Part shown: positions 1 through 64,000 of the stretch, piece by piece
Layout: every line of letters begins with the position of its first letter
How positions within the stretch are numbered: the first letter of the stretch is position 1
Origin: an uncultured bacterium
GTDB lineage: Bacteria; Patescibacteriota; Minisyncoccia; Phycocordibacterales; PALSA-1337
Direction of reading: 5' to 3'
NCBI GenBank assembly: GCA_903872035.1
Contig: CAIQIZ010000029.1
Location: 479-64,478, forward strand
DNA length: 64,000 bases
The notes under the pieces: model-generated
Seen by the model: only the letters and a program-made list of their open reading frames with translations
Databases searched by the model: none
Told to the model about the DNA's origin: nothing
Translations under genes and position numbers: made by a program

Positions 1-7
1 ATTCGAC

Positions 8-1111
8 TTGACCGTTCCTCTAGCTCGTGTGGTATCTCTCTATGGAGACAGGATATCTCGACCGTTCAAACGATACCAGACCGGTAAGGTCTGGCGTGGT
101 GAAAAAGCACAAGCCGGTCGTTTCCGCGAGTTCGTCCAATTCGACGCCGACATCGTCGGTTCGGAGAGGATGAGCGCGGACGCGGAAATAATCGCCCTTA
201 TGTATGAAACGATGTCCAGCCTCGGCCTAAGTCGTTTTTCCATAAGGATCAACAACCGTAAGCTTTTGAACGGCCTAACGGATTATGTCGGATACGACCA
301 ATCTTTGAACGCGGATGTCCTACGAACCATTGACAAGCTCGACAAGATCGCTTGGGAGGGCGTGTCCGCTGAACTGAAAGAGAGATCCTCCTTTAATGAC
401 GACCAACTATCCAAGTTAAAGAAGTTTCTCGACTTGCGCTCATCGTCATCCTTGGAATTGTTGACTGAACTTTCCGGGCTTATGGCTTCGTCGCCTGTCG
501 CTCAACGCGGAATAGCGGAGCTCACAGAGATCGCGAACAACCTCAAATCTCTGAACGTCCCGGATACCTCGTGGAGAATAGACTTATCCGTCGCGCGCGG
601 TCTTGGGTACTATACTGGGCCAGTCTTTGAGACAATCCTCGATGATCTTCCAAGCATAGGCAGCGTCTTCTCCGGAGGAAGGTATGACGACCTGGTAGCG
701 CGCTTCGGGGATCGAAGCGTTGCCGCCACCGGTGCGTCGGTCGGCGTAGACCGTTTGTTCGCCGCCATGGAGAAGCTCGGCCTCATCAAGAAGGTGATGG
801 CAACCGCGAAAGTCGTCGTCCTCAACTTTGATAGCACCGCCGAGGACTACTGCCAGAAGATAGTCACCGCGATCCGCCAGTCCGGTCTGCAAGCCGAGCT
901 ATATCTGGGAAAAGAAACTAATCTCAAGGCACAGCTCGCGTACGCGCTCGGACAAAACATACCCGTGGTAGTCATCGCCGGCGGCTCAGAAAAAGATCGC
1001 GGAGTCGTCCAAATCAAAGACATTCAACGACGCAAGCAGGTCGAGACGACATTTGATAATGTTTCCGCCGTAATCAAGTCTATATTGCAAAATGCAGAAG
1101 CTGTAGTATAG
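8..1111 (+). CDS. hisS: Histidine--tRNA ligase, C-terminal ~367 aa; the N-terminus lies upstream of the window
   Basis: Class II aaRS motif-2-like 'RFREFVQFDADIVG', a 'GLGYYTGPVFE' motif, and a C-terminal anticodon-binding region. tRNA-His follows directly downstream. The frame is open to the window edge. Confidence 0.85.
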   Translation: MTVPLARVVSLYGDRISRPFKRYQTGKVWRGEKAQAGRFREFVQFDADIVGSERMSADAEIIALMYETMSSLGLSRFSIRINNRKLLNGLTDYVGYDQSLNADVLRTIDKLDKIAWEGVSAELKERSSFNDDQLSKLKKFLDLRSSSSLELLTELSGLMASSPVAQRGIAELTEIANNLKSLNVPDTSWRIDLSVARGLGYYTGPVFETILDDLPSIGSVFSGGRYDDLVARFGDRSVAATGASVGVDRLFAAMEKLGLIKKVMATAKVVVLNFDSTAEDYCQKIVTAIRQSGLQAELYLGKETNLKAQLAYALGQNIPVVVIAGGSEKDRGVVQIKDIQRRKQVETTFDNVSAVIKSILQNAEAVV

Positions 1112-1133
1112 TCGCTAGTAGTTCTTACCGGGT

Positions 1134-1209
1134 GGGTGCGTAGCTTAATGGCTAGAGCAACAGTTTGTGGAACTGTTTAGTGCGGGTTCAAGTCCCGTCG
1201 CACCCACCA
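1134..1209 (+). tRNA. tRNA-His (anticodon GUG), with CCA encoded
   Basis: Cloverleaf read by eye: acceptor gggtgcg/cgcaccc, D-arm gctt..gagc, anticodon stem acagt/actgt with loop ttGTGga, T-arm gcggg-ttcaagt-cccgt. Position -1 is U (1133) pairing with A73, not the canonical G-1:C73. Confidence 0.8.
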
Positions 1210-1221
1210 ACTTCATCTTGG

Positions 1222-1250
1222 TCCGTGGAAGGTTTCCACGGATTTTTTAT
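1222..1250 (+). terminator. Intrinsic terminator after tRNA-His
   Basis: Hairpin tccgtggaa-ggtt-tccacgga followed by a T-run (attttttattt). Confidence 0.6.
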
Positions 1251-1527
1251 TTAACAGAATATTCATGCATTGCCACCAATCTAAGCATGTCCTAACGAAT
1301 TTTACGGCTCAAAATCTATTACTATCGATATCCCCGACTTATCCCCACTTTACCCCTTTACTTCCTACTCCGAATATGGTATAACTAAACCAGTAGGCTA
1401 CTCGCTCATTGAAAAGCGATGTGAAAGCCAAAACTCACTAAAAGTCTGAGAATTTCTCGTTGCCTGTTGCAACGGTTGATTCGCTGACTAACCTGCCACA
1501 AGGTAGGAAACCACAGAAAGGCGCAGT

Positions 1528-2511
1528 ATGAAAACGACAGTATACCGTTGGTTCATTCTTGCGACCCTGGTGGTCGCAATGAATTTCGGATTCGGAACAG
1601 CAGTTGCAGCCCCGCCTGTTCATCATGTTGTAGGCGTCGATTTTCCTGACGCATTGCCGATGATGGGTAGCGAGATGCAGTACCGTGAATGGATCGTAAC
1701 AAACAGGGAGTGTCTCTGCTCGGTCATTCTTCAGTTCACGGATAAAAACGGTGTGCTTCAGGAGCCATCTAACACAGCTACTCCGACAACGTTTCCAAAG
1801 TATGCAGATTTTGTGCATTACGTTCTAACCAACGTAACACACGGCATCCAATTCATTAAGTCGCGTTACAACATTGACGCGTCCACAGATATTAATTTCG
1901 CACTCGCGATAGGCGACTTGGACCTCGACACGTACCCTTATGACGATTTAATTGTCAATTATACCAATATTGGGAAATTGTCGTCTGTTTCGTACAACGC
2001 AGTAACAAACATATGTCCCACGTGGGAACTAGCGCAAGTTGCCGCTGATGATTTGCAAAGACTACAGATTCACGTGGCGTCAACACCGCCTTACGACTAT
2101 GACTCTGCGGTTCCAGACAGTGGTTCCGTGGACTATCCGGAGCAAGCATTCAGTAGTACTACCTTGTTCCTGAATCAGTGGTACTGCGTAGGGACGAACA
2201 GGGTCAGAATTTCACCGACGGTCGGTGCAAACACTTCTACGTTCACGCAGGCTGGAGCTCAGCTTCTGCCGGCGACAGTAGAAATCAATCGATCACGTAA
2301 AGGATCATCGGGAACGACGAATGATGTTTTGACTCGGGCGAGCGTAATAGTATCAATGACCCCCGGATCAGATACGACGGTCCAGAGCACAACGGATCAT
2401 GTTCATTGGCAGAGCATCGGCACGTCTAGTTGGAAATCAAACACCAACGAGATGATCTTGCCGATAACACTTAGTGGCGCACATCGCTATTTCAGGGCCG
2501 TTTCCAATTAG
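1528..2511 (+). CDS. Secreted hypothetical protein with an N-terminal signal peptide
   Basis: Long ORF. A hydrophobic N-terminus ending in AVAAP, an upstream GAAAGG ribosome-binding site, and a downstream terminator. No recognisable catalytic motif. Confidence 0.6.
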   Translation: MKTTVYRWFILATLVVAMNFGFGTAVAAPPVHHVVGVDFPDALPMMGSEMQYREWIVTNRECLCSVILQFTDKNGVLQEPSNTATPTTFPKYADFVHYVLTNVTHGIQFIKSRYNIDASTDINFALAIGDLDLDTYPYDDLIVNYTNIGKLSSVSYNAVTNICPTWELAQVAADDLQRLQIHVASTPPYDYDSAVPDSGSVDYPEQAFSSTTLFLNQWYCVGTNRVRISPTVGANTSTFTQAGAQLLPATVEINRSRKGSSGTTNDVLTRASVIVSMTPGSDTTVQSTTDHVHWQSIGTSSWKSNTNEMILPITLSGAHRYFRAVSN

Positions 2512-2528
2512 GCCCAAGCAAACATAAA

Positions 2529-2560
2529 CCCTCTGACTGCGGTCAGCCAGAGGGTTTTAT
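2529..2560 (+). terminator. Intrinsic terminator between convergent genes
   Basis: Hairpin ccctctgactgcggtcagccagaggg followed by ttttat. Confidence 0.6.
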
Positions 2561-2578
2561 ATGTCATAAATTTAATTT

Positions 2579-4051
2579 CTATATCTCTTTTTCTCCAACA
2601 TTTCTAAGATCTATCCACGTTTCAGTAGTTATTGGAAGATAATGACTCGGATCAGATAGAGACTTACAATTGATCCTAAACTTATATGTCCCAACTGATT
2701 TAGTAGCCGTATCGCTTTCGAATTCTTTATATTCTTTTGGTTGCCCAACATTGTTATATGCTTTAATTGTTGGTGGCGTTTGATTACTATCTCCAATATT
2801 CCACTCCCAATTTCCAGCGCTCGGAGCTGTACCTGGAATTACTTGCGGAATGCACGAATCATAGCGCTGTGAAATATCAACAACATACTGTAAATAGAAC
2901 GACGACCCCTTCTTTACTGGTAGAGGATTCCCTTGCGCATGCTTCGCCGCGAAACCAGACTTTGGACCTGAAAGCAAACTGAATGTATTGGTAGGAGTAC
3001 GTACGACGGCAGTTCCGCAGAGTACAGGCGTACCTGACGTGACACCATTCAAATCAGAAGCTTCCATGTAGATTCTATAAGTATCCGGATCGACTGGGAT
3101 CGTAAGTGTTGACGATGTGAGTTGATGCAACGTCATAGTTGAACCACTCTGACTGTCTTCGATAGCATAATAAAATATATAATCACTTGGACTGTTGTGA
3201 CCTATTCCACCCCAAGCTGAATAGGAACCTAGTGTAACCGTAAATGAGCCGTCGCTATTCGGCAAATTTATCTGTGCCGAGGGAGTTAAACTGCACGATA
3301 TACCAACCGGCGGCGGCGTCCAAGGTCCGCAACCATTGCAAGTGACCGGGGTCGGTTGCACGCTTGCACTCGGAATCGTTGGACTGAAATTTATCCACCC
3401 GACGACCGGACCGCCCCATGCATATCCGTTGAATATTCCCGTAGTCTTGTTGAACGTAACGCCACCAGAGCCGTTCAGTATAGGTGAAGTGTGACTCGCA
3501 CCAGAAAGCTCTATCCAGCCATCCCAACCGTCCTGACGGCTATTCATGCTCGAGCAATCGCCTAATATAGTACCCGCGCAAGCTCTAGCCCAACCGCTCA
3601 CTTTGCCACTGGAATAATCCACTACAGCGTCGTAGCCTTGCCCAGGATAATCGCTAAGACCACCGAATTGTATCCAACCGATATTGGAAGACCAGGCATG
3701 ACCAGTTATATTTCCATATTGATCAACCGATACGCAAAATTGAGGGTTCGAACCAGAACATCCTGTATCAGCAAATGCCTGCTTGAAAAGGTCGAATTTG
3801 AATGATTGCGGAGCTTGCTGTTGGCTTTGATCAGGCGTAGAAGCTGGGCACACAGTCGCATAATCAGAATTGAAGCTGATCCAACCGATATTCGATGACC
3901 AAGCCCAGCCACAAAGAACACCTCCCTTTTGATTCGGATTTGATGGCGCAGCCGTGGCATGCGTCGTCGATGGTGTCGATAATGCCTCAAACATGAAAGC
4001 TCCGAGGGCACAAACAAAGACGATGGCCACAGATGTTATGTATTTTTTCAT
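2579..4051 (-). CDS. Secreted Trp/Gly-rich repeat protein, hypothetical
   Basis: Signal peptide (MKKYITSVAIVFVCALGAF...). Repeated motifs GWAWSSNIGWISF, GHAWSSNIGWIQFGG and GYAWGGPVVGWINFSP suggest a repeated beta-structure module. Confidence 0.6.
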   Translation of the reverse strand: MKKYITSVAIVFVCALGAFMFEALSTPSTTHATAAPSNPNQKGGVLCGWAWSSNIGWISFNSDYATVCPASTPDQSQQQAPQSFKFDLFKQAFADTGCSGSNPQFCVSVDQYGNITGHAWSSNIGWIQFGGLSDYPGQGYDAVVDYSSGKVSGWARACAGTILGDCSSMNSRQDGWDGWIELSGASHTSPILNGSGGVTFNKTTGIFNGYAWGGPVVGWINFSPTIPSASVQPTPVTCNGCGPWTPPPVGISCSLTPSAQINLPNSDGSFTVTLGSYSAWGGIGHNSPSDYIFYYAIEDSQSGSTMTLHQLTSSTLTIPVDPDTYRIYMEASDLNGVTSGTPVLCGTAVVRTPTNTFSLLSGPKSGFAAKHAQGNPLPVKKGSSFYLQYVVDISQRYDSCIPQVIPGTAPSAGNWEWNIGDSNQTPPTIKAYNNVGQPKEYKEFESDTATKSVGTYKFRINCKSLSDPSHYLPITTETWIDLRNVGEKEI

Positions 4052-4176
4052 GTTTAAAATGGGGTTAGGAGAATTAACTACCCCACTATTTTACCGTCAA
4101 ATCAACCTATTCACAAACAAAACTGTGGATAGTGCAGGAAGTAATGCCGTACGGCAAGAAATCGTAATCCCTGAGA

Positions 4177-4563
4177 TTAGTACGGCAAACTGGCGAAATA
4201 TTTCTTGGTTTCAGCGATCACATCCTCGACAGAATGATCGGCTTTGACGAAATACTTGAAAACGCCATTTTCCAGCGCATCCGCGACAACAGTTGGGTTA
4301 TGGAGCTGAGTAAGCAGTACGATACAGGCAGTCTTTCCCCAGACATCCTTGCGAAGCTCTTTGATAAACTGCAGGCCGGTTAAGACCGGCATGACTACGT
4401 CGACCCAGATGAGGTCGGGGTGCTCTTTTATAGCCAAATCCAAGCCGGTCTTGCCATCGGCAGCCTTGAAGACTGTGATACCTTCCGCTTCCAGAGTTTC
4501 AGACAAAACAGTCCGGAATGCCTGATCATCTTCCACAACCAAGACTTTTTTTAGTGTTCTCAT
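4177..4563 (-). CDS. Response regulator, stand-alone CheY-like receiver domain
   Basis: KVLVVEDD...phosphoacceptor region DVVMP...LTGLQFIKELR. 128 aa with no output domain. Directly downstream of the histidine kinase. Confidence 0.8.
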   Translation of the reverse strand: MRTLKKVLVVEDDQAFRTVLSETLEAEGITVFKAADGKTGLDLAIKEHPDLIWVDVVMPVLTGLQFIKELRKDVWGKTACIVLLTQLHNPTVVADALENGVFKYFVKADHSVEDVIAETKKYFASLPY

Positions 4564-4632
4564 GATATTCTATTAATTTTTTATTGGATTTTATAATGGT
4601 GAAAAACTGCAATAGCCTCCCCGTTCGAAACT

Positions 4633-6381
4633 TTAAATAGGAAGGGTGAAATAGAAAGTGCTTCCTTTTCCCTCTTCGCTGGCTGCGCCGACCAGACCTC
4701 CATGCGCCTCGATGATGCCTTTAGCGATGACCAGACCTAGGCCAGTGCCTTTCTTGTCGCCCGACATAGCCGCCGACTGGAACTGCCTGAACTTATTGAA
4801 CAAAAGCGGCAAATTCTCGCGTTTGATACCAACTCCGTTGTCAGTGATAGCTACTACCAGAGACGACGGCAGATCTTTGGACACCTGATCTGCCTCTTTC
4901 AGGAACCATGATACGCCATTGCGACGAGCTTCGTCAATGACGTCTTTGCCACGTTGATGCAGGAACGCTTGGATAGCTATTTTCCCTCCATCTCTGGTGA
5001 ATTTAATAGCATTGAAGATGAAATTGTTGAAAACCCCAACCAGGGCATTCTCGTCGAAGCTCATGCTCCCTGGCGCATCGGCCGAAATCTCTATCTTCAC
5101 CACAAGCTGCTTGGCTTTGACTGATGGATCAAAGAATTTTACCCTCTCCGCGACTAACTTTCTGATATCGCCAATAGGTTCCTTGAAGATCTGGTACTTT
5201 CCAGACTCGACTTTGGCGGCATCCAAGAGATTGCTGACCAATCGGAGCATGTCGGACGAGCTCTTGTGGATGATAGGAACGTACTCATGAACAACCTTCT
5301 CTGCGTGCTTGTGAGTCCGGTCGCTCATTATGAGCTCGGCGATCTTGTTGATGCCATCCAGCGGCGAGCGCAGCTCATGCACCATCATGGAGGTGAAATC
5401 CTCACGTAGAGTGTCGAGCTCCTTTTCTCGTGTTATATCGTGGAATATGACCACACCGCCCAAGGTCTCACCGCTGGTCATAGCCGCCGTGCTTTTGACT
5501 GGCGAGATGAATATCTGGAAGAATCGTTCGCCCAAGATGACTTCCGGTACTTCCAAGACTTTGCCGAGCTTGATGCTTTCTTCCAATTTGCTGCGGATAT
5601 CAAATTTGCCAGCAACATGCTCGATGATATCGAAAATAGACAATTCCCGAGCGCTCACCAGTCCAAGCAACGTCTTCACTGCCGGATTGGCGACCAAAAC
5701 CCGGTAATCATTGTCGGTCATGACGATTCCGTCAGCCATGCTCTCCACCATAGAGTTCAGCTTCCTCTGCTCCATTCTGACGACTTCTTGGAGCTTGCTC
5801 ACAGCCTTCGAAGCCTGCTGAGTGATCTTGTAAAGGATGGTCATTTCCTCTTCCTTATAGAGGCCCGGCTTGGTATCGGATACTGTCAGTACTCCGACTA
5901 CTTTTTCACCGATGACTAGCGGAATGTTGAAAAATGAACGCACTGGCTCATTCGTATCTTCAGATAAGATGACGCCGGATAGAACTTCCTCGATGACGCT
6001 CTTCGACAATTCCTTGTCCAAGAGAGCTGAAAGAGAACCTAGCATCCGTTCACGGATCTCGTTCAAAAATCCTCGATTGACCGATTTTTCCAACTGCACC
6101 TTGAAGATGACCTTCTCCGGCTGGATGAGCATGTAGGAAACCGCGCTGTATTCGATGAATTGCCGAAGCGAGCCGGTGATGATGTCGATGATCTCGTGAA
6201 CATCTAGCGAATAGCCGATCCTGTCGCCGAGTTCCTTCAGGATCGCCAGTTCGTACATCTTTCTACCAGTTTCTTTTTCCTTGCCAGACATCTTTTCCAA
6301 CAAAAAGCGGCTGCGCACATAAAAGGCCAGACCGGCGATCAAAGCCAGAGAGGCTGAAAAGATTATGGTTAAACTAGGCAT
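4633..6381 (-). CDS. Sensor histidine kinase: membrane anchor, PAS/GAF-like region, HisKA and HATPase_c domains
   Basis: N-terminal transmembrane helix. H-box 'MMVHELRSPLDGI'. G-boxes 'GTGLGLVIAKGIIEAHGG' and 'AITDNGVGI'. Confidence 0.85.
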   Translation of the reverse strand: MPSLTIIFSASLALIAGLAFYVRSRFLLEKMSGKEKETGRKMYELAILKELGDRIGYSLDVHEIIDIITGSLRQFIEYSAVSYMLIQPEKVIFKVQLEKSVNRGFLNEIRERMLGSLSALLDKELSKSVIEEVLSGVILSEDTNEPVRSFFNIPLVIGEKVVGVLTVSDTKPGLYKEEEMTILYKITQQASKAVSKLQEVVRMEQRKLNSMVESMADGIVMTDNDYRVLVANPAVKTLLGLVSARELSIFDIIEHVAGKFDIRSKLEESIKLGKVLEVPEVILGERFFQIFISPVKSTAAMTSGETLGGVVIFHDITREKELDTLREDFTSMMVHELRSPLDGINKIAELIMSDRTHKHAEKVVHEYVPIIHKSSSDMLRLVSNLLDAAKVESGKYQIFKEPIGDIRKLVAERVKFFDPSVKAKQLVVKIEISADAPGSMSFDENALVGVFNNFIFNAIKFTRDGGKIAIQAFLHQRGKDVIDEARRNGVSWFLKEADQVSKDLPSSLVVAITDNGVGIKRENLPLLFNKFRQFQSAAMSGDKKGTGLGLVIAKGIIEAHGGLVGAASEEGKGSTFYFTLPI

Positions 6382-6417
6382 GACAAATTGCTACTGCTTC
6401 GAACTCCCGACTCTGGC

Positions 6418-6687
6418 TTACTCGACCTTATTGATACCCGGATACTTCTCGAAGATAGAGCTCAAAGCGCTTTTGACGATCTGGCCGGATAATTCGACAT
6501 AAGCATTGACTAGCTGCTGTATGACCTCCTTGGGATCTCCGGCGATATCTGTGACCGCGCAATCGTCGCTGACTTTCAAGCCAGAAATGCTTCTAGCTTT
6601 CAAGAGAGCGATATCAGGACCCAAGATGACCGCTTGTTTTTTTATAATCTCCGTCAGTAATTTGAGATATTGTTCTTTGTTTTCCAT
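6418..6687 (-). CDS. Hypothetical protein, first gene of a three-gene minus-strand unit with the kinase and receiver
   Basis: An 89-aa ORF placed tightly upstream of the kinase gene. No recognisable motif. Confidence 0.4.
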   Translation of the reverse strand: MENKEQYLKLLTEIIKKQAVILGPDIALLKARSISGLKVSDDCAVTDIAGDPKEVIQQLVNAYVELSGQIVKSALSSIFEKYPGINKVE

Positions 6688-6714
6688 GGAATTATGTGAA
6701 TTATTTTTAAATTG

Positions 6715-7047
6715 TTAGCCCTGGTTCATCTTGTGGACTTCATTCCTAGCCGAAATTAAGGTTCTCATCGACCAGATGAACATCACAAACCAGATCAAAA
6801 AGATCGGGATGCCGAAGTAGACTCCGTTTTGAACATTTTCGAACATATAAGCAGTAGTCACCACGCCTAGACTATACATTTCCACCAACATGGTTATGAC
6901 CAGCACCTTGGTGATCTTTCCGATCATTGATCCTCTGACCATGCTATATACTTGACGACCTTTGACGAATAGATAGATGCTGCCGGCTATGAGGACCGGC
7001 CAGCCTACGACCAATATTATTGTTCTCAAAGTTGTAAGATTACTCAT
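6715..7047 (-). CDS. Small integral membrane protein
   Basis: Three predicted transmembrane segments. 110 aa. Confidence 0.45.
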   Translation of the reverse strand: MSNLTTLRTIILVVGWPVLIAGSIYLFVKGRQVYSMVRGSMIGKITKVLVITMLVEMYSLGVVTTAYMFENVQNGVYFGIPIFLIWFVMFIWSMRTLISARNEVHKMNQG

Positions 7048-7117
7048 GTTGATAATGTTATCAGTAATAGCGTGCTTATATTATAGCGTGAAACAATTAT
7101 AACCTGAATCACCTAGA

Positions 7118-8566
7118 TCATTCAATCTCTTTTGTCCCCTTCTGATATGACTTGAGCGGCAATCGATCCCAATTCGCTAAGATCGGAGTGACAAATTTCC
7201 AGGAAGCCATGATCTCTTCAGTCGAAGCGAATAACGTCTGATCGCCGATGAAAGCATCGTGTATGAGCCGTTCATAATCGTCGGGCAAATCCGCATACGA
7301 TGGCACATCGGCGTACTTGAATTTCAGCGTCTTGGCATCGATAGCAAACTCATAGCCCGGCTTCTTCAAGAAGAACTTGATCTTGATCCCCTCATCAGGC
7401 TGGATCCGGAAGGTCAGAATATTCTGACGCTCCGCAGCCGACACGGACGAACTTTGATCCTTTTCTAATTTTTTATCTAGAATTTTTAATTTCGATTTTT
7501 TAAAATAGACGTCGATTTCTGTTTTTGACTCGGCCATGGCCTTGCCACTTTCCAGATATATCGGCACTCCGCGCCATCTCGATGAACCGATACTGGCTTG
7601 GAGGCGGATATATGTTTCAGTCTTCGACTGGGGAGAGACTCCGGTTTCAGATCTGTAACCGTCATATTGGCCTTTGGCGGCAGTCTTTAATAGCTCCGAG
7701 GTCGAGATCCGACGAAGGGATTTCAAAACTTTGGCTCGCTCTCGACGGATATCATCCGCAGCGTATGAACGCGGCTCATCCATAGTGACCAAGGCCAGCA
7801 TCTGTAGAAGATGGTTCTGCCCAACGTCCTTGAGCGCGCCTATCCGATCATAGAAATCTCCACGGCTATGTACCCCCTCGCTTTCCATGAGCTTTATGTG
7901 GATCTTGTCGATATATTCCCTGCGCCACATCGGCTCGAATATCTGATTCATGAAGCGAAATGCCAAGATGTTCTGCAAAGCCTCCTTGGCTAGATAGTGA
8001 TCGATGCGGAAGATCTGCTTTTCTTCGAAGAGAACTTCCAAAAGCTTGTCCAACGATCGGGCGGTTTCGATATCATTACCAAAAGGCTTCTCGATAAGGA
8101 TCCGAGTCCAGCCAGAAAGATCGTCGCAAGGTACGGTCAATTTTGAGTGTGCCAAATTGTTCAGGATACCCTCATACATATTTGGCGGCACGGAGAGATG
8201 GAAAAGCTTGTTCGAACATTGACCCCAACGATCATCTATAGATCGTAGTCGCTCCGCCAAACGTTCGTAGGCCGGCATATTATCGAAGAATCCCTGCTCA
8301 TATGACATATGGTCAAGAAAATGCTTGATGTCCTCTTCGTGATACTTGCCAGGCTTCACGTTTAGATGCTCTCGAATGTAGTCACGGAATTCCTCACGGC
8401 TAAAAGACCGGCGCGAAAAGCCGATGATAGCAAAATTCGGTGGCAACATTCTCTTTGAATATAGAGCTAAAAGGGCTGGCAACAGTTTGCCAGAAGCGAG
8501 ATCACCGGTGATACCGAAGATGACGAATATAGTTGGATGCAAAGCTAAGGGCGAGGATGAATTCAT
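7118..8566 (-). CDS. zwf: Glucose-6-phosphate 1-dehydrogenase
   Basis: NAD(P)-binding 'IFGITGDLASGKLLPALLALY' and the G6PD signature 'RIDHYLAKE'. Confidence 0.9.
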   Translation of the reverse strand: MNSSSPLALHPTIFVIFGITGDLASGKLLPALLALYSKRMLPPNFAIIGFSRRSFSREEFRDYIREHLNVKPGKYHEEDIKHFLDHMSYEQGFFDNMPAYERLAERLRSIDDRWGQCSNKLFHLSVPPNMYEGILNNLAHSKLTVPCDDLSGWTRILIEKPFGNDIETARSLDKLLEVLFEEKQIFRIDHYLAKEALQNILAFRFMNQIFEPMWRREYIDKIHIKLMESEGVHSRGDFYDRIGALKDVGQNHLLQMLALVTMDEPRSYAADDIRRERAKVLKSLRRISTSELLKTAAKGQYDGYRSETGVSPQSKTETYIRLQASIGSSRWRGVPIYLESGKAMAESKTEIDVYFKKSKLKILDKKLEKDQSSSVSAAERQNILTFRIQPDEGIKIKFFLKKPGYEFAIDAKTLKFKYADVPSYADLPDDYERLIHDAFIGDQTLFASTEEIMASWKFVTPILANWDRLPLKSYQKGTKEIE

Positions 8567-8660
8567 GATGACGTTAGTCTACACCATAGTTCATCAAGTT
8601 GGAAAGTTACAAGTCAGAAAGTTGTCGCAGTACAAACTTTCTAACTTTATGAACTTGCAA

Positions 8661-8924
8661 CTACATTCCTTCCCCCCATTCCACCCATTTCGGATAGATC
8701 TCGCCAGCAACGAACACACAAGGCAGGACCACGATAGCCGTAAGCACCCAAAGGATAAAGGAGATGACTTTAGGTAGAATCTCAATGAATGCAGACCACA
8801 TCTCACCCCAGACTGCCAATAGGGAGCCCAGTATTTCCGTTAGTATATTTCCGCCTGATTCGTCCATATAATGGATACTAGCGCAGCTCATTATTCGGCG
8901 CAAGATGAGGTCAGATATCCACAT
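8661..8924 (-). CDS. Small membrane protein, hypothetical
   Basis: Hydrophobic 87-aa ORF. Low support. Confidence 0.25.
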   Translation of the reverse strand: MWISDLILRRIMSCASIHYMDESGGNILTEILGSLLAVWGEMWSAFIEILPKVISFILWVLTAIVVLPCVFVAGEIYPKWVEWGEGM

Positions 8925-8971
8925 TTTGTCAAATTTGGCTTAATGATAAGTGGTATACTATAGGCACATCC

Positions 8972-9160
8972 ATGGAAGAAGCATTGAATACGCCGATCCT
9001 TTCGGGTCAGCCTTTACCGAAGCATGAGCATCGTCGAATGATGATAGGATTCATCGCGATCGCTGTCATACTCATCATCGCAATTTTGGCAATTTATTAT
9101 TTTGCTTCGAGACCTTCATCAAACATATCCACCGCTCCAGTAGCTCAAAGACAGCCTTAG
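8972..9160 (+). CDS. Small single-pass membrane protein, hypothetical
   Basis: A 62-aa ORF with one transmembrane segment. Confidence 0.25.
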   Translation: MEEALNTPILSGQPLPKHEHRRMMIGFIAIAVILIIAILAIYYFASRPSSNISTAPVAQRQP

Positions 9161-9343
9161 AAAATAGAATTATTTCACTCGTGTGCACCCTGCAGGGCTC
9201 GGTCCCTACGGGACCGATACAGTCTTCGCATTTTCTCAGACTCGATATTCTCGTCCTCGAAAATATGCTCAGACTTTTCTCGCCCTTGACGCAAGTCGCA
9301 CATGCGACTTGCTCAGGGTGCACAAATTCGCTCTGCTCATTTG

Positions 9344-9417
9344 TGCACCCTGCAGGGCTCGAACCTGCGACCTCACCCGTGTGAAGGGTGCGCTCTAGCC
9401 AACTGAGCTAAGGGTGC
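9344..9417 (-). tRNA. tRNA-Val (anticodon CAC)
   Basis: Reverse complement folds as gcaccct-...-ttCACac-...-gcagg ttcgagc cctgc-agggtgc-a. No CCA encoded. Confidence 0.8.
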
Positions 9418-9462
9418 TCTTTACAAAAACGAAATCCGAATCTCGAAATACTAAACGATCGT

Positions 9463-9533
9463 TCGGGCTGCCGAGAATCGAACTCGGACCGCATCCACCC
9501 CATGGATGTATACTACCACTATACTACAGCCCG
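9463..9533 (-). tRNA. tRNA-Pro (anticodon GGG)
   Basis: Acceptor cgggctg/cagcccg, anticodon stem catcc/ggatg with loop atGGGgt, T-arm ccgag-ttcgatt-ctcgg. Confidence 0.75.
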
Positions 9534-9575
9534 CACTTACCATTTGAAACATACTACCACCATACTACAGCCCGG
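9534..9575 (-). repeat. Partial 5' copy of a tRNA-Pro-like gene abutting the intact tRNA-Pro(GGG)
   Basis: Minus-sense cgggctgtagtatggtggtagtat duplicates the first ~24 nt of the adjacent tRNA, then diverges. Confidence 0.6.
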
Positions 9576-9757
9576 TATCATCACCATCAAAGCGGCAGTT
9601 CGTATAGCTTACGATATTTTTGATAATTTCTCAATTTATGTTACCATTCTCACGTTACTGATTCGAGTTCGTATTTTTCGGGCCTAAACTAGCTTCGCTA
9701 AATTAGGCCCATCGCTCGAACGAAATGAATATGGTATATTCACTTCGCTTCTCGCTC

Positions 9758-9828
9758 GGGCCTATAGTAAAGCGGTATTACGCGTCCATGGCATGGACGA
9801 AGTCGGGGTCCGACTCCCCGTAGGTCCA
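9758..9828 (+). tRNA. tRNA-Ala (anticodon GGC), with an atypical T-loop UCCGACU
   Basis: G3:U70 alanine identity pair present. Anticodon loop atGGCat. C55 replaces the near-universal U55, so it may be a variant or a pseudogene. Confidence 0.6.
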
Positions 9829-9911
9829 CAAAAACAAGGAGCTCGCTTGCGAGCGACTATGTTTTTGTAGGATGTCGCCTGCAGGGCGGCGCCACATGCA
9901 GGAAGAATAGT

Positions 9912-9982
9912 CGGGGCGTAGTATAGTGGTAGTATACACGCTTCGGGTGCGTGAGGTCCGAGTTCGATTCTCGGCGCCCCGA
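9912..9982 (+). tRNA. tRNA-Pro (anticodon CGG)
   Basis: Acceptor cggggcg/cgccccg, anticodon loop ttCGGgt, T-arm ccgag-ttcgatt-ctcgg. Confidence 0.75.
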
Positions 9983-9988
9983 CAAGAT

Positions 9989-10059
9989 GGGCCTATAGTA
10001 AAGTGGTATTACGCGTCATTCGCATTGACGAAGCGGGAGTTCGATTCTCCCTAGGTCCA
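9989..10059 (+). tRNA. tRNA-Ala (anticodon CGC)
   Basis: Acceptor gggccta/taggtcc with G3:U70. Anticodon loop ttCGCat. T-loop ttcgatt. Confidence 0.75.
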
Positions 10060-10162
10060 CTGAAGATCTGCAGCCTTGTGCATAACTTCCCCGCTCACAA
10101 TTGACAATAATTTGCTATAATGGGGACGTCCATTTATTAATTATAAACATAATTTTAATATC

Positions 10163-10405
10163 ATGAAATCACTCCACGGAGTAGCATTTATTTTATTGAT
10201 TATCGGCGGTATCAATTGGCTTCTGGTTGGCCTTGGAATGTGGTTCGGCGGAAACTGGAATGTCGTCACTCTTATTCTCGGCGGTGTTCCATGGCTCGAA
10301 GCATTGGTTTATGTCCTGGTAGGCCTATCAGCCATCAAGCTTCTCATGTGTCACAAGAAGACTTGCAAGGAATGTGACAAGGGAGCCGCTCCGGCACAGA
10401 TGTAA
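10163..10405 (+). CDS. DUF378-family small membrane protein
   Basis: 'GGINWLLVGLGMWFGGNWNVVTLILGG' is the characteristic DUF378 double-transmembrane motif. A terminator follows. Confidence 0.65.
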   Translation: MKSLHGVAFILLIIGGINWLLVGLGMWFGGNWNVVTLILGGVPWLEALVYVLVGLSAIKLLMCHKKTCKECDKGAAPAQM

Positions 10406-10445
10406 TTCAGCAGAATTACCTACTGGGTAGTATTTGAAAAGTTTC

Positions 10446-10472
10446 GGATGAAAAAACCATCTCAAAACGAGG
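10446..10472 (+). terminator. Intrinsic terminator
   Basis: Hairpin accatctc-aaaac-gaggtggt followed by tttttt. Confidence 0.55.
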
Positions 10473-10533
10473 TGGTTTTTTCTATCAATGTACAACCATT
10501 CGTTTTTGGGTTATTATAGCCAAACCGTCAAAA

Positions 10534-10588
10534 GGGCCCGTAGCTCAATTGGTAGAGCGTCCCGATGCACATCGGGGAGGCAAGCGGT
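10534..10588 (+). pseudogene. 5' fragment of a tRNA-Ala-like gene, from the acceptor through the 5' strand of the T-stem
   Basis: The first 26 nt are identical to tRNA-Ala(UGC) at 10864. It has a different, irregular anticodon arm (tcccg-atgcacat-cgggg, an 8-nt loop). It shares aggcaagcggt, then runs straight into the GIY-YIG ORF. Confidence 0.6.
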
Positions 10589-10591
10589 ACT

Positions 10592-10855
10592 ATGTCTTTC
10601 GTATATATCTTACAGAGCAAAAAGACAGGCCGATACTACATAGGTAGCACAAATGATTTGTCGCGACGATTAGCGGAGCATAATTCAGACCAAACCAAAT
10701 CGCTCATCTACCAAAGGCCATTGGTTGTAGTATTCTCGAAAGAATACGGTAACTTGTCAGATGCGAGAAGGATAGAAAGGAAATTGAAGAAAATGAAAAG
10801 TCGGAGTATCATCGAGCACATAGTACACGACCAGGAGATCAAAGTTGTTTCATAA
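10592..10855 (+). CDS. Small stand-alone GIY-YIG nuclease (YazA/UPF0213-like)
   Basis: 'FVYILQSKKTGRYYIGSTNDLSRRLAEHN' is a textbook GIY-YIG motif. About 88 aa. Confidence 0.8.
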   Translation: MSFVYILQSKKTGRYYIGSTNDLSRRLAEHNSDQTKSLIYQRPLVVVFSKEYGNLSDARRIERKLKKMKSRSIIEHIVHDQEIKVVS

Positions 10856-10863
10856 CGTCATCA

Positions 10864-10939
10864 TGGGCCCGTAGCTCAATTGGTAGAGCGCCTCATTTGC
10901 AATGAGGAGGCAAGCGGTTCGAAACCGCTCGGGTCCACC
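10864..10939 (+). tRNA. tRNA-Ala (anticodon UGC), with CCA encoded
   Basis: Acceptor gggcccg/cgggtcc with G3:U70. Anticodon loop ttTGCaa. T-arm agcgg-ttcgaaa-ccgct. Confidence 0.85.
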
Positions 10940-11076
10940 ACTGGCAAAAATGCCGAGACTTGTTCTCGGTATTTTTGACAGTGAGGGGGCGGTCGGGAGT
11001 GGTTTCGAAGGACGGAGCGAGCGGAGGCGAGCGAGTCGGGGTCGCGGGCCGAGCCAGCAGGCGAGGACCCGTGACC

Positions 11077-11096
11077 GAAACCGCTCGGGTCCACCA
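11077..11096 (+). repeat. Direct repeat of the 3' 20 nt of tRNA-Ala(UGC), located 137 bp downstream of the gene
   Basis: gaaaccgctcgggtccacca occurs at 10920-10939 and again at 11077-11096. The segment between them is GC-rich and purine-rich with GCGAG-like repeats. Confidence 0.7.
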
Positions 11097-11259
11097 CAAG
11101 TCTCACTATTTCATGGCTTGACTAAGCGGTAATATCGTTGTCTTTAAATATGGCTTGCCTTTCTGCTAATACTGTGCTATACTATTAACAGTTTAAAACA
11201 CGGTAAACAACTGCCCTCTGTACCCTTTTAGGGAAGATGGCAAGAAAGGACCTTGTAAT

Positions 11260-11631
11260 ATGATTAGATTCGCTTGTAAGTGGTTTAAGCGCTGCGGCGG
11301 CTGGCTGGTAATCGCCGCACTCTTCATCGGCCTAGTAATATCGATCCGCTCCTGCAAATCGCCGTCACCGGAAAAAGTGGCGCATGCACGTGCCATGACC
11401 ACGGAATTGACGACGCTCGTACGCGGAGATTTGGTACATATCAATTATGACTGGGAGATTGTGAGCTCGTGCACCACAGAAACCCTAATAACTGTGAGCT
11501 TCCGTGATCAGAAGTACGTCAATCGCGAGACATCTCGTGCAAGATGGATCGTCGATCGTGTGGTTGGTAAATCGGACACCAACAGTTACTCAGCAGTTTG
11601 TGTTGACCTCATTACACGGATGGTTCACTAA
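11260..11631 (+). CDS. Hypothetical protein with an N-terminal membrane anchor
   Basis: A 123-aa ORF with a hydrophobic N-terminus and a downstream terminator. Confidence 0.4.
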   Translation: MIRFACKWFKRCGGWLVIAALFIGLVISIRSCKSPSPEKVAHARAMTTELTTLVRGDLVHINYDWEIVSSCTTETLITVSFRDQKYVNRETSRARWIVDRVVGKSDTNSYSAVCVDLITRMVH

Positions 11632-11645
11632 CGCCGTCCTCCCAT

Positions 11646-11692
11646 AGTCCCACAAGGAAAGTCCTACGACTCCTCGTGGGACTTTCTCTTTA
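11646..11692 (+). terminator. Intrinsic terminator between convergent genes
   Basis: agtcccac...gtgggact stem followed by ttctctttat. Confidence 0.55.
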
Positions 11693-11717
11693 TCTGAATA
11701 ATATACAAATTCCAATA

Positions 11718-12704
11718 TTAGCTCCTACTCAACGCCAACTCGATGACATGATCAACCAGCTCATACGTGTCGCTGCCGACAGCGCGAAGAGCTTTGGGCA
11801 TGAGAGATTCGCCGGTCAGACCTGGCAAAGTATTCACTTCAAGCACATAGATCCCCCGCCGCGGATGGATGATGAAATCAGAACGGGAATAGTGGCGCAA
11901 ACCGAGCACTTGGTGGATCTTTCGCGCCAGGCTCTCGATGGCACGCTTGAACATATCTTGAAAAGTAGCGGGCACGATCTCTTGGGACATGCCTTGATAC
12001 TTGGCTTCGTAGTCGAAGAACTTGGTCATGGGACGGATCTCTATGGGTGGCAAGGCATACAATTCCTGGCCACGAAATCCTTCGATGACGCCACAGGTCG
12101 CTTCGATGCCTGGAATGAATTCTTCTATCATGACTGAATCAGAATGGAGAGAGGCCGCCTTCAAAGCTTCGGGCAATTCGTTGTAATAGATGACCTTGGT
12201 CACGCCGACCGACGAACCGCTTGCCGTTGGTTTGACGATGGCTGGCATAAGAAAGGAATGAAATAGATCGCCTGCAACATTTGTCGTATTATCCCTGATC
12301 AACGCTGATGGAATCTCCCTGCTGTAAGGCGAACGAATGCCATGATCCTTGAAAGCCTTCTTAGACAATACTTTATTCATTCCCACAGCCGAGCCTAATG
12401 AACCGCTTCCGGTAAAAGGCAAGCCGTGTGCCTCCAAAAAAGCCTGAACTTTTCCATCTTCGCCATAGGCGCCATGTAAGGCATTGAAAGCCACGTCGAT
12501 ATGTTTTGATGCGTCAGATGGCTGGATCGGGACGCCATTCATATGCCAAATGCCATTCTTATCAATAAAAACGTCACAGGCCTCGTACTTATCACTAAAT
12601 CGATCCTTGAGCACAGACAATACTGCCGCTCCGGAATTCAACGACACCTGGTATTCATTCGATGGCCCTCCGCGCAAAACGCCGACACGTGTGTGGTGAT
12701 TCAT
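11718..12704 (-). CDS. ddl: D-alanine--D-alanine ligase
   Basis: ATP-grasp fold. 'AFNALHGAYGEDGKVQAFLEAHGLPFTGSG' and the C-terminal 'EVNTLPGLT' motif. Confidence 0.9.
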   Translation of the reverse strand: MNHHTRVGVLRGGPSNEYQVSLNSGAAVLSVLKDRFSDKYEACDVFIDKNGIWHMNGVPIQPSDASKHIDVAFNALHGAYGEDGKVQAFLEAHGLPFTGSGSLGSAVGMNKVLSKKAFKDHGIRSPYSREIPSALIRDNTTNVAGDLFHSFLMPAIVKPTASGSSVGVTKVIYYNELPEALKAASLHSDSVMIEEFIPGIEATCGVIEGFRGQELYALPPIEIRPMTKFFDYEAKYQGMSQEIVPATFQDMFKRAIESLARKIHQVLGLRHYSRSDFIIHPRRGIYVLEVNTLPGLTGESLMPKALRAVGSDTYELVDHVIELALSRS

Positions 12705-12908
12705 GCAGACATTGTAACGTATTTACAATGTATTCAGAAGTGAATAGAAACGATTCGCTTGGTGAATGATGTCTCCTCGCCTCCTCGCAAGGTCGCCATT
12801 CCAAATTGCAGCCGTATGCGCTTCCAGGGATTCAGCTCATACGGGCAATTTGTTCATGGCTCAGATCGCATTGCGAGTCATCTCGAAGACATCATTCACC
12901 AAGCTCAC

Positions 12909-14168
12909 CTAGAACAAACTCTTTGATCTTCGCAACCGATGATACTTGATAGCAAATCTATGCGCCTCTGCATTCACAGCAATGATTTCTTGACGATGTG
13001 CATTTACAAGTTCAGCCGAACCGATCAATTCAGATGCTTTATGTTTGTCGTCTTTTTTTACAGCGACGACTGGAATCTCTACTCGCCTGGCTTTGAGCAC
13101 TGATTCAGCAGCTTTCTTTTGCATTTCATTTCCATCGACGACGATCAGATCTGGGTAATCCCATTCGCTATGATTCAAACGCCTGAATAGAATTTCCGAA
13201 AGTCCGGCCACATCATTATTCGCTTCTCTAGATATCTTGAATTTTCGGTACTCGTTTGAAGATAGTTGGCCATTTATTGAAACCGTCATGGCTCCGACGA
13301 CATTTGTGCCAGATAGATGTGCGATGTCGTATGCTTCTATTCTGTAAGTCCGATTGGATGGTCCGACCGCGGAATCGCTCGATGTGCCCCCATTCGATTC
13401 AGTCGCATTCCTCTTGATCAACGCTATATCGTTAATGTGATCGAGAGCGTAGAGCAGCTTTCTATTCTGGCCAGCTTCTTCAAATTTCATAGCCTTAGCA
13501 TTTCGCTTCATATCACGTTCAATCAATGAACGGACTCGCTTGCTATTCCCTTCAAAGAAAAGCGATAAATATCTGATAGTTTTCAGGTAGTCTTTTCTTG
13601 CCTCCGAATCATTACTATCCGGCGACTGACCCAAAGATTCGTAGAACCTCTCATGCCGAGGATCGTGAGCTTTCTTGTCTCTGAATGGAAAGATTCGACG
13701 CAATATCTTCAACGCTTCTTTGATCAGTGCTCCCTCCACAAACGGCCCGAACTGCTTCAAAACCTTGTATTGCAAAACGCCTCCATCTGAATGTTGCTCA
13801 AAATCTCTCGCTCTTACCAGGAAGACTCTCGGCCAAGGTTCGTCCGTAATGATCACATACTGATCGCTCTTATCATCCCTCTCGGCCACATTATGATATG
13901 GCTGGTAGCGTTTGATGAGAGAGCTCTCTAAAAGGATTGCTTCCAAGACCGAATCTGTCTTCTGCCAAGTCAGAGTCTTTGCTTTGGTAACCATGTCAAT
14001 GATCCGCGGACCACGAGTATCGATGAGATCAATAGCAAAATAGCTTTTGACACGATCTTTTAGGGAGGTAGCACGACCGATGTAGATTGGCCGTCGGCGA
14101 TAGTCCCTGAATATGTAAACGCCCGGCTGATCAGGCAGTTTCTTGTTTTTGACATATTGACGTTTCAT
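12909..14168 (-). CDS. uvrC: Excinuclease ABC subunit C, short 419-aa form without the C-terminal helix-hairpin-helix region
   Basis: N-terminal GIY-YIG 'GVYIFRDYRRRPIYIGRATSLKDRVKSYF'. Central RNase H-like region 'EAYDIAHLSGTNVVGAMTV'. Adjacent to uvrA. Confidence 0.8.
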   Translation of the reverse strand: MKRQYVKNKKLPDQPGVYIFRDYRRRPIYIGRATSLKDRVKSYFAIDLIDTRGPRIIDMVTKAKTLTWQKTDSVLEAILLESSLIKRYQPYHNVAERDDKSDQYVIITDEPWPRVFLVRARDFEQHSDGGVLQYKVLKQFGPFVEGALIKEALKILRRIFPFRDKKAHDPRHERFYESLGQSPDSNDSEARKDYLKTIRYLSLFFEGNSKRVRSLIERDMKRNAKAMKFEEAGQNRKLLYALDHINDIALIKRNATESNGGTSSDSAVGPSNRTYRIEAYDIAHLSGTNVVGAMTVSINGQLSSNEYRKFKISREANNDVAGLSEILFRRLNHSEWDYPDLIVVDGNEMQKKAAESVLKARRVEIPVVAVKKDDKHKASELIGSAELVNAHRQEIIAVNAEAHRFAIKYHRLRRSKSLF

Positions 14169-14697
14169 GATTGTAAGAGTATTGTAATTTTAGAGCACTT
14201 GCAAGTTATCGCGCTCTTTGAGAAAGGAAAGCTAGTTCTATGCTAACCAATTTATCATCTACATCTGTATTCATTATCGTCTTGTCGCTTTGCTTTGCTA
14301 TGATCATTCTCTGGCCCAAGATCGGCCGAAAAACCAAGAATGGCAGCCCAATGGAAAAGCCCAACAACAACGACGTCGAGAAGGCAATCGATGACTTCTG
14401 CAAAGGTCGTTAACTCAATATTCAGAAAGGACAATGAATTATGCTTTTCGAAAATGATGACCCTGAAGATGACGGATCTGGACCGGCGGTCAAGATATTA
14501 ATATACCTGATTCTGGTGGTCGGGGCAGTCCTAGCTTTGATCAATCTTCCAGGCCAAGCACTTCGTACGTTACGGCATGCGCCGAAAGATATTGGTGATT
14601 CACCTGGTACATTGATGGAGGTATTTACTTTATGGTGACCTCCGATCCCCAATCGATATCAGTGTTCGCCGCCGGCCTACCACCGGCTTTTTTGTGC

Positions 14698-17424
14698 CTA
14701 CTTTTTTAGAATTTTCTTCAAATACTGACCTGTGTAGCTCTTCTCGCTCTTGGCGATATCTTCCGGTGTACCTTTAGCGACTATCTTACCGCCACGATCA
14801 CCACCATCAGGGCCGATATCTATGACGTAGTCAGCATTCTTTACAAGATCCAGATTGTGTTCGATGACAACGACCGTATTCCCTTTGTCTACTAATTTTT
14901 GCAGAATGTCGATCAATTTCTTTACATCTTCATAGTGCAATCCAACTGTCGGCTCATCTAATAAGTAAATAGTCTTCTGTAAATGAGCGCGATAAAGCTC
15001 CGATGAGATCTTTACCCTTTGCGCCTCACCGCCGGAAAGCGTCGTGGCCGATTGGCCAAGCTTCACATATCCGAGTCCGACGTCCATAAGAGTCTTTAAT
15101 CTGTCTTCAATCGCCGGAATGTCCTCAAAGAATTTCAAAGCTTCTTCAATTGTAAGATCCAACACTTCGTGGATATTCTTCTTACGAAACTTGATTTCAA
15201 GAGTCTCCTTTGTGAAACGAGTGCCATTACATATATCACAAGTTACATAGACTGTTGGCAGAAAATGCATCTCTACCGCGATCTCGCCGTTACCCTCACA
15301 AGCTTCGCAGCGTCCTCCTGGACGATTGAATGAGAATCTTCCAGGACCCCAACCTCGCGCCCGTGCTTCTGATTCAGCAGCGAACATGTCGCGGATATGC
15401 GTCCAAGCACCTGTATAGGTCGCTGGATTTGATCGTGGTGTCCTGCCGATCGGAGACTGATCGATGAGGATGACTCGACTGACATACTCAGAACCGCCAA
15501 AGCTCTTGCAATTGAATAATTCATTTGTGCGCAATCGTGATTCGAATCTAGCTTGCAGATTCCTATGTAATATCTCGTACATGAATGAGGACTTGCCTGA
15601 ACCAGAGACTCCGGTTATGACATTGAGACATCCGAGCGGCACGTCCACGTCCATATTCTGAATATTGAAGATATGACCACCCCTAACCATTATCTTCCCT
15701 TTGGGTTGACGACGCTCCTTAGGCAGAGGTATCGACTCCTCGCCTCGCAGATAGGCCAAAGTCAACGAACCGCTGGTATTCTTCTCGGCAGTAAGAAGAT
15801 CATCCAAATAGCCGGAAACTACAACTTTGCCACCATGCACGCCGGCACCTGGTCCGATATCCACGAGGTAGTCAGAAGCGAACATGGTATCTTCATCGTG
15901 CTCTACGACAATGATGGTATTCCCGAGGTCGCGCAAACGCTTCAAAGTACCGATCAGGCGGTCATTGTCGCGCTGATGCAAGCCGATAGTCGGCTCATCC
16001 AGCACATATAGCGCGCCGACAAGCCCTGACCCCAATTGCGAAGCTAGTCTTATACGCTGGGCTTCTCCACCAGATAACGTATGTGCACGACGGTCTAGAG
16101 TAAGATATTCGATACCGACGTTGACCATGAATAGGAGCCGGCCAGATATTTCTTTCAATACCACTTTAGCGATCTCTTTTTCACCTTCAGTCAATTTGAT
16201 ATCTTTGAAATACACGATCGCGTTCTCGATGGACATGTCAGTGATCTCCACGATATTCTTTCCGTCGACGAGCACTTTTAAAGCTTCATCGCGAAGCCTG
16301 GCACCCTTACAAGTCGGGCACGGTTTGTCGCTCCAGATGCTTTCTGTGCCAAGGCCATTACAGGCGGCGCAAGCGCCATATGGCGAGTTGAACGAGAATA
16401 GACGCGGCTCGACTTCGGGATACGAGAAGCCGTCGTATGGGCACATGAATTTGACGGACATCAGTTGCTCGTTCGACTCTGCGGCTGCGGAACTGCTGTC
16501 AGTTCGAGTGCTGTGAGCCAGTTTCGAGACGACATTGTTATTACGTCCTGGATACTCAATCCGGATCAATCCATCAGCCTCGAGGATGGCCCTTTCAAGA
16601 GCTTCCGATAATCGTTCGCGGGCATTCTCGAAAGCCTTCCTGTCCTTTGAGTCTTTAAATTCGCTCAAGAATAGTTCATCCACCAGAACATCGATGTCAT
16701 GCTTCTTGTTCTTTTCCAGGATTATCTGATCGCGAAGACGATGAATAGTGCCGTCTATGCGGACACGGTCATAACCTTTGCCGAGCATGTCGTAAAGCAT
16801 TTGGTAGTACTCACCCTTTCGACCGACAACGACCGGGGCATAGATCCTAACCTTGGCATCGGCAATGTCGACACCAAAGACTTTTTTGGCACGATTTGTT
16901 CGTGTCGTCACTGTCTTCAAGATCGTTTCAAGTATCTCTTCTTTTGAAATTCGTTCGATCGGCCGATTGCAAATCAAGCAATGCGGCTTACCTACGCGAG
17001 CGAAAAGCACGCGCATGTAGTCATAGATCTCGGTGATCGTTGCCACAGTCGAACGCGGATTGTTAGAACGAGATTTTTGATCGATGGAAATTGCTGGTGA
17101 GAGACCGATGATCTCATCTACATCCGGTTTCTGCATTTTATGCAGGAATTGGCGGGCATAAGCGGAAAGCGACTCGACGTAACGCCTCTGACCTTCGGCG
17201 AATATGGTATCGAAAGCCAGCGAAGATTTGCCAGAACCAGAAAGTCCGGTGATGGCTATCATCGTATTCCGCGGCATTTCCACGGTGATATTCTTCAGAT
17301 TATGGGTACGCGCTCCTTTGACGATGATCTTATCACCGCTTTTGGATGGCTCGCCGTGCTTTGTTACGGCCTGATTTTGGTTGTGACCACGCGCATTCGC
17401 GTCGGCCTTGGACATGGCTGACAT
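14698..17424 (-). CDS. uvrA: Excinuclease ABC subunit A
   Basis: Two ABC ATPase modules with Walker [13 protein letters not shown] and [13 protein letters not shown] signatures LSGGEAQR (twice), and zinc-finger cysteine clusters. Confidence 0.95.
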
Positions 17425-17568
17425 AGTGCGCGGATAGTATCATGAAAATGACCTAAAATCAAATCCGAGGAGTAAACTAGCTATCAGTAGACAAAAAAAG
17501 AGCGGCCCGCCTGTGCGAAAACCGCCCGTAAACTCGAATGTGAAATTGTCGTGGCAGTCCATCGCCTC

Positions 17569-18054
17569 TTAATCGACCAGGCCGCCACGATATTCGTGAT
17601 AACCAATTTCAACTTGATGACTATCTAGAATCTGCTCACGTCCCTTAAATTTCCGGAAATCGTTACGCTCCGGAAAATTGACGTAGGTGTAGTCTTTCGC
17701 GGCGAAAATGATCGGCCCGCGGCCACCGTAGAATCGTTTTTCTAAGAAATAAGCCTGCTTCAAACTTTCGCGCAGGTATGGAATGACCCGTTTTGGGTAG
17801 TGGCCTTCATAGCTCATGAACCAGACCATCTCACCGTTGTGATGTATCAATGTGGTGCCATGGCTTTGATCTGACGATGGCGACGTGAAATACATGTCGT
17901 ACATCTCAAAGTTTCCGTAGACGACCCTGATGAGGTGCGAGCCGGGGATATCCTGGAGAGTCGTGATCTTCGGATCGTTTCCAACCCAACCGCGTGTCAT
18001 GGCCTCAAAAAAGGCGTCCCTGATTTGATCATCTGCAAGTATCTTTGCTTTCAT
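17569..18054 (-). CDS. Hypothetical protein, 161 aa
   Basis: A clean ORF with no recognisable motif. Confidence 0.4.
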   Translation of the reverse strand: MKAKILADDQIRDAFFEAMTRGWVGNDPKITTLQDIPGSHLIRVVYGNFEMYDMYFTSPSSDQSHGTTLIHHNGEMVWFMSYEGHYPKRVIPYLRESLKQAYFLEKRFYGGRGPIIFAAKDYTYVNFPERNDFRKFKGREQILDSHQVEIGYHEYRGGLVD

Positions 18055-18674
18055 TTTATTATGTTCAATTTCCTTTCAAAGGACAGAATATAATACAATG
18101 TGTATTATGTCAACTTGCCCGTACCTACCAATCTAGTCTTACCCATTTATCTTTCCCAGTCGTATACTACTACGTGACAAGCACAGAAGAAAATAGAATA
18201 TGGAACGTAGGACCCTATGCTTGGGCCAGCATTTTTTTGGTGATCGTCTCAATGGCGGCCAGGATCGCTTTCTATCCGGTCGCCAGCACGGACTACACAG
18301 TGAGCATTGTCCATTGGATTCAAGCTCTGCGAACTTATCCAGGATTGACAGCCTTCAGATATCCGTTCGCCGACTACGTGCCATCCTACCTTTATGCATT
18401 GAAGATCGTCGCGCTCATCAACCTGAATGATCTATACCTGGTCAAGACCATCTCTGCAATATTCGATACATGTGTAGCAGTTATGAGCTATCTCCTGTTA
18501 GGACTGGCAAATGAGAACAAATACACAAAGTGGCAACGGATATTTGCTGCAGCTGTGATCTTCGCCATTCCAACCGTAGTCATGAACAGCTCTCTCTGGG
18601 CTCAATCCGATTCCATATATACAGCAAAGGAACAGGCTTTTTTGAACATTATTTTGTTTTCATTGTATTTTTAA
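18045..18674 (+). CDS. GT-C-like membrane glycosyltransferase N-terminal region, probably a truncated or frameshifted remnant
   Basis: Multi-transmembrane N-terminus resembling PMT/ArnT-type glycosyltransferases, only ~200 aa long. An overlapping +1 ORF (18530-18760) suggests a frameshift. Confidence 0.3.
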   Translation: MLSFYYVQFPFKGQNIIQCVLCQLARTYQSSLTHLSFPVVYYYVTSTEENRIWNVGPYAWASIFLVIVSMAARIAFYPVASTDYTVSIVHWIQALRTYPGLTAFRYPFADYVPSYLYALKIVALINLNDLYLVKTISAIFDTCVAVMSYLLLGLANENKYTKWQRIFAAAVIFAIPTVVMNSSLWAQSDSIYTAKEQAFLNIILFSLYF

Positions 18675-18909
18675 TAATAGGTCACAGGCGGAACAGCCGC
18701 GTGCTTAGCAGAAAAGTGTACTCCGATGAGTCGACCGTTCAAGCTACATTTATTGTCTAATGGTCGCGGAATCGAGATTGTTCTATAGCGGCTGATCTTC
18801 GAACTATTTTGCCATGGTCTAATTTTTTATAAATGATCCAAGAAGAAACTCCGCGTAATGTCAATGACTCGCGGACCCCTTCAAAGGAAACCTGTCGTTG
18901 TATGAGGCA

Positions 18910-21618
18910 TCATTTCTGCCCCACCAGATCATGCATGATGATCGGACTCTCGCCTTTGTGCTTCTTTTTTACTTCAAAAGTAAATTTGACCTCTTTTTCA
19001 CCGAGCGTGTTCTTGACTGGAGGAGCGACGTCGACTTGGATCTTGCCACCTTTGGCAACTTGCTGACCGATGAGCAGATTGGCAACCGGAGTTAGGATCT
19101 TTGTTTGGATGAGACGCTTCAACGGACGAGCGCCGTATTGAGGGTTGTAGCCTTCCTTGGCTAGGTAATCGTAGACCGTCGGAGACAGGGCCAGTTCGAT
19201 GCTCTTTTCAGCAAGACGCTTGACTGTCTGAGCAACTTGGATAGTGACGATCTCTCTTATAGCTTCAGGCGTGAGGATATCGAAGATGATGATGTCATCG
19301 ACGCGATTGAGAAATTCTGGTCGGAAATAATCCTTGAGGGCCGAGTTGATCTTGTTCTTGGCCTCAGTGTAATTCTCCTTTTCCGGATTTGTGGTATTGG
19401 TGGCAAAACCGATCTTCTCCATTCGTTCGATATGCTGAGCGCCAATGTTCGACGTCATGATGATGACGGTATTGCGGAAGTTCACGACGCGTCCCTTGGA
19501 ATCGGTCAACCGGCCGTTATCGAGAACCTGCAACAAGACGTTGAAAACTTCCGGATGCGCCTTCTCTATCTCATCGAAAAGTATAACGGAATACGGACGA
19601 TGGCGGACGGTTTCGGTGAGACCTCCCGATTCATCGTAGCCGACATAACCTGGAGGAGCGCCGATGAGCTTGGAAACTGAATGCTTTTCCATGAATTCGG
19701 ACATGTCGACTCGGATCAAAGCCTTTTCGTCATTGAAAAGGAATTCAGCCAAAGCTTTGGTCAGCTCCGTCTTTCCTACTCCTGTCGGTCCAAGGAATAT
19801 GAACGAGCCTATAGGTCTATTTGGATCGGCGATTCCGGCGCGCGAGCGACGAATGGTATCTGAGATTTTGGTAACTGCCTCGTTCTGGCCGACGATACGC
19901 TTCTTGAGTTCCTCTTCCATGCGGACCAGCTTTATTGCTTCCGATTCCAGCATCCTAGTAACAGGGATGCTCGTCCAGCGAGAAACGACACCAGCAATAT
20001 CTTCGGCGGTGATCTCTTCTTTCAAGATCCGGCGAGACGACTGAAGCTTCTTCAGACGCTTATTCTTCATCTCCAATTCCTTTTCCAAAGCCGGCAATCG
20101 TCCATAACGGATCTCTGCAGCTTTAGCCAAATCAGCACGAGCTTCAGCGCTTTCACCTTCCAAACGCAATACTTCAAGTTCCTTTTTCAAGCGCTTGATA
20201 TCGGCAATGGTTTCCTTTTCATTCTTCCATTTGAGCTCCAATTCGGAAGTGCTCTCCTTGAGATCTGCGATCTCCGTCTCTATCTTGGCGGTGCGGGCTT
20301 TTGATTCTTTGCTAGTCTCTTTTTTCAAAGCTTCACGCTCTATCTCCAGGCGCATGATCTTGCGGCGCGTCTCCTCTAACTGAGGCGGCATATTCTCCAA
20401 AGAAATTCGTAACGAAGAAGAGGCCTCATCTATAAGGTCAACGACTTTGTCAGGCAAGAATCTGTCAGTTATGTAACGGCTGGCCAAATTGACCGCCGCT
20501 ACGATGGCATCATCGGTGATATGGACTCCATGGAACATCTCATATTTCTCCTTGAGCCCACGAAGAATGGCGATAGCATCATCGATCGAAGGCTCATTTA
20601 CATATACTGGTTGAAAACGTCTAGTCAAAGCAGGGTCTTTCTCTATATATTTCTGATATTCCTTTATGGTAGTGGCACCGATGGCTCGGAGCTCTCCACG
20701 TGAAAGGGCTGGCTTCAACATGTTTGAAGCGTCCATGGAACCCTCGGAGGCACCGGCGCCAACCAAGGTATGTATCTCGTCTATGAAAAGAATGATCTTA
20801 CCTTCGGAACGTTCGACTTCCTTCAAAATATTCTTTAGTCTTTCCTCGAATTCGCCGCGATACTTCGTGCCGGCTATGAGCGAACCCAGGTCGAGCGAGA
20901 CAAGTTCCTTGTCTTTCAATGATTCTGGTATATCTCCTTGGGCCATACGCAAAGCCAAACCTTCGACTATGGCGGTCTTACCGACACCAGCCTCGCCAAT
21001 GAGGATCGGGTTGTTCTTCGTTCGGCGAGAAAGAATCTGGATGATACGCATAATCTCCGACTCGCGGCCGATGACAGGATCGAGCTTGTTCTCACGGGCT
21101 AGTTTGGTGAGCGATCGAGCGTACTTATAGAGAGTGCGGAACTTCTTTGGCTCAGCATCCTTGGACACCGGATTGGTTTTGAGCTCCTCTATGATCTTGA
21201 CCACGGCGTCCTTCTCTATCTTGAATCGCGCCAAGACATCGCGCGCCACGCATGGCACGTCGAATATAGACAAGAATAGGTGTTCAGTCGAAATGAACTC
21301 ATCTTTTAGTATGGTCGAGACTTTGACTGAATTATCCAGGATCTGCGCCAAATCTGGTGTCAGATATATTTGATATGAAGGAGAAAGGACGTTCGAACCT
21401 TCTGGGGATTCGATGTGTTCTAAGACCACGTCTGTAAGCATCGGGGTGTCTATCTCCATCCGGTCAAGAATGGAAGCAACCATGCTCTCTTCCTGTAATA
21501 TGAGAGCGCACAGAAGGTGCACCGGATTTACATGGTTCTGGCCGCGTTCTATGGCCAATTCATGGGCTCGGCGCAAGGCTTCTCTGGCTTTGGTGGTGAG
21601 TTTGGCTAGTGGTGGCAT
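18910..21618 (-). CDS. clpB: ATP-dependent chaperone ClpB
   Basis: Two AAA+ modules (GEAGVGKT... and GPTGVGKTE...), a long coiled-coil middle domain, and the N-domain. 902 aa. Confidence 0.95.
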
Positions 21619-22008
21619 GGGTGTTATGTGGTTGCATTTTACTATTAATTGTAGTCGCCGTCAATGATTATTTGAGGCCTATGAACGATGGATTTGAGCG
21701 ATCATGCTGCTCGTAAAGAGTACGATGACTAATAAGGTTTTGGTTCGATTGCCGCGCTATAAACATGTCTTTTCCTGAATTAATTTCATTCACACAAATT
21801 GATTTGCGTGATATTATCAACGACTCTACAGAGCCATATTTCTTTATCATTACACAACAAATTACACAATTCCTGTCAATGAGAATATTTTAGGAATTGA
21901 TGAATCCCAGTCGCCACGCACAGCGAGTCTATGGTGCCTCTCTTCTTTTATAAGCTATAAGCCGGCCTAGTGCGACCCTTATGAGTAGTTTTTTTGCGCT
22001 AGATAATC

Positions 22009-23250
22009 TTACCTAATCGGCACCATTTCAACCTTACCAGTCAACCGATCCTTGGTTTCAATAGAATTTGATTTCAAGCTCTTCTCACTTATGACATAGC
22101 GCTTGGGGATACCCATGAGATCTGAATCAGCAAACTTAGCGCCAGCACCTGTATCGCGGTCATCATATAGAACTTCAATTCTTTTCTTGGTGAGCTTTTC
22201 ATAGAGTTCATCCGCTGCTTTCTTTACCGTTCCAGCCTCATCGAACAATGCCACCAAATGAACAGCAAACGGAGCGACTGATTCCGGCCAGACCAATCCT
22301 TTGTCATCAGACCAGACTTCGGCGATCGTACCCATGAGACGTCCAGGACCGATACCATAGCTTCCCATGACGACCGGCTTGGACTTCCCTTCAGCGTCTT
22401 TGTAATTCAAGCCGAGGGCTTCGGAGAAGCGCGTACCTAAGCTAAAAATATTTCCGACTTCGATCGATTTCTTTTCAACCAATTGAGACTTTTCCAGTTT
22501 CAAATCCTTTAAGACCTCATCATTGAATACTTCCTTATTCACAGCCATCTTCTTTTCTTCGTGGACATAGATCAAATCTTCACCAGCTTCACAAGTAGTT
22601 TGAAATTCATGGGAGTATTTAGAGAATGATCCTCCACTAGCGAACGTCACGTATGTTTGCGCTCCAATACCAGCACGCTCGAATATCTTTACATAAGCCA
22701 TCTTGGCCTTCTCATAGAATTCCTGATGAGCCTTATCGTCAACATTGAATGAATACAGGTCCTTCATGAGAAATTCGCGGCCGCGCAATATTCCTGACTT
22801 GGCACGCTCTTCGTTACGGAATTTTGTTTGGAATTGGTATGCAGAAATAGGCAAATCTCGAAATGAGCTGATGTGATCCTTCATAAGCGCTGTCAAAGGC
22901 TCCTCGTGTGTAAATCCGAGTCCGACTTCGTTACCATTCTTGAGATTCGTCTTGAACCAATTGTCTACCTTTTCGTCGCTCCAACGATCGGTCGCTTCCC
23001 AATTGCGCTTATCTTGTAAAGCCGTCAAATGGATCTCTTGCCCACCAATAGAGTTCATCTCTTCACGAATGATTCCTCTGATCTTATTCAAAGTCCTGAG
23101 CCCTAATGGCAAATATGAATAAACACCAGCCATTTCTTTGTGAATAAATCCAGCACGAATGAGGAGTTGGGCATTCTTGGCCACTTCATCCTTTGGAGCT
23201 TCGCGACGAGTTTTGGTAAATAGTTGTGATTGTTTCATGGCTGTAATCAT
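22009..23250 (-). CDS. proS: Proline--tRNA ligase, short form
   Basis: Class II core with a C-terminal anticodon-binding domain. 413 aa with no editing insertion domain. Confidence 0.8.
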   Translation of the reverse strand: MITAMKQSQLFTKTRREAPKDEVAKNAQLLIRAGFIHKEMAGVYSYLPLGLRTLNKIRGIIREEMNSIGGQEIHLTALQDKRNWEATDRWSDEKVDNWFKTNLKNGNEVGLGFTHEEPLTALMKDHISSFRDLPISAYQFQTKFRNEERAKSGILRGREFLMKDLYSFNVDDKAHQEFYEKAKMAYVKIFERAGIGAQTYVTFASGGSFSKYSHEFQTTCEAGEDLIYVHEEKKMAVNKEVFNDEVLKDLKLEKSQLVEKKSIEVGNIFSLGTRFSEALGLNYKDAEGKSKPVVMGSYGIGPGRLMGTIAEVWSDDKGLVWPESVAPFAVHLVALFDEAGTVKKAADELYEKLTKKRIEVLYDDRDTGAGAKFADSDLMGIPKRYVISEKSLKSNSIETKDRLTGKVEMVPIR

Positions 23251-23261
23251 AACCTAAAAAC

Positions 23262-24395
23262 CTAATGTTGCACCAGCTTGGCGATATCCTTATAAGTGAC
23301 TGCCACCATGAGGATCATGAGCAGGATGAAGCCGACAGTATTCACGATGTTAGTGAATTTGGCGGAGATACGTCGACGGAATATGCCTTCAATGGCCACG
23401 AACAGGATGCGCCCGCCATCCAGCGCTGGGAATGGAATTAGATTTATGATTCCCAAGTTTACGGATATGAGAGCGGTGAACATGAGCAGGCTCATAAATC
23501 CTAGCGAGAGAACGTTTCCAACATCGGCCGCTATGCCAACTGGACCACTCACTTGTGACCACTGTGCCGTGCCTTGGAATATACTCGTGATGAAGATGAA
23601 TAATCCGACTGCAGTCTGTTCCATAGTGATCCAGGTGTAGTGAGTCGCTTCATATATAGCGGTCAAGATTGGCAACCTCAACGTCACAGCGTCGGCTAGT
23701 TGGATACCGACGACAAATCTGCCAGGAACCAAAGTGCCAGAAGGAGTGATGGTCGTAGTGCTAGCTTGCCCTCCATGCATGAAACTGACGATGACAGGTG
23801 TCCCTAGACTAGCATTGACTGTGTCTGGAATAACAGTTGCAGAAAGTTTGGTGGTGCTACTCGTGCCGTTTAGCGAAAGCTCCGCATGTGTAGATGGAAC
23901 CGATATCTTTGTTATCGTGTCACCAGGGTTGAGTCCAGCCTTCTTGGCAGGAGAATTATCAGAGACGTAAGTGATGATAGTTCTTGGATCATGAAAACGG
24001 CTAACATATTGCTGAAAATCACCAGGAGCTGCAGTCATGCCGCAAGCGAATACGATCACGTACAAAATCCAAGCGAATATGAAATTGAAAAGCACACCAG
24101 CGACTAGAACTGCCGCCTGGCGCCAGCGATTCTTGTGAACAAAGCTCCGATCCTTGTCAGGACCAAATGTATTCTCTTCGTCCGGATTCTCGCCGAAGAT
24201 CTTGACGAAACCACCAAAAGGAATGAGGTTGAGACCGTATTCAGTTTCGCCCTTTGTCCAATGGATGAGCCTTGGACCAAAGCCGATCTTGAAAGAATCG
24301 ACTCGGATGCCGTTCATTCGTGCAAAGATAAAATGGCCCAATTCGTGGACGAATATGAGCACGGCAAGAACGATGAGAAAAATGATTACGGTCAT
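23262..24395 (-). CDS. rseP: RIP zinc metalloprotease RseP (site-2 protease, M50 family) with a PDZ domain
   Basis: HExxH 'FVHELGHFIFAR', a multi-transmembrane region, and a PDZ segment. Confidence 0.85.
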   Translation of the reverse strand: MTVIIFLIVLAVLIFVHELGHFIFARMNGIRVDSFKIGFGPRLIHWTKGETEYGLNLIPFGGFVKIFGENPDEENTFGPDKDRSFVHKNRWRQAAVLVAGVLFNFIFAWILYVIVFACGMTAAPGDFQQYVSRFHDPRTIITYVSDNSPAKKAGLNPGDTITKISVPSTHAELSLNGTSSTTKLSATVIPDTVNASLGTPVIVSFMHGGQASTTTITPSGTLVPGRFVVGIQLADAVTLRLPILTAIYEATHYTWITMEQTAVGLFIFITSIFQGTAQWSQVSGPVGIAADVGNVLSLGFMSLLMFTALISVNLGIINLIPFPALDGGRILFVAIEGIFRRRISAKFTNIVNTVGFILLMILMVAVTYKDIAKLVQH

Positions 24396-24399
24396 ATAT

Positions 24400-24951
24400 C
24401 TAGCCGATTATTTCCTTCTCTTTCTTTACATACATCTCCTCCAGCTTCTTGTTGGCATCATCCACCATCTTCTGCGTCTCATGCTTTAGTCGAAAGATAT
24501 CATCTTTACCAAAACCACCCTCTTTCTCTTTGGCGGTGAGATCTTTGATGACGGATTCGCGATGCATCCTCATCTGTTTCTTGGCTTCTTCCAACTTTTC
24601 CTTGGCTGTTTTGGCGATGTCTTTGCGACGGTCGGCTGTAAGTTCCGGGAACATGACACGCAAGCCCTGGTCGTCGACGACTACGGAAAGACCGAGGTTG
24701 GCGACAGTAATGGCCTTCTCTATGTCTTTGACCTGACCCTTTTCCCACGGAGCCACACGTAAGGTCCGTGCTCCCTCGATAGTGACGCTAGCCAATTCCT
24801 TGAGTCCCATCGGCGCTCCATAGACCTCGACTTTGACACCGTCGAGAACGGCCGGCGATGCTTGTCCTGTCCGGATCTGCTGAAACTCCTTTTTGAGCCA
24901 TTCCTCGGCTCCGGTCATCTGTTTCTTTAGTGGATTGAAATCGTAAGCCAT
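24400..24951 (-). CDS. frr: Ribosome recycling factor
   Basis: 183 aa. Typical RRF N-terminal and C-terminal helices. Confidence 0.9.
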   Translation of the reverse strand: MAYDFNPLKKQMTGAEEWLKKEFQQIRTGQASPAVLDGVKVEVYGAPMGLKELASVTIEGARTLRVAPWEKGQVKDIEKAITVANLGLSVVVDDQGLRVMFPELTADRRKDIAKTAKEKLEEAKKQMRMHRESVIKDLTAKEKEGGFGKDDIFRLKHETQKMVDDANKKLEEMYVKKEKEIIG

Positions 24952-25060
24952 GAAATTATAAATTAATGATTAATTCTTAATGATCAATGCATAATGTCGT
25001 ACCTGCGATAAATTAGATATTAAACATTCATCATTGAACATTACGTAAGTCAGTATAGCA

Positions 25061-25743
25061 CTAAATATTCAATGCCACATATTCCAAAAGCATCTTAAGC
25101 GAAGGTGCCCGATCATTCATATACGTCCGTGCCTTTTCGATAGTTTCAAGGGCTTGCTTTCCACTCTTTGATCCCTTCGATCCGTATACGACAGATTGAA
25201 TATTATTCAAGAAATCAATGGCATCCTGTTTGGTCTTCTTTTCTTTGGTGATGTCTTCAACCAAAGATTTTATGATCTCCAATCGTTTCGGCGGCATCAT
25301 AGTTAGAAATTTCTTGGCGTCAGCTAAGCCCACTGATTCATTTTCGCTTTGGCCAGAGTTACCGATCATCGATAGCCGCGATCTTACAGTTGGTAGCAAT
25401 AGATGTGCAGAAGGAACTATTAGAAAGAAATGAACGTATTCCGCCGGTTCCTCTAGTAATTTAAGCAAAGCGTTCTGGGCTTCGACGGTGATGGCATTCA
25501 TCGTCACGATAAATATGCGCTTGCCTCCGGGATTCACCGGCATGAGCGATGCTAATGATTTCAATTCGCGAGCATCATCAATAGTAAAATTCTCATATTG
25601 CTTGGCGTCGAAGTCAGGATTGCCATGAGTGGCGACCTTGAATTTCTTCTCAAGAATTGAAATGAGTTCGACTCTAAGCGAATCACCACCGATCAAAAGG
25701 TATGCGTGGTGATCCAAACCAGTAAGTTGCGTGCGTAAATCCA
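25061..25743 (-). CDS. holB: DNA polymerase III delta' subunit
   Basis: AAA+ clamp-loader fold. 'AYLLIGG...IFIVTMNAITVEAQNALLKLLEEP...SRL'. The likely start is the internal ATG at 25743 (MDLRTQL). Confidence 0.7.
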
Positions 25744-25789
25744 TAAGGCAATTGTATATCTTTAATTCTAAATGTAAATGAAAAGGGCG

Positions 25790-25832
25790 CGCCGACTGGA
25801 TCAAAATCCAACTATCGACACGCCCTGAAACC
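25790..25832 (-). terminator. Strong intrinsic terminator on the minus strand
   Basis: Minus-sense gggcgtgtcga...tcggcgcgccc: an 11-bp stem with an inner tggat-tttg-atcca hairpin, followed by ttttcattt. Confidence 0.6.
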
Positions 25833-25879
25833 GTTGCTCCCCATGCGGCACTCTTTACTAGCGGCAGTGGATGAACGCA

Positions 25880-26210
25880 ACGATTTCGAATAGAAGTGGC
25901 CGTCTCGGTGCGGGCCAAATGGCTGTACCGCTAGTTCCAGGCGCGGTTATGCCGTTGGCCGAATTGCCGAGCCATCACTGGCTGGGGCGACAGACCGAGG
26001 TACCGGGGGAAACGGAGCATTGCAGACCAAGCTGCTACTCCTTCCGGTGTTCGTCCTCGGCTGCGACGAACCACTTCTCTATGGACTAATCCGATGAGAC
26101 CGCGTAGGCTCCCAGCGAACTAGCCAAATCAGACTGTAAAGAACAACGCTCGGTAGCAGCATGGATCCAATGGCAAGCACGGACTTTTCCAGAGGCCACT
26201 ACCGAGCGTC
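25880..26210 (-). ncRNA. ffs: Structured ncRNA, most consistent with SRP RNA (ffs); ends uncertain
   Basis: Minus-sense ...GACGAACACC-GGAA-GGAGUAGCAGC... at ~26031-26060 matches the conserved SRP RNA domain IV (helix 8) GGAA tetraloop and AGCAGC internal loop. It has flanking CCGAGG/CCUCGG pairing. A ~400-nt gene-free stretch lies between mreB and a minus-strand terminator. A GGAAAAGUCCG motif upstream resembles RNase P CR-I, but no P4 partner was found. Confidence 0.4.
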
Positions 26211-26255
26211 TAAGACTGTTATAGCACAGCAAATGTTTTTGTCAAGCCAAATCAG

Positions 26256-27269
26256 CTATCTTTTGGAAATTATCGACTTCTTGTACATATCCAAATGTTC
26301 GAGAGCGATGCCAGTCCCCTTCACCACACAAAGCAAAGGCTCCTCGGCCAATTGCGCTTTGACGCCAGTCCTGCGAAAAACCAATTCTGGCAGATTGCGT
26401 AGCAAGGAGGAACCGCCGGTCATGATGATACCCTGATCTATGATGTCGGCCGCCAATTCCGGTGGAGTCTCTTGAAGCACATCACGAACAGCTCTGATCA
26501 TATCGCGGAGTGGCGCGGCGATGGCTTTGACGATCTCATTGGTCTTGATCTCCGTCGAGCGTGGCAGACCGGAAAGGTAATCACGTCCTTTGACATTCAT
26601 GGCCAATTCCTGATCGAGCGGCACAGCTGAACCGATATTTATCTTAATGATCTCGGCCATGTGATCTCCGATGGCCAGATTGAAAGTCCGTTTGACGTAA
26701 TCAGCAATGGCCGCATCAATTTTGTTGCCAGCAACTTTGACAGAAGTCGACGAGACGATGCCACCGAGCGATATGACGGCAACATCTGTCGTACCACCGC
26801 CGATATCGATGACCATGTGACCTTTGGCCTCATGGATGGGAATGCCTGCGCCGATAGCCGCGAGGACTGGTTCCTTGACTACATAAGCGTTACGAGCTCC
26901 TGCGCGTATTGTCGCTTCGATGACCGCCCGTCGCTCGGTTGAAGTTATAGATGCTGGAACAGAGATCATGACTTCTGGTTTGAAAATATTGAAACGTCCC
27001 AAAGCTTTGTCGATGAAATAGCGGAGCATGGCTTCGGTCACCCGGTAGTCAGCAATGACTCCGTCGCGCATCGGTCGATAGGCGATGATGGTATCCGGAG
27101 TGCGGCCGATCATCTCCTTGGCATCATTCCCGACCGACAGAACTTTTTTGTCTACCTCCGAAACAGCCACGACCGATGGTTCATTGAGAACGATACCCTT
27201 ACCAGGCACAAATACCAAAGTATTGGCGGTTCCCAAGTCTATGCCCAATTTTGGCGAGAAAATGCTCAT
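26256..27269 (-). CDS. mreB: Rod-shape-determining protein MreB
   Basis: Actin-like ATPase. 'GIDLGTANTLV' and 'DIGGGTTDVAVIS'. Likely start MSIFSPK at 27269. Confidence 0.9.
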   Translation of the reverse strand: MSIFSPKLGIDLGTANTLVFVPGKGIVLNEPSVVAVSEVDKKVLSVGNDAKEMIGRTPDTIIAYRPMRDGVIADYRVTEAMLRYFIDKALGRFNIFKPEVMISVPASITSTERRAVIEATIRAGARNAYVVKEPVLAAIGAGIPIHEAKGHMVIDIGGGTTDVAVISLGGIVSSTSVKVAGNKIDAAIADYVKRTFNLAIGDHMAEIIKINIGSAVPLDQELAMNVKGRDYLSGLPRSTEIKTNEIVKAIAAPLRDMIRAVRDVLQETPPELAADIIDQGIIMTGGSSLLRNLPELVFRRTGVKAQLAEEPLLCVVKGTGIALEHLDMYKKSIISKR

Positions 27270-27497
27270 GAAGTTGAATACTAGCACAATTTTCCGCGAG
27301 GTGAAGCCCAGCGGCAAGCCTCGCGGACTTTCGCGGGGTGAGACCTCGACGGATTGAGCCGCATTTTAGGCACGCGATATCCGCTAACTATTTGACAAAT
27401 TCCAATTACTATGCAGAATGAGATATTGGGAGTGTCGAGCGTACCTTGGCACTTTGAAACAGACAGAACAACAAAAACCTACGGAAATTGAAGAAAT

Positions 27498-28424
27498 ATG
27501 AAAAGACCATTAATGGTGTTGGTACTAACAATTGCGACTATTACCGGCGTTCAAGGTGCTGGGGCCCAATCGAGCGCGGTTAGCATTGTCGTGGATTCGT
27601 GGCAGAACAACCACGACGGATGGAGCCAAGTATGTGACGATCCGATCCCGCCGTCACTGTCCCAGTCACATTACACGCACGCAGGCATTGATTCTTCCGT
27701 GTTCACCTGGTATTCGACTACCGGCGAAGCGAACTATGCTGCCACTGGCAACAAGACATACACGTCCGGGACTCAGAACATCTTCACGACAGACGACGCA
27801 GCACGTTATGGGATAACAATACAACAAAATGTTACCACGTGGTCCGATACGTCGGCATCCGGTAAGACGCAGACTTCTAAACTTGGACCCGCGGCCGGCA
27901 ATATGACCACGGTTCCAGTGTATAGCGCTCCAGGAGCAACGACAGACTACTCGCATTATAACGGCCAGTGCAGCTCCTCCTACGATGCCTATGCCGATCA
28001 TAACATCACTTTGGTCGGCTACTCATATTCAGTGACTGCCAATACGACCGCGGCGCTTCGTCTACTTTACGGTGCTCCGAACAGGACTTACAACGTTACC
28101 ATCTCAGTTGGCCTGAGTGGTTGGCGATTGGCTGATAGCCGTGAACAAGTCTCGCCGGGTAAATGGTGGAATCCGCAGGCCATCGTCAATACCGGCCCGA
28201 TTCCTGCTAGCTCTATCACTTTGAACGGCGGTATAGGCCTGGACAATTCGGGACAAACTCACATTATTATGACGTCAGATTCCCGGGGTAACGCTGTCAC
28301 GCAAATTAAACCGACCTCACCTGCCAGTGCTACTACGGTCTGGAGCGTCAACGTCCTTGGCATAGCCGATGCTGGTCCGGCGGTGCAGACTACATCATCA
28401 GCACCGGCACCTTCCACGAACTAG
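27498..28424 (+). CDS. Secreted hypothetical protein (signal peptide, Thr/Ser-rich)
   Basis: Signal peptide MKRPLMVLVLTIATITGVQGAGAQ. Own terminator. Confidence 0.55.
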   Translation: MKRPLMVLVLTIATITGVQGAGAQSSAVSIVVDSWQNNHDGWSQVCDDPIPPSLSQSHYTHAGIDSSVFTWYSTTGEANYAATGNKTYTSGTQNIFTTDDAARYGITIQQNVTTWSDTSASGKTQTSKLGPAAGNMTTVPVYSAPGATTDYSHYNGQCSSSYDAYADHNITLVGYSYSVTANTTAALRLLYGAPNRTYNVTISVGLSGWRLADSREQVSPGKWWNPQAIVNTGPIPASSITLNGGIGLDNSGQTHIIMTSDSRGNAVTQIKPTSPASATTVWSVNVLGIADAGPAVQTTSSAPAPSTN

Positions 28425-28463
28425 CCTGTTCGCTCGAGTTGTACGATTACAAATCTCCACAAA

Positions 28464-28490
28464 CTCCGTCACTAAGTGACGGAGTTTTTT
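28464..28490 (+). terminator. Intrinsic terminator
   Basis: ctccgtcac-taa-gtgacggag followed by tttttt. Confidence 0.65.
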
Positions 28491-28627
28491 GTATCCGAAT
28501 AGCCGTCGAGGATACCGGCGACCCGTCATGAAATATATCCCCAGCCAGCATTGCTGGCTTATCGCATATATGCTATACTAGACAAACAACCAAGATGTAA
28601 CATTATTATATATAAACAATCACCAAA

Positions 28628-30151
28628 ATGAAGACAAATTCATCGCTTACACAGATCGGATCATCTATCGCCAGATCACGTGAAGACCGCGGACTTACAC
28701 AGGCTGTTCTGGCCAAGAAGATAGGCACCACTCAGAGCGTCATCGCCCGCATAGAGAACGGCGAGCAGAACATCTCCACCAAGACCATGGCCAGGCTTAG
28801 CAAAGCTCTCGACCGGGAGATCATGAGCCTCTCCAAAGCGGGAACTATCAATTTCAAGATCGAAGGAGGACACGAGCTCAAGGGCCAGATCAAAGTCAGA
28901 GCCTCGAAGAACGGTGCCATCGGAGTCATGTGCGCTTCTCTTTTGAATAGCGGGGTGACAACCATAAAGAGTGCGCCACGGATCGAGGAGGTCTACAGAA
29001 TCATCGAGGTATTCAAGTCGATCGGTGTACGCACCGAATGGAAAGGTGGCGACTTGGTCATCAAACCGGCAGCCAAGCTGAATCTCAGCCGGGCTGAATA
29101 TTATTCGGCTCCTCATACTAGAGGCGACATCATGCTAATCGGACCATTGGTGCACAGGTTTAAGACTTTTAAGGTGAATCAACCCGATGGCTGCCGTCTG
29201 GGTTCTCGAACCGTCAAACCTTATTTCTATGCGCTGGAAAAGCTCGGCGTGACGATCGAAACGACATCGAAGCACTACGAGGTCCGCCATGACGGCTTGA
29301 AGAAGGATAAAGAGATAATCATGTATGAAGCCGGTGACACAGTCACTGAAACGGTCATCATGGCCGCTGCCCTAATCCCTGGTCAGACGACCATCAAATT
29401 CGCTTCAGCAAACTATCAAGTTCAGGATGTCTGTTTCTATCTAGAACAGCTCGGCCTAAAGATAGACGGGATCGGAACTTCCACTATGACGATCCACGGC
29501 CAGAGCAAAATAGACAAAGATATCGAATATCATCTAGGTGAAGATCCCATAGAAGCGATGTCTCTCATCGCCGCGGCCATCGTCACAAGATCCGGTATCA
29601 CTATAGAGCGATGTCCCATCGATTTTCTGGAATTGGAACTGCTGAAGCTTGAGAAGATGGGCTTCAAATACAAGATCGTGAAGAGATACAAAGGAGAAAA
29701 TGGCAGGGTAAATCTTGTCGACATCGAGACTTCCCCTTCAAAGCTGATAGCTCTGGCAGAAAAGATCCACGCTCTCCCCTATCCAGGCATAAATATGGAC
29801 AACCTCCCATTCTTTGCCTTGATCGGCGCCTTCGCTACTGGAGAGACTTTCATACATGATTGGGTCTATGAAGAACGCGCCATCTACTACAAGGAGCTAG
29901 ATAGGCTAGGTGTAGAATCCATTCTGGCTGACCCGCACCGCTTCTACGTGAAGGGCCCAGCTAAACTCAAGCCGGCAGAAGTCGTCTGCCCGCCAGCACT
30001 ACGTCCATCAGTCATCATCATGCTGGCTATGCTAGCCATCCCCGGGACTTCTATACTTCGGAACGTCTACAATATCAATCGCGGATATGAAGACCTGGCC
30101 GCTAGACTGAATAAACTCGGTGCAAGGATAGAGACTTTCCGAGATCTCTAA
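28628..30151 (+). CDS. murA: UDP-N-acetylglucosamine 1-carboxyvinyltransferase with an N-terminal XRE-family helix-turn-helix domain (fusion)
   Basis: Residues ~1-65 form a Cro/C1-type HTH (LTQAVLAKKIGTTQSVIARIENGEQNIS). The remaining ~430 aa align to MurA: ASKNGAIG, active-site loop 'QPDGCRLGSRTV' with Cys, and 'NINRGYEDLAARLNKLGARIE'. No stop codon separates the two parts. Confidence 0.8.
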   Translation: MKTNSSLTQIGSSIARSREDRGLTQAVLAKKIGTTQSVIARIENGEQNISTKTMARLSKALDREIMSLSKAGTINFKIEGGHELKGQIKVRASKNGAIGVMCASLLNSGVTTIKSAPRIEEVYRIIEVFKSIGVRTEWKGGDLVIKPAAKLNLSRAEYYSAPHTRGDIMLIGPLVHRFKTFKVNQPDGCRLGSRTVKPYFYALEKLGVTIETTSKHYEVRHDGLKKDKEIIMYEAGDTVTETVIMAAALIPGQTTIKFASANYQVQDVCFYLEQLGLKIDGIGTSTMTIHGQSKIDKDIEYHLGEDPIEAMSLIAAAIVTRSGITIERCPIDFLELELLKLEKMGFKYKIVKRYKGENGRVNLVDIETSPSKLIALAEKIHALPYPGINMDNLPFFALIGAFATGETFIHDWVYEERAIYYKELDRLGVESILADPHRFYVKGPAKLKPAEVVCPPALRPSVIIMLAMLAIPGTSILRNVYNINRGYEDLAARLNKLGARIETFRDL

Positions 30152-30170
30152 TTAAGGGTATAACTATGGC

Positions 30171-32135
30171 ATGAACATCATCACGGTCATCCCGCTCACC
30201 CGATCAAAGGTGGCGTCCGAGCTTACTTACTTTACCGGCTCCGTTGTACCAGTCGGCGCTATAGTCTCAGTGCCTCTACGCTCAAAAACCATCCATGCCA
30301 TCGTCACGAAGAGCCAGAACGCCGAGGATCTGAAGATAGATATCAAGAATGCTCCATTCGAGATACGCAAGCTCGGCAAAGTCAAAGCCACCGTCTTCTT
30401 CCCTGCTTCATTCATAGAAGCTTGCGGCATCGTGGCCGAATCATACGCTACAACTATGGGAGCCGTCATAGATGCCGTGGTGGCCGATACTCTCATGCAA
30501 AACGCCGCCAAGATATCTCCACCTCTTCCAAAGCAACCGAGCCTGAGCATGGACACTCCAATACCAACAGAGGTATTACCGACAAGGATTGCACCAAAGC
30601 CAAAGGCAGAATCAGAACGGGTCTTCGCTGTACAAGGAGACGATCAAGACCGCATAAGCTCATGGCGTAGCCTGATCCGTCAGGAATTCGCCAGAAAGAA
30701 ATCTATTGCCATGTATGTGCCAACCATCGAAGATGGACACAACCTTTTCCGAGAATTAGAAAAAGGTATCGAAGGCTACATATTCGTTTTACACAGCGGC
30801 CTTACTCCCAAAAAGGTAGTCGAGACATGGCGCACGATCGCTGAAACCGATCACCCGGTCGTAATTATAGCAACCGGCTCATTTTCCATAATGCCCCGCG
30901 GCGATATAGAGACAGTTATAATAGAACGAGAGAACAATCGCGGTTGGATCGGACAAAGGGCCCCATATCTAGATCTTCGCTACGCCCTTGAAATGATCGC
31001 TCGTCGCAGCAGACAAACCGTCTTCCTGGGCGATAGCTTCCTACGAGTTGAAACTCTGAACCGCTTGGACAACGACAGTATATATCAAGGCTCACCTTTC
31101 AAGTGGCGATCTATCTCCAACGCTCGCGATTCGCTGGTCGACATGAAATCATTCCAGGCGGTAAACAAGGCCGTGAAGAATGACTTCAAGGTCATATCAC
31201 CGAACCTGGCAGATTTGATCCGCCTCAATCGAGAAGAGAGTACGCATATGTTCATATTCGCTTTGAGACGAGGACTTTCTTCCATGACAATTTGCGACGA
31301 CTGCGAAACCGTCATCACTTGCCGGAACTGTTCAACACCGGTCATATTGCACACATCGACGACATCAGGCAAGAACTTCTTTATGTGCCACAAATGCGGC
31401 GAGAGACGCAGCGCTGAGGAGATGTGTGTAGTCTGCGGCGGTTGGAGACTGACCCCGCTCGGCATCGGCATAGACCGAGTCGCCGAAGAGCTCAAGGCGC
31501 GTTTCCCGGAAACAGATGTCTTCCAAATAGACGCCGATGTGACCAAGACGCCGAAGCAGATCGAGGACGCATTGCTAAGATTCAAGAATAAACCAGGGAG
31601 CATCCTTCTTGGCACAGAAACTGCCCTGCTTCACCTCGCCGAAAAAGTCGAGCATGTCGCTGTGACTTCCATGGACAGCTTGTTCGCTTTGCCAGATTTT
31701 CGCATCCAAGAAAAGATCATGTACATGCTCATCCGACTGCGCGCACAAGCCATGCGTTCGATCGTGGTCCAAACCCGCAAACCAGAGGAAAAAGTCTTTG
31801 AATACGGACTCAAAGGAAATCTAAGCGATTTCTATCGTCTTACACTTGAAGAGCGTAAAAGATTTAAATATCCTCCATTCTCCGTTCTCATTAAGTTAAC
31901 GATCGAGGGTAAGAAGGACGCTATAGCCGAAGCTATGGTCAAGACCCAAGAAGCCTTACTGCCATACGAGATAGATGTCTTCCCCGCCTTCACGGCCACC
32001 GTCAAAGGAAATTCTATCATCCACGGCCTGCTCAATGTGGAGACTCATTCCTGGCCTGATCCAGTCCTTATCGGAAAGCTACGCTCCTTGCCGCCGAACG
32101 TCATGGTCAAAGTCAATCCCGAGACGTTGTTGTGA
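30171..32135 (+). CDS. priA: Primosomal protein N' (PriA)-like, with degenerate helicase motifs
   Basis: PriA zinc-binding cysteine cluster 'CDDCETVITCRNCSTPV...CHKCGERRSAEEMCVVCGG' and C-terminal domain. Walker A is replaced (QGDDQDRI where GxGKT is expected) and no DExH box is present. Confidence 0.65.
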   Translation: MNIITVIPLTRSKVASELTYFTGSVVPVGAIVSVPLRSKTIHAIVTKSQNAEDLKIDIKNAPFEIRKLGKVKATVFFPASFIEACGIVAESYATTMGAVIDAVVADTLMQNAAKISPPLPKQPSLSMDTPIPTEVLPTRIAPKPKAESERVFAVQGDDQDRISSWRSLIRQEFARKKSIAMYVPTIEDGHNLFRELEKGIEGYIFVLHSGLTPKKVVETWRTIAETDHPVVIIATGSFSIMPRGDIETVIIERENNRGWIGQRAPYLDLRYALEMIARRSRQTVFLGDSFLRVETLNRLDNDSIYQGSPFKWRSISNARDSLVDMKSFQAVNKAVKNDFKVISPNLADLIRLNREESTHMFIFALRRGLSSMTICDDCETVITCRNCSTPVILHTSTTSGKNFFMCHKCGERRSAEEMCVVCGGWRLTPLGIGIDRVAEELKARFPETDVFQIDADVTKTPKQIEDALLRFKNKPGSILLGTETALLHLAEKVEHVAVTSMDSLFALPDFRIQEKIMYMLIRLRAQAMRSIVVQTRKPEEKVFEYGLKGNLSDFYRLTLEERKRFKYPPFSVLIKLTIEGKKDAIAEAMVKTQEALLPYEIDVFPAFTATVKGNSIIHGLLNVETHSWPDPVLIGKLRSLPPNVMVKVNPETLL

Positions 32136-32220
32136 TCGAATATTGATTAATTCACTGGACTATAAAAAATCGCACATGCAGAGCTATTTAGAGATGCATG
32201 TGCGGAAATGAAATTGTGTT

Positions 32221-32880
32221 TTAGTCTGGCAAACGGACTAGGACGTAGCCCTCGTAATCTGCTCTGTCACCTTTGGCCGGAATACCTGAATTGAATGGCC
32301 GGAAATGCACGGGGCAAATGTAGGGGCTTACATCCAGACACCACGCGCACGGTAACGTATCCGCCGGCTCCAGCGTATCCAAAGCGAACATCATGAAGCT
32401 CTGTTTTGGGTATCTTGTCCCATGGAATACACAAGCAAACGCCATCAGTTCCCATAGATCTGTCATCAGATATCCGCATTCCGAGAGCAATACCACAGCT
32501 TCATCATATTCTACCCGTCTTAGAAAACGAGCCAGCTTATACTTTGCTTTGGTGGGTCCGCCGTTCAGCCTGAAGTGTGTGCGCTCAACATCATCTACTC
32601 TGGATTGATCGACACTGATACCGGCCCGTTTGATGGCTTCCAGAGGTCCTAGGCTCCTATCAACCGTCACGTTATAGCTCCTGTCGCTCATCACGAACGG
32701 TAGCGTCTCGAAGTCGTGTTCGGAAACATGTAACACCGGTTTTCCCTGGATGATGAGCTGGAGACTGTCGGCGACTTTAGTTGGCACCAAAGTGCCTTCA
32801 AGCACTCGCCGCATAAGTTCGTGCTGTTTGATTGCTATACGTCCAACGACGTCGTCAGCGACAATAATATTCTTCGTCAT
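32221..32880 (-). CDS. Hypothetical protein
   Basis: Clean ORF. Likely start MTKNIIV at 32880. No motif. Confidence 0.4.
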   Translation of the reverse strand: MTKNIIVADDVVGRIAIKQHELMRRVLEGTLVPTKVADSLQLIIQGKPVLHVSEHDFETLPFVMSDRSYNVTVDRSLGPLEAIKRAGISVDQSRVDDVERTHFRLNGGPTKAKYKLARFLRRVEYDEAVVLLSECGYLMTDLWELMAFACVFHGTRYPKQSFMMFALDTLEPADTLPCAWCLDVSPYICPVHFRPFNSGIPAKGDRADYEGYVLVRLPD

Positions 32881-33036
32881 ACGACAACTTCTTTCTTTGT
32901 TTATCTGCGTTATCTGTTCTATTTTTAAGGAGCACAATACCCCTCACCAAAACACAATCTAATATGCAAATAAGCATTTGTCAAAGCGTTCAAAAGATGA
33001 GTTTACCAACTACTCTTTTCCTGTTATATTTGCTCC

Positions 33037-33567
33037 ATGAAAGACATCGTCCAAAGAGAAGCCCCCGTGCTTCGCGAGATCGCCAAAGCCGTACCGATAA
33101 TCGAGATAACCTCTGATAAGACCAGGAAGATCATCAGCGAGATGAAAGACGCCATGGCCTTACAGAAGGACGGTGTAGCCATAGCCGCACCACAGATCGG
33201 GGTCAATCAGCGCATTTTCGTCATTTCTGGAACTCTTCTCAAACAAGCCGACAAGAAATACAAAGGCGATGACTCTGACTTGATATTCATAAATCCAGAG
33301 ATCGTCAAAGCTTCCAAAGAAAAGAAAGCGGTCGAGGAGGGCTGTCTATCAGTTCGCTGGTTGTATGGAAAAGTTAATCGTTCCGTACGCGTTACTCTCA
33401 GAGCTTTTAACGAAAAAGGTGAAAAGATCGAACGTGGCGCCAGTGGCCTTCTAGCACAAATATTCCAGCATGAAGTCGACCACCTGAATGGCGTACTGTT
33501 CATAGACAAAGCCAAAGAGGTTTGGGAAATGAGCGATGAAGAGATAGAGGAGCTACAAAGAAAGTAG
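33037..33567 (+). CDS. def: Peptide deformylase
   Basis: Motifs GVAIAAPQIG, EGCLSV and QHEVDHLNG. Confidence 0.92.
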   Translation: MKDIVQREAPVLREIAKAVPIIEITSDKTRKIISEMKDAMALQKDGVAIAAPQIGVNQRIFVISGTLLKQADKKYKGDDSDLIFINPEIVKASKEKKAVEEGCLSVRWLYGKVNRSVRVTLRAFNEKGEKIERGASGLLAQIFQHEVDHLNGVLFIDKAKEVWEMSDEEIEELQRK

Positions 33568-33569
33568 AT

Positions 33570-33663
33570 TCCAGGCTCCAGATCACAGATTCCAGTTAGT
33601 TTTCAGATTTCAGGATTCAGGCACTAATTTGTAATCTGTATTCTGAAATCTATTTGGAATCTG
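33570..33663. repeat. Cluster of short inverted and direct repeats in the def-fmt spacer
   Basis: cagattccag / ctggaatctg, ttcagatttcagg / ctgaaatct, ttcaggcac / gtgcctg, and repeated ggaatctg units within ~95 bp. Confidence 0.55.
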
Positions 33664-33699
33664 GTGCCTGTGGTTTGGAATCTGTATTATTTCATAAGC

Positions 33700-34581
33700 A
33701 TGAATCATGAATCCAGCATAAAGTTCGCTTTCTTCGGATCATCCAGGATGTCTGTTGTCGTTCTTGAGGAATTGAAAACGGCCGGATTGACGCCGATCTT
33801 CGTCGTAACCACACCCGACAAGCCTCAGGGCCGCAAATTGGTTCTTACGCCAAACGTGGTCAAAACATGGGCAATTTCAAATCGCGTCCACGTCTTTGAT
33901 TTTGGTAAGTTCGACAAGGTCGCCATCGATTCACTGTCGAAAGAAACTACGGGTGGATCAGTGAGCGTATTCATCGTCGCTTCTTATGGTAAGATCCTTC
34001 CTTCTTCGGTGATAAATATACCTCCTCGGAAAACTTTGAATATCCATCCTTCCTTGCTCCCAAAATATCGCGGACCATCGCCATTACAACAAGCGATTCT
34101 AGATGACACAAAACGAACTGGCGTAACTATTATGAGAATAGATGAGCAAATGGATCATGGACCTATCGTTGCCCAAAAAGAGATCATAATGAATGAATGG
34201 CCAGTCTATGAGGACTTCGAGGAGATGATGGCCAAAGAAGGCGCGCATCTATTGGCAAGCATATTACCTGAATGGATTGCCGGCAAATTACCAGAAATGG
34301 AACAGGATCATTCCAAGGCCACAACGACCCGGAAATTCATCAAAGAGGATGGACTAATCGACTTCACTGGAGATCAATATAAGAATTTCCGTAAGATACA
34401 AGCCTTCCATGAATGGCCGCAGTCCTATTTCTTCATCGATCATGCTAGCCGGAAGATTCGCATCAAAATCACCTCTGCTTCGTTCACAAATGGTAAATTG
34501 GAGATTATCAAAGTCATACCAGAAGGCTCATCTGAAATATCCTTCTCAGATTTCCAAAAAGGCTACAAATTTTCTTTGTAA
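33700..34581 (+). CDS. fmt: Methionyl-tRNA formyltransferase
   Basis: 'HPSLLPKYRGPSPLQQAIL' formyltransferase motif and a C-terminal domain. Follows def. Confidence 0.9.
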   Translation: MNHESSIKFAFFGSSRMSVVVLEELKTAGLTPIFVVTTPDKPQGRKLVLTPNVVKTWAISNRVHVFDFGKFDKVAIDSLSKETTGGSVSVFIVASYGKILPSSVINIPPRKTLNIHPSLLPKYRGPSPLQQAILDDTKRTGVTIMRIDEQMDHGPIVAQKEIIMNEWPVYEDFEEMMAKEGAHLLASILPEWIAGKLPEMEQDHSKATTTRKFIKEDGLIDFTGDQYKNFRKIQAFHEWPQSYFFIDHASRKIRIKITSASFTNGKLEIIKVIPEGSSEISFSDFQKGYKFSL

Positions 34582-34894
34582 GCTAGCTGCTATTGTAGTT
34601 CCCTGACACGCGAGTCCTTAGTCGTTATGGGCACTTTTCTTGCTGGCTGAGATCTGATCTCGCTATTTTGGATAAAATAATTAGTATCGGAGGCATAGCT
34701 CTCGCCAATGAGCTGAGTCTTTTGAGTAAAATAGTAAAGAAGAGTCCAAAAACAAAAGACTCCGAGAAAAGCGATACAAAGCCACTGATTGACCGGCTGC
34801 CTCATCTCGGCCAAACTAAAAAATTTTGGTTTATTCATGTCCTAATTATCGCATATATACAGATACCTTCAAACCGAGTTATCCCCCGCGAGCA

Positions 34895-35281
34895 TTAAAC
34901 CTTCAACTTTCTAGTCCTCCAAGGCCAAAGCCCTTTGACCATATCCTTGACCCTGGCACCACTCCGCCGGACCAAAGAGATCCTCTTGGCCTTACCGGCG
35001 CTTATCTCATGCAAGATATCATCACGGACAATATCTATGGCCGCATACAGATCCGGCTGTTCTGAGCTGGCATAATAGTTCTTTCCAGCTCCGACGATAT
35101 GTACCTCGGCCTTGAAAATATTCCCTTTTTGATGATGCGCACTCACCTTTCCCAGCTCCACATCACACTGGGCACTCTTGTCTCCGTCGAGTAGTCTCAC
35201 GACTTTTTCCAGACGCTTGTTCGTATAATCAGATATAGCCGGAGTCAAAGAGATCGTCGTTGCCTTGATATTTATGTTCAT
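34895..35281 (-). CDS. hpf: Ribosome hibernation-promoting factor (HPF/RaiA, short form)
   Basis: 'MNINIKATTISLTPAISDYTNKRLEKV...KAEVHI' sigma54-modulation/S30EA fold. Confidence 0.85.
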   Translation of the reverse strand: MNINIKATTISLTPAISDYTNKRLEKVVRLLDGDKSAQCDVELGKVSAHHQKGNIFKAEVHIVGAGKNYYASSEQPDLYAAIDIVRDDILHEISAGKAKRISLVRRSGARVKDMVKGLWPWRTRKLKV

Positions 35282-35322
35282 GCTTTTATCTCTTAATTAA
35301 TAGTTGAATAATCTATCGGCGA

Positions 35323-35907
35323 CTATTTGCGCTCATACATACCCATCAGTTTGGTTTCGGCCAGAACATGTCCTTTCATAGCCTCGATGACTGCTTCCTT
35401 GGTCGAACCCTCTGCTAATGATAACTTGATATCGAGCGCATACAAAGTGAAAATATAACGATGCGATCCAGACGGCGGACAAGGACTCAAATATTCGACA
35501 GTTCCCGCCGAGTTCTTGCCTTCCGTACCAAATGTCGGCGAAGTTTTGGGCATACCTTCCTCAACTGTGGTCGTCTTGGGATCTATGTTAAAAACCACCC
35601 AATGAGTGAATGTACCCATCGACGTATCAGGATCCTCAAGGAATAGTGTCAACGACTTCGCACCCTTAGGAACACCACTCACTAAAAGCGCCGGGCTGAT
35701 TTCCGATCCGTCGCAAGTAAATTTTTTAGGAATAGTATCCCCCTCCCTAAAAGCACTGCTCTCAAGCTTCAATATTGATGACGAACTTGTTGGCATAATT
35801 GTGGGAGTTATCGTCTGACTCTCTATTAATGTTAAGGATACGATGACCACAATGATCGCGGTGCAGACTGCCACAATAATACCCACCTTTTTCGTAAATA
35901 GAGCCAT
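35323..35907 (-). CDS. YbhB/YbcL-family PEBP protein, membrane-anchored
   Basis: PEBP motifs 'HWVVFNI' and 'CPPSGSHRYIFTLYALD'. N-terminal transmembrane segment. Confidence 0.8.
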   Translation of the reverse strand: MALFTKKVGIIVAVCTAIIVVIVSLTLIESQTITPTIMPTSSSSILKLESSAFREGDTIPKKFTCDGSEISPALLVSGVPKGAKSLTLFLEDPDTSMGTFTHWVVFNIDPKTTTVEEGMPKTSPTFGTEGKNSAGTVEYLSPCPPSGSHRYIFTLYALDIKLSLAEGSTKEAVIEAMKGHVLAETKLMGMYERK

Positions 35908-35914
35908 ATATAAA

Positions 35915-36145
35915 TCATAACATATGGTCTTTGTCCGCGACCTCAATGACTTTGGCCGGCATATGATGACCTTTAATTATTGTAACTCGCCGTTTAGGGA
36001 AAATGTTACGAAATATCTCAAGTAGGCGGCTGTTAGCGCGATTTTCTTCGGCCGGTTCCTTGACAGAAATGAGATATCTCGCCTCCGAGATCTTCTCGAT
36101 TTTCTCCTTTCTAGCGCCAGCAGTGACTTTGATGCCGATTAACAT
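35915..36145 (-). CDS. DUF167 (YggU-like) protein
   Basis: 76 aa. 'IKVTAGARKEKIEKI...RANSRLLEIF...RVTIIKG'. Confidence 0.7.
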   Translation of the reverse strand: MLIGIKVTAGARKEKIEKISEARYLISVKEPAEENRANSRLLEIFRNIFPKRRVTIIKGHHMPAKVIEVADKDHML

Positions 36146-36238
36146 TTTGATTTAGTATAGCCGATATGGTACATTTTCACATGTTCGTACGTTGAAAGCC
36201 AAATTCCGGTGTAGCTCAATGGTAGAGCAAGCGACTGT

Positions 36239-36792
36239 AGACGCATGATTTTTGATATACTTTTAAGTATGTCAGATATCAGGAAATATGCCGACCGAAG
36301 AGAAGCAATGATCAAAGCTGTTTCGAAACGTAGAAAGAAGATCAAAGCTCTCGCAATAGAATACAAAGGTGGGAAATACCAATTATGTGGTTATTCCCGC
36401 TATCAAGGCGCATTAGAATTGCATCATCGTGACCCAAAAGAAAAATCCTTTGGAATAGGAGAGAAAGGATATACTCGGTCATGGGATAGCGTTCGATGTG
36501 AATTGGATAAATGCATTCTCCTTTGTGCGAATTGTCACAGAGAAGTTGCGGCAGGCATACAGCAGCCTCCGAGAGAAATCTCGGTTGTAAACGAGGTGAA
36601 CTCGGGGAAACCCAACTAGAGCATTTCTAGGGGCAATCCCGAGCCAAGTCCGCGATCCGCGGAAAGGTGTAGAGACTATCCCTTTATGGGAGTACTCCGA
36701 CGTACGTCGGAGGAAGCGCCTCGTCCCTAAATCTGTCTTCGACAGACATGGGAATGATATAGTCCGCGCCACTAGTAACAGTGGATTACGCG
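36239..36792 (+). mobile_element. Group I intron (~554 nt) carrying an HNH homing endonuclease ORF
   Basis: The last exon nucleotide is U and the intron 3'-terminal nucleotide is G. Core elements are visible: R-like 'gagacta' and S element 'aatgatatagtccg' (P7 region). The ORF sits in the 5' peripheral region. Confidence 0.7.
36245..36619 (+). CDS. HNH homing endonuclease encoded in the intron
   Basis: 'CGYSRYQGALELHHRDPKEK...CILLCANCHREV' is an HNH zinc-finger nuclease motif. Alternative start at 36269 (MSDIRKY). Confidence 0.8.
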   Translation: MIFDILLSMSDIRKYADRREAMIKAVSKRRKKIKALAIEYKGGKYQLCGYSRYQGALELHHRDPKEKSFGIGEKGYTRSWDSVRCELDKCILLCANCHREVAAGIQQPPREISVVNEVNSGKPN

Positions 36793-36909
36793 TAATCGCT
36801 TGGTTGTAGGTTCGAGTCCTACCACCGGAGCAATTTTTTCCAGCATTATCTCCCGATGTTCTTTTTTGATACCCCAGACAGGGTTCAGAACTTTTGGTAT
36901 ACTTTGTAA

Positions 36910-37449
36910 ATGAAAACGCCAGCTACATACTTTATTACTGGCGTATCTGGAGTAGGAAAATCTACGACGATGATGAGTTTAAAGGAACTTCTTCCTTCTA
37001 ACGAATTCGATATTAGAGATTTTGATGAGCGAGGTGTACCTGATGGAGGTGGGGACGTATGGCACTCAAGAGAAACCAAATATTGGCTTGATATGGCTAT
37101 TATAAATACTCAAAGCGGTAGATCAACCATTATTTGCGGTTTCAATGAGCCCATAAGAATAAAGGCGGTTCAAACAGAAGAACACCCTTCTGTTACTCTT
37201 ATTCTTTTAAATGCTTCTCCCGAGACTATTCAAAAAAGACTTCACGGGAGATATCCTACCAAGGAAAGTGAACGAGAGATTGAAAGAGCTTCTGGTACTT
37301 CCCTGGAAAAGTTTATAGAGAACTGCACAACTTATCTTCCTGTTATGTACAAAAAGTTCAAGGAAGAAGGGTGTCCCATTATTGAAACTGACAACAAGAC
37401 TCCTGATGAAATTGCCGGAGAAATTATTAATTACGTAAACACAAATTGA
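36910..37449 (+). CDS. P-loop NTPase/kinase-like protein (Walker A GVSGVGKST), in the low-GC islet
   Basis: 'YFITGVSGVGKSTTMM' near the N-terminus. ~37% GC against ~48-50% for neighbouring core genes. Confidence 0.55.
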   Translation: MKTPATYFITGVSGVGKSTTMMSLKELLPSNEFDIRDFDERGVPDGGGDVWHSRETKYWLDMAIINTQSGRSTIICGFNEPIRIKAVQTEEHPSVTLILLNASPETIQKRLHGRYPTKESEREIERASGTSLEKFIENCTTYLPVMYKKFKEEGCPIIETDNKTPDEIAGEIINYVNTN

Positions 37450-37602
37450 GATTTAGAATAATCTGATAATTCGCTTCTATTTTCAATTCAATTCACGTTT
37501 TTGAACTCGTTCAATATATCTATATGTAGAATTTATAATTGAAGCTACTATAAATAGTAGTATAATTATGATATAGAAAATAGCTTAATTAGAAAAACAT
37601 AT

Positions 37603-38355
37603 ATGGAAAATGATAATCGAAACGCTTCTCCGATATACAGCGGCATCGGCGAGATTAATGAACCGAGTCCTTGGTATACAAAGAAAATATTTGTGTATAC
37701 CATTATTTTGTTTTTTATAGTGGCTAGTATGATATCCGCTTACTTTATTCTAAATCGGCCAAAAGATTTCGCACCGCTCATGAATAATGAACTAAACTCT
37801 ACGGGACAGTTCGAAGCAGTTATGAAAATTGATGTAGCCACCAGTACACCGACATCTACAACTAATTCCATAAAGCAACAAACAACCGCCCCGACTCCAT
37901 TAGTATCTGCGCGGATTCCTGCTGTTTCAAAAACACAAGCAAAATCAACAAAAACCACCAGCGTTTCAAATACTCCTGCTACAGCCCCAATTACCAAGCC
38001 GGTTACTACCCCTGTTACCCTTCCTGTAACAAAATTGGTTTATAATAACGATCAATACGGTTTCGGTCTTAGTTTCCCGTCAACCTGGAATGGATATAAG
38101 GTTACCAATGAGACCGTACCCGGCACGGCGGGAGTTCTCGATTTTGGTTTTGCTCAACAAAAATCAATTTTCACCATCGCAATCTATACTCGACAAATGT
38201 GGGACAAATCGAAACACAATGACATGACTTATTATTTGGGAGAAAATGCTCGTTATGCTTTCATCTATAATCCAGCTCTAGGAGGCGCTGATCAATCTAT
38301 GAGCTCTCGATTGGCAGAAATGAAAAGTATTTTAGCGACTTTTGCGTTCAAATAG
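37603..38355 (+). CDS. Membrane-anchored protein with a Thr/Pro-rich linker, hypothetical
   Basis: Transmembrane helix IFVYTIILFFIVASMISAYFIL, then a T/P-rich low-complexity region. Low GC. Confidence 0.5.
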   Translation: MENDNRNASPIYSGIGEINEPSPWYTKKIFVYTIILFFIVASMISAYFILNRPKDFAPLMNNELNSTGQFEAVMKIDVATSTPTSTTNSIKQQTTAPTPLVSARIPAVSKTQAKSTKTTSVSNTPATAPITKPVTTPVTLPVTKLVYNNDQYGFGLSFPSTWNGYKVTNETVPGTAGVLDFGFAQQKSIFTIAIYTRQMWDKSKHNDMTYYLGENARYAFIYNPALGGADQSMSSRLAEMKSILATFAFK

Positions 38356-38483
38356 CGGGGGCTGTTTTTAGTTCTTGTACCATGACGATTCGTCGGAGGT
38401 CTTTTTATATAGACATTCCCTCTTTTAAGATATAGACTCGAAATAGGATTTCCTGAATAAACAGGAAAACAAATAGGAGTTCT

Positions 38484-39254
38484 ATGAAATATACTATGTC
38501 AGTCGCAGTGCTCATCTTCGCTATTTTGCCTCCATGCGTCGCAGAAAATATCAACCCGACCAATTACACACGGTCAGTTGTCAGCATCTTTGCGTATTTC
38601 GATGCCGAACATGCCAAACAAAACCCAAAGTACGATGGGAATCTCGGGACTGCCTGGTTTTTGAATAGCGACCGGATCATTGTAACCGCAACACATGTGA
38701 TCGACGGTACCACGATTACGAGCACCAACTGGACTGAAGTTATTTTCCGTCAAGAGAGTGTGAGCGGTGAACCTGTTCGTAAAGAAGCAAATGAAGCTCG
38801 TCTAGTTGCGAGACTGGGACCACCTATGGAGTCGGCATCTATTCTTGAACTCAAGAGATCGTTCACCAATGCCATACCGCTCTCAGTTAATTCAACACCC
38901 CTTACAAAAGGCGACTCCGTTGTGTCTGTCGCTTACCCTAACAAGCGTCTACGATTTGCTACCGGCCAATTTCTTGGAACGGTTCCCACTAACGCCAAGG
39001 AGGAAAAGCTCGCAGGATTGGCATTGTTCGAATTAGCCGATGGCAATCAACGCGACGCACTGGACCATGGTTCTTCTGGCGGTCCAATATTGGATAAATA
39101 CGGGCAAGTTGTTGGCGTCATAAGTGCACTACTATACATCGGAGAGATATCGTTTGGAGATAAAACTGTCAAATATACCGCTTCATGGGGCAATCCGAAC
39201 ATGTCGGCGATCCCTACTGATCTATCGAACAATTTCTTCGCTCCGAAAAAATGA
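38484..39254 (+). CDS. Secreted trypsin-like serine peptidase (S1 family)
   Basis: Signal peptide. His motif 'IIVTATHVIDG'. Serine motif 'GSSGGPILDKYGQVVGV'. Confidence 0.7.
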   Translation: MKYTMSVAVLIFAILPPCVAENINPTNYTRSVVSIFAYFDAEHAKQNPKYDGNLGTAWFLNSDRIIVTATHVIDGTTITSTNWTEVIFRQESVSGEPVRKEANEARLVARLGPPMESASILELKRSFTNAIPLSVNSTPLTKGDSVVSVAYPNKRLRFATGQFLGTVPTNAKEEKLAGLALFELADGNQRDALDHGSSGGPILDKYGQVVGVISALLYIGEISFGDKTVKYTASWGNPNMSAIPTDLSNNFFAPKK

Positions 39255-39304
39255 TTCGATCTGGACGCTTTCTCAGCTGATCATGTGCACTCAATGGTTT
39301 TCAT

Positions 39305-39345
39305 GCCCCGCTACCGTTCTCAATCGGCTAGCGGGCTTTTTATTT
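39305..39345 (+). terminator. Intrinsic terminator
   Basis: gccccgctaccgttctcaatcggctagcgggc followed by tttttattt. Confidence 0.65.
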
Positions 39346-39465
39346 CTGGTTCTAAAGTCTTTCTGAACCTACAAGCCGTTGACATATCTACTACAAAATT
39401 GTAACGTGAAATAAAAGTTCTTTGTCATTGTGGCATTGAACGAAACTACAACCAGAGGATAATAA

Positions 39466-40854
39466 ATGAAAAGAATCGTCATCGGTGCATTGATCATGGC
39501 GTGCTTGTTCACACCAGGCTTCATAGCAATACCCCAGACCATAAACATATCGAGCTATCCGAGTCTCGGAAACCCCGGCTCGATCATCGGAAGTGTGAGT
39601 GGCGTGGTCCCGACAAAATACAAGATGGCTATCGTCATCGATGTATTCGGAACATATTGGAGCAAGCCAACTGAAGCATCTCCATCCGTCGCGATCGACA
39701 GCGGTGGATATTTCAACGCTATGATACGTAGCACTGACGGGAATGATATCTACGCGGAGAAGATACACCTCTTCATGGTACCGACCAACTCGGTGATCCC
39801 AGTGGTTTTAGGCGGAGGAACCATACCGACCACCCTTTTTGACCTAGCGGCGGCTACAGCAGTAGTCGATCGGGCTCCGGCTGCCAATCATTTAGTCTGG
39901 TCAGGACGACACTGGACTATCAAAGATACCTACGACACTGTCTGGGGTCCCGGACCGAACTACTTCTCGGCGTCGTCAGTCCATGTCGATGCAGAGGACA
40001 AGTTGCATCTCACTGTTCGCTATGTGAGCAATCACTGGCGTTGTGCAGAGATCATCTTGGATGACTCACTAGGATATGGGTCATACAGGTTCTACGTGGA
40101 TTCGAACCTCACGAACCTGCCCGATCCAATTGTATTCGGAGCCTTCACTTACGATAATGACATTGACTATCATTATCGCGAGATTGACTGCATTGAATTC
40201 AACAACGGCCTGGTTGTTGGCAGAAATGCTCCGCTGCAGTACGTCATTCAACCATATACGATTACCGATCAAAGACACGTTTTCGTTTCACCCTCGGGAC
40301 TTGGAAGTGCCACGCACTCGTTCCTATGGCTACCAGAATTTGTGTCCTGGAACAGTTATAGCGGCAAACAATCATTCGTTGATGAGTACACGGTCGGACA
40401 CACGATCCAACAGAACCCACGTCCTATAATGGACTCAATGTTCTTTGCAACGAGTTGGGAGGACGTAAGCAGTGTCATGATGCGCGCGCTGTATCCAACC
40501 AATATCGTTGTCACAGAAAATCCGCGAATATTATGGTCAAATCCGAGTCGGCTATTTAGAACAAAGATGACTTCGTTCTATGAGAGTGGAGCAAACGCTT
40601 CTTTTGAACACTGGAGCACCAGTTCAGGTGTTCCACCGAAAGGCAATGAGAAGGTTCACATCAATCTCTGGCTATTCGATGGTATCTCGCCAGGGGAAAC
40701 AAATCAGAGTTTCGAAGTCGTCCTGAGCGGATTCGAGTTTCGACCACCAACGTTCGCCAGCCGATCATTGCAACCGAGACTAGAAATACTCAAGGTAGAA
40801 GATCCGCTGGGCCGCGCTCCAGTGACCTTACGCCTCACATGTCCAGGTAACTGA
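39466..40854 (+). CDS. Secreted hypothetical protein, 462 aa
   Basis: Signal peptide MKRIVIGALIMACLFTPGFIA. Own terminator. Confidence 0.55.
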   Translation: MKRIVIGALIMACLFTPGFIAIPQTINISSYPSLGNPGSIIGSVSGVVPTKYKMAIVIDVFGTYWSKPTEASPSVAIDSGGYFNAMIRSTDGNDIYAEKIHLFMVPTNSVIPVVLGGGTIPTTLFDLAAATAVVDRAPAANHLVWSGRHWTIKDTYDTVWGPGPNYFSASSVHVDAEDKLHLTVRYVSNHWRCAEIILDDSLGYGSYRFYVDSNLTNLPDPIVFGAFTYDNDIDYHYREIDCIEFNNGLVVGRNAPLQYVIQPYTITDQRHVFVSPSGLGSATHSFLWLPEFVSWNSYSGKQSFVDEYTVGHTIQQNPRPIMDSMFFATSWEDVSSVMMRALYPTNIVVTENPRILWSNPSRLFRTKMTSFYESGANASFEHWSTSSGVPPKGNEKVHINLWLFDGISPGETNQSFEVVLSGFEFRPPTFASRSLQPRLEILKVEDPLGRAPVTLRLTCPGN

Positions 40855-40879
40855 GTCGGCCACTATACCATCCTCGATA

Positions 40880-40912
40880 CCCGCACTACGTCGAACCGTA
40901 GGCGGGTTTTTA
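40880..40912 (+). terminator. Intrinsic terminator
   Basis: cccgcactacgtcgaaccgtaggcggg followed by ttttta. Confidence 0.6.
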
Positions 40913-40938
40913 TCGTATAAAGGTGTATAATCCAAACA

Positions 40939-41271
40939 ATGAAGCATCCAAACCGAACAATTGGCCTGTTCCAAGCAAGCGGCATAATACTATATGTATG
41001 TCTATTCGCGACGGTCATACAAGCATTATCTGGATGGTCATCAGCGCAAAGTATCCAATTACAGCCGATACTAGCAATAAGCATATTCTTGCTGACATTC
41101 ATCGTATCCGCACTGATCTGCGGATCCATCTTTCTAGCCTATCCTATAAAACTATTCTTCAATGACCAAAAAGACCGCGCCTACAGAATCATTCTCTGGA
41201 GCATAGCTTGGCTATTAACATTTTTCATATTGTTCTTAGCGATGGTGCTAATTCTCATAAACAGTTTCTAG
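40939..41271 (+). CDS. Integral membrane protein, hypothetical
   Basis: Three to four transmembrane segments. 110 aa. Confidence 0.45.
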   Translation: MKHPNRTIGLFQASGIILYVCLFATVIQALSGWSSAQSIQLQPILAISIFLLTFIVSALICGSIFLAYPIKLFFNDQKDRAYRIILWSIAWLLTFFILFLAMVLILINSF

Positions 41272-41355
41272 ATGTAGTCCAATTGTTATATTAAAAACAA
41301 AAAATCTTATCCTGGATGATGTCTCCAAGATAAGATATAAGCTCATATACACTGT

Positions 41356-42519
41356 TTATTTCACATTCAGGCGCTCGACATTGGGCGGCTTTACGCCACG
41401 CAAGATCGTCTCCATGTATCTGTAGTCGACGACTTGGGTGTTGATGAGCTTGTTCTCCTCTTCGGTACAGAAGATGAACTCGCCCAAGACTTCCAGCCCG
41501 CCGACGGTCCCAGACATGCCCGGCGAGCGCGAATAGAATCGATTGCGCGGGATGAGATACATGACCAAACTGGAACCTTCCCAGATGGCGGTGATATTGG
41601 CCGAAGCGGTATCGCCGGACATGGTATTCCACTTCCGAAGGCGCTCGACGACGTCACCGATCATCTTGCTGCGCTCGCCGCGGAAACGAAAAGAGGTCAG
41701 AGGGTAATCACGCGCATCGATCATCAAGGTCGAGATGTTCTCATCAGCCAACATAGCAGCCGACTTGGCTCTGGCTTCGACGGCTCCAGCGATCTGTTGG
41801 AGCGGGAACAATCCATGACCACTGGGGATCTTGAAGAACTGGTAATGGAAATGCTCTTCGATGCTGGCCCCAGCTCCGACGCCGTTGTAGAACCCGACGA
41901 AACCGGGCAAATGCAAGGCGATGTCGTAGAGATCCTGTACCAACCTCGTCACCTTGTCTCCCTTCCAGGCAGTCATCTCCTGCCACGATTGGGGCTCATG
42001 TTCGACTGCGGCGATCGTCATATGCGTCGGCATGAATGGGAATGGGTTGCAGAGGATGTTATAGGTATTCTCTCCGACCTTGAATTGGTAATAGAGCTGT
42101 ATCCCCCGAGATTGCCAACGCACGTTGTCAGCACAGAGGAAACATTTCGTTAAGGGTGTCGTCTTTGTAGCGACGCCAGGCGGCGGAACAGAACGACCGG
42201 CACCTTTTCCACGGTCGGCCCGACGAGGATTGTATTGTCCAATGAAGAACACATCTCCAGGCCCATAACATTGGAAATAACGGACCTGCTTCAAGTCGTC
42301 ACAGATGTACCCGATATCCATCTGCTGTTCCTGCAACAGCTTCAGGGCTTCGGGAAGCGTGTGCTTGTCGAGATCGACCTGGAGTTGGAGCCGCTTGCGC
42401 TCGTAGGAAAGATCATTTTGCTTTCCCATCGCCGTTCGTTTCGCTGGATCAAGATAGTCGGGCAATACAGGCTCGACTGCTTTTGTTAAAGGGCTGTCTA
42501 TCATAATGTATGCTTTCAT
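41356..42519 (-). CDS. GalT/Ap4A-phosphorylase-like HIT-superfamily nucleotidyltransferase or phosphorylase
   Basis: HxHxQ motif 'EHFHYQFF' of the GalT/GDP-hexose phosphorylase branch. CxxC 'KCFLCADN' and 'NPFPFMPTHMTIAAVEHE'. Confidence 0.5.
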   Translation of the reverse strand: MKAYIMIDSPLTKAVEPVLPDYLDPAKRTAMGKQNDLSYERKRLQLQVDLDKHTLPEALKLLQEQQMDIGYICDDLKQVRYFQCYGPGDVFFIGQYNPRRADRGKGAGRSVPPPGVATKTTPLTKCFLCADNVRWQSRGIQLYYQFKVGENTYNILCNPFPFMPTHMTIAAVEHEPQSWQEMTAWKGDKVTRLVQDLYDIALHLPGFVGFYNGVGAGASIEEHFHYQFFKIPSGHGLFPLQQIAGAVEARAKSAAMLADENISTLMIDARDYPLTSFRFRGERSKMIGDVVERLRKWNTMSGDTASANITAIWEGSSLVMYLIPRNRFYSRSPGMSGTVGGLEVLGEFIFCTEEENKLINTQVVDYRYMETILRGVKPPNVERLNVK

Positions 42520-42617
42520 TTTCCAGGACCGTTATGGTGCCTAGATTCTGCCGCAAATACTACTCGCTTCTATCCGGAGCGCAATAGGTCTTTGATAACC
42601 AATCGGTAAATGCCCTA

Positions 42618-42646
42618 GCTTAGGTATTTGACATACATACTTTATA
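42618..42646 (+). promoter_or_regulatory. Sigma70-like promoter
   Basis: TTGACA, a 17-nt spacer, then TATCAT. An AGAGG ribosome-binding site lies before the ATG at 42704. Confidence 0.45.
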
Positions 42647-42703
42647 GTGCTATCATATGAACAGTTCCTAAACATAAAATCGAACAAACAGAAAGAGGTC
42701 GTT

Positions 42704-43096
42704 ATGCCGCAAATCAAAGTTCTCATGACCGGAATAGCTCACAACATGATCACCCCCGGGGTCTTCCCGGAAATGGATCGTGCTCTGACTGAAGCAGTAG
42801 AGACTGCATTCAACATCAAAGGTAGACACGACGTCGCCTTCGATGTCTTGTACCTCCCCTACACGCGCGGTGAGTCCCCCGTACAGATCGGGGTGATCTA
42901 TACCGCCGGAACCGATGAGTACCGCACCGGCAGAATCTTTGACCCCACCAAAGAAGAACGTGAGGCCGCCGCCATAAAAGTTCAGGAGAGCTTCGCGGCT
43001 TTCCTCATAGCAAACGGCATCGGCCCAATCACCCCGTCAGTCTGGATCATACCCTTGTACAATAGCCATTTTCTGTCAGGTCAGGTGGAAAACTGA
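42704..43096 (+). CDS. Hypothetical protein
   Basis: Start at MPQIKVL with an RBS. Own terminator. Confidence 0.5.
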   Translation: MPQIKVLMTGIAHNMITPGVFPEMDRALTEAVETAFNIKGRHDVAFDVLYLPYTRGESPVQIGVIYTAGTDEYRTGRIFDPTKEEREAAAIKVQESFAAFLIANGIGPITPSVWIIPLYNSHFLSGQVEN

Positions 43097-43142
43097 CCCT
43101 CGACCACAAATGGTCAAAACCCCGCCCCCGAATCATGAGCAA

Positions 43143-43176
43143 CCCGCTCGGTTCGTCGGCGGGTTTCTCTTTTTTT
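43143..43176 (+). terminator. Intrinsic terminator
   Basis: cccgctcggttcgtcggcggg followed by tttctcttttttt. Confidence 0.65.
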
Positions 43177-43285
43177 GATACGATCCGAATCCGTATAGAA
43201 CTTTGAGCAAACCTTGACGCCACTGCTATTTTGTGCCATTCTAAATCTCGGTAGCTTTAACGACAAACATAAAAAAGGAGTTAAT

Positions 43286-44272
43286 TTGAAAACTAAAAAA
43301 CGTAAGAAACTGACCTCGCAGGATTATTGGTTCATCTTTGCGCTCGCGGTAGTCTTCCTCGGCACCTTGGCGCTCATGACTCTACCAGATCCAAGTAAAA
43401 ACACTGTGTCGTCGACCGAGACAAATGCGATCAATATCCAAGTCGTCTGGACGACTAATTCCCTTCAAAGCGCCTATGCACCCGATACGACTACGAATGA
43501 TATCGTCGGGGATACGTTGGACAGAATGGACCAGCTCTACGCATTCGTGGCCAATGAATTGCAGAGCGATGCCAATCTAATCCGACTATTCTCAAAGGAA
43601 CGAGCTATCGCAATCACTCGAGATCAGTTCGAAGCCGACTTGGGAAAGCTAAGGGGTTTGGAGCTGACATTTGTCGGTCAACTACATGAATCAGTCAACT
43701 CGGCTGGCTACCCGATAAAGGAAGTCCAATCTCACATCGCCGAGCTGGTCCGCGAACTCTGCGACGTTATGTGGACGGAAGAATTCACTGGCGGATCTCA
43801 GATAACCGCAGAGAAGGGGTGTTCGCAGTTCATCGAGGAGTCCAGCGAGTCAGATATCCCAGCATTCCGTAACTTCAACGACCCGGAGTCGACAAAGGCG
43901 TACATGATGAGAAGCTCTCCCCTTCACGCTAGCTTTCAATTGCTATTCGACCCACGATCACGGATCGAGGTGCGCGGAGCAGACTACCTGCCAGTGAAAG
44001 CATTGCAACAACACTTCATGGAATACGAGCTTCCAGCGAACATCCGAGGTCCGCTGCCAAAGATCCTGACACCAGCTCAAAAAACTCTCATAATGAGAAC
44101 TCTGAGCGATGTGAGGAATCTATACGCGTTACGATACATCGCGCTCAATGCCGACCGTAGTAAAAGGAACACCCTCGTCTTGGGGACATATCACGCAAAC
44201 CATATCGCGTACATCATGTCTAAATACGGAGTAAAGTGCAGCTTTATCCTTCCAGAGGTTAGCAAGCACTGA
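43286..44272 (+). CDS. Membrane-anchored hypothetical protein
   Basis: TTG start preceded by AGGAG. Transmembrane helix YWFIFALAVVFLGTLALMTL. Own terminator. Confidence 0.5.
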   Translation: MKTKKRKKLTSQDYWFIFALAVVFLGTLALMTLPDPSKNTVSSTETNAINIQVVWTTNSLQSAYAPDTTTNDIVGDTLDRMDQLYAFVANELQSDANLIRLFSKERAIAITRDQFEADLGKLRGLELTFVGQLHESVNSAGYPIKEVQSHIAELVRELCDVMWTEEFTGGSQITAEKGCSQFIEESSESDIPAFRNFNDPESTKAYMMRSSPLHASFQLLFDPRSRIEVRGADYLPVKALQQHFMEYELPANIRGPLPKILTPAQKTLIMRTLSDVRNLYALRYIALNADRSKRNTLVLGTYHANHIAYIMSKYGVKCSFILPEVSKH

Positions 44273-44293
44273 CGCGTACCGAGAGATTGCAAG

Positions 44294-44350
44294 CGCCCGC
44301 CGCCGAACTTCGAGCCCACAGCTCAGGTTCTCTGGCGGGTTTTCATTTTA
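44294..44350 (+). terminator. Intrinsic terminator
   Basis: GC-rich hairpin cgcccgccgcc...ggcggg followed by ttttcatttt. Confidence 0.5.
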
Positions 44351-44446
44351 AAATGATCGCCTCAATGAACGATTTGACAATCATTACTTCTTACATTATA
44401 GTTAGATAGTATTCGCACATGTCACAACAAAATGAATAGGTAACAT

Positions 44447-44995
44447 ATGAAGCTACGAAACTTGATGACCGATATCCAGACCCGCCTTGCGATGATGGGG
44501 TATGACCCAGCAGGCATTGCATATATGATAGACGCACTGTGCCGAACACTGAGCAAATTCACAGACCCAGAAGCAGCCACTCGTTCATTGAACACTGGGT
44601 TCAGCCGATTCGTGCGCAACCGATTCGCTGATGAGCAGTTCGTCCGGTTCACGCACCGCATCGATCCGGAGGTCTCTTCCTTTTACAGAGATGGCCACGA
44701 CGAAAGCGTCTATGCGCCACTCGAAGACTTCGAGAGAGAAATGATGCCTGCATCGGAAATAACCGAATTCGAAGAAGAACGGAGGCGATATCTGGTTCAA
44801 GCCGTTCAATTCGCCAAAAGATCTCACAAGAAGCTGGAAAATGAAATGGCCTATGCCCCACTATTTGGCGTCCATTACCTCGAGAGCAAACGTCCGTCAC
44901 CTTTACCGGAAACAGGACCAGTCCGGCATGCAAAGCTGGTCTATACTCCCCAAGGCGGGCAACCAGGTTTCAGAAGGAAAACGCGTGTACGGTAA
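44447..44995 (+). CDS. Hypothetical protein, 182 aa
   Basis: Clean ORF. No motif. Confidence 0.45.
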   Translation: MKLRNLMTDIQTRLAMMGYDPAGIAYMIDALCRTLSKFTDPEAATRSLNTGFSRFVRNRFADEQFVRFTHRIDPEVSSFYRDGHDESVYAPLEDFEREMMPASEITEFEEERRRYLVQAVQFAKRSHKKLENEMAYAPLFGVHYLESKRPSPLPETGPVRHAKLVYTPQGGQPGFRRKTRVR

Positions 44996-45033
44996 ACCAA
45001 AACGATCTGTGATCAGTCTTTAGGAGTAGAAAT

Positions 45034-45240
45034 ATGAATGATATTACTGAAATGTTCAGCAACGCACGACTGCGGTTTGTCAAAGCCACGGTCGTGAGTA
45101 ACCTGTTCCCCATGTACCCCCATCTTGGTCAAATGGAAATGAACTTCGCAGCCAAGATCAATGGCCGCTTCGAGATCGGCCGTTACACTCTCGTTCCCAT
45201 CGCCGACCTCAATAGGCTCAAGGCTGAGTCCAAGGAGTAG
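45034..45240 (+). CDS. Small hypothetical protein, 68 aa
   Basis: An ORF with a downstream terminator. Confidence 0.4.
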   Translation: MNDITEMFSNARLRFVKATVVSNLFPMYPHLGQMEMNFAAKINGRFEIGRYTLVPIADLNRLKAESKE

Positions 45241-45266
45241 TCCGCGGACTTCGAGCTTAGTATCTT

Positions 45267-45300
45267 CCCTGCTTGGCGCATGCCAGACAGGGATTTTTCA
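45267..45300 (+). terminator. Intrinsic terminator
   Basis: ccctg...caggg hairpin followed by atttttcatt. Confidence 0.55.
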
Positions 45301-45342
45301 TTAACTAATCTACTATATACATTGAAGCTAGCAATATCCTAA

Positions 45343-45372
45343 CTATTGACATCGAATCAACTCAACGTATAT
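45343..45372 (+). promoter_or_regulatory. Sigma70-like promoter
   Basis: TTGACA, a 16-nt spacer, then TATATT. Confidence 0.4.
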
Positions 45373-45393
45373 TGCTAAAGCCTGCAATGAGCA

Positions 45394-45993
45394 GTGTCTG
45401 GTATCCGTGCCATTCACGGACCTTTGCCAGAGGTCCTGGCGGGAGGTAGCTTGTACATCGTAATCAAAAGCAAACAGATCGGCCGCGTGGCCTTTATTGT
45501 GCGTCGGAATGCGGAGAGGCGGCTCAACAAAAGATGTTTTCGCCGCTCGAAACGCATGGCGGGAAACTTCATCTATTGGAACGGCGTGAGTGAGGTCATC
45601 AGACAGCACCATGTCATGAATTCCCTGCTGGTGAGCGTCAGGGACGCACTGGCGGAGAACTGCCCCGAAAACAGCACATGCACCAAGGTGCCGTGGGTCG
45701 TCGGCTGGTCCAGCACTGACGCACGCCACAAGTACCATCCGGAAGATCTCGAGACCTTTACGCCGAATGGCAAATGGTGGGCGCTCCGAGTGAAACGGAA
45801 TTGCCGGAAGTTTCGGGCACCAGCGACAAACCAAGTCACCCTGGTCTATGAGATCAAACGCGAACCAAGGCAGACCGCAGTTATCGTCCATTCGATGTAT
45901 CCCGGACCTGATGTAGGTGAATTGGTAGGCGACGTCACAAGACGCGAGGATCGTGTCTTCTTTGATTGGAACCATCCCGGCCAGGCCGTCTGA
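45394..45993 (+). CDS. Hypothetical Arg/Trp-rich protein; strand chosen from the flanking promoter and terminator
   Basis: GTG start. Fully overlapped by an antisense ORF (45343-45975). The plus strand is preferred because of the upstream promoter-like site and the downstream terminator at 46057. Confidence 0.35.
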   Translation: MSGIRAIHGPLPEVLAGGSLYIVIKSKQIGRVAFIVRRNAERRLNKRCFRRSKRMAGNFIYWNGVSEVIRQHHVMNSLLVSVRDALAENCPENSTCTKVPWVVGWSSTDARHKYHPEDLETFTPNGKWWALRVKRNCRKFRAPATNQVTLVYEIKREPRQTAVIVHSMYPGPDVGELVGDVTRREDRVFFDWNHPGQAV

Positions 45994-46056
45994 TTGGAGC
46001 GAAGTAATAGCGATCTAACTTAGTACATTCTTAAAGATTTGCATATTAGTTTTCAG

Positions 46057-46092
46057 CCCACCAGTAGACACACGCTGGCGGGTTTTTTATTT
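46057..46092 (+). terminator. Intrinsic terminator
   Basis: cccaccagtagacacacgctggcggg followed by ttttttattt. Confidence 0.6.
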
Positions 46093-46167
46093 CGCCGAGC
46101 AAGACATCTCGTGATCTTTACAGATTTTAAGCATGTTTAACCCTAACTGGGTGTATACTAGACTTAC

Positions 46168-46644
46168 ATGAATCGCTTCTTGATCGTTTTGATCACCATT
46201 ATGCTCTTGGTAGGAGGGATTTTTTATTGGCAGTCGAAACAATCGAGCACGCCACCTGACATGAAACACCAGGTGCTTTCGGAAGACCTGTACCCTCTTT
46301 ACAACGGCACATCTTGGAACGCTTCTGGAGACGAAAGTTTTGCTATCGGAAACACGACATTCTCTGGTGCGAGCATAAAGTCAGCAACTATTGCAGACAC
46401 GATGGACCCAGGAAGCATCTTCACTCCATTCGAAAGCTATTATGACCAGAAACTCAAAGCACTAGGTTGGCAGACAACAAATGATCTTGCCGCAGGCGGT
46501 CATGTCGGCGGACAAACCGGCTATCGCAAAAATGCCTCGATCATTCTTACGCGTTTCCAAATTGTCTATCACTCTGTCCCAGATAACGCGCCGTCCGAAT
46601 GTCCCTGCGATGTCACGCTTTCGCTCTTTTCTTCAGAAAATTAG
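46168..46644 (+). CDS. Membrane-anchored or secreted hypothetical protein
   Basis: N-terminal hydrophobic helix. 158 aa. Confidence 0.5.
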   Translation: MNRFLIVLITIMLLVGGIFYWQSKQSSTPPDMKHQVLSEDLYPLYNGTSWNASGDESFAIGNTTFSGASIKSATIADTMDPGSIFTPFESYYDQKLKALGWQTTNDLAAGGHVGGQTGYRKNASIILTRFQIVYHSVPDNAPSECPCDVTLSLFSSEN

Positions 46645-46719
46645 TAAATACTACGAATTATTGCTACATTGCTGAGAGATTTCAAGACACTAGTTCGTTA
46701 ACAAAAGGAAATTGTATCA

Positions 46720-48099
46720 ATGAATACTGAAATAATTCAGGGTGGAATGGGGGTATATATCTCGACTCCATCCCTGGCAAATATCGTCTCTCGCAACGGT
46801 GCTCTAGGCACAGTGTCTGGAGTAGCTGCAGAACGGATACTAGCCCTCATCTTAGGAAAAGGCGACCCTGGTGGGCATTTTCGAAGAGCCTTGTCACATT
46901 TCCCTTCTCAAAAAATGGCAGAACAGGTCATCGACACCTACTTTATCGAGGAAGGCAATCCGAAAGGTCTGGCGGCCAAACGTGCGCCAATGTTCACGAT
47001 AAACCCATCGGAAATACTCATTGCCCTTAGCGTCACAGCCAATTTTGCATTCGTCTACCTGGCAAAGGAGGGACACGATAAACTCGTCTCCGTGAACTAT
47101 CTGGAGAAGATTGCCATGCCGCACATTTATGCCATCTACGGCGCAATGCTGGCTGGTGTGGACTTCATCACTATGGGAGCGGGCATACCACTTCTGATCC
47201 CTGACGTTATCAACAACTATGCCGAAGGAAAGCCTGCTAGCTATCGCGTACCTGTCGTCGGCCAGAATATCACGAGCCATGCTATGGTTTTTGACCCGAG
47301 TTCATATTTCGGGGAAAAAATGCCTGGCCTCAAAAAACCTGGATTCATCCCGATCATTGCTTCAAATCTCTTGGCATCTATCTTTATGAAGAAATTCAAG
47401 GATAGACCTGGAGACATCTACGGATTTGTAGTCGAGGAATGGACGGCGGGCGGACACAACGCTCCACCCAGAAAAGGTGGCGTATACGGACCAAAGGATG
47501 AGGTCGACTATGGAAAGATCCACGATCTCGGTCTACCGTTCTGGATCGGTGGCTCCAAAGCATCACCAGAGAAATTGCATTGGGCAAAGTCAGTCGGTGC
47601 AACTGGGATTCAGGCGGGTTCAATATTCGCTCTTTGTAGAGAATCGGGTATGGATACAACAATCCGCAAGATAAGTCTTAGGCTTGGTTTCAACAAGGAC
47701 CTTATAGTGAGAACATCTTTAATCGCGTCTCCAGCAGGGTTTCCTTTCAAAGTCGCATGCCTGCCCGGATCTTTGTCTGAGGAAAGTGCTTACCTGTCCA
47801 GGAAAAGAGTCTGCGACCAAGGCGGTTTGAGGACATTATTCGAAAGGCCGGACGGATCGATAGGCTATCGCTGTGCGGCGGAACCTGTAGAAGAATATAT
47901 CAGGAAGCTTGGGTTGTTGAAAGAAACCGAGGGAGCACGTTGTATCTGCAACGGACTCATATCCACCGCCGGCTTGGGCGACGTGGGCGAAGCACCCATC
48001 ATCACGCTAGGTGACGATAACAGATTCCTACAGTACCTCCTGACCCACCCTGAAGGCTCATATGGAGCAGTTGATGCGATCAAGTACCTGTCTCGATGA
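46720..48099 (+). CDS. Nitronate monooxygenase/FabK-family FMN-dependent TIM-barrel oxidoreductase-like protein
   Basis: N-terminal 'IIQGGMGVYISTPSLANIVSRNGALGTVSG', typical of the NMO/2-nitropropane dioxygenase family. 459 aa. Confidence 0.5.
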   Translation: MNTEIIQGGMGVYISTPSLANIVSRNGALGTVSGVAAERILALILGKGDPGGHFRRALSHFPSQKMAEQVIDTYFIEEGNPKGLAAKRAPMFTINPSEILIALSVTANFAFVYLAKEGHDKLVSVNYLEKIAMPHIYAIYGAMLAGVDFITMGAGIPLLIPDVINNYAEGKPASYRVPVVGQNITSHAMVFDPSSYFGEKMPGLKKPGFIPIIASNLLASIFMKKFKDRPGDIYGFVVEEWTAGGHNAPPRKGGVYGPKDEVDYGKIHDLGLPFWIGGSKASPEKLHWAKSVGATGIQAGSIFALCRESGMDTTIRKISLRLGFNKDLIVRTSLIASPAGFPFKVACLPGSLSEESAYLSRKRVCDQGGLRTLFERPDGSIGYRCAAEPVEEYIRKLGLLKETEGARCICNGLISTAGLGDVGEAPIITLGDDNRFLQYLLTHPEGSYGAVDAIKYLSR

Positions 48100-48127
48100 T
48101 CGATTTGACACATCTCGATCATTACAG

Positions 48128-48158
48128 TCCGCCGGTTTTATATCGGCGGATTTTCTTT
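48128..48158 (+). terminator. Intrinsic terminator
   Basis: tccgccggttttatatcggcgga followed by ttttcttt. Confidence 0.65.
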
Positions 48159-48253
48159 CCAATTATTCTGATATGGTTGACAATTTGCTAATTTGTTGTA
48201 TTCTTATACGTGGTAGCAACAGTTGTCTGAAAACTCAACAACGAAAGGACCCT

Positions 48254-48646
48254 ATGCGAACAGAATTATATCGACGGTCAAACGAAACGGACATATCTCA
48301 CCTTCGGAGACTACACGCCTCGATCCTCAGGGATTCCGGATCAATGCAAGACGCGGACACAGAAGCGATCATGTTCCTCATCGACTACATCCCCCGTCTT
48401 TTAGACGAAGTTCAAAGGGCAAGAGACGATCGTCAGGCTAACGCGGAAAAACTTCCGGCGGCGGCGAAAGCTGACAAGAAGGTGGTCGATATCGGATACA
48501 GTAGCCAAGATGGACGTGTCATCTGGCGCCTGCGATATAGCGACAACTCCGTCGGAACATGGAACGATACGACCGTAGAGACCGTTCACACCGAACTATT
48601 CCAAGTATTAAGGGCCAAACTTCGGAGAGAACACGGCCTTGAGTAA
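48254..48646 (+). CDS. Hypothetical protein
   Basis: Internal ATG after the terminator of the preceding gene. 130 aa. Confidence 0.4.
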   Translation: MRTELYRRSNETDISHLRRLHASILRDSGSMQDADTEAIMFLIDYIPRLLDEVQRARDDRQANAEKLPAAAKADKKVVDIGYSSQDGRVIWRLRYSDNSVGTWNDTTVETVHTELFQVLRAKLRREHGLE

Positions 48647-49007
48647 TAGGAAACAAATCATGAGTACAATTATTGAAATCGCCAAATCGCCCCACGAGGG
48701 GATCGGGGCCCAAGCGGGTACTTTCCGCAAAGCGATAGATATCAACGTCGAACACATTTACACGAAAACGGTCGACAGTGCAGTCCTCTATAAAAGCGGA
48801 TTGCTCATTGCCACAGGTCAGATCGCTGTCAAAGGACAGAACAAAGGAATTGTCTTCGAGCTACGCGACGCTCGGATCATCGAGGATTTTATCGGCATCT
48901 GGTGGCCGTCTGAGGTTGAACTGAGATGGTACAGTATGTTGCAACTTTTCACAGAAGAGATCACCCTAGATGGCAGATCTCTCCGTCCACCTCGGGACAA
49001 ACAGTAA
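48639..49007 (+). CDS. Hypothetical protein
   Basis: Overlaps the previous ORF by 8 nt, suggesting an operon pair. A terminator follows. Confidence 0.4.
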   Translation: MSNRKQIMSTIIEIAKSPHEGIGAQAGTFRKAIDINVEHIYTKTVDSAVLYKSGLLIATGQIAVKGQNKGIVFELRDARIIEDFIGIWWPSEVELRWYSMLQLFTEEITLDGRSLRPPRDKQ

Positions 49008-49122
49008 TCCCAACTTCCCTTTCAGCTCGCCGACGCAACTCAACGCGCCGGCTTTTTTATACTCTTTAATTAATCCCAATTATCGGATATAATCGACGAT
49101 GTCATAGAAACCTCTACTCACA

Positions 49123-50154
49123 ATGCCCTTCTCGCCTAACTATTTTCTCATATTCGAAGCCAGCGGCTTTCTTTTTTTCATAGTGATCTTGGCGCGTGAG
49201 ATATACCAGCGCAATTATGGCAAAATATTTGAGATTATAAGCTGCGCCGTCTTCGGCATGCTCTTGGAGATCGGCGACACTTACCTGGCACACACATATT
49301 CCTATGGCACGAATTTTCTGGTCAACCTAGCTCATGTGCCGGTGGCCATCGGTCTGGGCTGGTCGATCATCATCTATTCGGCCATGCTCCTGAGCGATCA
49401 ATACAATATCCCATGGATGCTTCGACCATTTATGGACGCTTTAACAGCCGTCATGCTGGATCTAGCCATTGATGCAGTAGCCATCCGTCTGGGCTTCTGG
49501 CACTGGGCCATACCGCTGGACCGAGAATGGTACGGGGTTCCTTTTGAGAATATCGTCGGATGGATCTTGGTCGTCCTATCATTTTCCTTCCTGATACGCT
49601 TCATCAGAACCTTGAATCACAAAAGGTTCTTTACCAAAGTCCTCATGGTACTCTCGCCGATACTTTCATACATGGGCCTCATGATCGGACTGTTGACCTT
49701 GAGCATCATAGCTATCCTTCCATATCAAATAAACAATTGGATGACACTGATCTGGTTCAAATACTCGCCTGACCTCTCGATACTCACCAATCCGCAAGTC
49801 GAGCTTTGGAAGTCTATCATCTTGACCATCATGATGACTGAGCTCATCAACATCGTCGTCTGGTCTCTCGTCAAATATCGCCGGAATTATTTGAGACATT
49901 TCGATATCGTCTCATTTACAGCCTTGTCAGGGATCCACCTCATATTTTTTGTGGCCATATTCACTGAAGGAATATATCTGCAATTGCCGGTTCTCGTCGC
50001 CATATCGCTGGTATGTTTCGTCGTCCATCTCCTCATCCACTTCTTACCATTCATGATCAATAGGAAATCGATCTATTTCTTTAAAGTCATAAAGAAGGCC
50101 ACGATCCATGGTGAGGAAAAGCTAGATGATGCCATTGAAGCGGTTTTGAAATGA
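49123..50154 (+). CDS. Polytopic integral membrane protein, hypothetical
   Basis: About 8-9 transmembrane segments across 343 aa. Confidence 0.55.
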   Translation: MPFSPNYFLIFEASGFLFFIVILAREIYQRNYGKIFEIISCAVFGMLLEIGDTYLAHTYSYGTNFLVNLAHVPVAIGLGWSIIIYSAMLLSDQYNIPWMLRPFMDALTAVMLDLAIDAVAIRLGFWHWAIPLDREWYGVPFENIVGWILVVLSFSFLIRFIRTLNHKRFFTKVLMVLSPILSYMGLMIGLLTLSIIAILPYQINNWMTLIWFKYSPDLSILTNPQVELWKSIILTIMMTELINIVVWSLVKYRRNYLRHFDIVSFTALSGIHLIFFVAIFTEGIYLQLPVLVAISLVCFVVHLLIHFLPFMINRKSIYFFKVIKKATIHGEEKLDDAIEAVLK

Positions 50155-50157
50155 CAT

Positions 50158-50826
50158 CTAATACATACCGTACATGCCTCTGACTTCTGAAAGATGGAAG
50201 TCTAGATCCTTACGCAGCGGATGGTCAGGCCAGAGACGGATAAGCTCCTCGATGGTCTCGACATAGTGCTGTATCAAGTGGTCTTTTGGAACATTGAATC
50301 TTCTGAAAGTGCTGTCGCCTTCTTTGCGAAAATCAGCTAAAAGCTCAGTGCAGTTAGCAATGACGTCGGCTGATTTAACCAGAAGAGAATCTTGAGCCAT
50401 TACTGAAAGCTTTTTGACAGTGGCGCTCTTGTGGTCGACCCACGGAAGCTCCCTTTTGCTTTCCGTCACATCACTCACGATCCGGGCGACTTTGGCGCCG
50501 AAACGACGCTTGATCACGCTGACTGTGACCTTTTTTGTATCTAGACTGTCTTCAACAGTATCATGCAACAATCCAGCTACGATGATATCTTCATCATGCG
50601 AGATCCGCGAAAGAATCAGTCCGACTATGAGCGGGTGGATGATGTAAGGGATATCTTTTCCCTTTCTCTTCTGCTTTTGATCCAATTCATGGACCCTTAT
50701 GGCCATATGTATTGCAGCTTTGATTTTTTGTGTATATTCCATGGCGATATTTTGAGTTTTGAAAGACGGAAGGTAGACATTGTAAACCAAATTATTTTGG
50801 CGCACAACTGCCGTTGTTCCTTGCAA
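50158..50826 (-). CDS. HD-domain (p)ppGpp hydrolase-like protein (small alarmone hydrolase / SpoT HD family)
   Basis: 'HPLIVGLILSRISHDEDIIVAGLLHDTVEDS' carries the HD motif of the RelA/SpoT hydrolase domain. Confidence 0.7.
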   Translation of the reverse strand: MQGTTAVVRQNNLVYNVYLPSFKTQNIAMEYTQKIKAAIHMAIRVHELDQKQKRKGKDIPYIIHPLIVGLILSRISHDEDIIVAGLLHDTVEDSLDTKKVTVSVIKRRFGAKVARIVSDVTESKRELPWVDHKSATVKKLSVMAQDSLLVKSADVIANCTELLADFRKEGDSTFRRFNVPKDHLIQHYVETIEELIRLWPDHPLRKDLDFHLSEVRGMYGMY

Positions 50827-50896
50827 TCACCATAAAATGGTCTATCATACCTGCTAGATTCCTCTTTCAGATTAACTCCGAACGAAGACAGAACAA

Positions 50897-51157
50897 ATGA
50901 CTTTAATGGTTTTTGATCTCGCACAATACACAAAACGACAATTCGTCGACGCCCTGACCTGCCCAATAAATAGGCATGGGACACGCGTAGAGCACGGCTG
51001 CGACGATTGGGCATTGTATGAGCACCCAGAATGGCTCATGGCTCACTATTTCGCCAACGGCGGCCCTGAGGCGTTCGCTAGACGGCGAGACGAGTTCGTC
51101 AGGAACATCGAGGTTCCCGATCCTCCAGCTCACTTTGAGATAGAGTTCTATCTCTGA
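50897..51157 (+). CDS. Hypothetical protein, 86 aa
   Basis: An ORF with a downstream terminator. Confidence 0.35.
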   Translation: MTLMVFDLAQYTKRQFVDALTCPINRHGTRVEHGCDDWALYEHPEWLMAHYFANGGPEAFARRRDEFVRNIEVPDPPAHFEIEFYL

Positions 51158-51182
51158 TTCATTTAACTGCACGAATCGACAT

Positions 51183-51210
51183 CCGCCGTCGCTACGCTGC
51201 GGTTTTTTTG
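51183..51210 (+). terminator. Intrinsic terminator
   Basis: ccgccgtcgctacgctgcgg followed by tttttttg. Confidence 0.55.
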
Positions 51211-51582
51211 TTATTTAATGAGACAATCTTTGTATGTCGGGCTATTCGGATCTCCCTCTGTAATGAATGCCGTGTTCCCCTTGTTCCAGAAGACTATCGA
51301 CTCGTCGGTATTGGCATATCTAGCGCCGGAAGCAGAGATGGTCTGCGGCAATGTTAATTCTCCCAAACGTGCAGTCCTGATTCGCGCAAAATTTTTGTAG
51401 AACTCAGCATCGATCGATTTGGAATCAGCACAAGAAAAAGTCACGACATTTATCGGGTATCCCAAGATCTTCACAATAGCTACCTTATGGCCTAGATAAA
51501 AGCCAAAATAGAATACCGCCACAAACAGAATAATGGCAACGATCTGCGAAAAGACAGTGACTTTGGTCCAAATTATTTTCAT
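51211..51582 (-). CDS. MliC-family membrane-bound lysozyme-inhibitor-like protein
   Basis: N-terminal anchor. 'SASGARYANTDESIVFWNKGNTAFI' with two cysteines bracketing the domain (CADS...KDC). Confidence 0.55.
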   Translation of the reverse strand: MKIIWTKVTVFSQIVAIILFVAVFYFGFYLGHKVAIVKILGYPINVVTFSCADSKSIDAEFYKNFARIRTARLGELTLPQTISASGARYANTDESIVFWNKGNTAFITEGDPNSPTYKDCLIK

Positions 51583-51589
51583 GCGATTA

Positions 51590-54500
51590 TTATAACTTTA
51601 ATACATTCTTCACACCACTGACGACACGATCAAAAACATATACAGCGCCGGATGGAACGGCCCATAAAAGATTTTTGGTAAACGACCAGAGAAAGGTTGG
51701 AATGCTAGGCGGCGTGACTAAAACGGTTATTTCAGCATTTGGAGACACGCTATCCATTTCGAGGTTATCTTGTACCGACTGATTAGAATTTGAAACAGGG
51801 GCAGACTTCCTTACCAATACATTTGCGGGAGGATTATTTACAACTGGAGGCACCACGACATTATGTGCCTGTATATCTGCGAGAGTCGAGAACATGCCAT
51901 CGCCGGAAATAGCGCTATTACCAGATCCATCAGTCGAGATCACTGCGTAATGATAAGTCGTGCTCGGTGTAAGGCCGCTCAAAATGACAGAGTGATAAGC
52001 GCTTCTAGTCGAATCCAGGGACGTGAGCTGACCGTAAGTATAGTATAAGCCGTATTTAACCTGGTTAGTGGATAGCTCGTTGGTGTCCCAAGTTATCTCG
52101 ACACTGTTCTTGGTAACATTCGATACGCCAATAGAATAAAGTGACGGCGGTATACTGTCGACTGCTGCACTAAAATTGGCCGAAATAGTATGATTGGCGG
52201 AGATATTGGAAAATGTGTAGGTACCGTTCGTTAAGGAAGAGCTGTTGCCATCAACGACGAAGGAAGATACCTGATAGCCGGCATTGGGAACGATAGTAAA
52301 TGTCTGATTGCTTCCTGAACTTACCGTGATGATTCCGCTGGGAACGACCGAACCATTGGAACGGTAGGAGGAATCGATCGTGTAAGTTACTGTTGGATGA
52401 CTTGAGGCAGTCACAGTTACGCGGTCGGTCGAAGAACGAGATCCATCGGAAACTGAGACTTCTAACACATAGCTACCAGCTTGAGAGAATGTTGCAGTCG
52501 GAGAGATGTTGTGCAAGTTAGAGAATGTTACTGATCCGGGACCAGAGATCTTTGACCACGAGTATGTAAGCGAATCAGCATCAGGATCAGATGAAGCGGC
52601 TGCCGAAAGACTTGCCGTAGCTGGCAAAATAACGGTCTGATCTTGTCCTGCTTCCGCCACTGGAGACCTGTCCAAGTTTATGACAGAGACAGTGACAATC
52701 TTCGAAGCAGAAGCACCATGAGAGTCAGTCGCTGTGAAGGTCACTGCGTAATTTCCAGACTGACTGTACGTCGGTGTCCAAGAGAATGTTTGGTTTGAGA
52801 AATTGAAGGTAGCACCGCTCGGCATATTTGAAGTGCTATACGCTATCACATCACCGTCAGGGTCAGAAGCTGAAACTGTGAAACTCAAACTGGAGTTCTC
52901 ATTGACTGACTTATCACTGATCGCCGTGAACGTAGGCGCGTGATTGCTCTGCTGAGCTGAAAAACTGGCTACGATCGTATGATTGGCGGATATATTGGAG
53001 AGCGTATATGTATTGGCTGTAAGAGAAACTCCAGATCCATCCACGGTCACATTTGAGATTTGATATCCAGGATTGGCGGACACTATGAAAGCCTGGCTGC
53101 TGCCTGAATTTACCGTGACTGAACCGCTTGGCGCGATCGAACCATTAGATCCTGCTGAAGCCGAAATAGTATATGTGACTCTGGGAATATTCACTGGCAA
53201 AGTTACGGTTACTACAGCAGACCTTGATACTGAAACATTCCCTGATCCGTCTTTTGCCCAGGCATATAGGGTCTTTGTTCCTGCCGATGCAAATGTGTAT
53301 GTCGTAGGAGCTGCCGATAACCAACCGGCTGCCCCGGAAGACGGTGTCGTAGCGCCGGTATAGATAGATGTCGCATTTCCAGCACCAGCTGTTTGGCCTT
53401 GCGAACTACCATCTGACTCTGTGACCATGTATCCACTAACGCCAGAAACGATCTGTCCGCTCGTCGAAGGATCACTAGCCACAACAGTGATCGGGACCGT
53501 CAACGAACTGGCTGTTGTAGGCACGGTGAATGTGGTGACGATAGGTATAGTCATATCAGAGCCTGGAGGAGACGCTGGAATATTTGTAACATTTACGTAT
53601 AGTCTACGAATCAAACTATTTGAAACATTGCCAGCTGCATCTTTTGCCCAGGCATACAGAGTCTTTGCGCCACCAGAAGCAACAGTGTAACTAGCTGGTG
53701 CCGTTGCCGACCAGCCGGATGCTGTCGCTAACGGCTTTGTCGACGACTCAGTTATCATATACCCGGTGACTGCCGTCGAATCGACCGCAGTGAGCGAACT
53801 CACCGGGATCGTAAGCGACGTGACCGGACTAGGAGTGAGAAAAGCTGTAACCGTCGGAGGAGTGACATCGAGGTAGGGGTCACCGCTCGAAGATGTCACA
53901 TTTATCGTAACCGATCCCTGAAGAGACGAGACCTGATCATCTGGCGGTGCCCAAACACCGGTCATAGAGATATTCAAAGTAAACTGTGTATGATTTTGAA
54001 TATTAAATATAGCCGAATTCGCCACCAATATCTGACCGGCCGAGTCGATTGAGAATGCCCCGCTTTCATTCCCGCTATTTATCGTAAATCCTCTCGCCTG
54101 GATCGCGTCTGATTGCGAATAAGCGACCTTTCCTACCACAGTACCATTCGCTGCAGATCTATCCACAGTGAATGTCTGAGATTGGATAGTAGGCGGAGTG
54201 TATGAGTTAAAACAGGACATATCCAGGGTCGTCACTTGGTAGATATTGGGATTATTCCCAAGATCAGTCATGGCCTGGTTTATTTCAGGAATATACGCTC
54301 CGACCATAGATGCAATTCCACCACCATGCTGAACTGAAACCAAAATCAAGGTGTTATTGATGAGAAAAAAGCTGGGATGACCAGAGTCCCCGTCATAGGC
54401 CATTTGTGAAAGAAACGGTGTCGCTGCCCAAGTGATAGCTTCCAGACCGAACGGATAGAAGGCGGAATTGGAAGAGTATGCTGTCGTATTATCGCCGCCA

Positions 54501-55204
54501 TTATCGATTTTTCGTATCAAAAATTCGTTAAGCTGATCGAAAAAGATCATTGGCACGTAGAGCGATTGCGATATATGAGAAGACAAATCTGAGCTGGATA
54601 TCACTGGATAATACGCAACTGTGCTGGGTAAATCACTATCAAAGACAACCAGGGCCAGATCGGTTGAACCGATCTCTTTCAACCCCACGACTGTACGGGT
54701 GTAATCGACGCCGTCGGTACCACGGAACAAGACTATTTGATTGAGGTGCACTCCATAACCATTCAAATGCCACGCCGTTAGAGCATGCCTGGGACTGATC
54801 AGAGTAAATCCATAGAAATCGGTGGCAGTGTGGACAATGCTATGACCAGTAAAATTGAGACCAGTCGGCCAAGTACGCAAATAATAACTGGGACTACCAT
54901 TAGGGTCTCTGTTAACATTGGTTGTCGCGTCGGATGGTATAGAGACTCCATTGATCTTACCTTTCAGCTGGCTGAATAATTCCGTATACAAGTACTTTGA
55001 GGCGGGACATGATGAAAGATGGAAAACCGGACCACTAAAACCGACGACTTGTGCCTTCAAGACGTTCGGATTCAGCAATGAAACTGTTCTATTAATCGAG
55101 CTATATTGTGTGCAAATAACAATTAAGGAGGCGACGATAAAAAAACTAATTATGGGCGAAACCTTAGGAGAATTTTTTATGCAAAACTGCATACGGATAT
55201 ACAC
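51590..55204 (-). CDS. Giant surface protein: N-terminal trypsin-like serine protease domain, tandem Ig/PKD/cadherin-like repeats, conserved C-terminal module
   Basis: N-terminal transmembrane or signal segment. S1-like triad motifs 'LTAWHL', 'TDLALVVFD' and 'GDSGHPSFF'. At least four repeated ~90-aa modules (...TYTFSNISANHTI..., ...DPDGD...SWTPTYSQSGNYAVTFTATDSHG...). The C-terminus '...DRVVSGVKNVLKL' is shared with the next gene. Confidence 0.75.
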   Translation of the reverse strand: MYIRMQFCIKNSPKVSPIISFFIVASLIVICTQYSSINRTVSLLNPNVLKAQVVGFSGPVFHLSSCPASKYLYTELFSQLKGKINGVSIPSDATTNVNRDPNGSPSYYLRTWPTGLNFTGHSIVHTATDFYGFTLISPRHALTAWHLNGYGVHLNQIVLFRGTDGVDYTRTVVGLKEIGSTDLALVVFDSDLPSTVAYYPVISSSDLSSHISQSLYVPMIFFDQLNEFLIRKIDNGGDNTTAYSSNSAFYPFGLEAITWAATPFLSQMAYDGDSGHPSFFLINNTLILVSVQHGGGIASMVGAYIPEINQAMTDLGNNPNIYQVTTLDMSCFNSYTPPTIQSQTFTVDRSAANGTVVGKVAYSQSDAIQARGFTINSGNESGAFSIDSAGQILVANSAIFNIQNHTQFTLNISMTGVWAPPDDQVSSLQGSVTINVTSSSGDPYLDVTPPTVTAFLTPSPVTSLTIPVSSLTAVDSTAVTGYMITESSTKPLATASGWSATAPASYTVASGGAKTLYAWAKDAAGNVSNSLIRRLYVNVTNIPASPPGSDMTIPIVTTFTVPTTASSLTVPITVVASDPSTSGQIVSGVSGYMVTESDGSSQGQTAGAGNATSIYTGATTPSSGAAGWLSAAPTTYTFASAGTKTLYAWAKDGSGNVSVSRSAVVTVTLPVNIPRVTYTISASAGSNGSIAPSGSVTVNSGSSQAFIVSANPGYQISNVTVDGSGVSLTANTYTLSNISANHTIVASFSAQQSNHAPTFTAISDKSVNENSSLSFTVSASDPDGDVIAYSTSNMPSGATFNFSNQTFSWTPTYSQSGNYAVTFTATDSHGASASKIVTVSVINLDRSPVAEAGQDQTVILPATASLSAAASSDPDADSLTYSWSKISGPGSVTFSNLHNISPTATFSQAGSYVLEVSVSDGSRSSTDRVTVTASSHPTVTYTIDSSYRSNGSVVPSGIITVSSGSNQTFTIVPNAGYQVSSFVVDGNSSSLTNGTYTFSNISANHTISANFSAAVDSIPPSLYSIGVSNVTKNSVEITWDTNELSTNQVKYGLYYTYGQLTSLDSTRSAYHSVILSGLTPSTTYHYAVISTDGSGNSAISGDGMFSTLADIQAHNVVVPPVVNNPPANVLVRKSAPVSNSNQSVQDNLEMDSVSPNAEITVLVTPPSIPTFLWSFTKNLLWAVPSGAVYVFDRVVSGVKNVLKL

Positions 55205-55206
55205 TA

Positions 55207-56685
55207 TTATAACTTTAATACATTCTTCACACCACTGACGACACGATCAAAAGCGTACTGGAAAAAAGATGGGATGGCGAATACAATTTCCTTGGTAAAT
55301 GACCAGATAAATGCCGGAATGCTGGGCGGCGTTGCAGATGCTATATCCTGACTAATAGGGGAATTTAATATGATAGGGGTGACTTTCTGATCAGATGGGG
55401 CCGGTGTCTTATTGGCAGGCTGGGAGATCTTTTTTGTTACGGATACATTGGCAGGTGGATCGTGCACAACCGGAGGACTAATGATTACTGGCGGATCGAT
55501 AGCGGCATGAGTCTGCACCGGAGATGGACTTATAGTAGCGGCCACGGCAGTGAAATTGGCCATGATCGTATGATTGGCAGTGATATTAGTAAATGTATAA
55601 GTACTATTGGTCAGCGAACCATTGTTATTATCGACAATGACACTGGCGGTTTGGTATCCAGGGTCGGGAATCAAGGTGAAGGTCTGATTGCTTCCGGAAT
55701 TCACCGTCAACTTTCCATTTGGAGAGATGCGTCCGTTCGGATTAGCGGAGGAATTAATAGTGTAGGTGACCATCGGAACGTTAGAAACAGTCATCGTGAT
55801 ACGGTCAGTTGAAGACTTTGTTCCATCTGAAACTGCCAGTTCGATCACATATACGCCAGACTGTGAAAAAGAGGCGGCCGAAGCGACAGTGTGATAACTG
55901 GAAAACGAGACGAGTCCTGGACCAGAGACCTTTGACCACGAATATGTTAACGGATCATTGTCGGGATCGTACGAAGCTGCCGCCGAAAGATTTGCCGAGG
56001 CTGGCAAGCCGATGGTCTGGTCCTGCCCCGCCTCCGCAACTGGAGGCCGGTCGATGTTCACGACCGAGATTGTGACGATTTCAGAAGCAGATACGCCATG
56101 AGTATCAGTAGCTGTGAAGATCACAGAGTAAATGCCCGACTGGTAGTATGTCGGCGTCCAAGAGAATGTTCGACTCGTTGAGTCGAAACTGGCACCACTT
56201 GGCAGATTTGAAGCGGAATAAGTCAGAGTGCCACCATTAGATGGAGATGCGGTAACAGTGAAATTCAATGCGGAACTTTCATTGACAGATTTATTCCCTG
56301 TCGCCACGAAAACAGGCGGGTGCTGGTCTGGCAGCGCAGAAAAACTAACTGCGATCGTATGAGTGGCGATGACATTAGAAAACGTATACGAACCGTTCGT
56401 CAGAGAAACCCCGCTTCCATCGACCACCGCATTCGAAACTTGATATCCCGAGTTAACGGAAACAATGAAGGCCTTACTGCTTCCGGAATTCGCAGTGATC
56501 GTGCCACTCGGTGCTATAGAACCGTTCGGACCGGCGAAAGCAGTAATAGAATATGTAGCCGCCTGACTGGAATCAGCACTCATGGTGGTCGGTCGATATT
56601 GCGTGCAAATAACGATAGTTAATGCAACGAGCAATAAGCTGAGGATCCGTGATACTTCGCGTGAGTTAAATATTTGAGACCGCAT
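55207..56685 (-). CDS. Paralogous surface protein: Ig/PKD-like repeats and the same C-terminal module, with no protease domain
   Basis: Repeats near-identical to 51590-55204 (SWTPTYYQSGIYSVIFTATDTHG). The last ~14 aa are identical. A ~50-bp identical DNA segment lies at both gene 3' ends (51580-51640 and 55200-55260). Confidence 0.75.
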   Translation of the reverse strand: MRSQIFNSREVSRILSLLLVALTIVICTQYRPTTMSADSSQAATYSITAFAGPNGSIAPSGTITANSGSSKAFIVSVNSGYQVSNAVVDGSGVSLTNGSYTFSNVIATHTIAVSFSALPDQHPPVFVATGNKSVNESSALNFTVTASPSNGGTLTYSASNLPSGASFDSTSRTFSWTPTYYQSGIYSVIFTATDTHGVSASEIVTISVVNIDRPPVAEAGQDQTIGLPASANLSAAASYDPDNDPLTYSWSKVSGPGLVSFSSYHTVASAASFSQSGVYVIELAVSDGTKSSTDRITMTVSNVPMVTYTINSSANPNGRISPNGKLTVNSGSNQTFTLIPDPGYQTASVIVDNNNGSLTNSTYTFTNITANHTIMANFTAVAATISPSPVQTHAAIDPPVIISPPVVHDPPANVSVTKKISQPANKTPAPSDQKVTPIILNSPISQDIASATPPSIPAFIWSFTKEIVFAIPSFFQYAFDRVVSGVKNVLKL

Positions 56686-56779
56686 GATAGAATATTTTCA
56701 TAATTGTAGCATTGAAATAGTTTTTTAGGAGGCCTTCGTTATACGGAAGCTTACACAAGTCCCCGCTTGACGCTATAAT

Positions 56780-57745
56780 GTGACCATGAGGCGTTTTGTA
56801 TACGTTATATCCCTAGCTATACTGGTAATCGCAGGTATTTTCATGTACCAAAGATCAGCCATCGTCCAGCAGGTGTTCAATAAGATAGCAATCGGCATAA
56901 AGAATGCGTATTCTCCACCGGTACCCTGCACTCAACCTACCCTGTATTCAGTAGATTCATTCGACGACCGATTTGGCATAGATGTCGGTCAATTCCGGGT
57001 CGATATTGCCAAAGCCGCCACTGTTTGGAACGCCGCTCTGGGAAAAACGCTTTTCAAATACGATCCCGCCGGCCCATTGAAGGTTAACTTGATCTACGAT
57101 TACCGCGAACAAGCTACAGTCCAATTGAAGAAGATAGACATGGCCATAAGCACAGACAAAGGCACCTACGAGGCACTCAAAGCGAAATATGACAGTCTCC
57201 AGCAACAATATTCAGTCCGTAAGGCTTCCCTCCAATCGAGAACCGACTCATACAATCAAGCGCTATCAGCTTACAATGCCCTGGTGGCTTCCTGGAACGA
57301 CCGTGGCGGCGCTCCGCAGGCTGAATATCAGAATCTCCAGACAACAAAGCAAAACCTGGCAAACCAAGCAGCTTCTATTACAAAAGACCGCGCATCTTTC
57401 AACCAATTGGTAGAAAACTTGAATTCAACGGCCGCCGAACTAAATAGCCTCGGCCGGACACTGAACATGAACGTCAAAAATTATAATACCGTCGGAGCCT
57501 CGACTGGCGAGCAATTCAGCGAGGGCGAATATGTGCAAGATTCAGGCAGTACGCGCATCGATATCTACCAGTTCAAAGATGAGAATCAGCTCATCCGAGT
57601 CCTAGAACACGAGCTCGGTCACGCCCTCGGACTGGGGCACGTCAATGATCCCAAAGCCATCATGTATTATCTGAACTCGGGAACAAATGAGAAGCTGACA
57701 GAGGCAGATCTCTCCGAATTGAATGCGATCTGCAGCCAAAAGTAG
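56780..57745 (+). CDS. Membrane-anchored matrixin-like zinc metalloprotease (M10 family) with a coiled-coil region
   Basis: 'LEHELGHALGLGHVNDPKAIMY' is an HExxHxxGxxH plus Met-turn motif. N-terminal transmembrane segment. A Q/A/L-rich coiled-coil middle region. Confidence 0.75.
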   Translation: MTMRRFVYVISLAILVIAGIFMYQRSAIVQQVFNKIAIGIKNAYSPPVPCTQPTLYSVDSFDDRFGIDVGQFRVDIAKAATVWNAALGKTLFKYDPAGPLKVNLIYDYREQATVQLKKIDMAISTDKGTYEALKAKYDSLQQQYSVRKASLQSRTDSYNQALSAYNALVASWNDRGGAPQAEYQNLQTTKQNLANQAASITKDRASFNQLVENLNSTAAELNSLGRTLNMNVKNYNTVGASTGEQFSEGEYVQDSGSTRIDIYQFKDENQLIRVLEHELGHALGLGHVNDPKAIMYYLNSGTNEKLTEADLSELNAICSQK

Positions 57746-58180
57746 CGGTCAGGTAATATTATATCGAGGCTTGGCTTTTGAAGGAATTGAACTATAATGC
57801 AGACAGAGAAAGGCCTCCATATGATAGACGATGAAACTTCAAAAAGTATCATGGCTGGTAGGCTCATCAGACTTGAAACTACCTGCGCCATCGAAGACGA
57901 GGTTATGAACCTAAAGGCGTGGCTCCAGCAATTCCGGCCTGTCGTCACCGTCAATGTTTTTACGGAACAAAACATTACTCGAGCGACATTGTGGATCGGC
58001 GCCCTGCCGCTCGATCGACGATCGCTTTTAGCCGGTACTCTGCGATCCAATCGTCTCAACTTCCGAATTCTGAACGGCAACTCGAGCTGACGCTTCAAGT
58101 ATCATCTCGAAAACGACGTTCACGTGATGTTAAATACCTATCGTGAACGCTTTTTTGTCCAACATAGCCTACACACAACA

Positions 58181-58576
58181 ATGAATCATCAAAATCAAAA
58201 TCGGATCTTCGTCTTTGGAAACCCTGACTTGGAGATGGATTCATTGCCTTTCAAACTCATGCCAAAGCTTGCCGAAGCCTTCCCTTCCATGCGATTCGAA
58301 TTGAAAGATCCAAATGAGGAATGGGATGTACCAGAAGAAATGGTAGTCATAGATGCTGTTATCGACTTGGAAAAGGTCACCATTTTCAATGACTTGGAAT
58401 CGTTCGACGCTTCGCCGCATCTTTCCATGCATGATTTTGATGCGCTCTCCAATCTAAAATACTTAAAGAAACTAGGTAAACTCAAGAAAATTACCATCAT
58501 TGGAGTACCCGTAGGGATAACTGAAGAGGAAGCATTTGAAAATATCACCAAAAGAATCAGAGAGGTCGTGAACTAG
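58181..58576 (+). CDS. [NiFe]-hydrogenase maturation endopeptidase (HycI/HyaD/FrhD family)
   Basis: 'RIFVFGNPDLEMDSLPFKLMPKL' matches the conserved N-terminal motif of hydrogenase maturation proteases. About 130 aa. Adjacent to the hydrogenase genes. Confidence 0.6.
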   Translation: MNHQNQNRIFVFGNPDLEMDSLPFKLMPKLAEAFPSMRFELKDPNEEWDVPEEMVVIDAVIDLEKVTIFNDLESFDASPHLSMHDFDALSNLKYLKKLGKLKKITIIGVPVGITEEEAFENITKRIREVVN

Positions 58577-58577
58577 A

Positions 58578-58604
58578 GACAAAAAAGCGACCTCGCGAGG
58601 CCGC
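58578..58604 (-). terminator. Intrinsic terminator for the minus-strand hydrogenase unit
   Basis: Minus-sense gcggcctcgcgaggtcgc followed by ttttttg. Confidence 0.55.
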
Positions 58605-58608
58605 CGTG

Positions 58609-59064
58609 TTAGATCGATCCATCCTTCTCAACTTCGGCAATGCCAAACAAATGGCAGTAAACCAAATCATCAGTGGCAATAGGAAGCTTGTACCTGTTGA
58701 AGGCACGAAATTTCTTGTCGCCAACAGCGATCAGAGCAGAAATCTCGTTGAAGCTCAGAACTTTACCGACAACGGTATCACATTGGCGCACTCGGCCTTT
58801 ATGCTTCCGCCAGAATGGTCTGACCAAATCTGTAGGCCAATCAGACAGAGTTCGAATGTCAAATCCAGTCTCTTGTGCAAATCGACCAGTCGCTGCCTGA
58901 TAGCAGTTTACCAACAATCTCGTATCTGGCTCTTCGTTTTGATCGACGCACCTGGTCAATTCATCAGCTTCGAACTGTCTAATTTGGCCCCGCTTTACCC
59001 TGAGGTCCAAGCAGAAATATGCGTATCGCAAGAAAAGCAGCTTTCCTGGTATATCAGAAATCAA
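58609..59064 (-). CDS. Hypothetical protein co-transcribed downstream of the hydrogenase large subunit
   Basis: A 151-aa ORF. The minus strand is preferred over the overlapping plus ORF because of the minus-strand terminator at 58578-58604. Confidence 0.35.
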   Translation of the reverse strand: MISDIPGKLLFLRYAYFCLDLRVKRGQIRQFEADELTRCVDQNEEPDTRLLVNCYQAATGRFAQETGFDIRTLSDWPTDLVRPFWRKHKGRVRQCDTVVGKVLSFNEISALIAVGDKKFRAFNRYKLPIATDDLVYCHLFGIAEVEKDGSI

Positions 59065-59126
59065 GTTTCCTTTCTAAAGGCCACAATAATTGGAGCCGAT
59101 TTATTATCTAAAATTAGGATAGCACC

Positions 59127-60506
59127 TTAGGCGCTGCATGTGTAGGGACCGTGATTGTGAGGATGATTTTGATCATGAGAATGACCGTGATCGTGAGAAT
59201 GTGGACCAGCATCTTTCCCCATCCACTTAACTTTCAAGAAATGTGCTCCACAACTCATACAAGGGTCATAAGCACGGATTAACTTCTCTATTTCCATACC
59301 GATCTTCTCTTTGGATTCAGTCTCTATGATAGGCTCAACGACGGCTGCCACATCTCTCTCGATATTCACTTGATTTTGTCCTGTTGGAACAATGACTTCC
59401 CCATCATGGACGATTCCCTGATCATCAATCACGACCTTGTGATACAAAGTGCCCCTCGGCGCTTCAATAACACCAATACCAGTACCAGCACGCATAGGAA
59501 CTTTTATGACAGGTTCTGGCTTGAAGACTGTGCTGCTCAAGATCTCTATCGATTCATCGATCGAATGCAAGATCTCTATAGCTTGCGCCAAATTGTTGTG
59601 GAAGATATTAGTCGATGGGAATAGCTTCAATGCTTCTGCAGCCGACTTCTTGGTATTCGGATGTAACTTATCTTTAGCTAGATTTATCCTGGCCAATGCT
59701 CCAACCATATAGCTCTCACCTTTGTATTTATATGCTGAGGCTTGAGAATATGGAAGCACTGTATGTTCCAAATGGGAGCGGAATTCCTTCTGTTCGTAGA
59801 CCTCACCTGTATCAGTGATGATCTTTCCACCGATATAGCCGAATGTGTCTTCTGGTATCAATGCCATAAACTTGGTCTTTCTGTCCAAGTGCTGTGAATC
59901 CTTAGCAAAAATCTCGATCAAGCGAAGAACGGCCGGTCTGGCAGCTTTCATTTCTTCTATACATTGAGCGGCGCCTTCAGGTGATGGAAATTGTAAGAAA
60001 CCACCAATGACTGGGAACGTGGCATGGACGCTTCTTCCGGCCACCAACTGCGAGAGATGATTTCCAGCAGACTTCACGTCGAAACCATCATGTAATAGCT
60101 GATGCTGCGTAGGGTCGTTATCATCAAAATCGAGAAAGGCGTCTTTATTGAATAGGTCAGGCATGACGAACAAATAGAGATGCAGAGCATGATCACGCGA
60201 AACCAAACCGTGCATGGTCAGCTTGCGGAGCAATTTCGTCTGTGGTGTGACTTCGATTCCTAGAGCATCCTCTGCTGCAGCAATAGCAGCCATGACATGA
60301 GCGTTGGAACATGTACCGCAGATCCTCGACAAATGGGCTGGAATAGCGGCGATGTTCTTGCCTTTCATAGCTTCGGTGAAGAAACGCTTGTACTCGACGA
60401 TAGCGAACTTCACATCGGTGACCTTGCCGTCATTCACGGTCACGTCCATTGAGGCGTCACCTTCTATTTTGGTTATGTGGTCTAGCCGTAGGTCGATTCT
60501 GTGCAT
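59127..60506 (-). CDS. [NiFe]-hydrogenase large (catalytic) subunit
   Basis: N-terminal 'RICGTCSNAH' (RxCGxCxxxH). C-terminal 'DPCMSCGAH' followed by a His-rich tail that matches a protease-cleaved extension. Confidence 0.88.
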   Translation of the reverse strand: MHRIDLRLDHITKIEGDASMDVTVNDGKVTDVKFAIVEYKRFFTEAMKGKNIAAIPAHLSRICGTCSNAHVMAAIAAAEDALGIEVTPQTKLLRKLTMHGLVSRDHALHLYLFVMPDLFNKDAFLDFDDNDPTQHQLLHDGFDVKSAGNHLSQLVAGRSVHATFPVIGGFLQFPSPEGAAQCIEEMKAARPAVLRLIEIFAKDSQHLDRKTKFMALIPEDTFGYIGGKIITDTGEVYEQKEFRSHLEHTVLPYSQASAYKYKGESYMVGALARINLAKDKLHPNTKKSAAEALKLFPSTNIFHNNLAQAIEILHSIDESIEILSSTVFKPEPVIKVPMRAGTGIGVIEAPRGTLYHKVVIDDQGIVHDGEVIVPTGQNQVNIERDVAAVVEPIIETESKEKIGMEIEKLIRAYDPCMSCGAHFLKVKWMGKDAGPHSHDHGHSHDQNHPHNHGPYTCSA

Positions 60507-60557
60507 GGTGATTATTAGGGATTAAAGATTATTTATCGGAAGTTTTGAATTCAAATA

Positions 60558-61043
60558 TTAATAAGATCGCAGCTCTTTAACAAGCGCGTTCACCTTCTCC
60601 AAAAAGACTTTTGGATCCATGGGGCAACCAGGAATCTCTACATCTACCTTTACCACATCGGAGACTTTCTTTACGTCGGTCAAAGCGCCGAATCTGGTCA
60701 GGAGATAATCAATACTGGCTTTTTGTTCTGCCGTAAAATTGTTGCGTTGACCAGCTGGCATGCCGACAATAGCACAGGCACCGACGGCCACAAGCTTCTT
60801 GGAACGATTGCGGATATCTTTGAGTTTCTCAACATGTTCTGGTGAAGCCATGGCACCTTCGATAAAAGCGATATCAAATTCATCCATGATATTGTTGGAC
60901 TTCAAGACGCGAGCGTGGCGAAAATCGAACATTTCTTTCCATTCCTGCCAGTGGTCATTCATGACTTCGGTCATGACGATAGTATTATCCTCACAACATG
61001 AGAATGAGAACCAGCCGATCTTGATCTTGGGTAGGTCTGCCAT
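60558..61043 (-). CDS. [NiFe]-hydrogenase small subunit, minimal form with only the proximal [4Fe-4S] cluster
   Basis: Cysteines at 'FSCCEDN', 'GACAIVG' and 'PGCPM', as in small subunits of group 3/4 enzymes. About 160 aa from the MADLPKIKI start. Confidence 0.8.
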   Translation of the reverse strand: MADLPKIKIGWFSFSCCEDNTIVMTEVMNDHWQEWKEMFDFRHARVLKSNNIMDEFDIAFIEGAMASPEHVEKLKDIRNRSKKLVAVGACAIVGMPAGQRNNFTAEQKASIDYLLTRFGALTDVKKVSDVVKVDVEIPGCPMDPKVFLEKVNALVKELRSY

Positions 61044-61082
61044 AAAAGTGATTGTATCATAATTATCATGTATAATTAAGGC

Positions 61083-62843
61083 GTGAGAAAATCCCACGAC
61101 AGTGTGTTCACAGTCGGCATAGGTGGAGCAGCCGGCGATGGTATCCGGGAATCGGGTTCCACTCTTGGCGCCATCCTGACCGAGCTCGGATATGAGTCGT
61201 TCATGTCATTCACCTATCCTTCGCTCATCCGCGGCGGGCACAATTTTGCGCGCATAACTTTCAGCAAAGACAAAGTCTACTCCGATCACGAAGCCTTGGA
61301 CGTCATGATCGCCTTGAATGAAGAGAGTGTCGTCTTCCATCGAGCCGAGATGGCCGAAAACTCCGTAGTCATGGCGGATACGTTTGAACAAGCCGACCTC
61401 GATGTGTTGAAAGACAAAGCTTTGGTAATTCCCATGCAAGCCAAGGCCAAGGAAATAAACGCTCCAGCCATCACCAGAAACTCAATGGCCCTAGGCGCAC
61501 TCTGTTATCTGCTCGACCTTGATTTTGATCTTATGCAAAAAGTCCTCGGTGATGTGTTCAAGAACAAAATGCCTGAGATGAATATCAAATTGGCCGATGC
61601 TGGGTACCAATTGCTCAAAGCCAAGGGATTCAAACATTCGAAAAAGATCCAGCCGAGCCAAGAAAAAAAACAATTCGTCGACGGCAACGAAGCTTTCGGC
61701 CGAGGCTTGGTAGCAGCGGGCCTCGACTTCTATGTCGGGTATCCGATGACTCCAGCAACAACCATACTTCAATACCTGGCTGGCGCAGCTCAAAAAGCCG
61801 CCCAGTCGCCCGAACGCGAAATCGGTTCGAATCTGCGCGTCATTCAACCTGAAAGCGAACTCTCTGTTATCAATATGGCCCTGGGAATGTCCTATGCCGG
61901 CAAGCGCGTGGCTATCGGATCCGCATCCGGCGGCTTCGCATTGATGCAAGAAGCTTTCAGCTGTGCAGGAATGGCCGAATTGCCGCTTGTTGTGGCTGTC
62001 TCCCAGAGACAAGCACCGGCTACCGGTTTACCTACATATTCTAGCCAAACTGACCTCCGTTTCGTCATTCATGCCGGTCATGGAGAATTCCCTAGGATCG
62101 TCGTCGCACCAGGCGATGGAGAAGAAGCATTCAAGCTTGGCGCAGACGCATTGAACTTAGCCTGGAAGTATCAGTTGCCAGTGATCGTATTGTTGGACAA
62201 GATTATTTCAGAACACATCACCTCGTGCGACTTGAAAACAGACGCGATTAAGATCGACCGTGGATTGATATTAACTGCTGCCGATAATTACGGCCGATAC
62301 CAAATCACTTCTGATGGCATCTCCCCTATAGCATTTCCAGGAACTTCCAATGCCGTAGTCAAAGTGACAAGCTATGAGCATGATCAGAATGGCATTACAG
62401 TCGATGATCCGGATGCTACCAAAGCCATGCTCAATAAGCGTTTCGCCAAATCTGACAGATTGAAGAAATCGCTCGGTGACCAAGAGACAGTCAAAGTATA
62501 TGGAGACCGTCTTAGCAAGGATGTCGTTGTTTTCTGGGGTTCGACTAAAGGACCTGTTTTGGAATCAGCCAGATATCTGAAGAAAAAAGTAAAATTCGTA
62601 CAAATCGTCTGGCTGGAACCTTTTGACGTCAAACGAGTTGCCAAAGAATTGGCTGGGGTAAGAAGAATAATCAACATCGAATGTAACCACGATGCCCAAA
62701 TGGCTAATTTGATCAGAGAGAAGACTGGCATCGAGGTGACGGATAAGATATTGAAATTTGATTCGAGGCCATTCGAGCCGGTGGCACTGGCCGAGGAGAT
62801 CAACAAGTCGCTAGGTGAAGCCTCGCGAGATCTCGCAAGGTGA
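61083..62843 (+). CDS. 2-oxoacid:ferredoxin oxidoreductase alpha subunit (KorA/PorA-type, fused domains)
   Basis: 586 aa. A pyruvate/2-oxoglutarate:ferredoxin oxidoreductase domain arrangement with conserved 'GYPMTPAT...' and 'VAPGDGEEAF'. Translationally coupled to the beta subunit. Confidence 0.8.
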   Translation: MRKSHDSVFTVGIGGAAGDGIRESGSTLGAILTELGYESFMSFTYPSLIRGGHNFARITFSKDKVYSDHEALDVMIALNEESVVFHRAEMAENSVVMADTFEQADLDVLKDKALVIPMQAKAKEINAPAITRNSMALGALCYLLDLDFDLMQKVLGDVFKNKMPEMNIKLADAGYQLLKAKGFKHSKKIQPSQEKKQFVDGNEAFGRGLVAAGLDFYVGYPMTPATTILQYLAGAAQKAAQSPEREIGSNLRVIQPESELSVINMALGMSYAGKRVAIGSASGGFALMQEAFSCAGMAELPLVVAVSQRQAPATGLPTYSSQTDLRFVIHAGHGEFPRIVVAPGDGEEAFKLGADALNLAWKYQLPVIVLLDKIISEHITSCDLKTDAIKIDRGLILTAADNYGRYQITSDGISPIAFPGTSNAVVKVTSYEHDQNGITVDDPDATKAMLNKRFAKSDRLKKSLGDQETVKVYGDRLSKDVVVFWGSTKGPVLESARYLKKKVKFVQIVWLEPFDVKRVAKELAGVRRIINIECNHDAQMANLIREKTGIEVTDKILKFDSRPFEPVALAEEINKSLGEASRDLAR

Positions 62844-62850
62844 AACCTCT

Positions 62851-63636
62851 ATGAATTCAATTCCCAACTTATCAACAACCGCAAAGATCACCTGGTGCCC
62901 AGGTTGCCCGAATTCGCAGATTCTGGTGGCTTTCAGGCAGACTATTGAAGATATGGTGTCATCCGGCGGCCTTAAGATCGAAAATCTGGTGGCGTGTGCT
63001 GGTATCGGATGCCATGGCAAAATTAGCGACTACTTAAACGTTAACACTTTCACCGCTTTGCATGGCCGAGTCATCCCTGTAATGACCGGAATAAAGTGTG
63101 CAAATCCAAATTTAACAGTAATAGGCATGAGCGGCGATGGCGATTCATATGATGAAGGATTCGAACACTTGATCCATGCCGCCAGACGTAATTCCGACAT
63201 AAAGCTTTTCATTCATGACAATCAGCTTTTCGCTTTGACCACCGGCCAAGCTTCGGCTGCAAGCCCCAAAGGATTCAAGGGCAAAACCACACCCGGCGGT
63301 AATATTGAAGAACCTTTCGATGCTATCCCTGTACTACTTCAAGCCGGTGCCACCTTCGTCGCCCGCTCCTACGCGGGTGACATCGCCGGCACCAAGCGCG
63401 TTATGGAAGCAGCCATCAAACACAAGGGCTTCTCATTCACGGAGATAATCCAGCCATGTATCACCTTCTTCGACACTCGCGACTATTTCAAAGAGCGCGT
63501 CTTCTGGCGTACCGGAGAGCCTGCCAGCAATGTCGACGACGCCATGAAGATGTCCCGCAAAGAAGGTGAAAAAGTGCCGCTAGGTGTGTTTTACAACGCG
63601 GTGAAGCCGACATTTGAGGAGCAAGTAATACATTAG
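62851..63636 (+). CDS. 2-oxoacid:ferredoxin oxidoreductase beta subunit (TPP-binding)
   Basis: 'TWCPGCPNSQIL' and the TPP motif 'GMSGDGDSYDEG'. Confidence 0.85.
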   Translation: MNSIPNLSTTAKITWCPGCPNSQILVAFRQTIEDMVSSGGLKIENLVACAGIGCHGKISDYLNVNTFTALHGRVIPVMTGIKCANPNLTVIGMSGDGDSYDEGFEHLIHAARRNSDIKLFIHDNQLFALTTGQASAASPKGFKGKTTPGGNIEEPFDAIPVLLQAGATFVARSYAGDIAGTKRVMEAAIKHKGFSFTEIIQPCITFFDTRDYFKERVFWRTGEPASNVDDAMKMSRKEGEKVPLGVFYNAVKPTFEEQVIH

Positions 63637-63664
63637 AACTCTAATCAATTCTCAATGAATCTTT

Positions 63665-64000
63665 ATAATCTTTTCAACCCCCGCTCCATCGCCGTCATCG
63701 GCGCATCCAACGACAAAAGTAAGGTCGGTTATGCTTTGGTGTCCAATCTTTTAAGCGGTGCCAAACGGGATATTTACCCCGTAAGCATCACTGAGAAAGA
63801 GATCCTCGGCTTGCAAGCGTATCCTTCAGTCAAAAACATTGAAGGTGAAGTGGACTTGGCCTTGATCGCCGTACGTGCAGACAGCGTTCCTTCAATACTT
63901 GAAGATTGCGGCGCCAAGAAGATCGGCACGGTGATCGTGATCGCGGCAGGATTCAAAGAGATGGGACCGGCTGGAGCGGAACTCGAAAAGCGCGTGACTG
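63665..64000 (+). CDS. Acetyl-CoA synthetase (ADP-forming) CoA-binding alpha domain, 5' part; continues past the window
   Basis: 'LFNPRSIAVIGASNDKSKVGYALVSNL...LALIAVRADSVPSILEDC' is the CoA-binding domain of NDP-forming acyl-CoA synthetases. Confidence 0.7.

Follow-up and report, generated by a model that had tools for sequence, protein, structure and literature searches.

The 3' end of the tRNA-Val gene in the 64 kb window (the whole stretch of DNA that was analysed) recurs a short distance downstream, raising the question of what lies between the two copies: the scar of an integration event, a small element that uses tRNA genes as its site, or a gene for a structured RNA. The host was placed by the neighbouring glucose-6-phosphate dehydrogenase (G6PD) within the Patescibacteria (Parcubacteria/Paceibacteria, near Taylorbacteria), and matching sequences for its lineage came from freshwater MAGs. 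The locus has a widespread gene order, in which an array of Ala-CGC, Pro-CGG, Ala-GGC, Pro-GGG and Val-CAC tRNA genes is followed by a small membrane protein and G6PD. Relatives were gathered with G6PD as the anchor, both from genome and metagenome scans (at most 71% amino-acid identity) and from protein databases; the latter relatives, at 75-81% identity and on short contigs, include one, assembled twice, whose contigs start within the element described below (L070 and L071) and one with an empty site (L069). The tRNA-Val region was recovered from three independent assemblies with the same sequence or a 1-base difference, and an assembly artefact was therefore excluded.

The tRNA-Val(CAC) gene is intact and does not encode CCA (9343/9344-9417, minus strand; ARAGORN, and Rfam tRNA model at 66.6 bits). 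The original prediction, made from the sequence alone, had described a 17-nt repeat of its 3' end at a spacing of 143 bp. The repeat itself was recovered, with corrected lengths: an exact 20-nt repeat (TGTGCACCCTGCAGGGCTCG, read on the plus strand) occupies 9182-9201 and 9342-9361, 160 nt from start to start with 140 nt between the copies. Both copies are in minus-strand sense, the proximal one (9342-9361) being identified by repeat and pattern searches as tRNA positions 56-73 plus 'CA', and the distal one (9182-9201) by repeat search and fold as the 3' strand of helices P3 and P1 and the putative downstream insertion boundary. In tRNA sense the repeat runs from C56 in the T-loop through the T-stem 3' strand and the acceptor 3' strand to the discriminator A73 and 'CA', which agrees with the attachment-site anatomy that had been proposed, and its start at C56 is also that of the tRNA-Ala(UGC) repeat elsewhere in the window. 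With up to 3 mismatches allowed, TGTGCACCCTGCAGGGCTCG matched the 64 kb window at these two copies alone and had no match in 100 dinucleotide-preserving shuffles; a chance origin of the 20-mer was ruled out, 0 matches being expected.

The spacer and the distal copy together form a multi-helix fold of ~145 nt. The minus strand from 9170 to 9420, comprising tRNA and insert, folded at -123.8 kcal/mol (z = -9.3), and the spacer with the distal copy alone gave z = -8.7. Coding potential in the 140 bp spacer was limited to short, non-conserved, spurious ORFs. Hairpins predicted for this region were found in place, namely one of 14 bp that folds onto the tRNA 3' end and incorporates it (cagggtgcacaaat/atttgtgcaccctg), gcaagtcgc-n4-gcgacttgc at 9291-9312 and ggtccc-gta-gggacc at 9201-9215. 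They are not incidental structures joining a scar. They belong, a point that the original prediction had missed, to a conserved, covarying family whose duplicated tRNA end serves as a strand of the structure by pairing with antisense segments inside the element.

Read along the minus strand, the fold begins with P0, a trailer hairpin of the form AAAU-GAGCAGAGCGA-AUUU seen in both sequence and fold (9324-9342); similar hairpins (A-run, GAGC..GCGA, T-run) precede the element in L019, L021 and L012. The P1 5' strand (GUGCACCCUG, 9314-9323) builds a pseudo-acceptor stem with the acceptor 3' strand of the distal copy or, alternatively, of the proximal copy, and corresponds to RNAalifold helix 1, with 4 of 9 pairs changed on both sides. 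P2 (9291-9312) is a hairpin with a perfect 9-bp stem and a 4-nt loop, followed by an invariant CGU (helix 2, 3/5 pairs compensatory). The P3 5' strand (AAGGGCGAG, 9279-9287) builds a pseudo-T stem by pairing with T-loop positions 56-60 and the T-stem 3' strand of the distal copy (helix 3, 5/8 compensatory). After the junction strand AAA (9276-9278) comes P4, a long conserved hairpin (9221-9275; helix 4, 10/17 compensatory) that consists, from base to tip, of a 5-bp AGNNU/ANNCU stem, a tandem GA/GA loop, GCAU/AUGC, an AU bulge, 4 bp, a second GA/GA loop, 4 bp and a variable tip. The junction strand GUAUC (9216-9220) leads into P5 (GGUCCC-GUA-GGGACC, 9201-9215), which together occupy 9201-9220 (helix 5, 5/7 compensatory); the GUA loop of P5 is invariant, and P5 abuts the distal tRNA copy without a linker.

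Beyond the distal copy, a 62-aa predicted membrane ORF (8972-9160, plus strand) converges on the element and fills extra room between that copy and the gene for the conserved small membrane protein. No equivalent space was found in relatives with or without the element, and the ORF had no significant Pfam match.

Homologues were found in at least five other Paceibacteria lineages, located after tRNA-Val or tRNA-Ala(UGC) or carrying a tRNA-Ser-like 3' half, so that the same kind of insert does occur at other tRNAs, as had been anticipated. When every tRNA of the fetched loci was screened by k-mers, two further sites with this architecture were identified, one after tRNA-Val in L019 (19-nt copy, offset 162) and one after tRNA-Ala(UGC) in L012, L027 and L033 (21-nt copy, offset 173). 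Motif searches identified three more: a tRNA-Val-type member in L020 that is truncated by the contig start, a tRNA-Val-type member in L070 and L071, whose contigs begin inside hairpin P5, and an orphan in L021 that lacks a tRNA and has a tRNA-Ser-like 3' half at its end. The downstream flank of the orphan resembles that of a tRNA-Ser gene 2.5 kb away. L070 and L071 are independent Logan assemblies (75% G6PD identity) that start at the same base inside P5, which suggests a branch of the assembly graph at that point, due either to several element copies or to a presence/absence polymorphism. Covariance model R1, derived from these sequences and run over ~650 kb comprising the window and related loci, returned the listed members and no further match, and counted one canonical copy in the 64 kb window.

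The members share one layout which, in tRNA sense from 5' to 3', comprises P0, the P1 5' strand, P2 (a perfect hairpin of 8-10 bp), an invariant CGU, the P3 5' strand, AAA, P4, GUAYY, P5 (6 bp with a GUA loop) and the tRNA 3'-half copy. At its end each element has an exact copy of a tRNA 3' half that begins in the T-loop and extends slightly beyond the discriminator; two upstream antisense segments pair with this copy to give an acceptor-stem/T-stem coaxial helix (P1 and P3). P1 copies the acceptor stem, and P3 copies the T stem lengthened by pairing of T-loop positions 56-60, so that the P4/P5 junction occupies the T-loop site; there, a conserved three-way junction of AAA, P4 with its two tandem G.A loops, GUAYY and P5 takes the place of the T-loop. 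Orientation is always that of the tRNA, with the element 19-45 nt after it. In all four cases that show both copies, the distal one matches the adjacent tRNA with 100% identity, and it follows lineage-specific tRNA substitutions (AGGGUGC in the window versus AGAGUGC in L019).

Covariation across the family was assessed on five distinct sequences, which align over ~145 nt. RNAalifold yielded 46 pairs with compensatory changes in 27 of them, and by explicit count (46 pairs, five sequences) 90.9% of alignment cells were paired. Shuffled alignments gave 12.6 +/- 2.4 pairs changed on both sides and none of 500 reached the observed 27, while control registers slid by 1-3 columns gave at most 8. P1 and P3 differ wholly in sequence among the Val, Ala and Ser-type members and yet keep their pairing; this covariation with tRNA type indicates selection on the internal antisense strands for complementarity to the tRNA half. 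These elements of ~145 nt are a previously uncatalogued family in the Paceibacteria (Patescibacteria/CPR), of which no prior description was found in the literature.

Comparison of relatives for presence or absence of the insertion, as the original prediction had proposed, revealed precise empty sites scattered over the host tree. Ten lineages carry a tRNA-Val without element or 3' copy (L069, L004, L074, L008, L009, L011, L022, L025, L079 and L080), and in six of them (L004, L008, L009, L011, L025 and L069) the tRNA runs directly into the membrane-protein gene. A neighbour-joining tree of G6PD shows the filled lineages dispersed and places the empty L069 as sister to the filled L070; a decayed remnant is present at tRNA-Val in L010 and L021. 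The junction expected for an empty tRNA-Val site is GGTTCGAGCCCTGCAGGGTGCACACGAGTGAAATAA, and that for a circle or tandem form is GGTCCCGTAGGGACCGAGCCCTGCAGGGTGCACAAATGAGCAGAGCG. Vertical conservation in all relatives together with absence from other tRNAs would have favoured structural trailers over mobile elements; what was found instead were the Ala(UGC) and Ser-like cases and the empty sites.

A search against Rfam 15 (E <= 1) with window positions 8800-11200 and with L012, L019, L020 and L021 returned tRNA genes and sub-threshold noise only. No recombinase, transposase or reverse transcriptase was found inside the unit. A recombinase acting in trans from within the window was sought among 20 integrase-sized ORFs and rejected, none of the 20 having a recombinase domain. 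The element had no blastn match among 50,697 phage records, and the tRNA-Val 18-mer had none in IMG/VR. A degenerate core pattern gave 25 IMG/VR matches, which were judged to be chance because none fits model R1. Two readings of the fold were also discarded: a hammerhead at the three-way junction, examined by eye, in which CUGAGCA lacks the essential G8 and no model matched, and a guide RNA of scaffold plus 3' guide (as in omega-RNA), in which the supposed guide is base-paired with covariation.

A second instance of the layout, divergent in sequence, is present in the window at tRNA-Ala(UGC), where repeat searches and the fold (z = -5.9) delimit a construct at 10920-11097 on the plus strand. 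In agreement with the predicted tRNA-Ala case, the gene (10865-10940) has an exact 22-nt 3' copy at 11076-11097; the repeat CGAAACCGCTCGGGTCCACCAC lies at 10920-10941 and 11076-11097 with an offset of 156 and starts at C56. The construct begins with the 3' half (10920-10941), continues through a terminator-like hairpin and a GC-rich spacer in which two inner hairpins form, and closes with the 22-nt copy. Its topology is that of the Val spacer, with a strong terminator-like P0, a closing helix that includes the 3' copy, and a last hairpin abutting the copy. Its spacer has no sequence similarity to the core of the Val element and is not detected by model R1; it is a relative that has diverged very far, or else a construct of like kind with an independent origin.

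Three like duplications had been reported within 2 kb, but the three are not of one kind. The copy at tRNA-Pro(GGG) exists, at 9551-9574 versus 9510-9533 with 23/24 positions identical, and is a 5' duplication of 24 nt lying 41 nt upstream of the gene. The 5' copy of tRNA-Ala is the conserved leader of a GIY-YIG gene, and the tRNA-Ala 3' spacer has its topology, not its sequence, in common with the tRNA-Val spacer. Short duplicated fragments of tRNA 5' ends, made up of the acceptor 5' strand and the D arm, occur upstream of the gene concerned with a 41-nt period, one before tRNA-Pro(GGG) (window 9551-9574) and two in tandem before tRNA-Val in L010 (67-140) and L021 (the equivalent region upstream of 4516).

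The GIY-YIG nuclease gene (10592-10855, plus strand; Pfam PF01541, E = 7e-14) is preceded by a tRNA-Ala-like 5' leader and followed by the real tRNA-Ala(UGC). In the leader (10534-10588) the acceptor 5' strand and the D arm are identical to those of the real tRNA, the palindrome TCCCGATGCACATCGGGG replaces the anticodon arm, and the sequence ends at T54. This layout and the palindrome are conserved in three other lineages (L007, L009 and L080). The gene resembles the type of T4 SegB, in that source's account of it a free-standing homing endonuclease in a tRNA cluster (PMC2330249). In L080, the real tRNA-Ala(UGC) is followed at ~7440-7605 (minus strand) by two pseudo-tRNA-Ala units of 81 nt in tandem. 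Each has the same palindromic 'anticodon arm' as the leader, has its T-loop interrupted by a palindromic hairpin of 18 nt (TTCCGATGTACGTCGGAA) and ends in GGGTCCACCA; the T-loop hairpins again point to the T-loop as a site of repeated insertion in this clade.

Two further features were observed around tRNA-Ala(GGC). A conserved motif after this gene (9830-9905, plus strand) starts with a hairpin of A-run, GAGCTCGCTTGCGAGCGA and T-run closely like the P0 of the L021 element, after which come TGTAGGATGTC, a hairpin and GCGCCACA. L008 and L025 have similar sequences downstream of tRNA-Ala(UGC), no Rfam match was found for the motif, and it may be another tRNA-trailer RNA motif. Upstream, 48 nt before the gene, is a 14-bp hairpin (GGGCCTAAACTAGC/GCTAAATTAGGCCC, 9680-9710, plus strand) whose first arm resembles the tRNA 5' end GGGCCTATAGTA.

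Among the explanations weighed, the one ranked first, with a probability of roughly 0.4, is a small non-coding insertion module for tRNA 3' halves that restores the tRNA end and whose fold is that of a single strand (RNA or ssDNA). With the same reserve, the segment from 9182 to 9341 (160 bp) may be regarded as one discrete non-coding insertion unit at the tRNA-Val 3' half. From the structure we infer the following steps. A miniature non-autonomous module would target the stretch of a tRNA gene between T-loop and 3' end, entering it or being copied into it, and would supply a replacement 3' half, so that the tRNA stays intact. The two identical 20-nt copies would serve at once as insertion boundaries (attL/attR-like) and as a structural strand. 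The element would act as a folded single strand, either as RNA co-transcribed with the tRNA or as ssDNA, in which the tRNA 3' half would be displayed as a duplex with the element's internal complement. Its loss would be easy, via recombination or slippage between the 20-nt repeats, and would leave precise empty sites.

Mobility is favoured by the att-core-like boundaries, the 100% identity of the copies, the occurrence at three tRNA types, the scattering of filled lineages and the remnants. Several points stand against it. No recombinase was found in the unit or among the 20 ORFs, neither an excised form nor its junction was observed, and no multicopy behaviour was seen in ~650 kb; the window's Val and Ala elements are dissimilar in sequence, so that recent spread within the genome is not indicated. 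A switch to a new tRNA would need a coordinated change of three segments, for which we know of no mechanism, and deletion between the 20-nt direct repeats can explain patchiness and precise empty sites without mobility. The idea of miniature elements that use tRNA 3' ends is viable and unproven, the att-like anatomy and the empty sites speaking for it and the missing integrase against it.

Almost as likely as the insertion module is a vertically inherited non-coding RNA gene derived from tRNA, that is, a remodelled tandem tRNA copy whose 3' half is kept identical by gene conversion. P2 would have replaced the D and anticodon arms and the P4/P5 junction the T-loop, the RNA would be co-transcribed with the tRNA and matured by tRNA-processing enzymes, and patchiness would result from repeated deletion between the 20-nt repeats. 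Consistent with such a gene are the strong covariation in local hairpins, the conserved unpaired motifs, and the constant orientation and position 19-45 nt after the tRNA. In L019 an A-run, GC hairpin and T-run directly follow the element and close a compact tRNA-element-terminator unit; this unit and the invariable tRNA-sense position speak in favour of RNA. P1 of L020 has a G.G mismatch, as expected if conversion overwrites the 3' strand before the 5' strand compensates, the L021 orphan without a tRNA fits an independent gene, and further tRNA-derived pseudo-copies exist in the clade, such as the tandem units of L080.

The same gene would, however, require several ancient paralogues or retargeting to account for a common core in Val, Ala and Ser-type frames, and at least eight independent precise losses. 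It would also have given up the T-loop, the main determinant of tRNA mimicry. The pairing itself is mostly Watson-Crick (207/230 pairs), with 6 G.U and 5 A.C; assignment of the strand from these last two counts was abandoned, 6 versus 5 being uninformative, and the pair statistics point to neither the active strand nor the type of molecule. The rarity of G.U pairs, no commoner than A.C, together with loops that are not typical RNA tetraloops and a terminator-like hairpin (P0) between tRNA and element, seen in L012 and at tRNA-Ala in the window, speaks against a simple RNA reading.

A further proposal, more doubtful than either of these readings, is that the family represents a new class of gene-less, self-folding CPR element that homes to tRNA genes, or a new RNA that mimics a tRNA half. 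In the homing form, sense and antisense copies of the tRNA 3' half would present the attachment site as a folded single strand and the tRNA would be regenerated; in the mimic form, the RNA would exploit tRNA-processing or tRNA-binding proteins.

It is improbable that the locus is instead a tRNA-Val with an intervening sequence of ~160 nt in its T-loop, in which the distal copy is the pairing partner of the tRNA 5' half, while the proximal copy and the spacer make up an intron-like domain that is either removed or tolerated. Minimum-free-energy folds of the three complete cases (window, L019 and L012) do take this swapped form, with the tRNA 5' half paired to the distal copy and the proximal copy to the antisense strands, and they are 8-10 kcal/mol more stable than a tRNA with a separate element. 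The swapped fold arises from the sense/antisense/sense arrangement and could be relevant to a switch or an intron-like reading. Yet a complete tRNA precedes the insert and folds first, so that splicing is unneeded and co-transcriptional folding favours the proximal cloverleaf. A test for a tRNA intron found the intact tRNA upstream and no match to an intron model, group I or other ribozyme in Rfam, and the distal copies of L019 and L020 have an A where C56 is universal. We know of no bacterial mechanism for splicing in the T-loop.

Integrase-mediated insertion into a tRNA gene classically leaves a direct repeat that spans the tRNA from its T-loop to its 3' end, and the repeat at tRNA-Val matches this footprint. 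A decayed scar, in which the attL and attR arms of a prophage or genomic island remain in tRNA-Val and the interior is lost, is nevertheless already contradicted by a 140-nt spacer that is conserved with compensatory changes in at least five lineages and at three tRNA types, as deletion remnants would not be, and by the absence of the tRNA-Val 18-mer from IMG/VR and of phage matches to the element. The recurrent integration and excision scars of the original prediction are likewise unlikely, because the spacer belongs to a conserved, covarying family that uses the tRNA end as a structural strand, and no integrase was found in the unit or among the 20 ORFs.

Several consequences follow. The Candidate Phyla Radiation, a group whose non-coding elements have hardly been explored, gains a structured nucleic-acid family supported by covariation, and the tRNA segment from the T-loop to the 3' end emerges as a recurrent target or template for tRNA-derived constructs in this clade. 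If mobile, the family would be a minimal element that encodes its specificity in the way it folds; if an RNA gene, it would be a new mimic of a tRNA half with a probable protein-binding hairpin (P4). Such inserts also create pseudo-tRNA ends and confuse the annotation of tRNAs and genomic islands, and possibly assembly, the contigs of L070 and L071 both starting inside the element.

In comparison with known systems, the element is like integrative elements in tRNA genes, and like CIMEs, which are integrase-less cis-mobilizable elements bounded by att sites, in having a direct repeat of the tRNA 3' part that extends from the T-loop to the tRNA end or slightly beyond, in the regeneration of the tRNA, and in the occurrence of filled and empty sites among relatives; as in CIMEs, a recombinase gene is absent from the interior. 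It is unlike them in having 140 bp between the repeats, no cargo and no cognate integrase identified, and in an interior that is a covarying fold with antisense copies of the att core. The integron attC and the forked hairpin of CTX-phi attP(+) are similar in size (~60-150 nt), in pairing between core and inverted copy that is conserved while sequence is poorly so, and in the dominance of Watson-Crick pairs without G.U bias. In contrast to these, the element is multibranched, has conserved unpaired motifs and is bound to tRNA genes, its boundary identity is 20 nt versus ~7 nt, and no IntI or Xer link was shown.

Similarities to the tRNA-like domain of tmRNA, the YrlA Y RNA, mascRNA and viral tRNA-like structures include an acceptor-like stem that is stacked on a T-stem-like helix and ends in a discriminator, and the context of tRNA transcription. 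The acceptor-like P1 and the T-stem-like P3 are supported by covariation, but T-loop positions 56-60 are paired, and the junction takes the place of positions 54-55. The element differs from these RNAs in lacking T-loop/D-loop mimicry and an analogue of the anticodon arm and in having no Rfam model match, and its Ala-type member (L012) is without G3:U70. With bacterial MITEs and palindromic elements (Correia, RPE and REP/BIME) it has in common that it is small, non-coding, highly paired, patchy in distribution and co-transcribable with its neighbours. Unlike these, it has no simple terminal-inverted-repeat hairpin, its specificity is for tRNA 3' halves, and it is bounded by a 20-nt tRNA-derived repeat, far longer than a target-site duplication (2-10 bp in MITEs). 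Judged by terminal inverted repeats and target-site duplication it is not a MITE, and where MITEs have many copies per genome, model R1 finds it once in the 64 kb window. Given these mixed likenesses, the element is best filed at the intersection of these kinds, as a member of none of them.

Follow-up and report, generated by a model that had tools for sequence, protein, structure and literature searches.

A GIY-YIG nuclease gene wedged into a tRNA-Ala transcription unit: probable resident copy of a family of selfish, homing-type elements

We have analysed a 64-kb stretch of DNA from an uncultured member of the Patescibacteriota (hereafter the window), in which a small GIY-YIG nuclease gene is bracketed by pieces of a tRNA-Ala gene. 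The segment at 10489-11097 is probably the resident copy of a selfish, free-standing GIY-YIG element that lives in tRNA transcription units, and the best reading of the wider family is that of a homing-type, SegB-like element acting at tRNA T-loops. At the level of sequence, comparison with relatives shows that the locus began as a lone tRNA-Ala(UGC) gene with its own promoter, an arrangement those relatives retain, and that it gained an 87-aa nuclease ORF in this lineage. The family of tRNA-resident elements is apparently undescribed; our literature search found no paper describing such a family of GIY-YIG genes.

Structure of the locus

The unit is read on the plus strand and begins with a promoter-like site found by a consensus scan (TGTACA-17-TATTAT, 10489-10517). 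This appears to be the native tRNA promoter, which now stands ahead of a partial tRNA copy (T*), the ORF and an intact tRNA. We aligned the 60 nt ahead of the 5' fragment with the 60 nt that precede the empty-site tRNA of the closest relative (L095, see below), and 39/60 positions are identical. That alignment scores 12, compared with -11.7 +/- 4.3 for 300 random 60-mers (maximum 1), and the 60-nt stretch in front of the intact tRNA fails to align with the same L095 region (score -4).

T* (10534-10588, plus strand) consists of positions 1-26 and 44-54 of tRNA-Ala(UGC), as delimited by exact repeats, and ends at a break in the T-loop. It occupies the ancestral tRNA position and the same anatomy is seen in relatives. 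The intact gene (10865-10940) is matched exactly by 10534-10559 (26 nt) and 10576-10588 (13 nt), the sole difference being the anticodon arm, which is TCCCGATGCACATCGGGG in T* and CCTCATTTGCAATGAGG in the intact tRNA. The former is a palindrome, or hairpin, with a 7-8 bp stem (10560-10577, plus strand) that stands where the 17-nt anticodon arm was. Its 3' arm plus AGG provides a GGAGG Shine-Dalgarno-like site (10576-10580), 11 nt upstream of the ATG.

The stand-alone nuclease gene of 87 aa (10592-10855, plus strand) has its ATG at 10592, just 3 nt past the 5' fragment, and a TAA stop codon at 10853-10855. Downstream of it is an intact and presumably functional tRNA-Ala(UGC) with G3:U70 and an encoded CCA (10865-10940, plus strand; ARAGORN, Rfam 69.4 bits), equal to the empty-site tRNAs of L095 and L228 over positions 1-73/74. 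An intrinsic-terminator hairpin, CCGAGA-CTTGT-TCTCGG with an A-run and a T-run on its flanks (10945-10977), closes the T*-ORF-tRNA unit. We place it on the plus strand, where the T-run TATTTTT lies 3' of the stem in the sequence, although the scan calls it on the minus strand.

The earlier note on this DNA described split pieces around the ORF and the intact tRNA, and all of these are present. Its GC- and purine-rich spacer of 137 bp is also there, but is composite and slightly shorter (134-135 nt between the intact tRNA and the 3' copy): the terminator hairpin is followed by 97 nt of GC-rich filler (10979-11075, plus strand) with 73% GC and 68% purine, in a window of 47% GC. The filler is unique to this species, with nothing similar in the rest of the window or in the other loci that were fetched. 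The candidate AGCGAGCGGAG, considered as a motif common to the filler and other loci, failed on closer check. Part of the filler (10988-11009) repeats the tRNA 3' end imperfectly and in inverted orientation (77% match), and in a comparable segment of a related locus, L227, the T-arm is copied in inverted orientation. Next, tRNA positions 56-76 and one further base recur as an exact direct copy (11076-11097, plus strand), i.e. T-loop-anchored 3' debris that forms a 22-nt direct repeat with 10920-10941. It is as exact as had been noted, with a length of 22 nt rather than 20. Exact repeats of 26, 13 and 22 nt inside 600 bp are beyond chance.

ARAGORN folds the 5' and 3' pieces, once joined in silico, into a cloverleaf whose anticodon loop has 8 nt and whose T-loop has 6-7 nt; the T* leader itself folds no better than shuffled sequences (z=0.14). 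The aberrant 8-nt loop had been viewed as a feature of a tRNA; in fact it is a palindromic hairpin, conserved in relatives, where it takes the place of the anticodon arm at many tRNA types. We looked for introns of group I or another type in the tRNA, and Rfam gave no match in 9000-12000 (RF00028, E<=1). The window does host a genuine group I intron with an HNH gene at 36206-36830 (RF00028 at 36499-36785, 46.5 bits), which serves as a positive control.

Comparison with conspecific and related genomes

An assembly artefact, which the earlier note had named as a refuting outcome, is ruled out: six conspecific contigs, independently assembled from four samples (L001-L003, L092-L094), agree at all 855 nt between the flanking genes. 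Look-ups of the flanking genes and of the ORF found no presence/absence polymorphism within the species, as every contig that was read is filled (19 via the ORF, 18 via DUF378 and 17 via the gene for a 123-aa protein; the index holds the flanking genes in 52-55 blocks). Look-ups with DUF378 and the 123-aa protein returned contigs that seemed to lack the gene, and these are merely un-annotated, with identical DNA, rather than empty alleles.

For relatives we used Ddl as the synteny anchor; the 123-aa downstream ORF is an orphan for which no homologues were found. The closest relative found, L095, has a Ddl that is 81% identical and shares the gene order tRNA cluster-DUF378-tRNA-Ala-Ddl-UvrC-UvrA. 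Its site holds an identical plain tRNA without ORF, T*, palindrome, spacer or 3' fragment, and the sites in L228, L096/L097 and L226 are likewise empty. The comparison with related genomes that had been set in advance as a refutation check has therefore turned up insertion-free loci (L095, L228, L096 and L226), and the proposal comes through it. In addition to the window, L009 is filled, and L227 is decayed: it retains a truncated 45-aa family ORF together with direct and inverted tRNA 3' copies. The direct copy begins at tRNA position 54, 152 nt past the L227 tRNA, and there is no 5' fragment. Debris of tRNA within 500 nt is found in 2/2 loci that have the ORF or its remnant and in 0/4 empty loci. 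The empty relatives and the decayed copy argue for a gained and decay-prone selfish element, rather than a functional split tRNA or an artefact.

These results support the core of the proposal, i.e. a mobile or homing nuclease element that targets tRNA genes, or conversion driven by the nuclease, with insertion-free relatives, a decayed copy and a family of tRNA-wedged ORFs that come with partial tRNA duplicates. Parts of the proposal have to be revised. The intact tRNA had been seen as a replacement carried in by the element; the empty L095 and L228 loci have the very same resident tRNA, so that the intact copy in the window looks like a duplicate of the host gene. Nor is the 3' fragment the required other half of a broken tRNA, as most family members lack one and L227 has one without a 5' fragment.

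A family of tRNA-linked nucleases

The ORF matches the Pfam GIY-YIG model (PF01541) over residues 2-70 (E=7.3e-14), scoring 52.3 bits where the cut-off is 22.6. Across 36 homologues there is no variation at Y5, Y16, G18, R26 and H30 and little at E62 (at least 90% conserved). The ORF of the window is intact and has this full catalytic set, which makes the locus more than the scar that had been suggested. By profile, its closest solved structures are BH0048 (1zg2, 3.8e-12), EF2693 (1ywl, 8.2e-11) and Slx1 (4e-5), and I-TevI is also matched. The catalytic domain spans the whole protein, leaving no separate DNA-binding domain, and this single-domain size and the nearest solved relatives fit a UPF0213/Slx1-like minimal URI domain of about 90-110 aa. 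The protein family comprises 3547 clusters, with nearly all members 80-130 aa in length. We found no phage homologues by tblastn against 50,697 phage genomes. Membership of a defence system was considered and dropped, as PADLOC gave just weak matches to generic homing-endonuclease or PDC-S14 models.

Family loci were gathered by protein only, and the genome scan for the family was run with a 14-sequence alignment. The family has a patchy distribution across phyla. A same-strand tRNA gene directly adjoins the ORF in 75 of 82 independent loci, from CPR, Bacteroidota and other phyla, and the adjoining tRNAs are of types Ala, Gly, Asp, Val, Ile, Lys, Glu, His, Phe, Pro, Thr and Met. The coupling is tight: in 28 loci the TAG stop codon of the ORF is tRNA positions 8-10. 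Partial tRNA copies with T-loop or D-loop breaks flank the ORFs, and the 5' copies stop within the T-stem or T-loop; a 3' fragment is absent from most members. The Bacteroidota loci are mirror images (tRNA-ORF-T*, with T* running from the D-loop to the 3' end), and tandem arrays of 2-3 units occur (L052, L069, L037 and L053). A protein tree groups by tRNA isoacceptor, with switches between types. In L009, L019 and L021 the T* is unlike the neighbouring intact tRNA and like that of another lineage, and the intact tRNAs look foreign. Such mismatches are as expected for co-conversion or horizontal transfer.

The loci also share a palindrome. Hairpins with an NCCGA..TCGGN core are found in 74/82 loci, at a density of 2.26/kb near the ORF and 0.17/kb in the flanks (a 13-fold difference), on one or both sides of the ORF and in many loci on both. 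They sit in D-loops (sometimes with TCAA duplicated), in place of T-loops, or in place of anticodon arms, the last at many tRNA types. Nearly all stems are perfectly Watson-Crick paired, G-T pairs being very rare, and the loops are 2 to 27 nt; the finder that collected them requires complementarity, hence the paired percentages are partly circular. Imperfect stems are too scarce for counts of G-T versus A-C mispairs to tell RNA from DNA hairpins, and the same stem positions host differing pair types.

The exact 18-mer of the window is dispersed over at least 124 metagenomic sites in 106 unrelated flank clusters with a GC content of 33-71%, and 26 contigs have several sites. Some of these are at the tips of larger hairpins or are nested in TCCCGA|TCGGGA. 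Viral contigs have 8 palindrome sites, compared with 1 and 0 for composition-matched control palindromes. At L165 the palindrome stands in place of 9 nt of L134. Within 621 kb of metagenomic DNA around 18-mer sites, all 7 of the 7 family ORFs have a palindrome nearby (6 within 420 nt). There are 70 solo palindromes without an ORF or tRNA within 600 nt, and single metagenomic or viral contigs can have several solo copies. No known RNA families were found around the solo copies. The window itself has two family palindromes only, both within tRNA-gene mobile elements. The conserved palindrome appears to be an element-specific DNA hairpin, and is most likely the nuclease's own binding or cleavage (or autoregulatory) site.

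Discussion

How could such an element spread without harming its host gene? We propose that the nuclease would break tRNA genes at the conserved DNA sequence of the T-loop (and D-loop), and that repair by recombination with an ORF-bearing copy, or by unequal sister exchange, would copy the ORF in. Recombinational copying duplicates tRNA segments, and therefore an intact tRNA would always be retained. The same recombination may give rise to the tandem arrays and to the inverted or direct tRNA debris. The ORF would ride on a strong tRNA promoter, in the order T* leader, ORF, tRNA and terminator. In most relatives the ORF stop codon is U8-A9-G10 of the tRNA and RNase P processing would strip it, a plausible brake on expression. 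The element in the window is not subject to this brake, as its TAA is 9 nt upstream of the tRNA.

SegB of phages T4 and T6, also a GIY-YIG nuclease, provides the nearest precedent. It cuts within tRNA genes at the motif RAWTSGAAC, is enriched beside phage tRNAs and drives the recombination-dependent tandem amplification of tRNA and segB (PMC2330249; PMC13096335). The reverse complement of this motif, GTTCSAWTY, fits the T-loop consensus, which is our reading and not that of the SegB authors. Like segB and other seg genes, the family has a free-standing GIY-YIG gene among tRNA genes, and its T-loop breakpoints, arrays and patchy presence among relatives resemble SegB-driven co-conversion and amplification. 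Of the Seg-type features, presence and absence of the insertion in relatives and the tRNA association (75/82) are seen here and a separate DNA-binding domain is not. SegB has about 220 aa, compared with 87 aa and no DNA-binding domain, and our family is cellular (CPR, Bacteroidota and others) rather than phage-borne. The overlap of the ORF with a tRNA gene and the pseudo-tRNA copies with their conserved palindrome have no counterpart in SegB.

There are points at which the homing-type reading is strained. Junction positions only point to the putative nuclease target, be it T-loop, D-loop or palindrome, and with 87 aa and no separate DNA-binding domain, unlike SegB and I-TevI, the protein need not home in a sequence-specific way. 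As the intact tRNA that is retained keeps its T-loop, a filled allele would not be immune to a T-loop cutter; this fits the arrays and is unlike classical homing. Two negative results also count against this reading: all contigs read for the species are filled, and the phage genomes yielded no homologue. A model based on T-loop breaks leaves the swap of an anticodon arm for a conserved palindrome unexplained, and the presence of the palindrome in more than 100 unrelated contexts without the ORF points to a hairpin-centred biology outside the homing model.

This raises a rival that partly overlaps our main explanation and does not exclude it, namely a hairpin-centred element similar to REP/RAYT or to the IS200 type, in which the NCCGA..TCGGN palindromes are themselves the mobile or recognised units. 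An Slx1-like GIY-YIG nuclease would cut the extruded hairpin or cruciform and spread palindromes genome-wide, swapping short local segments, along with the ORF; tRNA genes would be favoured since their arms and loops are hairpin targets as well as safe harbours. We regard this as possible, though clearly the less probable account. It draws on the association of palindromes with the ORF (74/82 loci and a 13-fold local enrichment, plus the seven ORFs in 621 kb), their placement in D-loops and in lieu of anticodon arms and T-loops, the dispersed 18-mer, the viral excess over controls and the 9-nt replacement between L165 and L134. Near-perfect stems with variable loops suggest that the hairpin forms in DNA and is neither an RNA stem nor a dimer site of fixed spacing. 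Pair types are interchanged at the same stem positions, and Slx1, the nearest characterised structural relative, is a structure-specific nuclease. Like REP/RAYT (REPtrons) and IS200/IS605, the family has a small nuclease gene with short hairpin repeats on either side, solo hairpins dispersed over metagenomic and viral contigs, and a structure that is kept while the sequence covaries. That said, two palindromes in 64 kb do not make a dispersed repeat in this genome, and with 70 solo sites that lack both ORF and tRNA the link between palindrome and nuclease could be indirect. A hairpin-flanked nuclease gene is shared with REP/RAYT (74/82), an HUH/Y1 transposase is not: the nuclease is of the GIY-YIG type, the hairpins are 16-22-nt perfect palindromes, and the coupling to tRNA genes is tight. 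With due tentativeness, we can imagine that palindromes and minimal nuclease make up an unrecognised hairpin-nuclease mobile system, a GIY-YIG counterpart of REP/RAYT and IS200/IS605. Its nuclease would act on extruded DNA hairpins, and in many bacterial phyla it would seed palindromes of 16-22 nt into hairpin loops, UTRs, introns and pseudo-tRNAs; the system would persist by nesting in tRNA transcription units.

UPF0213 and Slx1 minimal domains equal the window protein in size and conserved residues. UPF0213 proteins (the YhbQ/YazA type) are single-copy and housekeeping-like, with a function that is unknown, and we know of no report of tRNA linkage, palindromes or mobility for them; Slx1 requires Slx4 and a RING domain. 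The remaining explanations fare worse. A domesticated host gene, with a cellular role at tRNA genes or transcripts (e.g. repair or processing), co-transcription, and T* plus hairpin as a regulatory leader, would accord with the strict co-orientation and overlap with tRNA genes, the conserved catalytic residues, the correspondence of protein clades to tRNA isoacceptors and the fixed, invariant locus of this species. We consider this unlikely given that the same locus lacks the ORF in the closest relative and three others and has it truncated in a fifth, and given the dozen tRNA types, the tandem arrays, the pseudo-tRNA debris and the patchiness across phyla. An exact duplication of a tRNA 3' end is a classic integrase signature, and the composition between the repeats (73% versus 47% GC) looks foreign. 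Could the 22-nt repeat (10920-10941 and 11076-11097) be the attL/attR of an integrase-type island, decayed to 134 bp and unrelated to the nuclease gene? This is very improbable: the 134 bp hold no ORF, an integrase and any other island gene are missing, the repeat begins in the T-loop just as the 5' fragment breaks there, an inverted T-arm copy in the filler is unexpected from integrase recombination, and L227 has the same 3' debris and inverted copy beside a decayed family ORF whereas four empty loci have none. The earlier note had already set aside an attL/attR pair, rightly, as the 5' part is duplicated too; a recombinase is also missing. Integrase islands and archaeal elements that split tRNA genes, e.g. 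in the Caldiarchaeum tRNA-Thr fragment model (PMC3293823), do resemble the family in targeting tRNA genes, restoring an intact tRNA and leaving displaced fragments; unlike the islands, our element has no recombinase, duplicates the 5' part and is only about 330 bp. Least credible of all, and rejected, is a functional split or intron-containing tRNA, with T* and the 3' fragment joined as RNA into a molecule with an 8-nt anticodon loop. The joined pieces do fold to a cloverleaf, but the break is in the T-loop and the resulting 6-7-nt loop has no T54-Psi55, a terminator lies between the pieces, 9000-12000 has no group I intron signal where the genuine intron elsewhere is detected, and the arrangement is missing from the closest relative. 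Furthermore, relatives have a perfect palindrome for an 'anticodon arm' whatever the tRNA type, and their 3' piece is usually missing or overlaps the 5' piece. Group I introns are known from tRNA genes of Patescibacteria (Nakagawa et al. 2026, PMC13011429); these share phylum and target with our element, which by contrast has no ribozyme, interrupts the T-loop at the DNA level and is rescued by duplication, not splicing.

If the selfish, homing-type reading is true, the family is widespread, with at least 3500 protein clusters in several phyla, and its members would be the smallest nuclease-based selfish elements known, which wedge themselves into essential cellular tRNA genes without destroying those genes. 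The family would account for a recurrent annotation nuisance, i.e. the ORFs of a 'GIY-YIG nuclease family protein' beside tRNAs and pseudo-tRNA fragments, including ORFs that are miscalled from an ATG inside the palindrome or are not called at all. It would also offer a cellular counterpart to the SegB-driven amplification of tRNA loci in phages. The link with dispersed palindromes raises the possibility of a new nuclease-hairpin partnership, in which a nuclease that is only a catalytic domain has structure-specific targeting. For the organism itself, it would mean that the reduced genomes of CPR bacteria still carry and turn over selfish DNA at their tRNA genes, alongside group I introns.

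The tRNA-Ala(UGC) locus and its nuclease gene

We examined positions 10200-11500 with ARAGORN, ORF listing, repeat finding, Rfam and Pfam. The earlier note had described a split tRNA-Ala-like gene bracketing a GIY-YIG gene, an intact tRNA and a spacer, and all of the elements that it listed were confirmed. The 5' fragment (T*, 10534-10588) is identical to the intact tRNA-Ala(UGC) (10865-10940) over 10534-10559 and 10576-10588; where the intact gene has its 17-nt anticodon arm, T* has the 18-nt TCCCGATGCACATCGGGG. An 87-aa ORF runs from the ATG at 10592 to the TAA at 10853-10855 (Pfam GIY-YIG, E=7e-14). Databases either annotate this gene as 96 aa, from an ATG inside the palindrome, or do not call it. 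A terminator hairpin (10945-10977) lies 3' of the intact tRNA, and the next 97 nt are 73% GC, against 47% for the window. The tRNA 3' end recurs twice: imperfectly and inverted within this GC-rich stretch (10988-11009), and as an exact 22-nt copy at 11076-11097. When T* and the 3' fragment are joined in silico they form a cloverleaf whose anticodon loop has 8 nt and whose T-loop is short. The 8-nt loop had been taken for an aberrant tRNA feature; it is instead the hallmark palindrome of a family, found in 74/82 loci.

Six contigs of the species, read from four samples, agree in every one of the 855 nt between the flanking genes. An assembly artefact is therefore rejected. No empty allele was seen within the species in these six contigs. 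Between the 3' fragment and the D-Ala-D-Ala ligase gene (Ddl) there is also a 123-aa ORF (11260-11631, + strand), a species-specific orphan whose sole database match is itself. It is absent from the related loci L095 and L228, where the tRNA abuts Ddl, and may have arrived jointly with the insertion.

Judged by its sequence, the window protein is a GIY-YIG nuclease with the catalytic domain only. The hallmark residues are all conserved, and among solved structures the nearest relatives are two uncharacterised UPF0213 proteins, BH0048 and EF2693, followed by Slx1 and I-TevI. Weak matches to group-I-intron endonuclease, phage homing-endonuclease and PADLOC models cover the N-terminal motif only, and a tblastn search of 50,697 phage genomes found no homologues.

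Orthologous sites in relatives

With Ddl as the synteny anchor, the closest relative is L095 (81% identical), which has the gene order of the window: a tRNA-Val/Pro/Ala/Pro/Ala cluster, DUF378, a terminator, tRNA-Ala(UGC), Ddl, UvrC and UvrA. Its tRNA-Ala(UGC) is identical to that of the window at positions 1-73. L095 is an insertion-free orthologous site, without the GIY-YIG ORF, 5' fragment, palindrome, spacer or 3' fragment. Further empty sites are L228 (69%), L096/L097 (72%) and L226 (70%), and a Ddl-tRNA-NUDIX arrangement is filled in L009 and empty in L096. Relative to its relatives, the window locus has thus gained the ORF and kept an intact tRNA.

T* and the L095 tRNA have alignable upstream sequences (60 nt each, 39/60 identical; score 12, against -11.7 +/- 4.3 for random 60-mers), and both contain a promoter-like TGTACA-17-TATTAT. 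The corresponding 60 nt 5' of the window's intact tRNA show no alignment to this L095 sequence. T* therefore stands at the ancestral gene start, and the native promoter now lies 5' of the broken copy.

A decayed example is found in L227, a Candidatus Taylorbacteria locus (70%). Here tRNA-Ala(UGC) is followed by a terminator, an inverted T-arm copy and a direct copy of tRNA positions 54-75, with a truncated 45-aa family ORF 3' of the direct copy. In a 12-mer scan, tRNA-fragment copies within 500 nt were found in the window and L227 only, and in 0/4 empty loci; T-loop-anchored tRNA debris follows the presence of the nuclease gene. In two relatives a small Cys-rich ORF (about 28-30 aa, MAD..C..C..H...C.C.C) adjoins tRNA-Ala(UGC), at L095 6190-6290 (minus strand) and L227 4939-5025; the window has no counterpart.

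A nuclease family at tRNA genes

A word-indexed search found 46 close homologues of the ORF, and an exhaustive search 3547 clusters at 50% identity, of which 208 have E<=1e-10; almost all are 80-130 aa long. Scanning one genome per species by protein alone gave 148 relatives, the best 80 of which, with the earlier loci, made up 82 non-redundant loci for analysis. The hosts are mainly Patescibacteria, with further examples in Bacteroidota, Elusimicrobia, Omnitrophota and WOR-3. A same-strand tRNA gene is directly adjacent in 75/82 loci (51 downstream, 19 upstream, 5 both), with types including Ala, Gly, Asp, Val, Ile, Lys, Glu, His, Phe, Pro, Thr and Met. In the protein tree, sequences cluster by tRNA isoacceptor, and there are several switches. 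A tRNA start 9 nt before the end of the ORF is found in 28 loci; the stop in these is always TAG, formed by U8-A9-G10 of the tRNA. This accounts for the many homologues that end in -GL, -GP or -GR.

The loci fall into two architectures that mirror each other. In type A (CPR loci, the window among them) the order is [tRNA 1-26][palindrome][tRNA 44 to about 56][short linker][ORF][intact tRNA], the first partial tRNA breaking in the T-loop. A second, palindrome-bearing partial copy (D-loop to 3' end) follows the tRNA in L009, L019, L021 and L038, and the unit is tandemly repeated in L052 and L023-L025. Type B (Bacteroidota and some CPR) reads [intact tRNA][ORF][partial tRNA, D-loop to 3' end, with palindrome]; the ORF starts 0-9 nt past the intact tRNA, and arrays reach three units (L069, L037, L053). 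The family is thus located at tRNA genes, has breakpoints in T- and D-loops, and forms arrays. Most partial copies match the neighbouring tRNA of their own genome, with the exceptions of L009, L019, L021 and L012, where they look like the tRNA of another lineage. A few longer database proteins (P0168, P0179, P0247; about 165-215 aa) contain two tandem copies of the 87-aa domain and are probably fused neighbours out of tandem arrays.

The palindrome

Hairpins with a constant CCGA/TCGG core occur from -300 to +400 nt around the ORF in 74/82 loci, at 2.26/kb near the ORF against 0.17/kb in the outer flanks. Stem variants include TCCCGA, GTCCGA, CCCCGA, CTCCGA and AGCCGA. The hairpins replace the anticodon arm or the T-loop (L053, L069, L112), or are inserted in D-loops, at times with a duplicated TCAA (L085, L090). 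The N-terminal extensions MAIGK, MDIGK and MYIGK of database proteins are the palindrome read through. Pair types vary by position (UA/CG/GC/AU at 1:18, CG/UA at 2:17, UA/CG at 7:12), a variation to be read in the light of a finder that demands complementarity. Stems are nearly always perfect Watson-Crick and loops range from 2 to 27 nt, a combination more suggestive of a hairpin or cruciform in DNA than of an RNA stem or a dimer site with fixed spacing; counts of G-T versus A-C mispairs are too small to tell DNA from RNA.

The palindrome was unexpectedly found beyond the family loci. The exact 18-mer TCCCGATGTACATCGGGA occurs at no fewer than 124 sites, in at least 120 stretches of metagenome DNA. 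Among the 124 listed sites, 7 are within 600 nt of a family ORF, 47 are near contig ends and 70 have no ORF or tRNA nearby. Their flanks fall into 106 unrelated clusters with 33% to 71% GC. Many are intergenic or in 5'-UTRs, some lie at the tips of larger hairpins or nested within TCCCGA|TCGGGA, and 26 contigs among the matches listed have more than one. In L165 a palindrome stands in place of 9 nt of L134. In viral contigs there are 8 sites of the 18-mer; two control palindromes of matched composition have 1 and 0. Conversely, 7/7 family ORFs in the 621 kb listed have a palindrome nearby, 6/7 within 420 nt. No Rfam family contains the 18-mer, and a non-exhaustive literature search found no published description of either the palindrome sequence or tRNA-linked minimal GIY-YIG genes.

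Some copies belong to larger units. After the GIY-YIG ORF of L112 (964-1021) there is a two-palindrome module, hpA - variable loop/T-stem - hpB, derived from a pseudo-tRNA 3' part. A solo copy lies 3.5 kb away (4491-4548), and the module is also found on a different contig (L160, 3958) with 70 nt of left flank in common, which suggests that pseudo-tRNA-derived modules get copied themselves. At L119 1834-1991 a perfect inverted repeat, its arms about 70 nt each, has the 18-mer precisely at its centre; the repeat may be a genuine long palindrome, or else a chimera produced by foldback or assembly.

Other tRNA-linked features of the window

A tRNA-Asn(GUU) gene (36206-36830, + strand), overlooked by ARAGORN, is split by a group I intron at anticodon position 35/36 (Rfam RF00028, E=2e-10; its 46.5 bits are slightly below the gathering score, which is 50). 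Within the intron is the gene for a 124-aa HNH endonuclease (36245-36619; PHROG HNH, E=5e-25). This unusual insertion site has been described for Patescibacteria tRNA introns, most of which, according to the authors, are without homing endonuclease genes (PMC13011429). Relative to the Rfam consensus the intron has an extra insertion, the perfect 18-nt family palindrome CTCCGACGTACGTCGGAG (36695-36712). This and the T* copy are the two clear family palindromes of the 64-kb window, so that both are in mobile elements of tRNA genes.

A solo copy (96%) of tRNA-Pro(GGG) positions 1-24 is found on the minus strand at 9551-9574; 17 nt separate it from the intact gene downstream (9463-9533). It has neither ORF nor palindrome with it and is absent from syntenic L095. 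It may be what a lost element left behind, or the trace of a similar duplication. The 3' end of tRNA-Val(CAC) has an imperfect inverted copy (73%) directly downstream (9295-9327 vs 9339-9371), resembling the inverted tRNA-Ala copies at 10988-11009 and in L227. Structured trailers 3' of tRNA-Ala(GGC) and tRNA-Ala(CGC) are conserved in the window (9830-9911, 10061-10100) and L095 (6730-6790, 6970-7040). Their hairpins are a long one that takes in the tRNA 3' CCAC, CCACAAAAACA..TGTTTTTGTAGG, and a second, GATGTCGCC..GGCGRCGCCAC.

How the element may move

We propose that the nuclease introduces breaks into tRNA genes, in the conserved DNA of the T-loop (GTTCRANYC) and in a D-loop sequence that resembles it (GYTCRAWT). 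Repair by recombination with a copy that carries the ORF, or unequal sister exchange, would then copy in the ORF and duplicate tRNA segments, giving T*, the arrays, and the direct and inverted fragments. The ORF would be expressed from the tRNA promoter. In loci with the stop codon inside the tRNA, cleavage by RNase P would yield a message that has no stop, which could plausibly act as a brake; this is not applicable in the window. Phage SegB is the nearest precedent. This GIY-YIG enzyme cleaves within tRNA genes, with the motif RAWTSGAAC, is enriched beside phage tRNAs and drives tandem amplification of tRNA and segB in a UvsX/UvsY-dependent manner (PMC13096335; PMC2330249). In our reading, not that of the authors, the reverse complement of this motif fits the T-loop.

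This homing model has weak points: the protein has no DNA-binding domain, a filled allele would not be immune to a T-loop cutter, and the palindrome is left unexplained. The main rival, perhaps a complementary one, is a hairpin-centred mechanism of the REP/RAYT type, in which an Slx1-like nuclease may act on the extruded palindrome. That the palindrome and nuclease constitute a new class of hairpin-nuclease mobile system appears rather unlikely to us. Integrase islands, introns and split tRNAs were also considered, and none fits the element. On the homing model it would work like a SegB-kind free-standing homing endonuclease gene, but it is missing the separate DNA-binding domain, one of the features that define that family. 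The ORF/tRNA overlap, the palindrome-bearing pseudo-tRNAs and the dispersed solo palindromes are features of none of the known families. Across relatives, the gain, fixation, decay and absence of the gene form the pattern expected of a selfish nuclease gene.

Follow-up and report, generated by a model that had tools for sequence, protein, structure and literature searches.

The window considered here, by which we mean the whole 64-kb stretch of DNA that was analysed, contains only one MurA-like gene, the product of which carries a helix-turn-helix (HTH) domain ahead of its enzyme body. The gene, its domains and the neighbouring features are as follows:

28628..30151, + strand: HTH-MurA coding sequence, an uninterrupted ORF of 507 aa plus stop, with an ATG start
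28655..28819, + strand: XRE/Cro-C1-type HTH domain (aa 10-64), from Pfam HTH_3, AF2 helices, PDB matches and pN/pS
28733..28756, + strand: predicted recognition helix (aa 36-43, QSVIARIE; AF2 helix 36-43), with Thr35 just before it
28820..28849, + strand: short linker (aa 65-74, 10 residues) with the non-conserved Met66; pLDDT <50 at aa 67-71
28850..30148, + strand: MurA (UDP-GlcNAc 1-carboxyvinyltransferase) domain (aa 75-507), from NF006873, PDB MurA matches, AF2 fold and catalytic residues
28461..28487, + strand: intrinsic terminator of the upstream 308-aa ORF, a 12-bp stem plus T-run (13-nt perfect inverted repeat)
30171..32135, + strand: priA-like gene (PriA_3primeBD match), 19 nt after HTH-murA
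26256-27317, - strand: mreB (MreB_Mbl, E 1e-134)
~11775-12695, - strand: ddl (tblastn, E 2e-30)

The murA transcription unit is bounded on its 5' side by the terminator of the 308-aa ORF, whose product has no family match. No terminator-like site lies in the 19-nt gap between HTH-murA and the priA-like gene, which is probably co-transcribed with it; priA follows the fusion in Paceibacteria relatives too. The presence of ddl and mreB in the same window, as given in the initial annotation, was confirmed by tblastn and by the MreB_Mbl profile, respectively.

A MurA body behind an HTH domain

Pfam divides the 507-aa protein into an HTH_3 domain (PF01381) at aa 15-64 (E 8e-14; 51.9 bits against a cutoff of 23) and an EPSP_synthase domain (PF00275) at aa 79-491 (E 3e-42; 145 bits against 22.8). 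Over aa 75-504 the enzyme body scores above the cutoff of the NCBIfam MurA subfamily NF006873 (311.8 against 297 bits) and below that of the strict murA equivalog TIGR01072 (302.3 against 392.7 bits). The Cys loop, QPDGCRLGSR, is present, with Cys189 encoded by the TGC codon at 29192-29194, and so are K94, N95, R165, R194, D391, R417, R459 and R485; together with C189, these are what we take to be the equivalents of the catalytic and substrate residues K22, N23, R91, C115, R120, D305, R331, R371 and R397 of an assumed E. coli MurA reference sequence, with which the alignments of PDB MurA sequences (matching HTH-MurA at E 6e-52) agree. The initial description of the gene as a single 507-aa ORF, with an HTH followed by a complete MurA and an intact PDGCRLGSR loop, is thus borne out by the ORF as read, by Pfam and NCBIfam, and by the catalytic residues.

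The AF2 monomer model (pLDDT 87.6) adopts the two-domain inside-out α/β barrel of MurA (Foldseek against PDB MurA, E 5e-37, target-normalised TM 0.88-0.91), and a PDB fold search with this model returned plain MurA only and no HTH fusion. Where E. coli MurA has D369, HTH-MurA has Ala457 and the subfamily throughout has Ala or Gly, whereas 11 of the 11 canonical MurA compared have Asp. E. coli MurA D369N keeps its activity, with reduced fosfomycin sensitivity, so that Ala457 is no argument for inactivity; taken together with the score below the TIGR01072 cutoff, it does leave full MurA activity less than certain. With its catalytic residues intact, the body looks catalytically competent, insofar as this can be predicted.

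In the N-terminal domain, AF2 places helices at residues 6-20, 25-32, 36-43 and 51-61, and the nearest solved structures are HipB (E 2.7e-6), the 434 repressor and C.AhdI. Within the predicted recognition helix Q36, S37, A40, R41 and E43 are 99% conserved, and the alignment offset to the 434 repressor presumably puts Q36, S37 and R41 at base-contacting positions of that protein.

Of the 120 best database matches to HTH-MurA, 119 have the HTH plus EPSP_synthase architecture. Full-length fusions were found at 78 genome loci (in Paceibacteria, Uhrbacteria, Saccharibacteria and Actinomycetota) and at 79 metagenome loci, ~157 in all, the latter from a scan that was aimed at dead paralogs, in which 79 of 80 turned out to be catalytic fusions and were used as an independent replication set. 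So consistent an architecture, in both the best matches and the ~157 loci, is far beyond chance and, judged from comparative sequence evidence, the fusion is real, translated and conserved. Nor is it the rarity that the initial annotation implied, being common in Patescibacteria and occurring also in Streptomyces and other Actinomycetota. Databases annotate it merely as MurA, and in the literature searched we found no paper describing or discussing it.

The initial annotation had also raised the prospect of an annotation trap, in which translation would start at the internal MSLSKAG (Met66, at 28823), the HTH frame would go unexpressed and the product would be an ordinary MurA. A GGGAG does lie 3 nt 5' of the Met66 codon, and the first ATG is without an obvious Shine-Dalgarno; the GGGAG, however, comes from conserved Arg-Glu codons and is too near the ATG, and position 66 holds Met in only 16 of 120 homologs, against Val in 73, Ile in 19 and Leu in 9. 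The HTH domain, moreover, is kept across three lineages, and by these comparisons purifying selection on its protein sequence is as strong as on MurA (column entropy 0.75 against 0.69; pN/pS 0.24 against 0.22), with all 26 of its 26 invariant residues encoded by more than one codon. We therefore hold the trap to be very improbable. That a sequencing or assembly error joined two separate genes can practically be dismissed, with an identical protein indexed in 47 collection blocks of independent samples (20 of whose contigs were read), the same in-frame, full-length architecture at ~157 loci from different projects and phyla, in-frame stops a few codons 5' of the HTH start in fusion loci, and no stop or frameshift between HTH and MurA in the orthologues.

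A palindrome at the murA promoter

Upstream of the coding sequence, three further features can be made out:

28551..28556, + strand: putative weak -35 hexamer, TTGCTG, 17 nt 5' of the -10, read from the sequence; with a match of only 3/6 to TTGACA it was missed by the automated scan
28560..28577, strandless: 18-bp dyad TATCGCATATATGCTATA, a palindrome conserved upstream of orthologues and the predicted operator for the HTH
28571..28579, + strand: extended -10, TGcTATACT, read from the sequence and provided by the dyad's right arm

The dyad, the window's copy of the conserved 18-bp consensus TATnnCAnnnnTGnnATA, lies over both the promoter spacer and the -10 element and is the only match of at least 11/12 in the 64-kb window. 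No second such site occurs there, near ddl and mreB or elsewhere, so that the window itself gives no sign of a wider regulon. Another palindrome, AGCCAGCAtTGCTGGCT (28543-28559), was considered as an operator and set outside the conserved system, since it is missing at that position in every other locus.

Across genome loci, the dyad falls within -130..+30 of the start in 64 of 80, as against 9 matches in the remaining ~1.14 Mb, an enrichment over the flanks of ~600-fold; in the metagenome set it lies upstream of the fusion in 66 of 79 loci. There is one copy per locus. Its geometry is the same across genomes of ~30-75% GC, over which the sequence of the outer TAT/ATA and of the CA/TG steps stays the same and the inner bases differ by lineage. 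Some 15-20% of fusion loci are without a match of at least 11/12, many of these holding weaker variants.

Placement relative to the gene varies with lineage. In Paceibacteria the dyad lies 30-75 nt 5' of the start codon, and in Saccharibacteria and Streptomyces its right arm serves as a -10 with leaderless spacing, the equivalent element in a Nanosynbacter locus (L025) being TGaTATAAT, 7 nt before the ATG. Because the right arm is itself a -10 element, part of the conservation of the dyad could be promoter conservation. That this is not the whole story is indicated by the mirrored left arm and by co-variation with the protein: a G at dyad position 5 accompanies Thr35 in 15 of 15 cases and Ser35 in 0 of 117. 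This co-variation between residue 35 and base 5 may stem from a single evolutionary event.

The dyad also follows the presence of the HTH. Two Paceibacteria relatives at the same locus, L012 and L014, encode HTH-less proteins 68-70% identical to HTH-MurA, with no separate split-off HTH gene found at either, and in both, the only two loci available as an HTH-less control, the dyad is absent. It recurs, on the other hand, beside catalytically dead HTH-MurA-like paralogs (P0129, P0143), which are divergent to a separate murA-murB and upstream of ddl and murF; here the dyad sits in the 60-85 bp intergenic region between the paralog and murA-murB. In one Saccharibacteria lineage a perfect second dyad is found 8 nt before murB. 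A murB operator was rejected as a general feature, other lineages having half-sites at most.

On the sequences compared, then, the dyad is a conserved feature, specific to the gene, that overlaps the promoter, depends on the HTH and co-varies with the recognition helix. These properties suggest that the HTH would shut off MurA's own promoter, and they lend support to the proposal in the initial annotation that the fusion could autoregulate cell-wall synthesis.

Enzyme, repressor or both

The reading that we favour, and consider likely, is that the protein is bifunctional, both a MurA and an autorepressor, and belongs with BirA among the “trigger enzymes”. The C-terminal body would act as a catalytically competent MurA, while the N-terminal XRE-type HTH would dimerise and bind the 18-bp palindrome. 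With the predicted operator lying across the extended -10, the bound protein would keep RNA polymerase off the murA promoter, and the predicted outcome is negative autoregulation of murA and probably also of the co-transcribed priA. In some lineages murB or a divergent mreB may come under this control as well.

A different division of labour, in which the protein is mainly a transcription factor that senses ligands through its MurA-like body and another gene of the genome supplies the housekeeping MurA, strikes us as unlikely. The shortfall against the TIGR01072 cutoff and the residue at the D369 position throughout the subfamily both speak for it, as do the dead paralogs that occur beside a separate, real MurA, and the fusion in Streptomyces, which aconitase synteny suggests is “MurA2” (SCO5998), a second copy. 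Yet those dead paralogs rapidly lose the very catalytic residues that are invariant, all of them, in the ~157 fusions, and the NF006873 cutoff for the MurA subfamily is passed. The HTH-less proteins at the same Paceibacteria locus are presumably the enzyme there, and none of the 120 best matches to the other Patescibacterial type of MurA carries a Paceibacteria or Saccharibacteria name.

Less probable again is that the HTH does not bind DNA here and serves instead in protein interaction or localisation, by RodZ-like binding of MreB for example, with the dyad being only a promoter element or the site of some other regulator. RodZ binds MreB through an XRE-like HTH, mreB is the immediate divergent neighbour of the fusion gene in close relatives, and the dyad's right arm is, as noted, also an extended -10. 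Against this, Pfam reports HTH_31 and HTH_19 besides HTH_3 and gives no match to the RodZ-type HTH_25 at E up to 0.01, and the HTH leads straight into a cytoplasmic MurA body, with neither the TM segment nor the periplasmic domain of the RodZ type. The presumed base-contacting residues Q36, S37 and R41 are near-invariant. The symmetry of the dyad extends past the -10; co-variation ties it to the recognition helix, and it is missing from the HTH-less relatives and reappears both at murB and beside the dead paralogs. The fusion is found, too, in Micrococcales such as Brachybacterium and Knoellia, which are often without MreB.

It seems highly doubtful that the palindrome is an RNA hairpin in the 5' leader, acting by attenuation or translational control, rather than a DNA operator. 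In favour of a hairpin, the inverted repeat is perfect, changes at its inner positions are compensatory, and the spacing in Paceibacteria would leave room for a leader. The fixed TAT/ATA and CA/TG steps, however, go beyond what pairing would demand at ~30-75% GC; the stem would be AU-rich and only ~7 bp long; the right arm, sitting as a -10 with leaderless spacing in Saccharibacteria and Streptomyces, puts the dyad upstream of the transcript; and the presence of the dyad is tied to a DNA-binding domain encoded next to it.

The bifunctional reading admits of a more far-reaching form, which we put forward tentatively, as possible rather than probable. Here the open or closed state of MurA, set by UDP-GlcNAc, PEP or the feedback ligand UDP-MurNAc, would control the HTH dimer on the dyad. 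As a ligand-responsive trigger enzyme, the first committed enzyme of the peptidoglycan pathway might then read precursor levels directly and adjust transcription of murA, to which murB, mreB and ddl-murF would be added in some lineages. The family would keep a series of bifunctional, enzyme-only and pseudoenzyme-regulator members, and its distribution might reflect gene transfer between Saccharibacteria and their Actinomycetota hosts.

If the bifunctional reading is true, a direct transcriptional feedback loop is built into MurA, an economical means of control for the tiny, regulator-poor genomes of Patescibacteria and a form of cell-wall gene control that we did not find described in the literature. 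HTH-MurA and its predicted operator occur also in cultivable, tractable organisms, namely Streptomyces (probably as “MurA2”/SCO5998), Nanosynbacter and other Saccharibacteria, which makes the hypothesis readily testable. The predicted operator would, in addition, offer a handle for reconstructing the cell-wall regulons of uncultivated bacteria.

Relation to known systems

Compared with canonical MurA (that of E. coli or E. cloacae, or the Gram-positive MurAA and MurAB), HTH-MurA has the same fold (TM ~0.9) and the same catalytic residues, including the Cys targeted by fosfomycin, but is only ~30% identical and carries an extra 74 residues of N-terminal HTH and linker. The known control of MurA is post-translational, by ClpCP/ReoM proteolysis, PASTA-kinase signalling and UDP-MurNAc feedback, whereas that predicted for HTH-MurA is transcriptional and self-encoded.

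The proteins that best match the HTH by sequence in the PDB, HipB, the 434 repressor and C.AhdI, are all autorepressors at their own promoters. In its TAT...ATA geometry and its length of 18 bp, the murA dyad agrees with the operator of HipB, the dyad TATCC-N8-GGATA (PMC3376134). HTH-MurA nonetheless scores below the HipB cutoffs (TIGR03070, 42.8 against 71.65; NF007271, 26.5 against 79) and is without a HipA partner or toxin-antitoxin context, HipA being absent among its neighbours, the 308-aa ORF and priA. Its HTH is attached to a 430-residue enzyme, where repressors of the HipB, 434 and C.AhdI type are free proteins of 70-90 aa.

With the trigger enzymes BirA, NadR and PutA, HTH-MurA shares the combination of enzyme and HTH and, likewise, a predicted operator on the promoter of its own pathway genes, the overlap with which implies feedback control; the murB dyad of one lineage is a further such feature. 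There is no homology, an EPSP-synthase-fold MurA with an XRE HTH being set against, for example, the winged helix of BirA. DNA binding is effector-dependent in BirA and PutA, where this is established. No peptidoglycan enzyme was found placed among the trigger enzymes in the literature searched.

Finally, yeast Gal1/Gal3, a bifunctional enzyme-sensor with subfunctionalised paralogs, may offer an evolutionary analogy. The proteins are unrelated, and the present system is bacterial, with a regulator that has its own DNA-binding domain and no partner protein. The series would nevertheless be the same, running from the bifunctional protein of the window to enzyme-only members (L012, L014 and the HTH-less MurA beside the dead paralogs) and regulator-only pseudoenzymes (P0129 and P0143), the last of which, lying beside murA-murB, would represent a natural case of an enzyme turned dedicated regulator.

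The HTH-MurA fusion

The gene is a single uninterrupted reading frame:

28628-30151, + strand: HTH-MurA ORF, 507 aa

In Pfam, aa 15-64 match the XRE-type HTH_3 domain (E 8e-14) and aa 79-491 match EPSP_synthase (E 3e-42); NCBIfam assigns aa 75-504 to MurA subfamily NF006873 (311.8 bits against a cutoff of 297). The closest solved structures are MurA enzymes for the body (E 6e-52) and HipB and the 434 repressor for the N-terminus, with no entry in our PDB structure search covering the fused architecture. AlphaFold2, given 120 homologs, predicts the structure confidently (pLDDT 87.6): the N-terminus folds into four helices (aa 6-61), confidence is low in the linker (aa 67-71), and the MurA body can be superposed on solved structures of MurA with a target-normalised TM of ~0.9.

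Set against the E. coli MurA sequence, with which the PDB alignments are consistent, the catalytic residues K94, N95, R165, C189, R194, D391, R417, R459, and R485 are kept (E. coli K22, N23, R91, C115, R120, D305, R331, R371, and R397, in the same order). The body reads as a divergent member of the MurA subfamily, scoring 302.3 under the stricter equivalog model TIGR01072, below its cutoff of 392.7, and carrying Ala457 (nt 29996-29998) at the E. coli D369 position. Throughout the subfamily, HTH-less relatives included, this Asp of canonical MurA is replaced by Ala or Gly. Since substitutions here change fosfomycin susceptibility in E. coli MurA, the clade may differ in its fosfomycin sensitivity.

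The initial annotation had described a fusion in a window that also holds mreB and ddl; both genes are located there, and the fusion is borne out by recurrence of the identical protein in 47 indexed blocks of independent samples, out of which 20 contigs were read. Both domains are present in 119 of the 120 best database matches (69-100% identity), and scans yielded 78 full-length fusions from species-representative genomes and 79 further ones from metagenomes. An artefact is ruled out. The 78 genome fusions belong to Patescibacterial lineages (Paceibacteria/Parcubacteria/Taylorbacteria, Uhrbacteria, and Saccharibacteria, Nanosynbacter among these) and to Actinomycetota (Streptomyces, Kitasatospora, Knoellia, Brachybacterium, and Actinopolymorpha). 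Databases label these proteins simply MurA.

It had also been suggested that the HTH might be an annotation trap, with translation starting at an internal Met66 (MSLSKAG). As a conserved product this is ruled out, position 66 being Met in just 16 of 120 homologs (Val 73, Ile 19, Leu 9); at most, a minor internal isoform may arise in this one organism. In most of the 78 genome fusions the HTH start is preceded, within just a few codons, by an in-frame stop. The HTH is under constraint equal to that on the enzyme: in the HTH, mean column entropy is 0.75 and pN/pS across nine Paceibacteria sequences is 0.24, as against 0.69 and 0.22 in MurA, and each of the 26 invariant HTH residues uses more than one codon.

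A predicted operator on the murA promoter

A palindrome search upstream of HTH-murA, together with our reading of the sequence, gives the following elements:

28560-28577: intergenic 18-bp dyad TATCGCATATATGCTATA
in the dyad right arm: extended -10 TGcTATACT
17 nt upstream of the -10 hexamer: putative weak -35 TTGCTG

The same geometry, TATnnCAnnnnTGnnATA, is found upstream of orthologues in every lineage, and the intergenic sequence around it, unlike the dyad, is not conserved.

Dyads upstream of the fusion gene, by lineage
Paceibacteria: TATAGCAtataTGCTATA
Saccharibacteria: TATATCAnnnnTGATATA
Uhrbacteria: TATACCAcataTGGTATA
Actinomycetota (about 70% GC): TATCTCAtatcTGAGATA

Of 80 genome loci, 64 have a match of at least 11/12 inside -130 to +30 of the gene start, as against 9 matches in the other ~1.14 Mb, which makes the dyad roughly 600-fold enriched near the gene start. 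In the independent metagenome set, the dyad accompanies 66 of the 79 fusions. A strong match is missing at some 15-20% of the fusion loci. The exact Paceibacteria dyad occurs once per locus in each locus carrying it, and no second site is present in the 64-kb window. In Nanosynbacter the right arm is a perfect extended -10, TGaTATAAT, 7 nt upstream of the start codon, and Streptomyces has a TAGCCT hexamer at the equivalent distance; this -10-to-ATG spacing suggests leaderless transcripts in both, with the predicted operator on the -10.

The dyad also tracks the HTH. Two HTH-less relatives (L012 and L014), 68-70% identical and nested inside the Paceibacteria clade, have neither a dyad nor a separate HTH gene upstream, a control confined to these two loci. 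At dyad position 5, G accompanies Thr35, the residue just before the recognition helix, in 15/15 cases and Ser35 in 0/117, a co-variation that may reflect a single evolutionary event. The HTH aligns gap-free to the 434 repressor with an offset of 8, so that Q36, S37, and R41, each 99% conserved, fall at the positions of Q28, Q29, and Q33, the base-contacting residues of that repressor.

Several other sites were noted. A perfect 8+8 palindrome, AGCCAGCAtTGCTGGCT (28543-28559), lies directly upstream of the window dyad, overlapping the putative -35; in a scan it came up as a terminator-like site of the minus strand, and it was not found at the equivalent position in other loci. At one locus (L142, 2264-2868) the fusion gene is directly preceded by an AAA_33 P-loop kinase-like ORF of 191 aa with a dyad 11 nt upstream of it; the fusion gene has no dyad of its own, and this single case suggests a kinase and HTH-murA operon. 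A variant dyad of type TATAACTnnnnTGTTATA, upstream of a catalytically dead paralog (L084), occurs also between mreB and a 116-aa ORF (5501-5518) on a Paceibacteria contig, L157, that has the standard dyad at its fusion gene; it may represent a second, related operator specificity.

Peptidoglycan neighbours and dead paralogs

In one Saccharibacteria lineage (L027, L028, L029, L032, and L034), a second perfect dyad, TATATCATGAGTGATATA, is located upstream of murB, 8 nt from its ATG (in L027 within 2485-3539) and some 5.5 kb away from the fusion gene; this murB scores 343.5 bits under the equivalog model NF000755, whose cutoff is 277. The dyad is conserved across the lineage while the upstream flanks differ; searches of other lineages gave half-sites at most. 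In close Paceibacteria relatives the fusion gene has mreB as its direct divergent neighbour, and at a distance of 80-90 nt (L007 and L015) the dyad sits in a shared control region. The two genes are direct divergent neighbours in L007, L015, and L012, unlike in the window, where a 308-aa ORF (27498-28424) with a signal-peptide-like N-terminus and Ser/Thr-rich composition, and no match in a Pfam search, lies between them. Downstream in the window, murA and priA are separated by 19 nt with no terminator between them and are probably co-transcribed.

A deep representative search returned full-length HTH and MurA-like proteins down to about 33% identity, among them paralogs with an almost unchanged recognition helix, TSQSAVARIEKGEQNLT, that have lost C189, R194, R165, and further catalytic residues and score under the 297-bit cutoff of the MurA subfamily, at 189 and 235 bits. 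Two, P0143 and P0129, were placed on contigs:

L164 3768-8001
L165 7532-14295 (also L166)

Their layout is murB <- murA (HTH-less) <- [60-85 bp] -> HTH-MurA-like -> ddl and/or Mur ligase. The HTH-less murA passes the MurA cutoff, and the 60-85 bp region contains the dyad (TATAACATATATGCTATA and TATATCATATATGATATT, the latter beside a consensus TTGACA). Named relatives of that adjacent MurA are Collierbacteria, WWE3, and other Patescibacteria, with no Paceibacteria or Saccharibacteria names among its best 120 matches. A layout of this kind is classic for a local transcription factor acting on peptidoglycan-precursor genes, and the dead paralogs look like a pseudoenzyme turned regulator in Microgenomates/WWE3-like Patescibacteria, which implies a regulatory role for the HTH independent of catalysis.

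The family accordingly presents bifunctional fusions (as in the window), enzyme-only members (L012, L014, and P0121), a decayed HTH (P0125), and, as a fourth state, regulator-only pseudoenzymes. In P0125 (529 aa), a MurA of the subfamily with its catalytic residues intact, the N-terminal extension can be aligned to the HTH but has lost the residues conserved in the recognition helix, as if the HTH were decaying. The MurA fold is fused differently in P0201 (1204 aa), with the MurA-like domain C-terminal (aa 737-1198) behind a long unrelated region and the Cys loop seemingly missing by eye.

Proposed mechanism, descent, and known systems

By comparison across these loci, the fusion is real and its predicted operator conserved, specific, HTH-dependent, and pathway-linked. 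The best-supported reading is that HTH-MurA is both a MurA and an autorepressor: an HTH dimer would bind the dyad over the -10 element and block transcription of its own gene, holding MurA levels steady, and in some lineages the same site would bring murB or mreB under the same control. DNA binding, dimerisation, and enzymatic activity are here inferred, all of the regulatory evidence being comparative, and repression rather than activation is argued from the overlap of dyad and -10. More speculatively, the MurA body, when bound to its substrate or product, might modulate DNA binding, an idea made attractive by the dead, sensor-like paralogs.

In a neighbour-joining tree of the MurA domain (a distance tree only), all intact fusions form one clade, HTH losses are nested in its Paceibacteria part, and Actinomycetota fall within the Patescibacterial radiation as the sister of a Saccharibacteria group. 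Host-epibiont gene transfer, between the parasitic Saccharibacteria and their Actinomycetota hosts, is compatible with this placement. Actinomycetota loci (L039-L082; e.g., L047 5435-9515 and L078 3635-9515) have the same fusion with a GC-adapted form of the predicted operator. The Streptomyces gene is divergent to aconitase, and from this synteny it is probably S. coelicolor SCO5998; the SCO5999 (acnA)/SCO5998 ("MurA2") pair has been described with no HTH mentioned (PMC12161575).

A full-text literature search found no paper on the fusion, its predicted operator, or the dead paralogs, and our results suggest a previously undescribed control layer over the first committed reaction in cell-wall synthesis, a hypothesis directly testable in Streptomyces and cultivated Saccharibacteria. 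The HTH belongs to the XRE family, nearest HipB, the 434 repressor, and C.AhdI. HipB, its best PDB match, binds the 18-bp dyad TATCC-N8-GGATA (PMC3376134), of the same geometry as the HTH-MurA dyad; a HipB antitoxin is ruled out by scores under the HipB cutoffs and the lack of a HipA partner. By its predicted function, HTH-MurA would group with the trigger enzymes BirA, NadR, and PutA, being homologous to none, and the bifunctional and split states of its family are analogous to Gal1 versus Gal1 plus Gal3 in yeasts.

Follow-up and report, generated by a model that had tools for sequence, protein, structure and literature searches.

A group I intron with an HNH-family gene at position 35/36 of a tRNA-Asn(GUU) gene in a Paceibacterota-like contig

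The window, meaning the whole 64-kb stretch of DNA that was analysed, very probably holds a tRNA-Asn(GUU) gene split at 35/36 by a mobile group I intron of subgroup-IA type in a Patescibacteria (Paceibacterota-like) host. A sequence-only reading of this locus had taken a 35/36 insertion in tRNA-Asn to be undescribed, which is wrong, as 15 Patescibacteria tRNA-Asn(GUU) genes with group I introns at this site have been reported together with precise self-splicing in vitro and the blocking of exon ligation by an omega-G to C change (Nakagawa et al., mSystems 2026, PMC13011429; preprint July 2025, 10.1101/2025.07.03.662931). According to the same paper, the site was first reported with tFind (Williams 2020 preprint, 10.1101/2020.01.27.920355) as class 'Asn.4Ug'. 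The intron of the window is consequently a further example of a published type and not a discovery, and it adds little biologically. The additions made here are that the ORF-bearing form is very common, that a conserved -10-like box pairs with the start codon, and that the gene is free-standing at five loci. The host is placed by sequence similarity among Patescibacteria, as a Paceibacterota-like organism; every named UvrA relative at 80-86% identity belongs to Paceibacterota, Parcubacteria, Taylorbacteria or the 'Patescibacteria group', and the majority of those related loci for which a lineage is named bear the name of a Patescibacteria lineage.

Joining of the two exons (Table 1) gives a 72-nt cloverleaf with the anticodon loop CUGUUAA, which ARAGORN identified in the spliced sequence as tRNA-Asn(gtt), with anticodon GUU and discriminator G73, at the exon boundaries that the sequence-only reading had proposed. 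Run on the genomic sequence in its intron-aware mode, ARAGORN returned 'tRNA-Asn (gtt) i(35,554)', that is Asn(gtt) with an intron of 554 nt at 35. Comparison with 118 uninterrupted tRNA-Asn genes from metagenomes showed UCC...GGAG ends in common, including U1-A72, C2-G71, C3-G70 and G73, with an identity of up to 67/72. CCA is not encoded in the 3' exon, and a sigma-70 scan displayed no promoter 5' of the tRNA and no terminator 3' of it above chance. The statement that no second intact tRNA-Asn is present was likewise confirmed over the 64 kb with default ARAGORN; the conclusion attached to it, that splicing would be essential, goes further than a 64-kb part of a genome allows. The split gene was itself missed by default ARAGORN and by Rfam at gathering thresholds, and with these standard tools the genome would be scored as having no tRNA-Asn; missed intron-bearing tRNAs are a known pitfall in completeness estimates of CPR genomes (PMC13011429).

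Table 1. Features of the split tRNA-Asn locus, with positions in the window and the basis of each assignment
Feature	Position	Strand	Basis
tRNA-Asn(GUU) 5' exon, 34 nt, end ...CUGU (acceptor 5' strand, D arm, anticodon stem 5' strand, loop C32 U33 G34 U35)	36205..36238	+	ARAGORN, spliced and genomic sequence
P1 5' strand CUGU	36235..36238	+	CTGT before intron invariant in 73/73 loci; pairs with invariant GCAG
Group I intron, 554 nt, between tRNA positions 35 and 36	36239..36792	+	RF00028, covariation, insertion site of relatives
L1, loop of P1, 323 nt	36239..36561	+	Comparison with ORF-less introns L008, L041, L043, L072, L074
Predicted hairpin, -10 box (36251-36261) with start and second codon (36266-36276)	36251..36276	+	MFE, compensatory changes
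Extended -10-like box TGATATACT, 7 nt upstream of ATG 36269	36253..36261	+	Conservation in 64 ORF-bearing relatives
HNH-family ORF, putative homing endonuclease, 116 aa	36269..36619	+	phrog_2255, starts of homologues
Internal guide sequence / P1 3' strand GCAG, within ORF codons	36562..36565	+	Invariant in alignment
P2 (CCGAGA / UCUCGG), GAAA tetraloop	36569..36584	+	6/6 pairs changed on both sides, 99.4% of cells paired
P3 5' strand ACGAGGUG, pairs with 36717-36724 CGCCUCGU	36591..36598	+	3/8 pairs compensatory, 87% paired; RF00028 agrees
P4/P5/P5a region	36601..36643	+	Covariation; MFE fold of ORF-deleted intron
P4	36601-06/36638-43	+	4/6 pairs compensatory, 97% paired
P5	36611-13/36631-33	+	Compensatory changes; MFE fold
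P5a, holds ORF stop codon 36617-36619	36616-20/36626-30	+	MFE fold
P6 (UCCGCG / CGCGGA)	36649..36663	+	6/6 pairs compensatory, 94% paired
P7 5' strand GACUA, in 'R' element, pairs with 36760-36764	36674..36678	+	Invariant 57/57
P7.1	36679-82/36688-91	+	4/4 pairs compensatory
P7.2	36695-702/36705-12	+	8/8 pairs compensatory
P3 3' strand CGCCUCGU	36717..36724	+	Covariation alignment
P8 (36725-27/36750-52) and P8a (36732-36/36742-46)	36725..36752	+	8/8 pairs compensatory
P7 3' strand UAGUC, in 'S' element	36760..36764	+	Invariant 57/57
P9.0, pairs with the two bases before omega-G	36766-67 with 36790-91	+	100% paired
P9, loop AGUAAC, enclosed by P9.0	36769-73/36780-84	+	Alignment of relatives
Omega-G, final intron base	36792	+	G before TAA invariant in 73/73 loci; P9.0 covariation
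tRNA-Asn 3' exon, 38 nt, begins UAAUCGCU... (U36 A37 A38, anticodon stem 3' strand, variable loop, T arm, acceptor 3' strand, discriminator G73)	36793..36830	+	Sequence inspection, ARAGORN

On its comparative fold, the insert is a group I intron. All core helices are intact in the window, and a complete P1 to P9 fold could be built with P1, P2, the P3/P7 pseudoknot, the P4-P6 domain, P8, P9.0, P9 and P7.1/P7.2. In an alignment of 57 relatives, 52 of 66 pairs were changed on both sides and 89.8% of cells were paired (34-46% in slid controls), with a covariation score of 0.52 versus about 0.1 that was reached by none of 500 shuffles. Compensatory changes were found in P3, P4, P5, P6 and P8, while P7, which forms the pseudoknot with P3, is invariant and as such conserved yet uninformative for covariation. 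The minimum free energy fold of the ORF-deleted intron independently reproduced P2-P9 (z = -6.4). The R-like and S elements already pointed out from the letters are indeed present, 'GAGACTA' at 36672-36678 and 'AATGATATAGTCCG' at 36753-36766. The hairpins P7.1 and P7.2, located between P7 and P3' (36679..36712), are a hallmark of subgroup IA, to which 25 of 28 introns at 35/36 and nearly all Patescibacteria tRNA introns have been assigned (PMC13011429).

The Rfam group I model RF00028 matches 36499-36785 with 46.5 bits (E = 1.5e-10), under its gathering score of 50, and six close relatives score above it (58.7-68.9 bits); the sub-threshold value is a scoring shortfall and no feature is missing. 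The model puts P3, P4, P5, P6, P8 and P9 on the same bases as the comparative fold and has no choice but to put P1/P2 within the ORF, at 36499-36547, a placement rejected as wrong, the real 5' splice site lying 260 nt upstream. The group I introns of tRNA-Leu(UAA) in cyanobacteria and plastids and those of tRNA-fMet, tRNA-Ile (as in Azoarcus) and tRNA-Arg(CCU) belong to subgroup IC3, are without P7.1/P7.2 and mostly have no ORF. The P4-P6 and J6/7-P7 sequences of the Azoarcus intron are presumably very similar to those of the window (..CCGAGCCAAG...AAGGUGUAGAGACUA..). The common insertion sites are 33/34 in tRNA-fMet, 34/35 in tRNA-Leu and 36/37 in tRNA-Arg, not 35/36 (PMC13011429).

Both the fold and the two splice sites are established by comparative evidence. 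The insertion site is identical in all 73 related loci with both flanks readable, with an invariant CTGT/...G/TAA pattern. As initially read, the intron follows a U and ends in a G: U36238 forms the U.G wobble with the guide in P1 that marks the 5' splice site, and G36792 is the omega-G placed by P9.0. The 3' splice site is fixed at G36792 because P9.0 covaries, its two pairs exchanging AU 38 / GC 19 and UA 35 / CG 16 / UG 6 among the 57 sequences. The P1 strands of the window are separated by the 323 nt of L1, where the candidate expression signals and the larger part of the HNH ORF are located; in natural ORF-less relatives GCAG sits 7-9 nt past the 5' splice site. In 67 of 72 loci, the first base of the intron (+1) is paired with the base just upstream of GCAG (GC 50, AU 14, CG 3), the window being an exception with an A.A mismatch and a P1 of only 4 bp. 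No conserved P10 pairing of the 3' exon (UAA...) with the bases 5' of the guide was found, these bases varying as codons among relatives (TTAC, TAAC, TATT, TACA...).

Other candidates for the guide were tried and rejected. The P9 loop UAACAGU (36775-36781) perfectly complements the ligated loop ACUGU/UA, which suggested an unusual 3'-located guide, but in relatives this stretch forms a plain P9 stem closed by a loop of GNRA type (GUAA or GAAA), without conservation of the complementarity. An upstream GCAG (36551-36554), with CGCA/UGCG as P1 extension, was also discarded, since invariance and alignment with the guide of the ORF-less introns are confined to the GCAG at 36562-65.

The reading frame within the intron is intact, with no stop or frameshift. 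The longest ORF has 124 aa from ATG 36245, but the start shared with the homologues is the second ATG (36269), for a protein of 116 aa. Its last 58 nt (36562-36619) double as P1', P2 and the 5' strands of P3, P4 and P5. The product matches phrog_2255 'HNH endonuclease' (E 5e-25) and has 3233 homologous clusters. Pfam and NCBIfam gave no match at default cut-offs, the Pfam HNH family (PF01844) scoring 13.3 bits for a cut-off of 21.4, compared with 26.5 bits for a relative (P0008). A PDB profile search picked up McrA and an HNH domain from a group II intron maturase, both as weak matches. With an AlphaFold model of mean pLDDT 68, Foldseek matches were weak as well (best E 0.05, TM about 0.39) and comprised Cap5, Cas9 HNH, Gme HNH, GVE2 HNH and T4 endonuclease VII; the informative structure matches are all HNH nucleases, though weak. 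Of the HH motif, the CxxC...CxxC zinc site and the C-terminal His, residues H52-H53, C40, C86-x2-C89 and H90 are present, and the first of four zinc-ligand cysteines (at least 90% conserved) is Tyr37, as it is in the closest relative (P0002). The original description as a complete HNH endonuclease holds for the reading frame and needs qualifying at the first zinc ligand and at the Pfam threshold. Given the tyrosine and the sub-threshold Pfam score, the endonuclease of the window may be weakened or inactive.

The extended -10-like box upstream of the start codon may act as an internal promoter from which a leaderless endonuclease mRNA is transcribed. It pairs with AUUAUGNCA to form the hairpin of Table 1 (-12.1 kcal/mol in the window), in which all nine pairs form, one of them being a compensatory C-G. 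Among the relatives, the AUG is fully paired in 43 of 64; 75% of the hairpin cells are paired, sliding lowers this share to 29-51%, and TGA/TCA and TGG/CCA occur as compensatory alternatives. This hairpin would occlude the AUG in the read-through pre-tRNA. The pairing and its compensatory changes, the window's own C-G among them, are also what would be expected if TGnTATAAT were no promoter and served only as the 5' arm of a hairpin for translational control, the endonuclease being translated solely from the pre-tRNA or the excised intron. In the same direction, a simple promoter scan did not list the box, because the scan also demands a -35 hexamer. This alternative is nevertheless rather unlikely, albeit one of some weight: pairing alone would let the AAT part vary with its partner, yet TATAAT is complete (6/6) in 50 of the 64 ORF-bearing relatives and matched at 5/6 or more in 59. 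Moreover, TG is found at -15/-14 in 41 of the 64, the gap from box to ATG is held at 6-10 nt in 59, no Shine-Dalgarno-like sequence occurs between the box and the AUG, and similar boxes are also present on free-standing copies of the HNH gene.

A decaying element, with inefficient splicing or a dead endonuclease and its function taken over by another, intact tRNA-Asn gene of the genome, is a far less probable explanation. It would agree with the sub-threshold RF00028 score, the 4-bp P1 with its A.A mismatch, the change from Cys to Tyr shared with the closest relative, the small part of the genome visible (just 64 kb) and the existence of decayed copies such as L044, in which an orphan HNH gene accompanies a mutated guide and a truncated core. 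Against it, the core helices and the ORF of the window are all intact, the identical protein is found in the same gene context on 18 metagenome contigs, and interrupted and uninterrupted copies for the same anticodon rarely coexist in one genome (PMC13011429).

A tRNA-Thr gene with its intron at 33/34 (splicing after U36236 and G36790, loop CU-CGU-AA, Thr CGU) also satisfies a U before and a G at the end of the intron, and is called as Thr(tgt or cgt) with an intron at 33 or 34 by ARAGORN in 31 of 80 related loci, ARAGORN and tFind often making this call for relatives, but it was rejected as refuted for practical purposes: the partner of GCAG is CUGU with U35 at its end rather than GACU with U33 at its end, covariation of P9.0 in 57/57 sequences involves the two bases that precede G36792, the tRNA body has the U1-A72 and G73 of the 118 uninterrupted tRNA-Asn genes, all Thr-called loci have CTGT/...TG/TAA so that the call is a 2-nt shift artefact, and the artefact has been described in PMC13011429, where the sequenced spliced product confirmed 35/36.

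With the split tRNA-Asn gene as the preferred reading, transcription would yield a 626-nt precursor in which free guanosine would attack after U35; the omega-G, placed by the 2-bp P9.0, would then occupy the G site of P7, and ligation of the exons would give an ordinary 72-nt tRNA-Asn, CCA being added post-transcriptionally. Catalysis is predicted by analogy with an ORF-less relative, for which splicing in vitro has been published. The HNH protein would act in homing by cutting an intron-less tRNA-Asn near the insertion site, repair then copying the intron in. Its expression would be separated from splicing, the extended -10 box giving a leaderless mRNA, while in the read-through pre-tRNA the box would pair with the AUG and hide it, keeping ribosomes off the ribozyme; this scheme is proposed from sequence conservation only.

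At least 533 loci with this HNH gene family were found among species-representative genomes, and 80 of them were examined. The gene lies inside the same tRNA-Asn intron in 74 and is free-standing, directly beside a tRNA-Asn with an ORF-less 35/36 intron, in five others (L008, L041, L043, L072 and L074), tying the family to this site in 79 of the 80. It occurs with two different ribozyme cores, and intron-less tRNA-Asn genes, the putative homing targets, are abundant. Collaborative homing is exemplified by the psbA gene of cyanophages. The five loci resemble that situation, where a free-standing endonuclease gene lies beside an ORF-less intron (PMC2988022), unlike the window, in which the HNH gene is inside the intron.

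By comparison, four of the published tRNA-Asn 35/36 introns encode HNH endonucleases (PF01844), which makes 4 ORF-bearing cases in 95 complete genomes, as against the 533 or more loci with the gene family among species representatives; limited mobility was inferred there, and in the published view endonuclease genes are absent from most tRNA introns of Patescibacteria, which are therefore rarely mobile (PMC13011429). The occurrence of one HNH family at a single site in so many species-level genomes, the coexistence of stages (free gene beside an ORF-less intron, gene in L1, decayed remnants) and the association with two ribozyme cores suggest, as a tentative proposal held to be somewhat more doubtful than not, that the tRNA-Asn 35/36 intron is in an active homing cycle across Paceibacteria-like lineages. 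As a second part of this proposal, the ORF-bearing forms would have a T4-like control module made of a leaderless-type extended -10 promoter within an AUG-hiding hairpin; if true, no earlier arrangement of the kind has been described in a cellular tRNA gene. The frequency of the endonuclease-bearing form, the position of the gene in L1 with its overlap of the guide and P2-P5, the box within its hairpin and the free-standing copies may merit a short follow-up by intron specialists, and they bear on intron mobility and on how the splicing of an essential tRNA is shielded from translation of a passenger gene.

The published Patescibacteria introns and that of the window have in common the phylum, the tRNA, the insertion site, U(-1), omega-G and an IA-type core with P7.1/P7.2, some of the former also carrying an HNH gene, and both are missed by default tools or mis-called as Thr at 33/34 (PMC13011429). 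The sole member of the class tested in vitro is an ORF-less intron of 234 nt from Saccharimonadia, whereas the window intron has an ORF in L1; nothing essential differs. The T4 td intron with I-TevI, and likewise nrdB/I-TevIII and nrdD/I-TevII (reviewed in PMC2988022), has an ORF-proximal promoter in a hairpin that hides the translation start in read-through transcripts, and the candidate promoter of the window is placed in a like manner. In T4, however, the host genes are protein-coding and the ORFs are located in P6 or P9 loops, while the window has a tRNA host and the ORF in L1. I-TevI is a GIY-YIG enzyme and the ORF of the window is of the HNH family. The promoters in T4 belong to the late or middle class of the phage, compared with an extended -10-like box here, and the T4 ORFs use a Shine-Dalgarno site, whereas none is visible in the window, where the start looks leaderless.

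Joined together, positions 36205-36238 and 36793-36830 of the window formed a 72-nt cloverleaf (see table) that ARAGORN called tRNA-Asn(gtt), and in intron-aware mode the program returned 'tRNA-Asn (gtt) i(35,554)' for the genomic sequence, in agreement with the sequence-only reading of a tRNA-Asn(GUU) gene split in its anticodon loop. As that reading had also claimed, no second intact tRNA-Asn was found in the window, default ARAGORN giving seven other tRNAs and none for Asn; Rfam at gathering thresholds returned the same seven alone. Consequently, ordinary annotation would overlook this gene.

Elements of the split tRNA-Asn(GUU) locus and variant arrangements in related loci
Feature	Locus	Position	Sequence or remark
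Acceptor stem	spliced tRNA-Asn		UCCGGUG/CACCGGA
D arm	spliced tRNA-Asn		GCUC-AAUGGUA-GAGC
Anticodon arm	spliced tRNA-Asn		AGCGA-CUGUUAA-UCGCU
T arm	spliced tRNA-Asn		GUAGG-UUCGAGU-CCUAC
3' end	tRNA-Asn		discriminator G; CCA not encoded
P1	window		CUGU/GCAG; pairs C-G, U-A, G-C, U.G
Extended -10-like box	window	36253-36261	TGATATACT; 7 nt upstream of ATG 36269
Hairpin	window	36251-36276	box paired with start codon and second codon
Free-standing HNH gene	L008	1516-1850	directly upstream of tRNA-Asn
Free-standing HNH gene	L041	1492-1809	directly upstream of tRNA-Asn
Free-standing HNH gene	L043	about 1513-1822	directly upstream of tRNA-Asn
Free-standing HNH gene	L072	about 1518-1850	directly upstream of tRNA-Asn
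Free-standing HNH gene	L074	about 1507-1810	directly downstream of tRNA-Asn
Orphan HNH copy	L044	1501-2020	followed by decayed intron remnant
Introns without P7.1/P7.2	L012, L037, L041, L045, L046, L049, L050, L058, L060, L066, L072, L074, L077, L080 (also L020)

Relatives of the 554-nt insert were gathered via its ORF, which has 3233 homologous protein clusters at E <= 0.001, and one genome per species was scanned, giving at least 599 pattern matches of which the best 80 were fetched (loci L001-L080). In 73/73 loci with both flanks readable, tRNA-Asn(GUU) is interrupted at CTGT/...G/TAA (slashes marking the splice sites). Five loci carry ORF-less introns of 186-269 nt with the guide GCAG 7-9 nt past the 5' splice site, and GCAG is also invariant in the ORF-bearing introns (36562-36565 in the window); therefore, the ORF sits in the P1 loop. 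Intron base +1 pairs with the base preceding GCAG in 67 of 72 loci (G-C 50, A-U 14, C-G 3), the window being one of the five exceptions (A.A).

A permissive Rfam scan of 36100-36950 matched the group I model RF00028 at 36499-36785 (46.5 bits, E = 1.5e-10), below the gathering score of 50; close relatives reached 58.7-68.9 bits. This shortfall arises because the model puts P1 and P2 beside the core, the real 5' splice site being 323 nt upstream of the guide. Helices were located by comparison with relatives, those of the window being projected onto 57 cores of its type aligned with MAFFT. Standard pairs occupied 89.8% of cells versus 34-46% with 3' partners slid 1-3 columns, the covariation score was 0.52 versus 0.06-0.11 for slid versions, 52 of 66 pairs showed changes on both sides, and none of 500 shuffles attained the observed values. 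Compensatory changes were present in P2, P3, P4, P5, P6, P7.1, P7.2, P8 and P9.0, P7 being uninformative because it is invariant. Folding the intron by energy alone, with the ORF removed, gave the same helices (-103 kcal/mol, z = -6.4). The two-base P9.0, 36766-67 with the two bases preceding the terminal G, was paired in 57/57 cores, the pairs alternating between AU and GC and between UA and CG; G36792 is thereby established as the 3' splice site. The Rfam match, the two-sided changes and the P9.0 covariation thus bear out the proposed group I intron, and the pair of hairpins that lies between P7 and P3' is the hallmark of subgroup IA. In the P9 loop region (36769-36784), UAACAGU shows full complementarity to the anticodon loop after ligation (ACUGUUA), probably by chance since relatives do not keep it.

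A tRNA-Thr(CGU) spliced after U33 and G36790 would also obey the rule of a U before the intron and a G at its end in the window, but the pairing of the guide, the covariation of P9.0 and the body of the tRNA speak against this reading. The label 'Thr(tgt) i(33)' given by ARAGORN to many related loci is a two-base shift artefact, as the intron ends in TG there, and mis-calls of 35/36 introns as Thr or Ala at 33/34 by ARAGORN and tFind have been published (PMC13011429). The tRNA is Asn, not Thr. A scan of metagenome contigs for intron-free genes sharing the D arm, the T arm and CTGTTAA gave at least 120 hits, and among those listed the 118 complete genes all start with UCC, finish with GGAG and are at most 67/72 identical to the spliced product of the window.

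The observation and biological interpretation of the sequence-only reading were correct, whereas its claim that a tRNA-Asn insertion between positions 35 and 36 was undescribed was wrong. According to PMC13011429, the first report of this site came from tFind, as class 'Asn.4Ug'; the tFind preprint (Williams 2020) expanded intron-interrupted tRNA classes to 21 cases. In 95 complete Patescibacteria genomes, Nakagawa et al. (mSystems 2026, PMC13011429; preprint July 2025) found group I introns at 35/36 of 15 tRNA-Asn(GUU) and 3 tRNA-Asp genes, nearly all introns being of subgroup IA. Self-splicing in vitro was precise and blocked at exon ligation by omega-G to C (PMC13011429); the intron spliced was 234 nt long and hence ORF-less. 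The window intron is one more member of this published and experimentally tested class, to which abundance, expression signals, free-standing copies and two cores are incremental additions. Four of the published tRNA-Asn 35/36 introns encode HNH endonucleases (PF01844) and limited mobility was inferred, whereas here at least 533 confirmed loci encode the HNH family with one genome per species. Lineage names in the matches listed are mostly Patescibacteria (Paceibacterota, Parcubacteria, Taylorbacteria, Harrisonbacteria, Kaiserbacteria and others); a few bear other labels (e.g. Gammaproteobacteria, Simkania, Peribacteraceae) and many are uninformative.

The longest ORF (36245-36619) encodes 124 aa, but counted from the second Met (36269), where homologues start, the protein has 116 aa and is identical to cluster P0001. 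It matched phrog_2255 'HNH endonuclease' (PHROGs, E 5e-25), but no Pfam or NCBIfam model at default cut-offs (Pfam HNH 13.3 bits against a cut-off of 21.4; 26.5 bits for the relative P0008), and structures matched by its AlphaFold model (pLDDT 68) were all HNH nucleases, but weakly so. The HH motif, C40, C86-x2-C89 and H90 are present. Codon 37 (36377-36379), however, encodes Tyr in place of the leading Cys of the CxxC...CxxC zinc site, a residue kept in at least 90% of relatives though also Tyr in the closest one, P0002. Given Tyr37, the endonuclease may be weakened or heading to decay. The ORF's 3'-terminal 58 nt double as P1', P2 and the 5' strands of P3, P4 and P5, and the encoded C-terminus 'QLP...NEVNSGKP' is conserved because its codons belong to the ribozyme.

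Of 64 ORF-bearing introns, 50 have TATAAT at 6/6 positions and 59 at 5/6 or better in the non-coding part of the P1 loop immediately before the start codon, with TG at -15/-14 in 41/64 and 6-10 nt between box and ATG in 59/64, a layout that looks like an extended -10 promoter for a leaderless mRNA. Among the 57 loci in which the box is well defined, it pairs with AUU-AUG-NCA in 75% of cells versus 29-51% when slid, and exchanges are compensatory (TGA/TCA, TGG/CCA); the window forms 9/9 hairpin pairs, including C-G replacing the consensus A-U. These patterns suggest an internal promoter combined with masking of the start codon: the AUG would be concealed in read-through pre-tRNA and accessible in promoter-derived transcripts, and ribosomes would be kept off a ribozyme that shares part of its core with the ORF. 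The same logic of a start hidden in read-through RNA applies to the phage T4 td intron and I-TevI, where premature translation impairs splicing (PMC2988022). Neither the box nor the AUG-hiding hairpin is discussed in Nakagawa et al. (PMC13011429).

Within the best 80 loci, the gene lies in a complete tRNA-Asn intron in 68, while 6 more retain 5' exon and guide before a contig end; it is adjacent to the tRNA in 5 and orphan in 1. The tRNA-Asn beside each free-standing gene carries an ORF-less 35/36 intron (186-269 nt), and the free-standing copies are without the guide-encoding 'QLP' C-terminus. This arrangement resembles the proposed 'collaborative homing' (PMC2988022) and could represent such a stage. 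The orphan has no tRNA exon on either side, and its remnant shows the guide changed to GCAA, P2 and the 5' strand of P3 retained, and a truncated core. P7.1/P7.2 were absent from 14 of the 73 introns, as flagged by a sequence filter, and also from L020, which that filter had placed in the wrong group. The core of these introns is different and shorter (..GCGCCGUAGAGACUAGAUACCG..), site and HNH family being unchanged; the endonuclease gene thus seems to occur together with two kinds of ribozyme.

Regarding the host, named relatives of the window's UvrA at 80-86% identity are all Paceibacterota, Parcubacteria, Taylorbacteria, Pacebacteria or 'Patescibacteria group', and the intron locus itself, with an identical ORF protein and the same neighbours, occurs on 18 metagenome contigs. 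Elsewhere in the window, six tRNA genes (Val-CAC, Pro-GGG, Ala-GGC, Pro-CGG, Ala-CGC, Ala-UGC) occupy both strands of 9343-10940, with three tRNA-Ala isoacceptors inside 1.2 kb. The ORF at 28628-30151 (+) matches MurA over residues 75-504 and a HipB/Y4mF-type antitoxin HTH model (TIGR03070, E 3.7e-11) over residues 8-61, and is either a fusion or two neighbouring genes read as a single ORF.
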